DNA of 50,919 nt, counting the filler, from Basidioascus undulatus (taxonomy: Eukaryota), in the NCBI GenBank assembly GCA_000826855.1. It is 5 parts of 5 records of this genome, joined end to end, with 100 filler letters (N's around TTAATTAATTAA, not from the genome) between each part and the next. Parts side by side here need not be neighbours in the genome. Positions count along the whole stretch, not along the records: positions 1 to 22,301 come from JTLS01000299.1; 4 more parts are not named here. One strand, given 5' to 3'. A program made the translations under genes and the position numbers. Shown here in pieces: positions 1 through 50,919 of the stretch (positions are counted from its first letter, which is position 1; each line of letters opens with the position of its first letter). A model generated the notes under the pieces. That model searched no databases. It saw nothing but the letters and a program-made list of their open reading frames with translations, and was not told the DNA's origin.

Positions 1-2944
1 GGCCCCGAGGACAACAATGCCCGCTCGCCGTCGCTCGAACCGGGACCGCTCGCGCTGCAGCACCAGCCGCCGCCGCCGACGACTGGGGATCACATCGCCC
101 GCCCCGCGTCGCCGTTCCGCTTCGGTGCGGATGAGGGCGATGGGCCGCCGCGTCAGGGCTCCGAGGTAGACATGGATGCTGCCGCTCAGCCGCCGGTCGC
201 AGGGCAGTCTGCAAGGGCTCGCTTTGCCGCATCTGTACGTTTTGTCCGCCCATACGATATCCGACATTCTGTCTGCTAACGCTACATCCCTGTCGTCCAG
301 GCGTCGCCATCGTCCTCCCGCTCATCCACGCCTGTGCCCCAGGCCCGCATGAAGACTGCCCCCACGGGCCCGCCGCGCGGCCGCAAGAGCACGGGCGGCC
401 ACCCGCCGGGCGCTGCGAAGCCTTCGCAGCAGCCATGCGCTCGGAAGAGCACCGGAAACCGTCCTCCAGTCCCTATGGCTTCTAAAACGCGGCGGCTGCC
501 GAAGGACATCCTCAGCGACGTGCGTAGCTCCGCTGCCCAGATGGTTGGTCTTCCGTTGAGTGATACTGACCCGGGTGTGTGAGCATCGGTTTAGAAGGAT
601 GAGGTCGAGGGAGACGACGAAAGCAGCGAAGTGGAGATCCTCTCGCCCGGGCCGCGCCCATCTCGGCGCTTGTCCGCCTCGCTCGCGTCATCGCAAGACG
701 GGGTGCACCGCGCGCTCCGGTCCTCGGCCGGGCCGTCCCAGTCGCCTCTCTCGCCCGCGAGCACGCCCGCGCCCGAGCCGCCGATCACGGCGATTGCGAA
801 GCTCGAGCCGGGGCTGCCGGTGACGGACGAGGAGCGCGCCGAGGCGAACGCGATGTGGGCGCGCGCGGCAGTCGACCCAGATGTGGCTGAGGACGCAGGC
901 CAGCTCTCACTCCTCGACATGCTCTACAACCACCCGCGCCCCCAGGAGGCAAGGCGCGACTGGAGCAACCGCCTGCCGTTCCTCGGCTTGATAGACATGG
1001 CCGCGCATAACGCGGACTGGAAGAACCTCCCGACTTTTAAGCTCGAGAACAAGATCAACCCGGAGGAGGAGCCAACCCCGCCGATCGAGTTCTTGTACAC
1101 CAACAGGAACAAGGTGCGTCCTCCGTCCCGCAACCAAGGTCGCGCTGTGCACGCCCTGGGGCTGACCTCTCGTGCGGGGATGTGCACGGCGCGTGCAGCA
1201 CTGCGACGGCGTCCCGAAGCTCGACAGGCGACGACTGCGCGGGTGCTCGTGCGAAGACGACTGCTCGCCCGACTCGTGCGAGTGCGCCGCACGCCAGCGC
1301 GCGGCGTACGGGGACTTGTTCAACGGCGCCGGCTTCAGTGCGTGCATTCCTTTGACTGTAAGACCCAGGACAGACAGCTGACTCGTTCCTATCTTGCCTT
1401 GGGCGGGGAACCCACAGTCTACGACGATAACCGCCGGCTCCTTGTGCCGTATCACCCCATTTTCGAGTGCAACGACATGTGCGGCTGCGACGAGGACTGC
1501 CCGAACCGAGTGAGTCGAATTGGCAGTCGCTCGGTCCCTTCTCCCGCTGCATTGGTTGCGCGCCTCCTTGCTGAGAGCTTGTCTTCTGCGATTAGGTCGT
1601 CGGCCGCGGTCCATCGGGGGACTTCACAATCTTCCGTACCAGGCACAAGGGCTGGGGTGCATTGTCCTTCCCAGCTTAACCATGCTGTTACGAACGCTCA
1701 CGGGGTTTGCGATGCTAGGCGTCAAGACGAACAAGCCCATCAAGCGCGGGACGTTCGTCGGCAACTACGCCGGCGAGATCCTGACCAGGGAGGAAGCAGA
1801 AGAGCGCGGCGAGTACATCTCGATCCTCTCGTCCCTTCCTCGCCTGAACTCACCTTGCATCACCCCTATCTTCCCCCTTAAAGGATCTTCGACCTCGTCG
1901 GCAAGACGTACTTGTACGACATCGACTTCCACTTCCTGCGCCTGGCGCACAAGGCGCGCGTCAGCGCTCAGCCGGAGGCCGCCGGCCTCACCCCGGACGA
2001 GATTGACAAGAAGTTCAAGTTCACCCCCAAATACGGTGCGTCCGGGGTTGGCGCAATGGAGTAGTCCTCTGGAATGTCCTGACTGAGTCTGTGATTACGC
2101 TGCTGGCAGTCATAGACGCATACCACCGAGGCAACGTGAGTGGATTCTTGGTACGCATCAGTCTGCGGAGGCTTGAGCTGACTTCCCAGCTCCATTGTTC
2201 AGTTCACGCGGTTCATCGTACGATTCACTTACTTTCCCTCTCCTGGAAGCGTCCGCTGACTTGTTTGCTGCGTAGAACCACCACTGCAATCCGAACCTCT
2301 ACATCCAGGTGCGTCGCTTCTTTCTCTGCCGTCTATTTAGCTGCGCCGCTCAATCAGATCTCACTCTCCATTCAGGCCGTGTACGTCAACAACGACAACC
2401 CGGAGATCCCACTATTCGCGCTATTTGCTCGGCGCGACATCCAGAAGGGCGAGGAACTCACGTTCTCGTACGTGCATTTTAAATATCACTAGTTCCTTTT
2501 GGATTCAGAATAGGTATTGAAGAGCGGGCACTGCAGGTACCGCGGGGACGAGAGCGACGAGGAGGGGGCCGAAGACGAGGTAAGTGTATCACCTGCATGG
2601 CCGTTCTGCTCCGGAAAATAGCTGACTCTGGCGTGACGACCGTGCTCTCACAGTTCGGTCCCGCAAAGGGCAAGGGCAAAGGCAAGGGCAAGAAGAGCGA
2701 CAAGGGCGTCACGCCCGGCAACCACTCGCGGCGGGGGCGCACGAAGGTCAAGAGGGGCGCCCAGCCGGACGAGACGACGACGAGCAACATGTCTCAGCAG
2801 TGCATGTGCGGATACGCCAAGTGCCGGGGGACAATGTTCAAGGAGGAGGAGGTCTTGGGGAAGGAGGCTGAGGAGGAGGCCGAGGAGGCCGAGGAGGGAG
2901 GAGGAGGCCGAGAAGTGATAGCTAGCATGGACTTTAGGGCCTAG
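1..2944 (+). CDS. clr4: Histone H3K9 methyltransferase, Clr4/DIM-5/SUV39 family (5' end outside window; about 14 exons visible)
   Basis: Manual splicing at GT-AG introns (e.g. 235-300, 520-594, 1114-1198) keeps one frame. It yields a pre-SET Cys cluster (GCSCEDDCSPDSCEC...IFECNDMCGCDEDCPNR), SET motifs (KGWGV, GTFVGNYAGEI, TYLYDID, GN-FTRFI-NHHCNPN, GEELTFSY) and post-SET CMCGYAKCRG, with the stop at 2942-2944. Confidence 0.92.
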
Positions 2945-3219
2945 GGCATGCCCTTCCCGCCGTTCTTGGCCATTCTCTTCATCGTTTTGTGCCATATTGG
3001 CCCTTCTATAAGGATTGATGGCAATTTCCTGATCCAGGCTTTGAAAAAAAAAACCCCCTTTGGCGTGATGACTCGTTGGGCAGAACATATGGCTTTGGTG
3101 GCAGCGTAAGAGTTACGGCGACTGGTGCTACGTGCTGGTCAACAAGAATTGTATGCCTTGTGCAAAAATACGTTCCGCCGATCGCAGTGTACACTTAAGT
3201 AGGAAACGAGGAATCGAGT

Positions 3220-5616
3220 CTATGGTGGGTGGGGGTAATACTGGGGCTGGAAAGAAGTGTCCCGACCGTGCTGGGTACGCGGGCGTTGCTGGGGAGAGGT
3301 ATGCTGCTGCGCCGCGGGAGGCGCAGACAGCGCGGGCGGGAACTCGTAGCCGGCAGCGCTGCTGCCGTGCAGGCCGCCCGTGGGCGAGCGGGTGTACTCC
3401 TTGTTGTGCGGATCAGACTGCGCGGCGCCGACGGGGTTCGCGAAGTCCAGCAGCGCCGCTTGTGACGGATCGAGACCGCCGCCGCCGCCGCCACTGGACG
3501 TCACGATCGCGGGCGGCGTCGCGTTGGTGGCGTTGGAGTGCGGCGAGGAATGCGCAGACGTAGGCGCGGAGAGGTCGTACATCGCCTAACGGGTGACAAG
3601 GGAATGGGCAAGTCAATCTCGAATCTGCAGCACCGGGAATGCAACGGGCGCGTAGAGAGGGACCATACAGAAGATGCTTGGAGGTTCGATTCCCAGGCAG
3701 GGTGCTGCTGCTGGGGCGGCGGAAGGCGGCTGAAGGGATCGGTCTCGACACCAGCGTAGGCGGAGATGGGGGTGGGAGGCTGTGGGGAGGACGCGGCGGG
3801 CGAGACGCCGAGGGTGTTGAAGTTGTTGAGAAACTCGGCAGGACTGCGAATTACCAGACCGTCAGCGCCTTTTACGTGAACGGCAAGATTGGGCAGGAAA
3901 CAAGGACGCACCATGATGCTCGCCGATGATCGGGGTTGAAGAAAAGCGGGACCTGCAGACTTCCCGGGCTGGGCGTCGCACCGTCGTACGCCCCATAGCC
4001 TGTCCCAATGCTGCTCGCGAGACTGTCGCGCCGCCCCAAGCTGCCGTCGTACGACGTGTTGTCGTACATGCTGCTCGCGATGCTCTCGCGGCGGTCATCG
4101 CGCCACCCACCAGGCGGGGGCATCGCGTGGCTGAGGCTGCTCGCCTGCGCGTGGTAGAACGTCGAGTCCGCTATGGACGGGGGGCCGAAGCTCTCGCGGA
4201 GGGGCGAGTTCGCGTGCTCGGTCGGTGTCGGCGGGGGCCGGAGGGAGCCGAAGGAGAAATTGGGGTCGGGGAGGACGCCAGTCTCTTCGGCGCAGGGCGC
4301 GAGGCGGGAACGCCCGCTTGGAGGTCGGAGGTTCGGGTTTGAGCGTCGGTGCGCTAGATAACCCAGCATGGCATTGGGAAGGGACGCACGCCGGACGGGG
4401 CCCGGCCCGCCCGGCAGCGGGAGGAGAGGAGGGGTCGAGACGGAGATGCCGAGGCCGGCGACGGGAGGGGAGGCGCTGTACCCCGGCGCGTGCGCCATGG
4501 GCAGCGAGCCCCGCCGGCCGGCGGACAGCGTCGTTGGCGAGAGGTGGCCGTGCACGCGCAGCTGGTGGTCCGCAGACGAGTCCGCCGTGGACTCGAGTCT
4601 TTGGGCGAGGGTGAAGGACGAGACGGAATGGGGGGTGGGAGAGGGTAAGGGCGAGGCGCCGTGGGGGAACTGCGCAATGTCGCCCACCGCGGTCGATATC
4701 GGGGATGGGCGCGTGGATGAAGATGTCGCTGGGGAACCGTTGCCCGTGAGACCTTTCGGGAGCGTCGACGTGCTCGAGCCCGGCCCCGGCGCCGACGCAG
4801 AGCTCGACGCCGATGTCCTGGAAGCTGCAGACGCATTGGCGGCCACTGCAGCCTGCTCAGCAGCAACCTCTGCAGCGTCCGCGGCCTTTTTGGCTTGCGC
4901 CTTTGCCTTCGCACGACTGGTAAACGAAAGCCAATTGTCAGCCTCGTGATATCGACGACAGTAGCCGCCATGAAGGAGACTGTAAACGCACCGATTCTGG
5001 AACCTGGTAAGGCGGAAGTAAACCGCAGTCAGTGACGCTTGCGCGATAGGCACAGGGGACGCAAGGGGCAGGTGGGCAGGGGTAAAGGGGGGCTCAAAGC
5101 CTTACCAGATTTGGACGCCCCTTGGCGTCATTTCGAGGCGCTCAGCAAGCTCCTTCCGGAGGATCGCAGAGGGCTTTGGGTTCGTGTGGAACGTCTCCTC
5201 GAGGACCTAATCGCGAACGACAGCACATATGAGACCAGATTCTGCAGCGATTACTAAAGTTCAAGTGGGAACGATAGACACACCTTGAACTGCGCTCGAC
5301 TCGTGCGCTTGCGATGCTTGATCTCGAACGGGTTGTAGAAAGCTGTTTGGAACGGTTGTCCGCCTGGAGGAGGCAGCACCCCGCCGGTGGGAGGGGGTAG
5401 AGGCAGCGTTGTCAGGCCGCCGCCGTATCGCATGTGTGCGTAGGGATCGGAGGGGGGGAGGTGCATGTTGGAAGACGAAGGGGCATGAGGATGTTGGACA
5501 TGATGGGAGTGCAGTGCTGGCGGGCATTGGGGGGGTTGGGAGAGCACGGGGGCGGACGCTGCTGGAGCGTAGGGCGCATACGTCGTGTAGCTCTGGGGAG
5601 CATACTCGTCGCTCAT
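3220..5616 (-). CDS. Homeodomain transcription factor with a long low-complexity C-terminus (Hom2-like architecture)
   Basis: Exons 5616-5284, 5206-5106, 5003-4992, 4916-3912, 3843-3669 and 3585-3220 splice in frame. They give KHRKRTSRAQFKVLEETFHTNPKPSAILRKELAERLEMTPRGVQIWFQNRRAKAK, a canonical homeodomain with WFQNRR, followed by several RRxS motifs. Confidence 0.92.
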
Positions 5617-8436
5617 TGCGGCGCCAGGAGGGGAGGACGGTCGAGGTGTAGGAGGAGCCCTTCCTTCAACGCTTCAACGGAGCGTATCGATGCACGGGAG
5701 TCCAGGGCTGCTCGGGAGAGGGAGGAGAAGGGAGGGCTGAGGATATGGAAAACACGAGGAGGAGCTCCGGTCAAAGTAGGCCGAGGCGGGCGTATTGTGA
5801 TCGAGTGCTGGACCGCCGAAAGAGTCGTGCTCGCCGTTGGGATGATGAGGGCAAGAGAGAAGACGTCGAAGGCGATTGTAGGAGGGAAACGCGTTAGGAA
5901 GGGTGGGCGTGGGGGCCGCTGTGAGAACGGTGCCGGTGCGGACGAGGATGCGCAGCGAGAGCGGGCGAGCGCTCGGCTGCCTGTCGAACGTTGGGATGCC
6001 GGCAGCTCTGAGATCGCGCCCTGCTGCACTCCTCCTCCTCCTCCTGCCGGCCTATTTGTTTGCGCGTCCTGTCCTGCTTGTTGCGCCCACCGCGTACCCT
6101 ATTTCCTCCGAGAGTTACGGCGATACATCCGGCGGCCGCGCGTGGGCGGTGCAGGCGGTGGCACACTAGCGGCATCGGCAAGCAAGAAGCCTCGACTATG
6201 GCTGGCGGCGACACCGCAACCCTGGATGCCTCTTGCGCATTCTTGCCAACTTTCCGTGTGGACTATCCAGCCACGCCAAACTCTCAAACTTTCATCCAAT
6301 CCCATGGGCAGCAAGCTGCGCACACCGCTTTCAAGGATGTGGGATCGTCCCTTTCGAAATCGGCAGTGCCGCCCTTGGCAGGGAGAAGCGACTTCGAGTT
6401 GCCAACCATCACAGCCACGACTTTCATGGCCGTATCCGAACACTTCCGAGCGCTTTTCGACCTCGCGATGCTCAGTTCCTGGTCGATTTGCGCACGCGAG
6501 AGCAACGTGCACTAATGAAAGAAGCTTCAAGGCCCCCTCTCGTGGCAAATAACGTTTCCCTCTTGCCGTCTTGAGCCTTCTTGTAGCGTTGGGCTTGTCC
6601 GCCATTCAATCATGCCCACGTCCGTTGGGATTCAATGGCGCAAATAGCAATACGATGAGTTCTTGTTGCTGACCTTGATGGCTGGGTGTTCTTCAGCACA
6701 CGAGTGACGTGGTCAAAACCCTTTGCCTGACAATTGACATCCTAGACCCGATGCAGTTTCATCGTTGTGTCTGTTGGCTAGCATTGCGCATGAGCCCTTG
6801 CCTCGGCTCTTTGCGGAAAGTACACAAACTGTTAATACTAACAGATCTTACATTCGCTCCGGGCCGGTGTTCGGCTCATCCTGGCCGAGCCTAAGCCAAC
6901 GCTAGTCTCCGCGCAACACATCCTCCTCGTGCACAGACTTGCACGGATTGCGCTCGTGTGCACCGCCTCTTATCACATTCTCAATCCTCCAATAACAGCT
7001 GGACTTTCTACACCAGCTTTCGGACGTACTTACACCTCTTAGCACATCAGCCTACCCCCGGTGTTGACGGTCCAGAGTTGTGTCGCAGCGATGCTCGCCC
7101 CATATGGCTTAATAAAATTGTCTCTCACACACGCCCATGCAGTCCATCAGCTTGCTGACCAGAACACATCCATCCCACCCTGTACCTTACGTAAGACCCA
7201 CCAGCTAGATTGCTACTGACTATAACTACGGCAGTGGAGGTCCAAAGGTTCGTTCACCCACCAGAGAGCTTTCAGCAGGCGAGCTCGGACTGCAGCTGCG
7301 CCGGCGCCTGCAACGAAACCTTCTTCGTCGAAAAGCACTGCCATCCGCGCCTGTCTGTGCGCGCGCCGCCTATGATATGCCTAATCATTCAACACGAAAC
7401 GACACTTTTTCTGGGCAGCAAGCGGACTTGACAAGTTGCGTACCCTTGGACGATCCTCACGCTCGCCGCGGAGGTCGTACCCTCGTTCACAACATCACAG
7501 ATCGGCAACGCCAGGGCGTGCCTGTGGGCGCAGCCTTGAGCCTTCGATAATATTGCTGCAGCTTGCGAGGGAGGTCCTGTCGATGCAGGTCACCAGAGTC
7601 GAAGGGTCTCTGTAGGTACCGGGCTGGGAGGATGCAGAGCTGCGTTGATCGCCGATGAGAATGAGCCGGGGAAAGGCGAGGCGGAAAGGCTGATCGAGTC
7701 TGAGAACCGACGTGTCGATGGGTTGTACATTTATGATGCCTGTGATCTCAACACAACGAAAAGGTGAATTTCGACAATAGTATGAGGACACGACATTCCA
7801 GCGGTTCAGTGCATGTGATGAAAAGATTGCGTCCACGCCGTTGCGGGTCGCAACCTGATCAGTCGGTCAAGATTCGATCGGCGGTTGTTGGAAAGCGTAG
7901 GAATCATCCCGGATTTTTTTTTCACTGTCGATCAAATCCTGTAGAAGATCGAATAGCAGAGGAAGCGTGCAATACCCGAAGTTTCTTAGTCTGCTGGGCA
8001 AACGGCCCGGTGTTGTCGGCCATCAACGTTACGGACAACCTTCTCTTGTTTGTGGCGTGAAGCCAAGATAAGAATTTTTCTAGGGTGAACTGTGGTTGGG
8101 GGGCTTCTTTTCTAGCCCGTTCCAGTCTGCACTTCTTGCGAACCTAGCGGAGTGTCGGACGGGCGAACGTTCAGTCGACAGTCTTTATTCCGTTCACCAG
8201 TTTGCCAGAAGTTCTGTTCAGCACAGGTGCACAGAGTCCGCGTACTACACTTGTTCCTCATTCACTGCGAGTATGTCCGGTGTTGAGGACCGCGACGTGG
8301 CGGTCTTGACGTTTTCAGCATGCATGTCTGTTGCCTCAAGGTCCGCACGATTCGTTCCACAACGAAATGTCCGCATGTATGAAAAATTCCTCGAAGAAAT
8401 ATCATAAAATACCCTGAAAAAGAACAACAACAGAGT

Positions 8437-9368
8437 CTACCGGCCCCATGGCCAGCCTTTTTTGGGTGAGCTCTGTGGGAAGCCCTGCGAAAAGTCATAA
8501 CCACACTCCTCACGCCCATTGTATCCCGACTCGTAGCCAGTCTCGGTATTGCTCTGATTAGATCCATGTATCCCAGGGTGAATTTTTGTATCTGGTGCTC
8601 CGTAATGTTTATGAAGTGCTCACCTCTGGCGCGTACCACGACCGCTGTTCAAGGCCCATCCGAGCGGTGCTGTAGGCCTGAAACCGAAACGCCCATTTGA
8701 GCCTCTCACTCTACGTCAAGAATACCAAGAAAGCTGTACCTCATGCTCGGTAGTAGTTACATGCTTGACGTTGCTCGAATGCCAGCGGTTAGCGGGCGCT
8801 GCCGGCCATGCCATAGGATGGTCGCTGCGCTCAAAGTAGCTCCCATTGCTGCTCGCGCCGTTGAGAGCCTGCCACTTCGAGGCACTGGCATACGCCTCCC
8901 TCCTCAATTCTTCTCCTCGAATAAGATCGGGTTGGGAGTGCTGGTAAGGGAGCATGAAATAAGTAAACAACGCCCACTGTTCAACCAAACCAGCGCCGTA
9001 CCGCAGGTTCGTACCCCGCCGCCGAAGCTACACCCCACTAAGACGCATCCTTGTAAGGTCTCGTGAAGAGTAATCGAGAGAAGGGACGATCTTACCGACG
9101 ATTGTGAGCTCGTATATGACTGTCGGTGCGCGTCGTGGACAACGAATCCCCTTTGAGGTGGGTACTGCGACTGCTGGGCCGCCCAGGGGTCGCAAGAGTC
9201 CCACGAAGTCGTCGAACCCGGGGAGGTGGCGGAAGTAGGCGAAGGGGGAGAGGACCAGGTGGATGATGAGCCGGAAACGCTAGGCGATGAAGCAGTCGCG
9301 GAGTACGCATAGGTCGTCCGCTCGCGACGAGGGTAAGCGGTGAACCATACATTTGACGAGCCCATCAA
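8437..9368 (-). CDS. Hypothetical Ser-rich orphan protein (about 226 aa, 5 exons)
   Basis: Exons 9368-9096, 9037-9002, 8940-8740, 8677-8624 and 8553-8437 are all bounded by GT..AG with phase-0 introns and give an uninterrupted ORF from ATG to TAG. No domain was recognised. Confidence 0.5.
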
Positions 9369-11454
9369 TACCAGTTTTGGTGGTCAAACTGAAAAGTGGG
9401 GAGAGAGTGGAGCACTTCATTGCGGAATTTTATGGCGGTTATGTACTTCCATGAAAGGGAGGGACAGTTCTCAATGGGCCACGCCTTCTCGGGAATCCAA
9501 GCAGCTTGCCTCGTATTCTCGCAGGAGTACGAGCAGACTGGCATCGGTATCCGCCTCGGAGGCCCACGAACCTTGCGGGACTTTGGAGTGATGAAAAACC
9601 TTGTACAGGTTTTCCGAGAGCTGTGCGGTACACGAACGATAGCAACTGGTGCGAACCGTTTTTTGGGACCTCTCGGAAACAGCTGGAGCGCCCCGCTTGC
9701 TACGCGCGGAGTGAAGCAGAACGCCGGACGGAGGAGGGTAAATTTTGCGTCAATTCCTATGGACACGTGTTTGGACACGCGTTTGCACCTTGTGTTAAAT
9801 CACCTTTTCCCGCCCGGATGGGTCAGAGGAAGGCGGAAGCACCGTATCTTGACTATGTTCTGAGGGGTGCTCCAGCGGCGCTCAGCTGCCTAACTGCCCG
9901 CGTGAGTGCACACGCACTTTTGTGTGTGCGGACACGAACGTGCTCGCTCGAAAGATCCGAGGCAGGTATAGCTTGCCTGGACGACACTTTCCAGTTCAGG
10001 CTCTCATCCAAGATGTTGGTCCTCAAAGCGGCACGGACTTGTGTCTGACCTCGGCCGAGGCGGAAGAGACACAGGTGCAGCATGCAAGCTTGCATGTTTG
10101 CATGCTGTGCTGTTGGGGAAAAACTGCTGAAATTTACCTTCTCGATTTGCTAATCCCCTGAGGTTTGACTTTCCATTTGCCTAATAGGGGAGATGAGGTT
10201 AAACTTCCCCTTGCGTTTTGTGAAGCTGCGACCTCGCCGGAGAATTTCAGCACTCACTGCCTGCTATTTTCCTGTGTTGTAGCGTGCCTAGCTGGCCTTA
10301 ATCATGAGAAAGAAAAAAACCCTCCTGAACTACGGAAAAGTCTATCGAAACCTCGCTACACACAGGGGGATGCAGACGACGTCCAGGCGTTTGCCCAGTC
10401 AGAAGATTTATGAGTACATACTGGTCAAGTTACCCGGATAACTACCATTGAAAACAGCGCTGAGTCCGTTTCGCTTCACAAGGTGAAAATGGGAATGGCC
10501 TAAAGGCCAACCTTTAGAGGACTCCGAGGGCAATGAGGGTGTGCCCTGTCTTCCAGTTGCCCAATATCCCAGAGTGGAATATGGAACGAAACGGTTCTGA
10601 AGATTGAACCCGGACGAATATCTCATCCTCGAGAGAGAACAACAGACTCGCAGCCGAGCTGTCGAAGCCTGAAAAGTGAGTCTTCAGGAGTCGCATCGCC
10701 GCCGAAGAAAGCACTGCTGGAGTATTCTGCCGCCCTTAGAACATCTCGAGGACTTGTATGCTGTCATTGAATTTTTCTCTCAGATTGCGCTGGTACTTGA
10801 CAAAGCGTAAGCGCTCCGAGATGAGCATGCGCTCCTCTTCGCCACACTGCTGTGCTGGCTGGAGTAACCTGGGTTGCGCTAAGGAGCATCACGTTTGAGT
10901 ATAGCATCTTACAAATCCTCTGTTTCAACAACTTAGGCTGCAACCCTCCTCTTGAGGGATCGGAGCAGGTCGAAACGCAACAGGAGCGACCCTATCAAGT
11001 TTCACGCGCAAACGGTAACCGGCGCGCCGCTGGCTACAACAGACTCAGTTCGTCGACGACCCCGCTTTCTTGCATGTATAGAGCGGGTTGAAAGTACTAT
11101 CTAGAACATTTGTCTCCCACATTAAAAGAGTGGCTGAAGGCACGCGAAGAGCGAGGCCAAGAGCGGTTGCGGTGGGTTGAGGCACGGTCCAGCTTGTGTC
11201 GGCCCGGTTGCGGTCATCCAGCGTTTCGTCTAAGTTTCGTCCTTCTCTCTTTTACACGTGAAAGATGGTCCCAGGACGAAATCATGCGCCACGCCCGCCG
11301 CTCTACGCCTAGAGCCTCTCTTGCATCCTCTTTATCACCGTCCACGACCGTCTACAACGGTATACACACCCATAGATTCCCCACCGACGCGGACTAGGCG
11401 CCCCCGAGCCCCTGAGCCCCATCAACGATCAGGCGACGCACGAGCGAGCAGAGC

Positions 11455-14400
11455 ATGATCGACCATCTTCTGGGGCGTCCGTCCGAGTCTTGGAAGCGCA
11501 CTCAGGTCAGTAATGCTTTTGCGGTTCGAGATGAATAGAAAAAGGCATCCTCGAGTACTCAAATCCCATGCCCGCACATAGGCGATTCTGGTCATCATCT
11601 TCTGGACCTGGCGGCTCATCAAGGGCAACCCGAACGGGCCCCCAGTATGGAAGCTGAAGTCGCTCAATCGCAGGCTTCGTGAGTGCTTTCTTGAAGATTG
11701 CAGATGGATGTGGGCGTACTGTGGGAAGCACGGGCTACGGGGCGATGAGGAGCTTGTGGTTGGAGCCGTGGCTCCCACCGCGCGTGCGACGCGCCTTGTC
11801 GTCGTCCATCGTCCTGCCCCATCTGCTCCTCGACTGACGCTGTCTTCCAGGACGCTTCTCACCATGGCAGATCATCATCGGCACGCTCACGGCCCTCTAC
11901 GCTATCCGGCATTTTGACGTCTTGCTAGGACTGGGATGTACGTCCTTCAACGCTGTGCATCAAAGGGTCCCTGTGGAGCTCATTTTCCTACGACTTTTGC
12001 AGCACCCGAACCTCTCGCTCACCTCTACTCCCGCTCGTACTACCGCGCGACGTGGATCGCGACGAGCCTGGATGCAGGATTCGTGACCGCGATGATGATC
12101 AGAGGCCCCAAGTGGCTGAAAGATCTTGCCGCTCCCGTGTTCGGCATCTACTATCTTTTCTTCGCGGAGGAGGGCGAGGAGAAGGTGAGGGCTCTCAATT
12201 CCACACCCACGATCCGCGTATGCTGACGAAGTCGCTATCCCTCAGTTGCGGAAGTTCCGTGCGACTTGCACGGTCGAGATGTTGCGGTCCACTTGGGAGA
12301 AGACGACTAACCCCTACGTGCGTCACACGCCATCTACTCGAGCGTCTTCGCATGTAGCTTAACCTTAAACCACTGTCAGATTCGTGCGGTTACACGGCTC
12401 CACCGACCACGCGTCGCGTTCGTGCGCAAGATCCTGCTGCCCCGTCCTCGCGGCTCACCGCACACAAAGCCGATCGCAGGCATTCTCTTCTTCGACGGGA
12501 CAGCGGAAGAACTCACGCGCTGCACCGATCTCATCCTCGACTTCCCCGGCGGCGCGTTCGTCTGCATGAACCCGCAGCACCACGAGGAGCGGCTTCGGCA
12601 CTGGGCCAAGGGCACGAAGCGCGCTGTGCTTGCGCTCGACTACGGCAAGAGTCCTGAATGTGCGTATACACTACCGGCGTAGTTTTTTTTGCTTCGGTCG
12701 CTGACGAGAAGCCTGCTAGACCCCTACCCTTGGGCTATCGAGGAGGGCTTCGACGCGTACCGCGTGCTCGTCGAGAGCAAGGGCCGCTTAATCGGTATGG
12801 GCGGCGAGAAGATCGACATCGTCATGACTGGCGACTCCGCGGGCGGCAACGTACGTTATTCGACATTGATAGCCTGGGCATTGCTGCATTACTGACGTTT
12901 GAACATTTCCAGATTGCGACAACCGTGATGTTCAAGGTAAGCTGGTCGTCTTGCCGCATTCGCGATGCACGACTGAGCAGTGGAGCATCCTGAAGATCAT
13001 CGAGTCTTCCGTGCCTATTCAACACCCCGTCTCCATCGTCCTGACTTATCCCGCGCTCGACTTCAGTGCGTACCTCACTTTCGACTGACGCTGCCACAGT
13101 GCTGACAACCTTTCACGACGTGCTCCTAGACTTCACCAGCTGGATGACCGACGCAAATCTCCGCGTCCTTCGGTCCGAGCAGTCGACCGCCAATATCCCC
13201 AGCCTTCTCGAGTCCAAAGACCACATGCGGCACCGCTCGCCCTTGGCGCTCGTTCAAGACACCGCCCCTCGCCTTCGCCACCGCCGCAGCTGGACGCGCA
13301 GTCTCTCCGGCAAGTTTCCGCTCTGGGCGGCGGCGACTGGCAACAGCAACGCCGGCTCGGCGTCGGCGCCCAGCTCGCCACGTTTCCGCCAGTCCTTCTC
13401 TCGCGCAACGACCTCTCAGCGCCCTCTCAACGGGAGCATGACGGCGCCGACGCTCACCGTCCCGCTACCGCAGCTCACGCCCGGAGAGCATGATGCGGAT
13501 GATGAGGGCGAGGGCGACGTCGAAGACGAGCGCGAGTACTTCCCGCTCGCCGAACATGAGAAGCCGCTGTACGAGCGCGTACTGTACGACCCGGCGGGCA
13601 CGGCGCAGGAGGAGCTCCAGGCGGAGCTAAGGAAGGAGGAGGCGCGCATGACGCAGAGGATTAAGGGCGGCAAGAAGGCGCCCATCGGAACCCGGCTCAC
13701 AATGACCAGCCGCACTGGCTTCTTCCAGGACCGGTGCGCAGTGGTTTCGCTTCTTCTCGCTGAGGTCTGATCCGCTCACGGCGCTCGCTCTGCAGCATCA
13801 TCTCCCCGAGCATGATGCGCGCCAGCGCGATCCTCTACATCGGCCCCAAGAACTCGCCGGACTTTGCGAGCGACTACTACCTCTCGCCCATCCTCGCGCC
13901 GGCCGAGATCCTCGCCAAATTCCCCACAACGCTAATTATCTGCGGGTGCGTGCTCTCGCCTACTTTGTACCCAACCCTGTAGACTCACTCGGCTCGTGGC
14001 TTCTGTAGAGAGCGCGACCCCTTCGTCGACGACTCGCTCATCTTTGCGGGCCGCCTGCGCGAGGCCAAGCTTGCCCGCAAGCGCGAAGTCGAGCGCACGC
14101 ACGCGGCGCCGAGCGCTCGCTTCGGCGAGGGCCTGCGGATGAGCGCGGACAAGGGAAAGGACTCGCGGAATGGTCAGCAAACTGCGCCGGAGGATGACCC
14201 GATCTTGGAGCAGGACGAGGAGGACTGGGTTCAGCTGCGGATCATTGAGGGTACGTCTTCTCAAGTGTGCCTCGTCAGTGAGGCAACAAGCTTATCTACT
14301 GGCGGTATAGGCACGAGTCACGGCTTCCTGCAAATGACGGGCCTCATGCACGACGCGCTCGAGATCGTCAAGCTGATGGGGCAATGGATCAGGGGTGCGC

Positions 14401-15089
14401 CTTGTTCTCACACTTCGTTTCCGCAGCACCCAAGACTGACTGTCGCTTGCTACGCAGAATCCTTCGAGAACGCCGAGCTCGCTCGGTCCGAACCCGAGCG
14501 CGGCCCACACGTCCCGCCGCCGCCGAGCACGACCGTGCCTGCGAAGGCGAACGGGCGTCCCGCCCTGCAACCAGCGCTGACCGAGGTCGGCCCACCGATA
14601 CCGGCGTCCGAGTCGGAAGGAGACCTGGACGCGCCGCTGACGTTTACGACCAAGAAGCGGCGCTCCCCGCCGGCCAGCCCGGAGCCGCGCCCGTCGTCCG
14701 AGGAGAGCCTGGCTGCGTCGACGTCGACACCGCCCACGTCCGCCGGGTTCGAGTCGCCCTTCGCTGGGCAGCCCGCGCTCGTCTCCTGGTCCACCTCATC
14801 TCCCGCTCCGAAAATCACCAACCGCGAGTTCTTCTCGCCGCCCATGTCTCTCAGCGGCTCGAACGGCGGAAGCAACGGCGGCGGCGTGAGCGGCAGCGCG
14901 AGCACTGGAGCTGGGGCAGGGACCGGAAACGGTGGTGCCGGCTCGCGCCGCGACAGTGGGACGAGCGGGAGCGAGAAGAACAAGTTCTTGCTGAGCGAGG
15001 CGGAGGTCCTTCGTCGGCGCAGGGTCGAGGCAGTTATGGGCATGGGCGAGACGCGGAGTGGGGTGCCGTCTGACAACGAGGAGGCGTGA
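11455..15089 (+). CDS. Hormone-sensitive-lipase (HSL)-family alpha/beta hydrolase
   Basis: Starts MIDHLLGRPSESWKRTQ. Oxyanion motif LILDFPGGAF, LDYGKSPEYPYPWAIEE, nucleophile GDSAGGN (about 12830), acid motif CGERDPFVDD and His motif GTSHGFLQM are all present. Multi-exon, with the stop at 15087-15089. Confidence 0.88.
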
Positions 15090-16805
15090 ATTGGTGGATG
15101 AGGGGGGATCTCTTGTTCGCCTTTTTAGTCTATTTGCAACAGTTTGTTGCTCTGCATGTTCTCTGTTGCTCTCGATTGTCTGTTGGAGTTTCACTTTCTA
15201 GCATCATTCTCTCGCAGCTGTTCTCTGCCTTCTTCGGACCGTATCGTACCCTTTTCAACGAAGGCTCAAATATACATGAACTTCTAATGTCATGATTGTG
15301 GCCGGACGCAACGCAAACTTCGGCTACGCCTTGCGGATGCGCCATCCCTCCTTTGGACGTTTGGATAAGGGAAATTGGGAACAATCAATGCTGTGAAGCT
15401 GCAGGGGTCCTGTAAAACTTGGGACTTGTATGTACACGTGATTGGTTCGACACCTGGCGCTGAGGATCCGTACCGAGGCCTTAAGACGTTTTTTACAAAG
15501 CATGATCCCAAAGTCTGTGGTGTTTAGAAGGAGTGCGGACAATTTGAGAAGCGCTTATGTCAGAAGGGGGATTGGCAGCCTTGGAAGTAAAGCATCACGC
15601 AGCTGTAATATAGTTCGCAGCACGGACGATGCACGATGCAGCTTGTCGGTGCCTCTTCGACATTGGTCAGGACGTTTCATGGGAAACTTGAAACTTGAGA
15701 TGTACAAAAACTACGCTGAGGGCGAACGGCGGTTAACTGTAGACTGGAGACCCAGCCTTGTTACCTTCGTGCATGTGGGCATTCGTTGCCAATTTAGCGG
15801 GCAAAAGGTTGTTCTTTACCGTCGCATCATGCCTTATGCAGGATTTCATGGAATAAAAGAACCTTTGATTAGCACTCTGTGTCACTCTCATCGTTGGCTG
15901 TGATGATACGCTGTTATACGGTGTATCACGGCCCACGGGCGTGCTGCTGCCGCCTGCTGACTTAGTCATTTCGAAGCTGCCTGTCATGTATCACAGTTTT
16001 TGTGGCTCTCTATTCTCACAACGTTCTCAGCTGCTTTAAAGCACCAGGATTTGAAAGGTGTTAGTAAGCAAACATTGTGTTCGCCCGTCGAGACTGCACC
16101 GGACGTGTGTTTCAAGTGTCTCCGGACCTGCCTTCAACATTAACAGATCTTTCAGGTATTCAATGTGGTCGTGACTTAAAGTGTTCCAGAGCTACATGGT
16201 ACATGCTTCATTGGGTAACCACACGCTTCAATGGAGTCAAGGAAATGAACACAATAGCTAGGGGCAAGCTGGCCCCGGATGGGAACACAAGGACTAGGAG
16301 TGGTGCCTGTGGAAGACCTTAGATCAATTGGACGCAGATAAAGTGCAGCAGATAAACGTACACAAAGTGATATCAGAATGGTGTCAGAAAGTATGCCCCA
16401 ATTGTTCGGTTGTAAAACCACGAGAAAGGTGGCCAGCGTAGTATACATTTGCAACTTGCTCAGCCCTGTTTCTTCCTTAAAAGTTTCAAAAATACTCCCT
16501 TGGCGAATGATACGCTATCTCGGACACTGGCGTCCACCCGGTCATGGCCGACGAAGAAGTGCTCGGTCCTGAAGCTAGGATTGACAAATTCCGTTCAAAG
16601 AAGAGGGGACTTTTAGCAGACCTGTTGCCATTTGAAAGTGCTGAGAACATACAGATTAAAGTTTCTCTTGCGGTAGTTTAGTTCCCAAGCGAGCACGACC
16701 GCCTCGGGATTGTACTCGAAAACAGGGTTCGACCTGGCCGGCCGGAGCCGCGCCGACAGATGTTGCGTTCCTGCTCGGTAGTACCGTTCAGTGCCATGAG
16801 CATTG

Positions 16806-16862
16806 GACGGGAAATCAAACTTACGACGGGAAATCAAACTTACGACGGGAAACCAAACTTAC
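16806..16862. repeat. 19-bp tandem repeat x3 (GACGGGAAATCAAACTTAC)
   Basis: Two identical copies and a third with one substitution, read directly from the sequence. Confidence 0.9.
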
Positions 16863-19800
16863 TCGTTGATGAACACCTTGGCTGGGACCCGTAGGTGGCC
16901 AGAGTCCGGCCAGATGTCCCACTGATAGCCTTCCCCGCAACCGGAGAGATACCAGGTAACGGTAAAAGAAATATCGTCGTTGACATCTTCTACATATCCT
17001 ACTTGCTGTACCTGCAAGATATGAAGCCGAGGCTCGTTATACATCAAGATCCCGAGTACTGTGAAGAGTACTAGACGCACGCCGGTGGTGACTAGGTCCT
17101 TGAACGGCTACGCATCTCTCTTCTATACCCGAAAGAAGCACCAATTCCGATCTGGAACAGGTGTACAAGATCAGTACTTGAATGAGCCGTGGAAAGCAGC
17201 TCACGCACCGCAATCAAGGCTACCGCCAGAGCTGCGAAACGTCCGAAAAGCGGAATCGCGTGGACGCCCAGACGGCTTTGAGCCAACCCCACGGCGCCTT
17301 CAGTCCCATAGACCCTCAAGGCGCCTACGAAGGCATCGAACAAACTGATAAGGGCTTGCAGCATAGGCCTGACAAACTGTAAGATGGTCTCTAGTCTGCT
17401 GTGGCCCTGTGGGAGACGAGGTCTTTGAGGTCGTGGGTGGTCAATCTTCCCAACCGCAGCCGGTCGAACTTTGCCATAGCACCACGACTGTTGACATTGG
17501 TTTTCGCCCGGTCCGCTGCAAGCATGTATAATCGACCTTACATAGTACTCCAGTCTTGAAAACTTCCGTTTTGGCGTGGCCCATGCTCGTTTCTGGGAAT
17601 AAAGGACAAAAGTCGTCGAGGATGTGGTCGTAGTTGCCTCGAACGGGGTATCTTCGGGGCGGCCGGGGCGGTTTACATGTAGAAACGACTCCGGACGTGC
17701 TGCTTGGCAGCGGAATGGGCGCACAATAATGCCGTGCCACATTCTGTGCACCGGGGACAGCTTAGTAGACTACTGAGCAAAACCTATGACTACGTTGAAA
17801 AAGAGAGTTAATCAAGAAGCTTGCGGATGTCCTCTTGCCATCCTTTCTGGAGCGACCGCACGCTGTTCAGCGCACCTCTGAGAGGATCACAGCTTCTCTC
17901 GGCAGCACACGCAACAAGCCCATGAGAATTTGAGATTAAACCACCCATTTATTGAGCCAAAAGGATAGGACAAGATGAAGTCTCCCGGAGTCTTGGGATG
18001 GAGTTCGCATGAGCATGAACAACGATGCGCACAGTGTTATCTCATATGAGACTGTGCGCACTCCCCACGAAGCGAGGCCGCAACGGGTGCGTCGCAGGAC
18101 GGTGCATACATATCCGACGGTTCAGCTGTTCTGACTTCAGTATCGCTTTACGAGCGTAACTGCAGAAATTGTTTGTGACCGTATTGCCTCGGGCCGTGCA
18201 GGATGCTCGGGCGATCTTGAGAGGTGAGGCTGAATAGCCTGCGAGAACAACGAGCCCCTGTTCTATTGGTAAGGGTTCCTGTACTAGACAAGGACCAAGG
18301 TATTTAGATCTAAAGTCTAGCAATACTCAGTGGTCCGTATCACTACAGCGTTCGATAAGACTACTCGGTTATCCAAGTTGGCCTTCTTCGGTCTTGCCTG
18401 CTTTACTCCGGCAAGCTTCAGACATCCGAACATCTTATCTATGTATTGAGAGAAATAAATGCCTACATGTCTGAGCGCCCATAGCTCACGTATACCAAGC
18501 CCCAGACATCGCAACAGTCCCTCATCACAAGCACTTGTCAAATCTTAACAGACGTTCTAGTTTCAAGATCCCATGAGCTGAATGATCTCCAGCCACTTTT
18601 TTGTGTAAAGAGGAGGCCAGCAGCTACCACGAGCACGCTCTATCCGACTTGAAGCTGCAAGCCCCATTGTGCTACGCAGTCTTGCACTCAGCACTATTCT
18701 CAGCAAGACCGCACGCAGTCAGTCAGAATAAATACAGACTGTGGCACACTCAGCAGCAGCTTGCCTCTCCAGAAACCTCATGATCGCAGGCTTGATCACC
18801 GGTCCGTTGGGGGAGTGCAACCCCTTGCTGGTGATGATGATCAAGGCCGCCCATTGTGCTCATTCATCTTCTCGAAGAAAGAGTCAGAAAGAGCTCATGA
18901 AGATCTAACATATCTTCTGGAAGTTCGTATTTCGGAGCGTTAATCGTCCCTGCAGACACGATGTCCTCCAGCTTCAGCCCGTCTTTTGGCAGGATCACTG
19001 CAAGAGGAGTTCACCCTTGTTCATCTCCAAAGCTTCCTGCCTGACCAGGTCCCAATCGCTTGAAACTGGAGGAAATTTTTCATGAGTTCAAAGGAAGGAA
19101 ATTTGCAGGAAGCATGTCCACACTGCTGTGAACGGCAACCCATCCACACGCTGCCGGATACGTGCTGGCCGGTGTGGCTGGTATCTCGCAGCCTCAGACG
19201 CCTAAAAGGTCCCACCATAATTATAACAGAAAGACGCTCGGGTATTAAAGCATACTTGCCACCGGAATACGCCCTCAGGCAGTCAGTGTCCAGTAGGGGG
19301 CGCAGTATCGTGTGTTGTCCTGCATAACGGTCGTCGAGGCGGGTTAAACAAGCAAAGGCAGATCCCTTTCTCCAGTCTGAAACTGCCTTCTTCTCGGGAC
19401 GGATGCGACAGAATGTATGTTTATGTGAATAAGGGAAGCCCGGGTTCATACCCACTGCGAGTTCGCAGTCGTCGACACGTCGTTACCTAGCTTCAAGTTG
19501 TTTTTTCAAGCGCCAGCTGAATTCTCTGGGCTAAATTGAGAAGTGCTTCCACCTCTCCCCCAAGTGCCATAAAATTCTGGACCTGATAACTCTGTCCGGG
19601 AAAAAAGATAGACTAAGGACGAGAAATCGAGTTCAATTCGTTGTTCGTTCGGTGCCATCCGCAAAGCTTCCGCCCAGCGCCTGCTGAAGCCTGGAGGATG
19701 GGATGTGCCACAGGTGGCATCCAGCAAATGGCTCTCCTGTCCAGAAATAGGTTTTTTTATTCTCGACATTTATGTCCGAGGTGGGCGAGCAAACGTTGCG

Positions 19801-20653
19801 GTAGGGCCCGAAAACAAGGGCCCGTGGATTGGCTGCGCTACCGTCTTAGAGCACATTGGTTATTCAGATTTGCTGTTCTTGATTGGTAGCCCTTCAACAA
19901 CTAAATGAAGATCTGCACAATGACTCAAGTGCATGAAGCTCAGTAATCACTTTCAGGAGCTCTCACATGGCGGTGGCTGAGGCACGTATGCGTGTTCTTC
20001 GAGAACCCTTCATACTGGCATTTCAAGCACTCGCCGCCCACCGTATCTTGAGAGCAATTGAAAATATATAGGGAAAAGCGTGAGAGCTACAGGGGGGGAC
20101 TGGAGCTGGGCGATCATGCGGAACTGGCTTTGAGCGCTGGAAGAGGGGCGTCCCGCCCTCCCGACTTGTTTTCGTCGTTACCGTGTTGCTCTCCACCGCC
20201 TACGGGTGGCGTTCACAGCAATTCAGAAGCTCTAATGCAGCCGAGGGACCCACTGCCTCGCCCGGCCGTTCTCTTTCCTTTGCGCACATTCTAGTCCCCG
20301 ATGGCGTACCCCAAAACTTTCCGCAACTCAACAGCACCCGACCGAGCCACAAAGCGCAAGGGTAAATGGGCGTGTGCATCGTAAACACGCAAGCAGGCAA
20401 GCAAGCGGGCAAGCGGGTGGGGTTGCCGAAGAAGGTGAATTGATGAGGCAAGGAAGAAAAGATGCTAGTGTGGGATGGGATGCGTGCGAGTGGACGTGGA
20501 CGTGGCCTGACGTGACGAGGTGTGCGCGCGGGTGCGTAGATTAGGCTGCTGCGGAGTACGGACGGACGGACGGGGAGACGGACGAGGGGGCAGGGGCAGG
20601 GGTGGGGCAGGGAAAGAGGAAGAGGAGGGGCGATGCGGGCGGAGATGGGTTTA

Positions 20654-22301
20654 TTCTGGAGAGGCGAGGAGCGGGAGTCAGTAACGTGGTGGAGTGAAAG
20701 GTAGAGAGCTGATGCAGGAAGAGTTGGAGACAGGGAGACAGGGGACACGCACAGCATATGATGCACCCCTCGTCCTTTGCCTGCTGGCGGGTCGGTCGCT
20801 TCCCTCCATTCCGGCGCTGGTTACCGAGGCGCTTGAGCTCCGTCAGTCGCTGCATCGCGCGCTTGTTATCCTGTGCTGCGGCCTACCCGCACCATCCACC
20901 ATCTCAGCGCGTCAGCTCCAGTCCAAGTTGGCCCGTCACCGCCTCCCCAGCGACGCACCCGCATGTACCACCGCTTGGCAAGCTCAATGTCTTGCTTGAC
21001 GCCGATGCCGACCTCGGAGTAGTACCCGACGGCATATTCCGCCTTCGCGAGGCCCTTGTTCGCGGCCTTGCGCGCCCAGAGGTACGCCTCCGAGTCGCTC
21101 TGCTTGAGGACGCCCTCGCTCCCTGTGAGGTACCATCCGCTGAGGGCGAGCTCCGCCTCGGGGTCGCCCTGCTCGGCAGCGCGCGTGTACCACGCGATGC
21201 TCCGGCGCGGGTCGACCGGGCACGTGAGCGTGCCGTACTCGTACGCCGTGCCGAGCTTGAACTGGCTCTGCGCGTACCCGAGCTGCGCCGCCTGCGTGAA
21301 CAGGTCCAGCGCATGCGCGTCGTCCTGCATGACGGAGCCCGGCACAGGCCGCTCGTAGAGCAGCCCGAGCTCGTGCAGGGCGTGCGGGTTGTCCTCGTCC
21401 GCCTGGGACGCGGCACGCTTCAGCCAGGTGACGGCGTCGCGCGGGTTCTTGTTCACGCCGAGGAGGCCGTTAATGAGGATGACGCCGATCTTGTACATCG
21501 CGGCCGTGTCGCCGAGCGCAGCGGCCTTGCGGTAGAGCTCGCACGCGCGGGGGAGGTCCTTGCGCGTTCCCGCGCCGACCTCGTTGCACACTGCAGCGCG
21601 GTACGTCGACGGCGGGTGGTTCTGCTTCGCGGCCTGGAGGTAGAGCTCGTACGCGCGCTGGTAGTCCTGTTGGAGGCCGAGCGCGCCCGAGCCGAGGCAG
21701 TTGGCGAGGAAGAACTGGGCCTCGGCGAACGGCTGCCGGCCCTGCGTCGCGAGGCGCTTGACGAGCTTCACCGCCTCCGCAAGGAGCGCGTCCCGGTACT
21801 TGTGCGCCCCCTTCGGGTTCGTCTGCGCCTCGTCGTCCGCAATCTTCTTCGCGGCCGTGATGAGGTACTTGGCGAACGCGAACTGCGCTTCGGGATCCGG
21901 GTCCGCCTTCATCCGCGCCCGGTAGTCGTCCACGAACTCGCGGTTGTACGGCATCTCGTTCCGCGGCGGCGCCGTCGCGGCGTTGCCCTTGCGTTTGCTC
22001 GAGGACGGAACGGCGCCGGCGCTCCGCGCCGACATGCTCGTCATCGACGTGCCCGAACGCGCGAGGCTCGGCGTCCCCGACCGCGCCGTCAGCGTCGTGT
22101 TTGTTCGCTGCAGGTCCGGCGCGGACGCCCCATACGGCGCGTATCCGTACGGGCCTGGCGGCGGGGGCAGGGGCGGGGGGACGCCGTACGGCGTGCCGAG
22201 GACGTCGGACGCGGCGGAGTAGTAGGGGTTCGGGGGAGGGGAGGGGTAAGGTGAAGATGATAGGGTACGCTTGCGGACGATGGGGAGGTGGAGGCTCAAT
22301 G
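20654..22301 (-). CDS. Sel1-repeat chitin synthase activator (Chs4/Skt5-like); 5' end lost at contig break
   Basis: Successive Sel1-like repeats (EAQFFLANCLGSG, AMYKIGVILINGLLG, ALHELGLLYE, SQFKLGTAYEYG, EAELALSGWYLTG, AEYAVGYYSEVGIG). After intron 20958-20883 the protein continues AAAQDNKRAMQRL...EGCIIC, and the stop T|AA is split by intron 20752-20656. Confidence 0.9.
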
Positions 22302-22401
22302 NNNNNNNNNNNNNNNNNNNNNNNNNNNNNNNNNNNNNNNNNNNNTTAATTAATTAANNNNNNNNNNNNNNNNNNNNNNNNNNNNNNNNNNNNNNNNNNN
22401 N
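22302..22401. other. Artificial contig spacer (N44 + TTAATTAATTAA + N44)
   Basis: 100-nt block with stop codons in all six frames; identical to three other spacers in the window. Confidence 0.97.
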
Positions 22402-22681
22402 CACCTCCGCGCTCTTCACAGCAGCGAACCGCCGCTCCTCCGCGGCCGATCTCCTCGGCGCGGCGGGCGAGCTAAAAGCCGCGCCAGTCGAGGCACGCGT
22501 GCCAGTCCTCGTCATGCCCGCCCCCCAGAGGAGTGCGAGCAGGGCGAGCAGGCTTACCCTCCGCCGTAAGGCCACGCGCAAGACGCCTGCGGGGACGAGG
22601 AGCCTCGCGGTCCATCCAGAGGTCGCAAAGGATATGACCGAGGACGACTGGGCTACGCTGCTGGTGGAGCACTTCGGATGA
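22402..22681 (+). CDS. 3' fragment of an unidentified protein
   Basis: Open, GC3-rich frame from the contig edge to TGA at 22679-22681 (...EVAKDMTEDDWATLLVEHFG*). Confidence 0.45.
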
Positions 22682-23854
22682 AGAATTCGGGAAGAGTCGG
22701 GGACATATGGTAGGGATTTGGGCAATTGGGAAGAACTGTGGACTGTGTTCGTCGACGGCGTGAGAGGAGCGATGCTAGTGCGCATGGGGGCTACGTAGTA
22801 GCGCTGAAAGTGGCTCGCATGGGCGATGCTCCGACATTTCTACAATTGCCCCGTTTGTTTATTGTTTGTTAATGTATCATCCGTCAATGCAACCTCTGCC
22901 GCCGTTTCGCATTCTCTAAGTTCTCAAGGCGACCAGAGTGCTGTATAGGATGTGCTGGACTTGACACTCGTCTCGGCCGTTTCCACATGCTCCCTTCGAT
23001 AAAACATTTTGAATCCCAAAATATAATATTTTATTCGATCGAGTGCGCCGTCTTCGGCTTTGCACTGCTGATTTTTACCCACTTGGGTTCATTCAGCAAG
23101 CCCGTGCTTGGCATGCAGTTTTCCGGGTTTCCATCGGGCGTCCAGTCTAGGATTCCTGGGTTCAATGGGAATGCGAACTGGATGTGATATGAGTCTTGTG
23201 TTCTCTTATGGCAATGTCATTAGCGCTCTTCAAGCCCCGGCATTCGTGCCTCGGACGTTCGCCTCGGACGTTCGTGTACACTTCTGGCTCTTTGTTCTCT
23301 CCCGATATCTCTCCACCATCATCACATCGTTTCTCTTTTCCAGTCGTCCGACCGCTTTTCATGTCTGAACCAGCCGTGGACGATTTTCAATCGCGACAAG
23401 TGCGGTTCTGGCCGCTTCCCCTCGCAGCTCCTACCCTTTTTCGCCTTATGGTGATATGTACGTCTTGTCAATATTAGAAGGAAATACGATCGAGGATAGT
23501 CGATAGGGTCTGAATGGCATTCCTTCAATCACCCCACAGCGAATGCACCGCCCTCTATGCGGACCTGACGCCCCCCCAAGCGACCCTCACCTTCACCTCG
23601 TCCATCTCCGCCTCCGCTGCCCTGCGTACCCTCAACCGCACACAGTTCTGGAAATGCCCAGTCAACGTCTCCCCGCCGCCTACGTCCCGCCCGCCAACTT
23701 CGTCTCCACCCCGGACCCGTCGCCGCTCGAGGCGGGCGAGCACCGCTCCCCCAAGCGGCCCAAACACCAAAGAAGAAGCAGCCGCATCAACCGCCCCATC
23801 CCTCCCTACCCAAAAAGCCTCGCCTTACCGCAGAGCCCGCCGCCGCTGCTCTGC

Positions 23855-23900
23855 CTCCTCCGCCTCCTCCGCCTCCTCCGCCTCCTCCGCCTCCTCCGCC
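23855..23900. repeat. 9-bp microsatellite (CTCCTCCGC) x about 5
   Basis: Directly visible; the coding status of the surrounding ORF 23543-24094 is unclear. Confidence 0.8.
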
Positions 23901-24409
23901 TAGGGGCCCTGCCGCCGTCCGCCTTCAGATCGCACGCGGGATGCCCCCCGCCGGCCAGCGGCGCCAATATCTTCAAGGGGGGAAGTCCAAAGTGTCCGTC
24001 CTGGGGGGGGCGCGTGGGTTCCGGAGCAGGAGAGGGACAGGGCTGGCCCTGCAGGTCCGCCAGTCCTGAAGCGGAGGAGGTCCGATCCGCCTGAACCGGA
24101 TTACGGTTGGGTCGCAGCGCCGCCGGAGGCGGAGGAAGAGGAACCTCCTCGTCCCTCTCAACCCTCTCTTCCCCGCCCATCTTAACCCGACCGCCAACCC
24201 GATCTCGACCCCGACCCTTGTGCGACAGCTGCCGCCTCACTTCTCTCTAACCTTGTGCTTCCCCCTCTTCCTACACCTGTCGAGTCCCCCTACCCTGCAC
24301 CAACACCCACGCCCACACCATTGCCACCCCCATCAGCGAAAGCCCCGTCTCCCTCGCTCCCCTCCACAGCGCGCTCCAGTCCGCTGCGTCCGCCTCGGGC
24401 GGAGCGTTC

Positions 24410-24509
24410 NNNNNNNNNNNNNNNNNNNNNNNNNNNNNNNNNNNNNNNNNNNNTTAATTAATTAANNNNNNNNNNNNNNNNNNNNNNNNNNNNNNNNNNN
24501 NNNNNNNNN
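24410..24509. other. Artificial contig spacer
   Basis: N44-TTAATTAATTAA-N44. Confidence 0.97.
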
Positions 24510-24610
24510 ATCTTCCTGCGGTCACCCTCACCCATACTCTGCTTCATCTTCCTTACCACGTGCATACCCGATTCATCTGCATCTGCTAACACACTTCCCC
24601 TCACGCACAG

Positions 24611-24888
24611 CCGACCTCCTCCAAGACCTCCTCCACGACCAAGTCCCCCTCGCCCTCCGCGCCCTCCGTGACTCGGTGCGTCTCCCTTCTCCTTGCACCC
24701 CGACCCCGCCCCCTTATCCGCATCCCTCCTCTCCTCCTCCTCTTCTTCCCTCCCTTTCCTCTCCCACTTCCCCGCTCTCCACCTTTCCCGGCACGCTGAC
24801 CCCTTCGGAACATAGCTTCGGCAACCTCGCGATCCCCCTCGTCGCCATCTCGGGGTACCTCATCTGGCGGTTCCTCTACGCCAACTGA
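24611..24888 (+). CDS. 3' end of a tail-anchored membrane protein (possibly cytochrome b5-like)
   Basis: Two exons give a Ser/Thr/Pro linker followed by the hydrophobic terminal helix FGNLAIPLVAISGYLIWRFLYAN*. The identity is inferred only from this tail architecture. Confidence 0.4.
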
Positions 24889-25320
24889 ACTGGCTCCTGA
24901 TAGGACGGAGGGGATTAGAAGGCGGTTGGTTGAGGTGTTGGATTGGGAGAAAGGGGAGCAGAAGGGAGGGTTGACGGTGAGGGGGTTGGGAGTTTCGGTC
25001 GTTTCATTCAAGTGTCTTTTTCGCAGTTGCTTTCTTTGTTTCGTGCATGGTTCATTCTTCATCGCTTTGAGGATGAGAACGATGTGCTAGCATGCTTGTC
25101 ATACAGGCAACACGTTGAAATACGTGCTGTACGAGTCGAGAAGCAGAATACTCGCGACGTGCATTCCTGTGCGATTCGCTCCATTTTCGCGCGTTTTCGA
25201 TCCTGCGTCACTGACTCCGCCCGGTGCGATCTTTTGAGTGTCTTCTCGTTTCGCCTGGGCTTGCCCCATTCACACATCTATCTGGCTTTCCGGCCACACA
25301 CCTCCAGCAGGCCATCCACG

Positions 25321-26515
25321 ATGCCAGCGCCTTCATTCCTACCGCTGCTCAGCTCCGCAGACGCCTCCATGGCGGAGCTCCTCCCCGCCCTCTCTCGCAT
25401 CGGGCCCATCCTCATCCCCTCCTCCCTTCTCGCCGCCGTCCAGCCGTCCCTCCCCCCGCGCACCAACTACCTCGTGCTCGCCTCCTCTGAGGACACCCCC
25501 GAGGCCGCCGCGGGCTGGCTGGACGCGGGTGCGTCGGCGGTCGTTGCCCCCGCGCAGCTCGTGCGCGAGCTCGGCATCCCGAGGGAGAAGGTCCTCCTTG
25601 ATGCCGGGGCGGAGGCGGAAGTACCGGAGGACGTGAAGAATCTAGTGAGCGGGGTGCTTGTCCGCGGGGATGCGGCGCGGGCGGAGGAGGTGCGCAAGAC
25701 GCTCGGCGGGAAGTACGACTACGTGTTCGTCCTTCCCCCCGAGGGGCAGCAGGCGACGGAGGAGCTCGTGCGGTCCACGCATGGGGAGACCGCCGCTTTG
25801 GTCGTCCCGACCTCGTCCCTCACCCTCTCCCCCTCCTCCACCGACAAGCTCTCCCTGACCTCCGCGTTCCTCGCGCCCCTCACGTCCGACCGCCCCGACG
25901 GGCTCTACCCGACGATCGTGTCCTCCTTCCCCGCCTCGGGGCGCTCGCTCGGGCTCGTCTACTCCTCGCGCGAGTCCATCGCCGAGTCGATCTCCTCCGG
26001 CCGCGGGGTGTACCAGAGCCGGAAGCACGGGCTGTGGCGCAAGGGCGAGACGTCGGGCGCGCACCAGGACGTGGTGTCCATCGCGGCGGACTGCGACTCG
26101 GACTGCCTCCTCTTCGAGGTCGTCCAGCACGGCACCGGCTTCTGCCACCTCGGCACGCCGACGTGCTTCGGCGGGCTCCGCGGGCTTGCCGCCCTCGAGG
26201 AGACGCTGGTCAGCCGCAAGGCCGCCGCGCCCCAGGGCAGCTACACCCGCAGGCTGTTTGAGGACGAGGCGCTCCTCAGGAGCAAGATCATGGAGGAGGC
26301 GGACGAGCTGTGCACCGCCCAGGCAAAGGAGGACGTCGCGTTCGAGGCGGCGGATCTGCTCTACTTTGCCCTCACCCGCTGCGTGTCGAAGGGCGTTAGC
26401 CTTGCGGATGTCGAGGCCGCCCTCGACAAGAAGGCCAAGAAGGTCACTCGCCGCCCGGGCAACGCTAAGCCCCAGTGGGCCGCTGCCGCGTCCAAGCAGC
26501 AGACGACTCCTCCCG
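25321..26515 (+). CDS. HIS4: Trifunctional histidine biosynthesis protein (PRA-CH and PRA-PH domains visible; dehydrogenase part lost at contig break)
   Basis: Cyclohydrolase motifs LGLVYSS, YQSRKHGLWRKGETSG, DCDSD and GFCH; pyrophosphatase motifs SYTRRLF, KIMEEADEL and EAADLLYF, followed by KVTRRPGNAK. Confidence 0.93.
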
Positions 26516-26615
26516 NNNNNNNNNNNNNNNNNNNNNNNNNNNNNNNNNNNNNNNNNNNNTTAATTAATTAANNNNNNNNNNNNNNNNNNNNNNNNNNNNN
26601 NNNNNNNNNNNNNNN
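26516..26615. other. Artificial contig spacer
   Basis: N44-TTAATTAATTAA-N44. Confidence 0.97.
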
Positions 26616-26862
26616 CTCCCCCGCCCCGCCGAACCCCCTGGGCGCGACCCGCCAGTTCATGTCCGACGCCTTCGCGCGCGCGCAGAACGACACGGGCGAG
26701 GTGTTGACCCCGCTCCTGTGCCTCGAGGTCGCGGAGCGGTGCTACCTTCCCGACCATGGCGTGTGGGGCCGCGAGCGCTACGCGCGCGCGTTCTGGGACG
26801 TCGTCAACTGGCGCGCTGTTGAAGAGGGGTTCGCGAAGGTTGTTGAGAGGCGGATGGCATAG
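26616..26862 (+). CDS. 3' end of an Fe/Mn-SOD-fold protein lacking metal ligands; likely mitoribosomal mS42/mS43 (Rsm26/Mrp1-like)
   Basis: PLLCLEVAERCYLPDHGVWGRERYARAFWDVVNW follows the SOD C-terminal pattern (PLL.lDvWEHAYy..Y...R..Y...fw..vNW), but the D and H ligands are replaced. Confidence 0.65.
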
Positions 26863-28284
26863 ACGCGAGTGGGAGGAGGAGAGAAGGGGGGCGATGAAGG
26901 GAAGTGGAAGGGGGGGTTGATGAGATTTCTTCTTGCACTGCTTCTTTCCGACGCTGGCTTGGCACGGGATGGGAAGTTGCTTCTTCTGTGAGCGTGCGAA
27001 ACTCAGAAGAGAAGGAGGCATGCTGCTGTGCACACCCTCCGAGATTTGGTCCTTCCCTGAGGCACACCCGATCAAGGCGGCAAGCAAATTGGTTCGCCTG
27101 AGCTTACTGAGGTCGTTCAGCGTAAAATCAAGTTTCACGGGATTCAGTTTTTAGGCTACTCGCACGTCGCTGGAAGAGCCTGAGGCACCCAGGGGAGATA
27201 ATACGGACGTGATCAGGATTCAGATTTTGCGAGAGCAAGGTCGGCCAGTCCCCTTGCGAAATGGGTATGTGAATCGGAGTATGAGTGGGACGGTCGGGAG
27301 GGTGGGTGAGGTAGAGTTGCTGCGCGGGTGCCAGAGCGGTGAAATGACAGGTTCGGTTGTGTCGGAAGACATCCATCATGGCACATGTTGATTCCGAGTC
27401 TGTTTGTGAGCTCCAGTTTCTAGGCTGCCCTGACGTACTGAGCTCAGGAAACGGTCAAGCTGAGCGAGATGGGGTCAGAGTGAAGGCAATCCATGCGAAA
27501 TGAACGCGTTCCCGACCTTGACAAAGGGAGGGTTTTGTGGGGGGGTTAATTAGGTTCTGTAATTTGTGCTATGCTTTTTTCAGTATTCATTGCCGTGATT
27601 GCCTATCGTTTCCTGTTTGGACTTTGCGTCAAAAGCGTTGCTCATTTCTTCTGATGGATGTCCTCCTCGTCTTCTTCCTGTAGTCCTTTTGACCTTTCTC
27701 CTTATGAGATGTCTCATTCAATGTGCGCTTGTACAAGTTCATGTATCTCTTAACGACCTCGATAAACACAACATATGTACAAAGCCCTTGAAAGAGAATG
27801 GAAGCAAGAACGGTTGCGTGCCAGAGACTCCTGGGCACATTGTGGTATCCACACTTGAATGAACCTGGACCTTCTTCCTTGCCGTGTTTTTCCTTGTAAG
27901 TGTGTTACCTAAGGGAGGGGTAACCTTCCCTGCGCCCGGAGTCAGGCTAGCCGCCGAACGGCTAACCTGACGCAGGCGCTGAAAGCGTGCGCCGTGGTCG
28001 AACACGCTCAGCTTCTTGTTTGTCTTTGTTGACTCCACTGCTCTGACCAGGTGTCATGATACCGCTTATGCAACATGTTCAAGATCCAGGTTTGCCCCGA
28101 GCACTTGTGTGCGAAGAGGATCTCGCACGGAAAGAACGGGCACAAGGTCGGGAACCGGCTCGCCGCGTAGGGATGTCTATGTGAGTGATGCACAAATGAA
28201 AAATTAAGCATATCCATGCGCTCACCGCTTTCTTCTCCTAAGCAACCAACCAATCGAATCCATGCACCTCCCTCCTCCACCGAC

Positions 28285-28601
28285 CTACCTCCCCTCTCCA
28301 ACCCCTCCACCACCCTCCGCGGCCTGCTGCTGCTCCTCCAACTCCCGCTTCTTCACCGCGACCCACCTCCGAATATTCGTCTCGCTGGGCAAGATCCCGC
28401 GGCTGCTGAGGTCCTCCCGCGCGCGCCGCCGGACCTCCGTCTCCGTCAAGCGCTGCTTGTGCTCAAAGTCGAGCAGGTGCGCGTCCGCGTTCGTCACGAG
28501 CCCCCAGATCGAGAAGGACGAGACGAGGAAGGCTTTGCCTGCGAGCGTCTGGCGCCGGAACCAGGGGAAGCGCCAGTGGCAGAGAGAGCAGAAGGCGATG
28601 C
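28285..28601 (-). CDS. Last exon of a small mitochondrial membrane protein, Rcf2-N-terminal/Rcf3-like
   Basis: WRFPWFRRQTLAGKAFLVSSFSIWGLVTNADAHLLDFE resembles the Rcf2/Rcf3 pattern (TL..KAFLV.S......ad..l..fE) and is followed by a short charged tail and TAG. Confidence 0.5.
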
Positions 28602-28618
28602 CTGCGGGCAGGCGGGCG

Positions 28619-28718
28619 NNNNNNNNNNNNNNNNNNNNNNNNNNNNNNNNNNNNNNNNNNNNTTAATTAATTAANNNNNNNNNNNNNNNNNNNNNNNNNN
28701 NNNNNNNNNNNNNNNNNN
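28619..28718. other. Artificial contig spacer
   Basis: N44-TTAATTAATTAA-N44. Confidence 0.97.
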
Positions 28719-29848
28719 TCATTCTTGCCACGCCCCTTCTTCTCATTGTCGTCACCGTGCTCGTCATCCTGTTTCTCGTCCTCCCGCCCCTCCTCGCCCA
28801 CCCGCGCGCCCCCGCATATCGTAGCGCGCAGGCTCCTCGCGCTTGTTGATGATGTTACCGGGAGGTTCTGGCCCGGCGCGGAGGAGGTGGATCGCGCGGA
28901 GGTGAAGCGCCGCGCGGCGAGCACGGGAGTGGACGTCGAGGAGACGTGCCCGCCCTTGGTGCTGGTGCTCAGGAACTTGATTGCCGAGGACGAGGGCGCA
29001 CGGAAGGTAGTGAAGGAGGCGTTGGGGCTGGTTGATGTGTGCGTTGGATCGTTCCCATTTATAGTGGTAAGGATGCTAACGCAGTAGGGGTGGGGAACAG
29101 CGACCGAACGATAGCGATGGAGAAGCGCGCGGACCTCACCGGCCGCCTTGCACGCTTACTCTCGAGCAGCCTCTTCCCGTCCACGAAGACCGCGGTGGGC
29201 GAGCTGCTGTTTGCGGTATGCGATAGCGATGGTGCGTCTTTCAGTCTCCACCCCACATCTTCATCAGGCCTCGATCTGACTCTTTTCTCCACTCTCCCCG
29301 TTCCCCGCTTGCCCCCTCTTCTCTCCTCCCTTCTCCCTTCTCCCCTTCCCCCCTCCGTCCTCTTTCCTTTCCGCGTCCCTCCATTTCACCTCTGTCTTCC
29401 CACTCGTCCCTCCCCTCCTCCAGCCCGCGTCCTCACCGAAACAATCGGCTACGGCAATGCCGCCGGCTTCCTCTTCTCCAAAGGCCTCCTCGCCGCGCCC
29501 TCCTCCCAACACCCCTCCACCTCCACCTCCACCTCCGACCGCCCAATCAACCCCATCACGGGCACCTTCGACTCCGCCCCCTCGTCCGACCCGCTCGCGG
29601 ACCTAAGCGAAGCAGAGAAAGAGGCGGAAGCCGAAAAGCTGTTTTTCCTCTTCGATCGGCTGAATAGGACGGGGGTCGTCAAGGTGGACAACCCCATAAG
29701 GGAGGCGGTGGAGAGTGGGCGGTTTGAGGAGCTGGGTGATGGCGAGGAGGGGGAGAAGGAGAGGCTGGAGAGGGAGGAGAGGGAGACGGAGGCGGAGGCG
29801 CAGAGGGAGATGCGGGAGTGGAGGAGCAGGAAGGAGGGGGGGAAGTAA
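28719..29848 (+). CDS. RIC8: Ric8/synembryn G-alpha GEF/chaperone (3' part)
   Basis: Hallmark motifs GELLFAVCDSD, IGYGNAAGFL, INPITG and EKEAEAEKLFFLFDRLNRTGVV..NPI; stop at 29846-29848. Confidence 0.92.
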
Positions 29849-31794
29849 GAGGGGAGGGGAAGGCACTGGACGCTCGCTCTGGACGGCTTATCTAAACGAC
29901 CTCCTTCGTTCCACTTCCGCTCTTCGTAATCCATCACCGACTCGCAACCTCCTCATCCGTTAATATCTCTCATTCCATCGCACCGTTCATACTTAACGCC
30001 TACTTAGCACCGCCATCTTAATCCCCACTGGCTCGCTCGTTCGCTCGTTTTCACATACACGCAGATTCTTCGCACGATTACACTTACATCTATCTGATAC
30101 GTAACACTCGATTCTCGTTTACGCAATTCATCCGAAAATGATCACGCGGGGGCCTTTGGGCAGCGTCGTTGCTGTTGCAGTGAGTGCCTGGTGCAAGGTG
30201 CGCAGGTAGCGGTTGTCGGGGGCGAAGCGCAAGTCGTGTGCGTCGTCCTCCAAGAAAGTCGAAAGTCGTCGTCGTGAGGCGAGGCGATGGAGAGTGCGAG
30301 GAGGCGGGTGAGGTGCGAGTGTCTGACATTGATGGGAAAGAGAGGGCGGCTGCTGTGTAAGAATGACCATTCAGAGTTTTGTCTGTGAGTCTGGGTTGCA
30401 GAAGGTTGGGAAGGAACGGGAAAGGCGAAACGCAAGATGAGCAGTTGGGGGCAGTAACCGCACGAATTTGCGTCTTCATGTCATCCTGCGTTCCCCCTGA
30501 CCATAGTGTGGACATTGGAGGGGATCAAACGGCTACAGACGAACCGTTAACGGTTGTGTGTGGCCGCTGCCGCCGCCATGAAGTATCAGACAGGGAACAA
30601 TGGCAACGCGTGCGAACAGATGCGAACGCCATGGCTCCTCACCCGGGTACAAGGGTTAATACTTCAAAATACAGGATTAAACTGACCCAAATGACATGGT
30701 TTCGAATATGAGCGTAGTGCGTAGGCACTTTGCCATCGTTCTCGTCAATGACTGCCGAGGACGATGGATAGTTCCGGTGAAGCTTGAGCGCCGTCAACGG
30801 GTCAGACATCTCAATAAGGTTATGTGTCCACGTTTTGGTTTCCAATCAGTATTATTCAACCTTACGGTACATTCTGTGAGAGTAAAAGATAGAAGCAGGG
30901 GCCAGTTCGTGTCCGTGGTCTCCTGCTTCGCTGCTCAAGGCGTCTTCAAAGAGAATGAGCTTCTGGGCGTTTGAAGAGATGTTGATGTTCTGGGGATTAT
31001 TCTACCATGCTGAATATCCACCGGTCTTCGGAGGGAGATCAAGCAAGCTTTTCACAGGTACCGTAGCACACTGCAGACTCGGAGGAATCTTTGCGGTATG
31101 ACCTTGCCTCGGCTGGGGGCATCAGGAATTCTGAGCTGTGACTTACAGCTAAAGGTATGGCGGTACAAAAAGGGGTATTGATGGCACTGTGAGTCTCAGT
31201 GCCTCTCTGCCAATGAGATCAAGTCGGCGGGCACGCGCGGACAGCCCAGCGGCGAGCAGCCGAGCATATACTTCTCGGGGACGTCGTCTTGACCCTCTTG
31301 GACTGCTCTTATTTACCGACCGACTGAGACGGCATTTACAACGACAATAACGCCCCAGAACTCACATCATGTACAATCACATCTCGATTCTGCGGTGTGG
31401 ATATGTGGTAGTATACCTATTTGCCCTGATGCTTGCACTACTTCCTAGAGCGAAACGCGTCTCTCCACCCGCAGCGACGCACCCTAGCCTTAAGCTGGGC
31501 CGGCCCTTCGTCCTTGCGCTCTCACCACATCCTTCCTTCAGTTCGATTCCTCAGAGCTTGCGAGACCAGTGGTTGGCCGTAATCGCTCACCGTACGTCCT
31601 CGTCTCCCGAGTTAGCCTCGCCGCCAACGCCAGTCCGCGTCCAGTACCTCGCCCTGCTGCGCGCCTATTGACTACTTCCAACTCATCCATCGCCATGCCT
31701 CGTGCCCGCAGGTTTCTGACCCGTTCCTACACCGACAATCTCTTGCTTTCCCACGCTCCCTACACCACTTCACGCTCTCTTCTGAATCACCCAC

Positions 31795-33835
31795 ATGCAC
31801 GCTTTAGCTTCCGCTCTCGTCGCCGTGTCGGCGGCCAGCACCGTCGTGGCACACGGCTATGTTGACGAGGTAGGTCACGCGTCTTCTGCGAGGGTTTCGT
31901 AAGTCAGGGCTGATGGCGCTGGTTCGAAAGCTTTACATCGGCTCGCAATGGTACCCTGGTTCGAACGTGCGTGCTTCTCTTTCGCGAAGCTTTGGGCGAC
32001 TGCGCTGAACGACGGTCGTCTGCTCCAGGGTGGCACGCCCCGGGATGGGTCGCCTGTTCGTCCCATGCCTGCGGACCTTGCATACGTCTACCCTGTGAGC
32101 TTCATGTTTTACTTCCACGTTGTTCTGCTCGTACTGAACGTCTTGCGCAGAACGACGTCAACTCGGAGTACGCACGAAAACATTGCAGTCCTTGACTACC
32201 CGCTGACTGCCTTACATTAATGCAGCTCTATTGGGTGTGGCTACGTGAGTCCAAAATGGGTCTCTGATTTTCATTGAAGCTGTCGCTGAATCGGTTCGAA
32301 CAGAACGGCAAGAACCCGGTTGAGGTAACGGTCGACATCAACGCAGGTGACAGCGTCACGTAAGTCTTCTGCCCTTCCTCATCGGGCATGCTGTCCACGG
32401 ATGACACTGACTCTTCCCTATTCTCTGAAACAGCCTGCACTGGAAGGGCGACCGCGGTCCCAGCGGCGACGACCACGAGCGCTGGGGTAAGCGCCCACAT
32501 TCAGACGACCGCTCCTGGCAAATACTGACCGTTACTCAATCACCTCATAAACTAGGCCATTACGAGGTGCGTTATCAAGCACTCTTGACCTTACAAGACT
32601 GCCTGTTGACCCATTGGCTTGCAGGGCCCTGAGCTTGACTAGTGCGTATCCGTCCGGTACAGAGACAATGCGACAGGGCTGACGATGCCGCATCTGCAGC
32701 CTGATTCCTTGCGACGGACCTTGCGATCAGTTCTACACTGTGAGTCTCTGCTTCCCCCTGACGCAACATACAAGTAGGCTGAAGACTCTCATCTGCCTGC
32801 AGTGGAAGGAGAACGCCCGCGCCTTCAAGATCGCCGAGAATGGTAAGGCTTCGAGCTTCTCACGACGCGGGCGACGTGATACTGACCTTCGATGCTGCTA
32901 TGCGATAGGTCTGGACACCAGCACCGGCCGTGCGCCCCAGAGCTACTGGCCGACGCAGCCCGCTGGTAAGGGTACCTGGGCCCAGACCAAGCTGTCCGAG
33001 TGGCAGGGCAGCTGGTGGACTGTCACCATCCCCAAGGAGATTCCGTCCGGCGAGGTGAGTCCTGAGATGTCGATCCACCCGGTGCTTCTTAGCTGATCGA
33101 CGGTCGGTAACAGTACCTCCTCCGTCACGAACTTATCTCGTGCGTACAGCTTGCTCACTGTGAAGAATTTGCGCGCTGACATATCCGCTGCCGGACATCA
33201 GGCTCCAGGCTGCCAACGAGTGAGTGTTGGCGCCCGCCCGTGCGTGTGCTCCCCCCAACCGCTTACACGTGCGTCTTCCATAAAAGGCAGTCCAAGGGCG
33301 CCCAGCCCTACCCGGTTTGCATTCAGCGTACGCTGTTTCTGAACCTCCTTGCAATATTGAGACCTGTCTAAGACCCTTCTTCGTAGTCCGCGTTAACAAC
33401 GGCCAGGTTTGCATGCTCTCTTATGTGTCCGCCCGTTGAGACTCCAGTTGAAAGACTCGGTACAACAGGGCGGCAACCCCAACATGACTCCCCTCACTCA
33501 GCTTTACAAGAAGGAGGACATGTTTGTGAACGTGAGTCTGCAGAACTGATTCGAATGCGTTTGACTTCACTTCATTGACATAGCAAACCCAGATCTACCC
33601 CGACGGCAGCCACCCGTAATTATTCCTCGTCGTTCATCTGTTGCGAGAACTGCCTGACTGACGCACCGCGGACAGTGATGGCATCGAGTGGTACACGATC
33701 CCCGGTCCGCCTGTGGTATGTCGTCTTCCAGCTCTCCAAACATGAGCGCACACTCAGGAATACGAGTCACAGTACAACCCCAATAACGAGCGCCGTATGC
33801 GCAAGGTCCGCCATGAGAAGAAGGCCCACCACTGA
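31795..33835 (+). CDS. Secreted AA9 (GH61) lytic polysaccharide monooxygenase, 20 exons
   Basis: 19-aa signal peptide, then N-terminal HGYV. The spliced product includes DVNSDSIGCG, AGDSVTLHW, WGHYEGP..YLIPCDGPC, AFKIAENGLD, VTIPKEIPSGEYLLRHELI, GAQPYPVCIQLRV and YTIPGPPVY, with the stop at 33833-33835. Confidence 0.9.
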
Positions 33836-34295
33836 GGCTCGAAGCCGGTTTGCAGGGCTGCGCGCCTGCACTGCTTTTCTTGTTGTCACGTTGGGGTCTG
33901 CAGCTGGACTGTGATAGCCCCCTTAGGCATTTTAACCATTGAAGTGTGGCAGACAGATATACGTATGCATCAAACTTATGCTTCAGACCGTTATGTCTGT
34001 CTAGGGAAAAGGCATCACCAGGAACACCCTCTGAGAGTGGGCTGACATTCGTCTCCTGAGACTGATCAGAACGCAGAACTGGGGCTTGTTTGACTCAACG
34101 ATTCGCTGCAGAGGTCTTCGCGTGTCCTGTTGGGTTCGACTGTCCACGACCGAGGGCCTGAACTTGGGAATGTGACTGCGCATTAAGTATTGCGGGAAAG
34201 ACTGGACCTGCCGCGGCTGTGGGACTGGTCAACTCTCATTGATGTTCATCGGTTACAGCGGACGCGGCGACAAAAGACTCAGAGGAGCAAAAAGA

Positions 34296-34377
34296 TGTCG
34301 CTGGGCGGAATCGAACTGCCGTCTTCACGGATCAAAGTAACCACAACGTGATGTACTAACCACTATACTACAGCGAC
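34296..34377 (-). tRNA. tRNA-His(GUG) with a 10-nt intron (34331-34340)
   Basis: Acceptor stem GTCGCTG/CAGCGAC, D-arm AGTGGTTAGT, anticodon arm TCACG-TTGTGG[intron]C-CGTGA, T-loop TTCGATT, discriminator A, and a T5 Pol III terminator just downstream. Confidence 0.93.
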
Positions 34378-34906
34378 TCATGTTTTGCCGGGTGGACAAA
34401 ACACTCAGTCCACAAAAACAGGGAAACGAGGTAAAGAAGGCCTAAGGTGAGGAGGGAGCCGAAGCAGGGTGGGACATGCAATGGAGGAGAAGTAGGCCTG
34501 TAGGGGTCTACGTGCTCTTTAGTCACACTTGTCTTTGGGCACGGTGTGTAGCTATTGATTGCACTACTCTTCTGCATTCACAGGGCAGTGAGTGTTCGCA
34601 CATGCTTGCGTTATGCGCCGTAGGGAGGTGCCACAACTAGGGGAACACTTGGAGGAAACTTTATGGATAGAGCCCGCACTGTTGGAGTAGGCAAGCGAAA
34701 AACTCGCTGCATGCAGGCGTCAGAGCAGCGCACATTCATTTTTGGTCACCAACAACGAACGCTTCCCCTCACTGGCGCGCTCTCAACAAAAACTGCAGCG
34801 CCTCCCACCACTCTTCCGACCATTCCGCCCAGAACGACTGACAGTCAAACCAACCAAGCCTGCGGGCAAACCTCGATCGGGATGCACAAAAGAGCCGGCC
34901 CGAGGT

Positions 34907-35620
34907 TCAGCGTCGTCCCTTTTTGAAGGAGGAGCAGAGCAGCTCCTTGATGTCCACGCTCGAGGGATGAAGTAGCGAATGATACCTCAATGTAAGCAGT
35001 GGGAGTGACAATATGTGAAGATTCTGCGCACCGCTCTTGTGGACCCTCGAAGGCCTGCATCGCTCCCGGTCCCTGAGACGAGGCCAGAGTCGACATGACA
35101 GTCTCAAGAGACATAATCTCGTGCTTGACGAGCTCGAATCTTGCGCTCTTCCTGCTGAGCGGGCGAAGCGTATGTGGAGCGCCTGGCGAGCGCAGTTCGA
35201 GCCGTCGATATGCAGGCACAATGGGAAGTAGAACGACCGCGAAGGGCGTCTCGAAGCATGAAGTACCACTTTGATAGTGTCGACAAATGAAAGAACTCTC
35301 TGGCCGTCAAAACCGCCGTCGCTGGCGAGTGAGCTCGAGTCTTTCGGGCGTTTCCGCATAGAGATGTTCGGAGCGCAAGCGTCCTTGTGCTCTGGCCAGT
35401 CCTGGACTTTGCACTCTTTGAAGAAGTATGAGACTGACAGCCAACACGTCAGTTCCAAGTCCACACCGACGATAGAGGAGGGAGCTCACCGCGGTGCTTT
35501 GGGCCTACGTGGGGGACGCGTAGGCGGTGAAAGTGCACGGTGGGGCTTTGGAGCTGAGCACTCCGAAATGATAGGAAGCAGCCTGGGTGCGGCGCCTGGG
35601 GTGGCGATAAGTTTCATGCA
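34907..35620 (-). pseudogene. Degenerate MYND-zinc-finger protein gene
   Basis: SYFFKECKVQDWPEHKDAC (35433-35375) matches the second half of MYND (YCSxxCQxxxWxxHKxxC) with the first Cys lost. No CxxC pairs were found in the upstream exon. Boundaries are approximate. Confidence 0.45.
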
Positions 35621-35899
35621 TGCATTCCAGCCTTTGCTGTTCCCTGCTGCGTGTGAGAAATTGAGAACGCGGAGGTAATGAATCATTTGCCAAGCCGCGC
35701 GTTGTCTAAAGCCTTCGACGACGAAGATCTTACGGCGTTTTTTGTACCTACCTTCCCCTGATCCAATTCTCCACAAGACAATCTTATTAGATGTACACCA
35801 CCTTGTAGGAGTAGATCCTTGCAGAATGGATGCCTTGCAGTTCTCATCGGTGTCGTGATTCTAGTGAACGATTCAAACACGGCATTGCCCGACAGAGCC

Positions 35900-37114
35900 A
35901 TGCATAGTCATCACAAACCGTACATGTTGCCAGCACTAAACCTCTCCGGACTCTCAAAACGGATCACGATCCCGCGATGGTCAACAAATGCCAAGTCTTG
36001 TGCAGCGCAGATCGTTGCAAGGCGACAGAAGAGAAGCGCGTCCTTTGCAATCCAGCCCCTGGGACCGTGGTCGAACGCCTGTGAATTTGAATTCGCGGCC
36101 TCCGGAATCCTTAGGGGTTACGCGAGCGAGGCTTGTGATGGTGGCGGTCACTTGACACGCCCAATCGGATATTCAGCGATGCACAGCACCTCGAGAGTTG
36201 GAGGGGAAAGAGTAGATAGGCTTGGGTGATGAAATCAGCTAGGGTGGAAGGTGCGCAGGCGCGGACAGAGTTCGGCGATGCGAGGGATGGGCGTGTCGGA
36301 GTCCTCTTGCCGAAGGCTGAGTGCCTCGATAGATCGGCCTACGCCGGAAAGACCGGAGTTGGATATTTCAGCCGTTGCTCCAGGCACAAATAGATCAAGC
36401 TTGGCCAAATTTGGAAGCGTAGAAAGGACACGCAAAATTTGGCCAGCAAAGGTCCGGCGCTCGCCTTCTGCGCTGAGGCAGCAAGAACGGACGTATTGCA
36501 GGAAAAACAATCCGCGGCCATTGTCGACGAAATCATCCGGGCAGACAAAGCTCAGAGCAAGATCTTTGAGCGTTACGAAACGGAAGCGAGGGATGTTGTC
36601 GCGCTTGGCGAGCATGACAAGACGAAATCAATCGACTTGAGGGAAGAGGTGTAGGGCCCCGTTGTGAGAAGATGAAGTTGGGGAATATCGATGGCATCGT
36701 ATATTCTGAGCTCCTCGAGGCGTGTCAAGTGAGGTGCGATGGAGACGAAGCATTCGATGAAGCTCAGATGCCGATCATCGTCAGAGTCATAATCGAACTC
36801 CACGTCGAGATGGCGGACAAGACCCGCAGGGCTGTTGGAAAGTTCGAAAGCATCGAAGTGCTCCGCGACCTGCACGATCGAGCGGGAATGCAGAACGATG
36901 GTATCGTAGAGGAAAGACGACGCAATCGACTGAAGGACGGTACATCAGCTTGCCCACCGAGTCGCGCACTGGACGAGATACGCACATTCCAACGCTTTAC
37001 ACGACAAAGAGGGCGAGCAGGGTGGCCTCTACTGGGAGAGTACTGCCAAGCTGCGCCGGCGATTGAGAGCTGGAAAATGCGATGGAGGACTTCATGCGGA
37101 ACCCGTGCCGTCAT
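35900..37114 (-). pseudogene. F-box/RNI-like LRR protein pseudogene
   Basis: F-box-like start RVPHEVLHRIF; LRR-like segments LVRHLDV, LTRLEELRI, LPNLAKLDL and CPRLRTF. The reading frame shifts near 36610 and has in-frame stops (e.g. 36235-36237). Confidence 0.55.
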
Positions 37115-37555
37115 ATCCTATAGAAAAAAAAACGTGTAGTCTGAGATCCGATAAGACTGACAAAGAGCCAACTCACCATCACGGCTGTGGAATCCGTTGA
37201 AGGTGTGAGATGGGCAGAGATGCGGCTACATGGCTGAGCCTCATGAACTTATCCGCCGGCGAGTTGTTTACATAGAACGGCCGATAAGGGTATGTCAAAC
37301 AAGCCATCATGCATGACCTTTCAAGATTGTTTCTTTTGGCATGGGTGTCGAAAATTGCATACGGATACTCAGTCAGGGCTAAAGAAGAGCATAGTCGCTC
37401 AAGTCTGAATCACTAACAAGTGCTCTCGGACCCGCTCCGGAGAAGCTACAATTCGCGCGGCTGTCCTCCCCCACAAGTTCAAATACAACAGCAAACAATC
37501 CACATTCACCAGAATCGTGCAGTAAAGGACAACCTCGCAGCGACCGCCAGCCACC

Positions 37556-40500
37556 TCACTCGTCGTCCGAGTCCGAAATGGTCTCCTTCGAGAGGGCGCT
37601 GCGGAGATGCACCTCTCACGTAAGTACACTGCTGCGAGGAGAAGGAGAGATTGAACGAAAGTGGACGCACAAGACCTTGGTCTTCTTTGCAGGCGTCTTG
37701 GATGACTTGGACTCGTCCTCGTCGTCCGAGGCGATGCGCTTCTTGACGCGTTTAGGCTGCGGCCATCCCGCATCAGCACGACGCGTCGTCGACAACGTTA
37801 CGGAGAATCAGGAAGTGGTTACAGACGCACCTTGGCGGATTTGCTCTCCCCGTTCTCCCCAGCGCCTTCCGCACCCGAGCTCATCGCCTCCGCCTCGCCC
37901 TCGTCCGCCGAGAAGAGCGCCTCGCCCTCCTCGTCCGCGCTCTCCTCCTTGACGCGCTTGCGGAGCTTCTTCTTGCCCGACTTCTTCTTCTTCTTGACGA
38001 CGCGCTCGCCGTCCTCATTGACGTACTCCTCCTCGCCCTCGCTCAGGATGCCTTCCTCCTTCTTGCGCTTCTTCTCCGCGCGCTCGAGCGCCTTCTGCTC
38101 ACGCGCGTACTCCTCCGCGTCCTCCTCCGCCTTGAGCGTGCCCCGGAGCTCCTCCATCTCCTCCTTCATCTTGAGCCGCTGCGCGCGGATCTCGGCGTCG
38201 CGACGCTTGATCTCCTCCAGACGAGCGGTCTGCAGACGTAACAGCGTCAGCATGCAACGGCTCGAACAGGACTGCGTCGATTGGGAAGGAATGGTGGAGA
38301 AGCGGCGCAGAAACGCAGGGTGGGAAGACACACCTCAGCGGCCTCGGCCGCCCTCGCCGCCTCCTCGCGTGCCCTCCGCGCAGCCTCGAGCTTCTCGCGC
38401 ATCTGCTCCTCGTGCTCCTCCTGCTTCTTGAGCTCCGCAGGACCCTTGCGGATCAAGTTCTCTCCGAACGACGCGCGCTGCTCGGCGAGCTCGATGTTGA
38501 ACGGCACCTTGCCCGCTTCTTCGGCCGCGAGCTGGTTGAAGAGCCTGATCCCGCCGCCATCTGTTAGCGTCCGCTCGAAGGAGTACCGTCGACACGCCCG
38601 GCAGAGGTAAAGGAGAGTGATGGAAGAGGAGTATGGGGGAACGGTAACGCACTGCTGAGACTCGGGCGCCTGGTCCAAGGCCGTGCGGACGTCCGCGGCC
38701 GAGCGCTTCTCGTTCGGGAGCTCAAGCACCATCTGCAGCATCTTCTGCTCGATCATCGCGATGTTGTACCAGATCGACTTGTCTTGCGGGAGAATGTCGC
38801 GAGCCTGTCCGACACAACCATGTCCGCGGCATTAGCGGCCGCCTTCTCGGTGTGGGAAGGGGAAGACAAAGGGGGCGGGAGAGGGATGGGGGGGAAGGGA
38901 CAAAGAAGGGGTGATCGGCGAGGGAAGGGGGTAAGGGACGAGGGGATAAGGGAAGACGTTGCAACGCACCTGCTGAGCGTACCGCAGCGACGTCGCCAAG
39001 CCCGCAAAGCTCTGCTCGCCGATCGCTTTGGAGTACCACGAGCGGCAGAGGTGTAGGAGCGTGCTGACGTCGCGGTCCTTGTGGTAGTGCCTCGACGCGT
39101 GCTCGTACTGCCCCGCGTGCCCACGCCCATCAGCATCTCCGCCCACGATCCGAGCACCTCGAGCAAAAGAAAGTCCCGCAGGGGGAAAGGGAAGACGGCA
39201 AGGTCGACCAGGAAGAGAAGGTGGCGAGGGAGGGAAAAGGGCAGAAACGCACATTCTCGATCGCCCGATCAAAATCGTCCCTCATCCAGAAGCAATGGCC
39301 CATATTGACCCACACGCCCGCTCCATCCCACGTCTCCTTGATCTTCCCAAACACGCCCAGTGCCTCCCTCACTCCCTCCCCATCCTTCTTGCCCGCTCCA
39401 GCAGGCGCGGGGATCGCGTCCTCAGCGAGCGTAATCGCAACGCCCATAGCTGCGTACGCGCACCGGGGATCGTGGCGGAGCGCCTTCTCCCACACATTCA
39501 CGGCCTCGCGGTACTTGCGCGCGCGCTCCTTCTTGACCTGCTCGTTCTTCACGCGCAGGTCCCGCGCGGGCGCGTACGTCGCCCACCCGAGCGCGCACAG
39601 CGCGTACACGTCGTGCGGCGTCTGCTTGAGCGTCGCTTCGGCGAAGCGCCGCGCCGTGGTGAGGTCGAGCTTGGAGAGGAAGTACGTGTAGAACGCGCGC
39701 AGCTCGGGGTAGTTGATGTCGGTCGTGAGCGCTTGCTTGAGCAGCTCGTGCGCGGCATCGATCGACTTGATGGACATGTGCAGCGCCGCGAGGCGGATCT
39801 TGCCTGGAAGGTTGGGTTGCGTGGCGGAGGTCAGCGATCAGGATGGAGGAAGAGGGATAAGGAAGGCCAGCAGGAACTGACAGTCGATGTACTCCGGGTG
39901 CTCGCCAAGCACGACCCCATACGCGTCCCTCGCCTCCCCATCCCGCCCGAGCATCTCATACACCCTCCCCAGATTCCACGCCAGCGTTGTCCTGACCTCC
40001 TTCTCTTTCCTCCCACCCTCGGGTGCCTCCCCACCCTCCTTCAGCGCGCCCTGCAAGCCCTCGAGCGCCTCCTCCGTGCGCCCCTCGAGCGCCGCAACAG
40101 CGGCAAGGTTGTTCCTCAGCTCCGGCCCGACGGGCTCCCCGCGCTTCTCGCGCATCTGCGCCGCGAGGCTGTACGCCGCGGCGGTCTTGGGGAGGCTCTC
40201 GCGCTCCCACAGGCGCGCGACCTCGATGTGCGCCGACGGGTCGTCGCCGAGGTCGCGCAGCGTTTCGGAGGAGGACGGGAGCGAGATGAGCCGCAGAGCG
40301 CGGTCGAAGAGCTCCCGCGCGGAGGTGCGGTTCTTCTGTAGCTCGGAGGAAGACACGCCGGGGAGAGGACGCGAGCGGAGAGAGGCGAGGATTAGGGTCG
40401 CTTCCGGCAGGCGCGGATGGGCTTGGACGAGGGAGTCGAAATGGTGCACTGCTTGGGAGAGGCTGGACTCTACCACACCCAACCATCCGGCCTTCAGCAT

Positions 40501-42129
40501 GTAGTCCTCACGACGCGGAGGCGACAGGGGGGAATAACGCACCGTCGTTGAGCATGAGCTGGCCACGGCCGAGCTGGGCGATCACGTTATCCGGCGCCTT
40601 CTCAAGCGCGGCCTTGTACTCCCGCGCCGCACGCGCCCAGTCGCCCGCGTGGTGCGCGACGCGCGCGAGCGAGAGGTGTCCCTCGATGAGCGAGGGCAGA
40701 ACGTCTGCGAACTGGACCGCGCGCTCGCCGAGTTTGGTGGCCTGTTTCAATATGCGAATCACATATCAGCGTCCACGGTGCAATCAGAAAAGTGAAGAGA
40801 AAAGAGCGAGAGGAGGGAAGAAGGTGGACGAGACACGCACCATCTCCCGGTTCCCCTTGCCGAGGAAGAAGTACCCCAGCGCGCTCGCGGCGCTCGCGTT
40901 CTTGTTGTTGAGCTTGAACGCAACCTGGAGGTGCGAGATGCCGCTCGCGTACTCCTTCGCGCGGTCCTCGACGCTGAGCGTCGAATCCTTCGCGTGGTTG
41001 AGCGCGACGAGGCCGAGGAGGAGGCGGGGGCCGTAGGACTTGGGGTTCTGCGTTCTCATACTCTTGTCTATCAGAGTTGCGCCTCGCAGAAAGAGAGGAG
41101 AGAGCGGGTGGCGACAGCAGAGAAGGCGTCGTGGGGGAAGAGCAGAAGGGGTTAGTGGGAAAGCTGGAGGAAGAGACGCACGACTTTGGCCGCCCGCGTC
41201 CACGCCTTGAGCGCCTCGTCGCGCATGCGCAGAGCATAGAAGCACAGGCCGATACCGATGCGCGGGTCGGGCTGCGCAGTCGGCGAGCGGCGGAGGACGT
41301 CCTGGTACGCGCGCAGGGCTTCGCGGTACTTGCGCTTGGCGTGGAGGATGCGGGCCTGGAGGGATGTGGGTCAGAACGGTGGGAGGCAAAGGGAAGAATG
41401 CAAGGCAGAAAAGGACGGACCTTGCCCATGAGCGCTACGATGTTGTTCGTCTTCTCAGCCAGCACGGCCTCGAAGGACTGCATCGCCATGTCAAAGTTGC
41501 CCTGGGCGAGTTGGAGGATCGCTGTCCGCCCGCGCAGCCACCACGCCCACAGCATCAGTCCCGCTCCCCTACCACTCCACTCTCTGTCCTGCCTACTCAC
41601 CCTGCCCCAAGAACAGTGCCGAGTTAGCGCTCTGGCCGGCATCGCTGCCCGCGTCCGCGCGCGCGCGCTGGGCGGTGTTGAAGCTCGCGGTGGCGGCCTC
41701 GTAGTGCTGTCGGCGCGTGAAGGTTCCCGGCGGGTGGACGTCGGCGGTCGCGGTGGAGAGGATGAATTTGGGCGCGGCGCGAGAGAGGGAGAGATGGACG
41801 TTGCCGAGCAGGGTCGAGAGCGCCTGCTGGCCTTCGGGCTCGACCGTGAACTCTGAGGAGGCTCGCCTTTCGCATCAGACCACCATCCAGGGAAATATAG
41901 GAGTGAAAGGAGTGCGCGCACCCTCCAAACCGGCCTTGCACACCTCCTTTGCCTCTTCGAGCTTGCCCACCGCCCACAACTTGCGCCCGACCGAGACCCA
42001 CTCGCGCCAGCTGCCCCCCCCGTCCCGCAGCGCTAGGACCGCGCTCATCGGCGTCGCGGTCAACGCGTCGAGCACGTCTCCGTTGGAGAGATTGATCAAG
42101 TTTGCCATGTGGCCGTTCGTCGTCGCCAT
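37556..42129 (-). CDS. CTR9: Paf1 complex TPR subunit Ctr9
   Basis: Many TPRs with Ctr9-typical segments (PDPRIGIGLC, YALCALGW, YAAMGVAITLAED, VWVNMGHC, LCRSWY, WYNIAMIEQK), a charged coiled-coil, and a K/E-rich tail ending ALSKETISDSDDE*. Confidence 0.9.
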
Positions 42130-42384
42130 CGCGCAGATGGTCAGCGTTGGAGCCTGCCAAGGGTCGAGCTGGGAACGCGTTCATCCGAGGGCGATGCCGG
42201 GTTTTCCGCGGATGTGAGTCGGTTGAGATTGAAAGGACCGCTGCTGGCCACTGAGCCCAGTTTCCTGCAAATACTACGGAAACACCGAAGGTATGGTTGG
42301 ATGAAAACAACACTGTTTCTTTAAATCTTCAATCTACATGTTATATCGTGTCCCCAAGCCGACAAGCTCCCTTGTGCACTTGCT

Positions 42385-43430
42385 TCAAGACCTCTGTGCA
42401 ATCCTCGCCGAACGCGTCAGGACCCGCTTAGTGGTCTTCATCTCCTGGCCCACCTTATTCCTAGTCGCGATCAACAACTTCGGGGATGGCATAGCAGGCT
42501 TGAGGTCCCCGACCACCTCCCGCTCATAGCGCTTGGTGTTAACGGTAACCCGCCTCCGCGCCGCTTCTCTCTCCTGTCGCGCTGCCGCCACCGCCACCGC
42601 CCTCTCCCATTCCTTTTCGTCATCTAGCTGGAGGATACAAAAGCCCCATAGGGCAAGCAAAAAGCATGGGCAGCAGACATACATTAAGGAGATCGGGCTG
42701 ATACTCGCTACAGAGTGCCATGAGACCAGCCCGATCGCAACAGGCGGTGAAACTGGCCGCTGGTGCTTTGCAAGAAGGGTATCATTTGAATGCGCCCACC
42801 GTCCTGCGGCAGGGTCATCTGAACACTAGTTCAGGTCGTACAATACACTCCTTTCTTCCCCGTGCCTTCCCGCCGATCAATTATAGAGACCCAGTCCTGC
42901 ACAGCCTCCGCGTGTGAGCGCGCGAGCAGTGTCACAGGCAGAGGGACAGCGGACCGTAGTACAGCCTGTGCACCTCATTCCGGACTTCGTCGTAGGGGAC
43001 GCCCTTTGGAAGGTTAATAGATTCAGTGCCTGTCAGCATGAGAGGGCAAGTGCCTTATTGGTAACTTACCTTGTCCATAACCGACACGGCGCAGCCGTAG
43101 GCCATCTCGCGAGTATCGCCATCCAGCAACTGTCCTTCCCCACTGCATCAGGCCGGGAGGTCTTACGAAGTGCTTGGAAGCGATACTCTGACCCTCATAT
43201 GGTACAGCTGGACCAAAGCATCCACCAGATCGCTGAACTGGATACCCAACAATGGTCAGCGTTCGGCAATGCGCAATGGTTGAACTCACTTACCCAGTTG
43301 ATCCAGCGATAGACATCAGTCGAGTCCCCAAAGCTTGGAATATAAACTCTCAGTCAGTTCTAATAAGCCCTTGTGAGGATCCTATTCCAGCTCACTTGTA
43401 CGCGTCGTAGAGCTGGATGCCCAACAGACT
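42385..43430 (-). pseudogene. Possible degenerate multi-exon gene of unknown function
   Basis: Exon-like blocks with GT/AG boundaries (LLDGDTREMAYGCAVSVMDK|GVPYDEVRNEVHRLYYGP..., ...EYQPDLLN|LDDEKEWERAVAV...RS*), but the best frame contains in-frame TGA codons. Confidence 0.3.
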
Positions 43431-44826
43431 GCCTGTCAGTCCCATGCTAAGGCGGACAAGCTGGTCACCAACTAACACGTTCGTCCTGGAATAAAATAAA
43501 CATATTAGTTTCTGTTACATAGCTCTTCAGTTGGTGAGGTAGACGTACGGCCCACATCAAGTGCGCCTGCAGTTGCTTCATCGCCTTGTTGCTAACCATT
43601 GCGACTTAAACAGTGTCTTCAATGCATATAACTGTACACCGACTTCAGCCATGATTAGTAATGACCATCGGTAAGTCACAACATGCCAGGTTTTGGCGAA
43701 GGCTTACAAATCCAATTACAAAGCGATACTCGAAACAGCGGGTTACGAAAGCGAGAGGGAGGAGAGTGATGAACAGTCGATTCCCACCCCTCAAAGCATT
43801 ATATAAGGAGCGGTGGGTATCACATGCGACTCAATAGTGTTTGCGAGACAACCGTCCCAATCAAAGACTGGAGGAACAGTCAAAGAAGCTTCGGGCCGTG
43901 AGCAAAGGGGACTGGAACGGCGAGGACGCAAAGACAAGACGCCTGAGGGTTGCCGCGTGAAAACACTGGTGCTGCTTGTGCGCCAGAGTCTAAGAGGACG
44001 GGAGAATTAAGATCGTGATGGTGGACATGCTTGGAGAGCGTGCTCAAAGGAAGACGAGTTTTTAGGTAAGCATCGAGCGTTCCGGGACGGCGGAACGGAC
44101 AAACGGAGATGCGGAGGCGACTGGTTCGTTCTTCGCAAGTGGCGACCTTTCCTCCAAATATTTGGTGAAACACAAGAGTGTGGTGCTTGATTACTGTTTG
44201 AGCAACACCATTCGGAAGCTGTGCACTCGTTTTTCAGATGAGAACTACAGCGGAACGTTGGGCCGCGGCGCATCTCCGCTGCTACTACCCAACTTGGACT
44301 CGGACGCCTGTTCCCCTAAGAAACCCTTTTGATGCTCAAAAATCAAAGACTCCTGAGAGATATTTGTTGCGTGCGGCCTGCAACAATGCACCGCTTGACC
44401 GGACCCCCGGTGAAGTTCGCTATTCTGCAAGTCCTGCACGCCTGCGGAAACCCCTCCCAGGGATACTATGTCTGAGGCTGCACATAAGAACCCATATTTA
44501 AAAAGGGAAACATGTAATAGGCAGTCTGGCTGCCCTCCCAGTGAAACTAGCTGCGATGCCACAAGCTGACCGACAGATGCATGCGTAAAGGCTTTAACCA
44601 TGGGTCGGTATTGAAAGTGTCATACACCCTTTACACACGGGAAAATCCCAATAAAGCCTATAGCAAGTGTAAACTAGCAGAAGGAACAAAGAACCGAAAC
44701 GGAAATACAGCACGCATAAGAGTCCTTAGACCGACTGTCCGCGGCTGGCCCACTTCGCTCTCTCTCTCTGTAGCCTTTCCCGAAGTTCAAATGCTAACAC
44801 ACACGAAGGTACTCTAGACCTGGCCG

Positions 44827-45914
44827 TTACTCGTACCTGCCGTACGGGGTCCCGAAGACGGCCGTTGTAGCAGGGGTAAAATGCTCGTCACAGCGCGCTT
44901 GCGCCTCGGCCGCTCGCATGTCGTCCTCGAGCTGGCACTTGAGCATACGCAGTCGCATCTGTGCTCTCATCGTTTTGTTCAGCCAAGATGCCGAGCTGTA
45001 TGTCAAGCGAGCGAAAGATCTGCAGGCCCACATTCTCTTCGTGCAGCTGGCGCCGGCGCTCATCGCGCGTCTTGACGAACAGCGCCTGCGGCCATCCCAC
45101 GAAGAGTTCAGCATCTTAAACATTCTACTCTAGCAGTGCAGCTCCAGTCACGGCAGTGAAAGACTCACCATCTCCTCTGCCCTCCTCACCCGCGCCTTCC
45201 ACTCCTCCACATGCGCCTCGGCGTCGCGCTCGGCACGGATCTTTCCGTCTGGCCCAGGGAGGTAGTGCTCGGGCGCGTAGTACGGGTCGGGCGGGAGGTT
45301 GTGCGCGATCGCCCATTTTATGTAGGCGTCTTCGCGCGCAAGGATGAGCGCGACGAGCTCGGCGCGCTGGGTGGTGTTGAAAGACGGGCGAGCGAATGAG
45401 GGTTGGATAGATGGAGAGGGGAAGTGAAGAACGGATGGGGGAAAAGGGATCAGAGGGAAGAGATAGCAGGAGGGAGATTGGAGAGAAGACGGACATGTTC
45501 TGCTTCGGCTCGACGCTCGCGAGACCGCCGATTCTGCACAGAAAACATTTCAGACACTGTCATGAAACTGCCACTTGAGCTTGGAGAAACGCGGAGACAC
45601 GAACCGCAATGGCATTGGGCGTCTACTTAGAACCCCGTCAACCGCCCTACTCCAGCTTCCAAAACAGATGCAACAGCAACGCGCACCTGGGCCTTCTCAT
45701 GCTCCTTCCGCTTCACCGCCCCGCGCTGCTTTTTAATCACCGCCATCGCAGCCTCCGGCTCAAGGGCGACCTCCGGCCTGAGCTCGTAAAGCGGGTCGAG
45801 CATGCCTCGGGGCGGGCGCGGCGCGGTCAACAAGGGAAATTTGCGGTGGAGTTCGAGGTCGACTGGGTTGCTGGGGTCGCCGAGATCTTGGAGCGGGGGG
45901 TGAGGCGGGTGCAT
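44827..45914 (-). CDS. Hypothetical protein with a bZIP-like basic segment and a coiled-coil; 5' end uncertain
   Basis: Exons 45914-45687, 45533-45495, 45366-45169, 45085-45032 and 44958-44827 splice in frame through phase-0 GT-AG introns. They give KKQRGAVKRKEHEKAQNRRSRERRAE...RRRQLHEENMRLRMLKCQLEDD. Confidence 0.6.
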
Positions 45915-48900
45915 GAAAGGGAAGATGGGAGGTGGGAGGGGGAGGAAGGGAGATGGACGGAGCGTTGGGAGGGAAGGAGGAAAGGAGAAGACGGTCGAAA
46001 TGAAACGCGAGGACGCGACAATCATCTGGCTGCGCGATTACGAGCAAGTGCTGATGTCAACCTTGACAACACTTACTCCTCGGATTCCTCTCCCAGGGGC
46101 TCCTTGGGTTGAATACTTCGAGGGTGAAAGAAGGATAAACCTATACCTATCCAGTGAATAGGAGAACCCCAATTGCTGGGGAGCTGTGAGGAAGACTCGA
46201 TGTGCAGCGGCGAAACGCTGCAGCTGCAAACTATCGCACTGTCGGGGACTTTGTGGCTCCTCTCAGTCATTACTGAGCCGTTTGTTCTGAAGAAGCATCT
46301 GTGAGCTCTGAGCAAAACCCCATGGCAAAGCAGTGGGCGACCGACGTCGGTGCAGTCGTTCCAATTCTCGCAGCGGACTTCTCACCTCATTGCGTTTCTA
46401 CATCGCCTTCATAACATCCTTGGCACTCACAACTACTGAATGAGAGTTTCAGACCCAGCCTCATTATACGATGTACAAGCGCGCCGGTCGGCCTATCGCC
46501 CTCGCACAGCTGCCGGTCGGCCCTTGCGTCTGCGTGTTTGCCTCGATCATTTGGATATCCAACTTTGCGCAACATCATTGTAGACATTCTGAGGGGTGGG
46601 TTCCATATTTGAATTAGACCGATATGTGCGTACCAAGAGTCCCGGACAGGCGCTGGTTGGAGTGAAGTCGAACGCCAACCTGGAAAGAGTACATCATTGT
46701 CGGAACTTCATTGGTGTATACTGATATTACTTTCAAAAGATCGCGGAGGAGTCCAACACCGGCTACTGCCCCGCACGGGGATGGTCTACGAGGCTGCACG
46801 GGCCCCTCCCCCCAGCAATCTCCAGCCGCGGAAGCGCAGTCGATCACCGCTGCACTGTTTCTAGATAGATACCGGCTGCTGCTATACAGATCAAATAGCC
46901 TCTTTGGGGACGAGTAGACTTCTCAAGTAGTTGCTTCAGGATAACATCGAGCCAAGGCCGCAAGTCTGACCGAACTGTGAAAAGGCTCAGGCACACGCCC
47001 GGCGGCACTGCCTCCGCAGGAAGTGCAGTATCATGTCTGCTTACAATCTAGACGCCAAATTTCTCGAACTTTGCTGGAGACCGCAAACGGTCGTATACCG
47101 CGCACATCTGTCTGTGAAGGCTCACAAAGAAGGCAGCAGCTCACGGCACTCCCGCTCCTCCCGCCACTCGCTTTTCCTCCCTCAGACCTTGTCACATTCA
47201 GTGTTTTCTCCTTGAACAGTTGGAATCACCCAAATACTCCCGCCCAAGTCCCCCTCACCACCATCTGCCGGCATGTGCTGTCCGCAATATGTCCCGTCAG
47301 GTTTCATGCTACAGTAGCGGCTGGGCCAGCACGCCCATACTAAATGCTCGGGGTCCTTTACTACTTGACTTGCTTCCAACTGAGCTCCAACAAAGCCTCA
47401 AGGCCGTTCGGTGTGCGACCGGCCCATGCAAGAACACTGCAGTCGTTCTCGTGCCGGCGTACCCGTCACCTCTTGGCGCTTTTCTCTTCCCTCAACACCC
47501 CTTGCGCACCCCCGAGAACTTTTTGAAACTTATGTATTTCAATTATGTCTTCCTGTGCCCAACAAACACCCTCCGTTCTACCCCCGCGCAGCGGCCCCCT
47601 TCCCGTTCGGGTTTGCGCATCTGCACCGCTTCACCATTCAGCCGTTCGGTTGCTCCCGGACCTGTACTCTTTCTGGAGGTGATGCCTGGACCGACCCAAT
47701 GATCAGCGTTCAATGGGACGGGAGTTAGATTCAGTCCTGTATCCCTGGTTGGTAACGTGAGGTATGCGTAGCAGCGCTGCTCGAGGGGCCAAGCCTCAGC
47801 TGTCGACAGAAGGGCCACGCCACACCATTTATCCTCCATACTTAAATATCTTGAATAGGTTACTTTACTAAGCGCTTCAGAAGCAGAAGCAATACGAACG
47901 ATCCCTCAGACGCTTTGACACTGAATCAATTGCTCAAGCGGCTACACCTCGGATAGCAGACCTTTCTTCAACACCAGCCTGTCGATCCCCCCTCCTCGTC
48001 GCACGACTGTGCTCCTGGGTACCAGGAAGGATGGCTTGCATTGATAGCCTTTCACTCCCCCCTCACAGCGTATGGCCTTTTCAGTGATTGGTACCTCATC
48101 CCAATGCGTGCGCGGGCTTTCTTTCTGAACGTGAAAAGACTCAATGCGCCTCCCCTTGCACAATCTCGAGGCTGTGATGCACCCCGTTCGAGTTTCATAC
48201 TAACCATACCATCCCTCAAAATTTCCTGAATGCCCATCGACCCCCCTCTCATCTCCAGTCCGCCCCCGCCCTCGCCCTCGCCACCGTCCGCCGTCCGCCG
48301 TCCTCCCGTCCTCCCCCTCAGAGCGGTGTACAACGCCCGAGCATGATACGCCCAACCCAAAGCTGTGCGGCCTTCCCCTACACCGACTGTGATCCGTCAT
48401 CGCTATGTTGGGAAGATGTAAGATTCTTTTATCTTTCCAGTGAGCAAGAGTGCGAAAGTGAGCGAAGGCAGACTGGGAGCACGAGGCATACTGTAGCTGC
48501 TACTAGCCCGGTCCGCGTGCCCCTGCATTCATTTTCAGTTTCATCTGTGGTGTTCCTGACTTGCCGGGCCCGTCAGTAGTCGCTCACAAAAATTTTCCCT
48601 GCTCTGCCCATATCCCTTCCACCACCGCATAAAAATTGTAACGACTTTATTGAAAGACAACATCTACCGTCTGTGGGACCCAGATGGCGGGCGAGCGTGC
48701 AAGCGAGTGGCAAGAGAGTTCGACACCCCGGCACTGGCGCGTTCCTAACCGTGTCTCGCGTCAATCGCGTCCTCTGTACTCGCACCGCCCTCGCGCGCTG
48801 TCAGTCCGCATGCTCGCCCGTGCGTTGAGTTACCCTCTTCATCTGCCCAGCCTCTCCTCTTATCCTCCCACCACCACCTTCTTCTCCTCTCGCGCTTTGC

Positions 48901-48949
48901 ACATAGCCCTTTACCCTACTTCAAACTAGATCCTACACCGAAGGACATA

Positions 48950-50039
48950 ATGCACGCCCCCATCGCCCTCTCGCTCTTCCTCGCCGCCTCGGCCGCGGCG
49001 CTGCAGGTCGTGCGTCGGCTCTGTTCCTCCTCTGCTCTGTTGGTTGAAGCGGTGGAGACTGACTGGGTGGTGGATGTGTGTATGGCGGTGTAATAGACGT
49101 ACCCGAGCCAGTACGACGAGTGGAAGAACCGCGAGAGCAACGAGCTCCGCTGGAACGCTGTTGGCACTGGTGCGTTTGCTCTTCCCTCCTCCCCACCCCC
49201 ACTCACCTTCCGTTACGCTCTTTACCCCCCGTTGTGCACCGGGCTGACACTACTCTCACACTCCCACAGACCCGTCGCACTTCGTGCGTCCGCCCTTCTG
49301 AATCCTCCCAGGGCGGGCAGACAGCTGACGTTCAGGAGTGTTTGCGGGGGGATTCAGTCAGTCGTGCTCTCGAACCAGGTGAGTGGCGGACGGCGACGGG
49401 GTCGGTTGAGATAAGGAGCAAGAGAGAGCTAAATCGGTGTCCGGCGTTGCGCTCCCCGACGACAGAACCAGTCCCCGCCCCTGATGCAGATCCTCTACGC
49501 CCAAGTCGACACCTCGGACGGCGTGCTCTCCATCCCGCCGCCCTCGGACGGGTTTCCGACGGGCGAGGGCTTCCGCGTGCGTCCCCCCCCCTCTCGCCCT
49601 CCCTCTCTTCTCCCCGGCTGACTGAGTGTGGCGTGCGGCGCAGGTCAACCTCGTCAAGAGCGACAAGGAGCTCGACTCGCTCCTCGCGCAGAGCCCGCAG
49701 TTCGATATCGTCGTCGGTGGGGACGAGACGACCTCGGAGTCGTCGTCTAAGTCCGGCTCGACCGGCACTGGGCGGTGCGTTCACCTCCTTACCTCCCTCC
49801 TCCCCTCTCCCAACCGCTCCCTCTTGGCCTTCGTCTGACGAAGTTGACTTGGGAATGCGCTCGCGACGTGCAGCTCCACTATCGTCTCGCCCACCATGAC
49901 GCGCAACAACATCCCCGGCGTCTCGCAGACTGACGCGGCGGCCTCCGCGTCGACCAGCCCATCCAGCGGCGCCGCGCACCTCTCCACCGCCACCGCGGGG
50001 CTCTTCCTCGCCGTCGCCGTCGCCGTCGTCTTCGCCTGA
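48950..50039 (+). CDS. GPI-anchored Ser/Thr-rich cell-surface protein with a Kre9/Knh1-like N-terminal domain
   Basis: Signal peptide MHAPIALSLFLAASAAA, then LQVTYP..W..VGTDPSHFSVVLSN...GEGFRVNLV....LAQSPQFDI, a Ser/Thr linker and a hydrophobic GPI signal (SSGAAHLSTATAGLFLAVAVAVVFA*). Confidence 0.85.
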
Positions 50040-50818
50040 GCGCTTCCCCAACCTCTTCTCACCCTTCCCTCTCAGAATCCACGGACTTTATTTCTGTCTT
50101 CATTACTTCACACATACACACACTCGCTCGGACCAGCTAGCTAGCTGTTTCGGACATTTATATTCTCATCCTCGGTTCATGTCTGTCTGTCTGTCATGTA
50201 GGGCTCCCCACGCCCGGTCCACTCGCTTGTAATATCCGGGCGTGTTGCATCAAGTTATATATTCGCTGCTGTGGTCGCTTCACCCCAAACCCGCCCCGGT
50301 GCCTGGCTCGCGCTGTCTGGCGTGCCTGCAGCCTCGTGACCGACTGCGGAAAGAGAAACAAGCAAATGGAAAAACCTCTGCGAGACTGGATGCGAAGAGA
50401 GGGTCCGGCAACGGCAGACGTGCCGCGATGCCGTTTCTAGGGCCGGGCCGACCCGCGCCGATCGACTCAAGGTCGTCTTGACTGCGCAGCTCGTCTTCTT
50501 CTTTCGCCCACACACTCACGCCAACGCACGCAGGACAGGCACATAATGGCAGCACCGGCACCTCTAGCAGTGAAGCTCGGGAACCCTGCGCACCTCCTCC
50601 CGCTGTCGTGGCGCGCTACCGTACGTCTTCCGTCCTCTTCATCTCCCTCCCCCCTCCCTCCCCTGTCCTCCTCTTACCCGCGGGAGGAAAAAACAGGTCC
50701 AGAGCTGGCTTGCGGAGGACACTCCTTCGTTTGACGTGCGTTGCCCGTCTTCGGCGTAGAATGCTAGGTAGTTTGTGAGGGGTAGGGGGTGCTGATAGAG
50801 AAGGAGCGGGGCAGTGGG

Positions 50819-50914
50819 GTGGTTTCGTAGTGGGCGAGGAAGAGCGGGAGGCGAGGTTGCTGGGGAAGGCGGCGGTGCGTTGTTGTTTCTCTCTGTGGTT
50901 TCGTAGTGGGCGAG
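50819..50914. repeat. 20-bp direct repeat GTGGTTTCGTAGTGGGCGAG (50819-50838 and 50895-50914)
   Basis: Two identical copies with starts 76 bp apart at the window end. Confidence 0.75.
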
Positions 50915-50919
50915 AAAAA

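What the first reader, a model, noticed from the sequence alone, without database searches (positions are those of the whole stretch)
340..465. H3K9 methyltransferase carries tandem histone-H3-tail mimics in its own N-terminus
Seen: exon 301-519 is in frame with the SET domain through phase-0 introns on both sides. It encodes ...QARMKTAPTGPPRG-RKSTGG-HPPGAAKPSQQPC-ARKSTGN-RPP. Histone H3 reads ARTKQT-ARKSTGG-KAP, so there are two 6-residue exact matches around K9 (Lys codons at 385-387 and 445-447) and a weaker ARxK-T-A echo of the H3 start. Established: H3K9 is the substrate of this enzyme family, and mammalian G9a/GLP automethylate ARK(S/T) mimics that recruit HP1. Inference: this fungal Clr4 may methylate itself to build HP1/Swi6 docking sites or a pseudo-substrate brake, possibly switched by phosphorylation of the S10-equivalent Ser. 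That would be a self-contained read-write or feedback module. I do not know of it being described for a fungal Clr4.
Basis: partly seen in the sequence, partly recalled or inferred. Interest (0 to 1): 0.75.

Follow-up and report, generated by a model that had tools for sequence, protein, structure and literature searches.

The report
Histone-tail mimics inside fungal Clr4
This fungus's heterochromatin-writing enzyme carries, in its own floppy arm, two short copies of the histone sequence it methylates, and some distantly related mushroom and yeast enzymes carry one too, so the enzyme probably marks itself as a docking site, though that has not been tested.

Summary
Exon 301-519 lies in frame in a 14-exon pre-SET/SET/post-SET gene that groups with basidiomycete Clr4. 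It encodes RKSTGG (Lys 385-387) and ARKSTG (Lys 445-447), matching this genome's own H3 tail. The ARMKTA echo is not supported.

Scored against H3, 8 of 39 basidiomycete-type orthologues reach 28, against 0 of 182 other SUV39-family proteins. Carriers include Trichosporonales (4 of 4), Schizophyllum (two copies), Tulasnella and Mycena. Most Kwoniella and all 6 Cryptococcus lack it. The shared core, R8-G12, is what DIM-5 needs in a substrate.

Best reading (0.5): automethylated docking sites for HP1-type chromodomains, as shown for G9a/GLP and SetDB1, in a lineage reported to have lost the Clr4 chromodomain. A pseudo-substrate brake is the main rival (0.2).

Nothing functional is shown. No RNA run was listed, the gene's 5' end is missing, and HP1 was not found in the assembly. 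Seven literature searches found no report for a fungal Clr4. The scan holds analogous notes (fungal KMT6, an ascidian protein) but not this one. Verdict: new variant of a known mechanism.

The parts
1..234 (+). First visible coding exon (disordered region). The gene is cut at the contig start, so the 5' part is missing.
   Evidence: Window position 1 is base 1 of contig C2210 and no other contig overlaps it; open frame and donor GTACGT at 235
301..519 (+). Symmetric phase 0-0 exon (73 codons) holding both mimics
   Evidence: GC at third positions 0.78 in frame, against 0.38-0.62 in the flanking introns
343..360 (+). ARMKTA 'echo' of the H3 start; judged chance
   Evidence: Wrong spacing to the lysine; no H3 match at these positions in orthologous sites
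382..399 (+). H3K9 mimic copy 1, RKSTGG (K9-equivalent codon 385-387; G at -2)
439..456 (+). H3K9 mimic copy 2, ARKSTG (K9-equivalent codon 445-447), 20 residues after copy 1
   Evidence: of 8 residues shared by the two copies over 17 codons, 6 differ at the silent position
595..1113 (+). Exon 3: rest of the disordered region and lead-in to pre-SET
1199..1509 (+). Pre-SET Cys-rich region (exons 1199-1337, 1418-1509)
   Evidence: Only Pre-SET match in the genome; best PDB hits SUV39H2 and DIM-5
1596..2467 (+). SET domain over 7 exons (YLYDID, RFINHHCNPN, EELTFSY)
2537..2800 (+). Acidic, then Lys/Arg-rich loop between SET and post-SET, at the position of the S. pombe autoregulatory loop
   Evidence: Sequence; loop position from PMC10135481 passages
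2801..2944 (+). Post-SET CMCGYAKC, acidic tail and stop codon

Best explanation
The gene is the basidiomycete Clr4/KMT1 H3K9 methyltransferase, and the two RKSTG motifs are selected short linear mimics of H3K9 in its disordered N-terminal arm. Shown from sequence: the motif, its frame, its disorder context and its recurrence in orthologues. Inferred step 1: the enzyme's own SET domain methylates these lysines, because they are ideal substrates. Inferred step 2: methylated mimics bind H3K9me-reading chromodomains (HP1/Swi6 and/or Dnmt5). An HP1 dimer could then hold a marked nucleosome with one chromodomain and the writer with the other, giving indirect read-write spreading as shown for SetDB1. 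I put 0.85 on 'selected H3K9 mimic' and 0.5 on the docking mechanism.
For: H3 5-16 similarity score fixed beforehand: 9 of 40 N-termini (window plus 39) reach p<=0.007 against local shuffles; score >=28 in 8 of 39 basidiomycete-type proteins and 0 of 182 other SUV39-family proteins. A pattern written after seeing the data is in 10 of 35 named proteins, 0.36 expected, and in 4 of 6 metagenome agaricomycete-like loci with at least 2.3 kb upstream, 0 of 6 on the opposite strand. Positions outside that pattern also match H3: G13 10 of 17, K14 7 of 17, P16 10 of 17. The two window copies differ silently at 6 of 8 shared codons. In an orthologue model the motif lies in a stretch with pLDDT under 50. 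[quoted passage not shown] In S. pombe, making the autoregulatory loop fit the consensus raised automethylation and activity, so a perfect substrate makes a poor lasting brake. The Clr4 chromodomain is reported lost in the basidiomycete ancestor (PMC9963178), and Pfam finds none in the 9 mimic-bearing orthologues scanned. G9a/GLP and SetDB1 mimics dock HP1. A chromodomain-bearing Dnmt5-like gene is in this genome.
Against: No methylation or binding data. Patchy: by the a priori score, 1 of 13 Kwoniella, 0 of 6 Cryptococcus, 0 of 2 Naganishia, and Tremella, Naematelia, Dioszegia, Coprinopsis and Clathrus are negative, as are two ustilaginomycete-clade proteins. C. neoformans Clr4 has neither chromodomain nor clear mimic yet is that species' only H3K9 methyltransferase, so the mimic is not required. 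The position varies from about 94 to 748 codons before the reference point (genomic distances include introns). H3 Q5 and T6, on the side chromodomains read (recalled), are poorly kept (4 and 3 of 17), and window copy 1 has G at -2. By the a priori score (>=26) only 1 of 54 metagenome loci was positive. The Mycena paralogue has both a mimic and a weak chromodomain-like stretch (E 0.003). No HP1/Swi6 gene was identified in this assembly (capped, intron-blind searches). Whether the window protein lacks a chromodomain is unknown. Invariance among 9 Schizophyllum strains (0 of 20 motif columns variable, 111 of 1481 in the whole region) is too small a sample to count.
Confidence: 0.5

Rival explanations
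1. Pseudo-substrate brake: the unmethylated mimics occupy the enzyme's own peptide groove and compete with H3 until they are methylated or phosphorylated, so activity tracks SAM level or cell-cycle state.
For: The conserved part is the SET-groove side (R8-G12, extending to G13/K14/P16), not Q5-T6. S. pombe Clr4 is autoinhibited by its loop lysines and by basic residues in its disordered linker.
Against: The known S. pombe brake works with a poor-substrate sequence, and improving it relieves inhibition. SetDB1 mimic methylation does not change catalysis. The window protein also has a Lys-rich loop at the known autoregulatory position.
Confidence: 0.2
2. The mimic serves another H3-tail-handling protein independently of self-methylation: a kinase, demethylase, acetyltransferase or ubiquitin ligase site, or a dock for a reader of unmodified H3.
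For: Several orthologues extend the match to GGKAP, keeping a K14 equivalent in 7 of 17 sites; RKS fits an Aurora-type site (recalled).
Against: Neither window copy keeps the K14 equivalent (H and R there). The motif sits in the very enzyme whose substrate consensus it matches.
Confidence: 0.15
3. Neutral or incidental: basic Ser/Thr/Gly/Pro-rich disordered sequence that happens to spell RKSTG, at most part of a nuclear-import or nucleic-acid-binding patch.
For: Absent from most sampled orthologues, position not fixed; single DNA-level matches occur at background rate genome-wide; the Kwoniella pini copy is isolated among 13 Kwoniella and may be chance.
Against: Two copies in one exon (about 3e-8 by composition), silent divergence between them, 8 of 39 against 0 of 182, and H3 matches outside the search pattern.
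Confidence: 0.1
4. Exon 301-519 is skipped or is not part of the transcript, so the motifs are absent from all or some of the protein.
For: The exon is symmetric (phase 0-0, 219 nt) and could be skipped without a frameshift.
Against: Consensus splice signals on both sides, intron lengths in this gene's range, in-frame stops in both flanking introns, coding-like third-position GC, and orthologues carry the motif in annotated proteins.
Confidence: 0.05

Closest known systems
SetDB1 histone-mimic motifs (bioRxiv 10.1101/2025.01.21.634156: abstract, passages, one Results section read; 10.1101/2025.10.22.683908: abstract and Discussion read)
   Same: An H3K9 writer with two H3K9-like motifs in unstructured regions; there they are automethylated, bound by the HP1 chromodomain and needed for spreading in a writer that cannot read H3K9me3 itself.
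   Different: Different subfamily (bifurcated SET, Tudor, MBD; animals). Here a Clr4/SUV39H orthologue in fungi, a closer match to H3 (RKSTGG), patchy across species, function untested.
G9a K185/K239 and GLP K205 automethylation (review PMC9768651, passages read)
   Same: N-terminal H3K9 mimic in the methyltransferase itself; HP1 docking; blocked by Aurora B phosphorylation of the next residue.
   Different: Ankyrin-repeat EHMT subfamily with ARKT-M-type motifs (seen in 5 fetched EHMTs); the window protein does not group with them.
S. pombe Clr4 autoregulatory loop K455/K472 and disordered-linker autoinhibition (PMC10135481 and PMC7700585 passages; PMC12418378 abstract and one section)
   Same: Same enzyme family; self-methylation and intramolecular control by flexible basic segments.
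   Different: The loop lies between SET and post-SET and does not match the H3 consensus; S. pombe Clr4 reads H3K9me with its own chromodomain. The motifs here are N-terminal, exact H3 copies.
Cryptococcus neoformans Clr4 (PMC10135481 and bioRxiv 10.1101/149385, passages read)
   Same: Basidiomycete orthologue with a long disordered N-terminus and no chromodomain; Swi6 and Dnmt5 read its mark.
   Different: No significant H3 mimic (best score 21, p=0.23), which may be why the motif has gone unnoticed.

Membership tests
SUV39/Clr4/DIM-5 (KMT1) | Cys-rich pre-SET before the SET domain | tested here: met
   PF05033 over cut-off, only match in the genome; PDB hits SUV39H2, DIM-5, Clr4
SUV39/Clr4/DIM-5 (KMT1) | Intact SET motifs and post-SET CxCx4C | tested here: met
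   RFINHHCNPN, EELTFSY and CMCGYAKC in the 669-aa model; PF00856 matches
SUV39/Clr4/DIM-5 (KMT1) | Groups with Clr4 orthologues in a tree | tested here: met
   FastTree on 57 catalytic domains (2 of 59 dropped for lack of an anchor), 249 columns: clade with Ustilaginomycotina and Agaricomycotina Clr4, local support 0.935; position inside it unresolved, 0.058
SUV39/Clr4/DIM-5 (KMT1) | N-terminal chromodomain (ancestral; reported lost in Basidiomycota) | tested here: inconclusive
   None in the 669 aa present, but the 5' end is off the contig
SUV39/Clr4/DIM-5 (KMT1) | H3K9 methyltransferase activity | not testable with these tools
   Inferred from orthology only
Automethylated H3K9 histone-mimic motif (G9a/GLP, SetDB1 type) | ARK(S/T)-like match to H3 around K9 | tested here: met
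   Two 6-residue exact matches to the genome's own H3
Automethylated H3K9 histone-mimic motif (G9a/GLP, SetDB1 type) | Lies in an unstructured region | tested here: met
   No Pfam domain in exons 1-3; orthologue P0174 model has pLDDT under 50 over residues 253-270; the window protein itself was not folded
Automethylated H3K9 histone-mimic motif (G9a/GLP, SetDB1 type) | Kept across orthologues within divergent flanks | tested here: met
   Met in a subset only: 8 of 39 against 0 of 182; absent from most Tremellales
Automethylated H3K9 histone-mimic motif (G9a/GLP, SetDB1 type) | Lysine methylated by the enzyme itself | not testable with these tools
   Needs biochemistry
Automethylated H3K9 histone-mimic motif (G9a/GLP, SetDB1 type) | Methyl-dependent HP1 chromodomain binding | not testable with these tools
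   Needs biochemistry; no HP1 gene identified in this assembly
G9a/GLP (EHMT) subfamily | Ankyrin repeats and grouping with EHMT1/2 | tested here: not met
   No ankyrin match in exons 1-3; falls in the fungal Clr4 clade with EHMT as outgroup
SETDB1 subfamily | Bifurcated SET domain with a long insertion | tested here: not met
   The SET domain is contiguous and aligns collinearly with Kwoniella Clr4

The most novel reading that the evidence does not exclude
After losing the Clr4 chromodomain, basidiomycetes rebuilt read-write heterochromatin by writing H3K9me on the enzyme's own tail and letting HP1 dimers bridge it to marked nucleosomes. This would be convergent with SetDB1, with the mimic repeatedly moved, duplicated and lost along the disordered arm, making mimic number a tunable dial for heterochromatin spreading across fungi.
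Probability: 0.3. Interest if true: 0.8.

Novelty: new variant of a known kind. Interest (0 to 1): 0.62.

Why it matters
How chromodomain-less Clr4 enzymes spread and inherit H3K9 methylation is open; a review flags the long disordered N-terminus of basidiomycete Clr4 as unexplained (PMC10135481). The mimic gives specific lysines to mutate in tractable, harmless species, and would show that fungi reached the same writer-reader link as animal SetDB1 and G9a by another route. The best-studied basidiomycete, C. neoformans, lacks it, so it offers a natural comparison but also limits how general the mechanism can be.

Tried and rejected
RNA: no RNA holder listed for window 1-3000; no evidence either way.

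Complex prediction of an orthologue's catalytic domain with its mimic peptide (P0174): no verdict, score 0.01; not used as evidence. The AlphaFold model of P0174 showed no ordered docking of the motif and was used only for disorder.

Recovering the 5' exons: no overlapping contig. A chromodomain at the end of contig C677 (L049) has no sequence link and mixed codon bias (GC3 0.45 and 0.76), so it was not assigned.

Single-exon homologue searches found nothing, the exon-2 peptide had no PDB match, and both Atlas calls gave nothing usable. Chromo-shadow search of the genome rang nowhere, including controls.

Rejected: the ARMKTA echo. Rejected as real: gaps removing mimic lysines in 3 of 9 Schizophyllum models; the same three models also lack essential catalytic pieces, so these are most likely gene-prediction artefacts. 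Not pursued: SRKGKAR in Kwoniella as a degenerate mimic, since KGK-type patches are common in these regions. The a priori score misses the known G9a/GLP ARKT mimics (all under 28), so it tests only the STGG-type form.

Searches failed for machine reasons.

Full report
Observation. The window begins at base 1 of contig C2210, inside the gene, and no other contig overlaps it. A 14-exon model (1-234, 301-519, 595-1113, 1199-1337, 1418-1509, 1596-1656, 1719-1812, 1884-2035, 2110-2135, 2203-2217, 2276-2308, 2376-2467, 2537-2579, 2654-2944) has GT-AG introns of 58-86 nt and reads open for 669 residues through pre-SET, SET and post-SET (earlier versions). Exon 301-519 is flanked by phase-0 introns and encodes GRKSTGGHPP and CARKSTGNRPP, with Lys codons at 385-387 and 445-447. 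The genome's own H3 reads MARTKQTARKSTGGKAP, so both copies are 6-residue exact matches.

Chance. From composition, 0.00024 RKSTG is expected in the N-terminal 267 residues, about 3e-8 for two. The copies share 8 of 17 aligned residues, and 6 of those 8 codons differ silently, which points to protein-level constraint and away from a recent DNA duplication. A single match is not special at genome scale: 29 pattern hits against 29 for the control. Of the 16 that really read RKSTG, 7 are H3 genes, 1 is this exon and 8 look non-coding or intron-straddling by eye. The ARMKTA echo is wrongly spaced and has no counterpart in orthologues.

Identity of the gene. It is the only Pre-SET match in the genome. 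Exon searches hit SUV39H2, DIM-5 and Clr4 structures first. In a FastTree of 57 catalytic domains it falls in a clade with Agaricomycotina Clr4 and two proteins, one from the ustilaginomycete Sympodiomycopsis (support 0.935), outside both groups with no resolution. That fits a basidiomycete Clr4, possibly from the third subphylum (inference). The divergent Mycena paralogue fell just outside that clade.

Orthologues. Single exons found nothing. An exon profile gave 150 SUV39-family proteins, among them Kwoniella pini Clr4, whose catalytic domain retrieved 67 proteins, 39 of them basidiomycete-type (5 unnamed and probably truncated or unspliced). Against H3 residues 5-16, a score fixed beforehand, 9 of 40 N-termini (window plus 39) reached p<=0.007 in 1000 local shuffles: the window, three Cutaneotrichosporon, Vanrija, Schizophyllum, Mycena, Tulasnella sp. 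403 and K. pini. Scores of 28 or more occur in 8 of 39 and in 0 of 182 other proteins. The controls are imperfect: only 109 are 500 aa or longer, many are insects, two belong to the basidiomycete clade, and the known G9a/GLP ARKT mimics score under 28. Examples: MTARKSTGGKRP, MMARKSTGGKAP, KARKTGGGKAP, and two copies in Schizophyllum, VARKSAGGRLP and VARKSTGGKPP.

A pattern written after seeing these is in 10 of 35 named proteins (the 5 unnamed, all negative, left out), 0.36 expected. A metagenome scan gave 54 loci, 16 with agaricomycete best hits; 6 of these had at least 2.3 kb upstream, and 4 of the 6 carry the pattern on the coding strand in long frames, 0 of 6 on the other strand. Only 1 of the 54 passed the a priori score of 26. 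Over 17 sites, positions outside the pattern still match H3 on the C-terminal side (G13 10, K14 7, P16 10) but not upstream (Q5 4, T6 3).

Against generality: 12 of 13 Kwoniella, all 6 Cryptococcus, both Naganishia, Tremella, Naematelia, Dioszegia, Coprinopsis and Clathrus are negative, Tulasnella sp. 424 passes the pattern but not the score, and the motif's position varies widely. This is the behaviour of a short linear motif that is gained, moved and lost. Of 51 chromodomain-bearing control proteins none has the pattern before the catalytic domain (the one hit lies after it), but these are mostly related animals. Nine Schizophyllum strains add little.

Mechanism. DIM-5 needs only R8-G12 in vitro and is blocked by S10 phosphorylation (PMC3248561, abstract and passages). 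SUV39H enzymes read an RKST motif (PMC8303541, passages), and Clr4 prefers R-1, S+1, T+2 (PMC7700585, passages). Both window copies carry RKSTG exactly, so self-methylation is the natural first step (inference). What follows is less sure. I favour docking (0.5) over a brake (0.2): in S. pombe a loop mutated toward the consensus was methylated more and inhibited less, and the precedents with true mimics work by docking. Those are G9a/GLP, with an Aurora B switch (PMC9768651, passages), and SetDB1, where two automethylated mimics bind the HP1 chromodomain and are needed for spreading (bioRxiv 2025.01.21.634156, abstract, passages and one section; bioRxiv 2025.10.22.683908, abstract and Discussion).

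The evolutionary setting fits: the Clr4 chromodomain is reported lost in the basidiomycete ancestor (PMC9963178, passages; its supplement not read), and Pfam finds none in the 9 mimic-bearing orthologues scanned. In C. neoformans, Swi6 and the Dnmt5 chromodomain read H3K9me (bioRxiv 149385, passages). This genome has a Dnmt5-like gene with a chromodomain; HP1 was not identified in capped searches. Against simple replacement: C. neoformans lacks both chromodomain and mimic, the Mycena paralogue seems to have both, and the window gene's 5' end is unseen. The C-terminal bias of the conservation and the known autoinhibition by the S. pombe linker (PMC12418378, abstract and one section) keep the brake alive.

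Novelty. Automethylated H3K9 mimics in H3K9 writers are known, so the mechanism is not new. Seven searches (listings seen) and the passages read, including a fungal SET-domain survey (PMC9692433), showed no report for a fungal Clr4 or DIM-5 orthologue. The library lacks most subscription papers, and no supplements were read; preprint supplements are closed and could bear on this. The scan's own notes hold two analogous cases in other proteins and nothing for this genome or for the orthologue tried. Verdict: a real, selected feature and a new variant of a known kind, function inferred, interest 0.62.

Noticed in passing
L142 (G000:C13:3000-11433, minus strand), about locus positions 6500-7900: Dnmt5-like gene (chromodomain, DNA-methylase match below cut-off, SNF2-like exons by eye) with PAPRKSAAA and PATRKSAAG between the chromodomain and the methylase region; possible H3K9/K27-like motifs in a reader.
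   Followed up: partly
window 2537-2800: Loop between SET and post-SET is acidic then very Lys-rich (GPAKGKGKGKGKKSDKG), where S. pombe Clr4 has its automethylated autoregulatory loop; K. pini has a basic loop there too.
   Followed up: no
P0212 (Mycena metata), residues about 53-92 and 841: Divergent Clr4 paralogue with a weak chromodomain-like N-terminus, missed by Pfam, plus a mimic; could read its own mark.
   Followed up: partly
P0151 (unnamed, 1692 aa): PHD-finger plus pre-SET/SET protein with TTARKSAR and several GGKAP repeats that echo H3 12-16.
   Followed up: no
Tremellomycete Clr4 N-termini, e.g. P0174 about residue 323: A second short motif, GP(S/L/K/T)W(V/A)T or a close RP variant, recurs in the disordered region of 12 of the 34 proteins checked, about 60 residues after the mimic in Cutaneotrichosporon; possible partner-binding site.
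   Followed up: no
L133 (G000:C2808:11413-11429, minus strand): An H3-like gene with a canonical tail start that diverges after KQL (KQLETKGAK); possible H3 variant.
   Followed up: no
window 301-519: The mimic exon is symmetric (phase 0-0), so skipping it would give a mimic-free isoform.
   Followed up: no
window 22302-28718: Four N-runs with a TTAATTAATTAA linker are scaffold joins between contigs, not biology.
   Followed up: yes
L009/L049, L012, L016, L140: Several small intron-containing chromodomain genes, some at contig ends, of unclear nature.
   Followed up: partly
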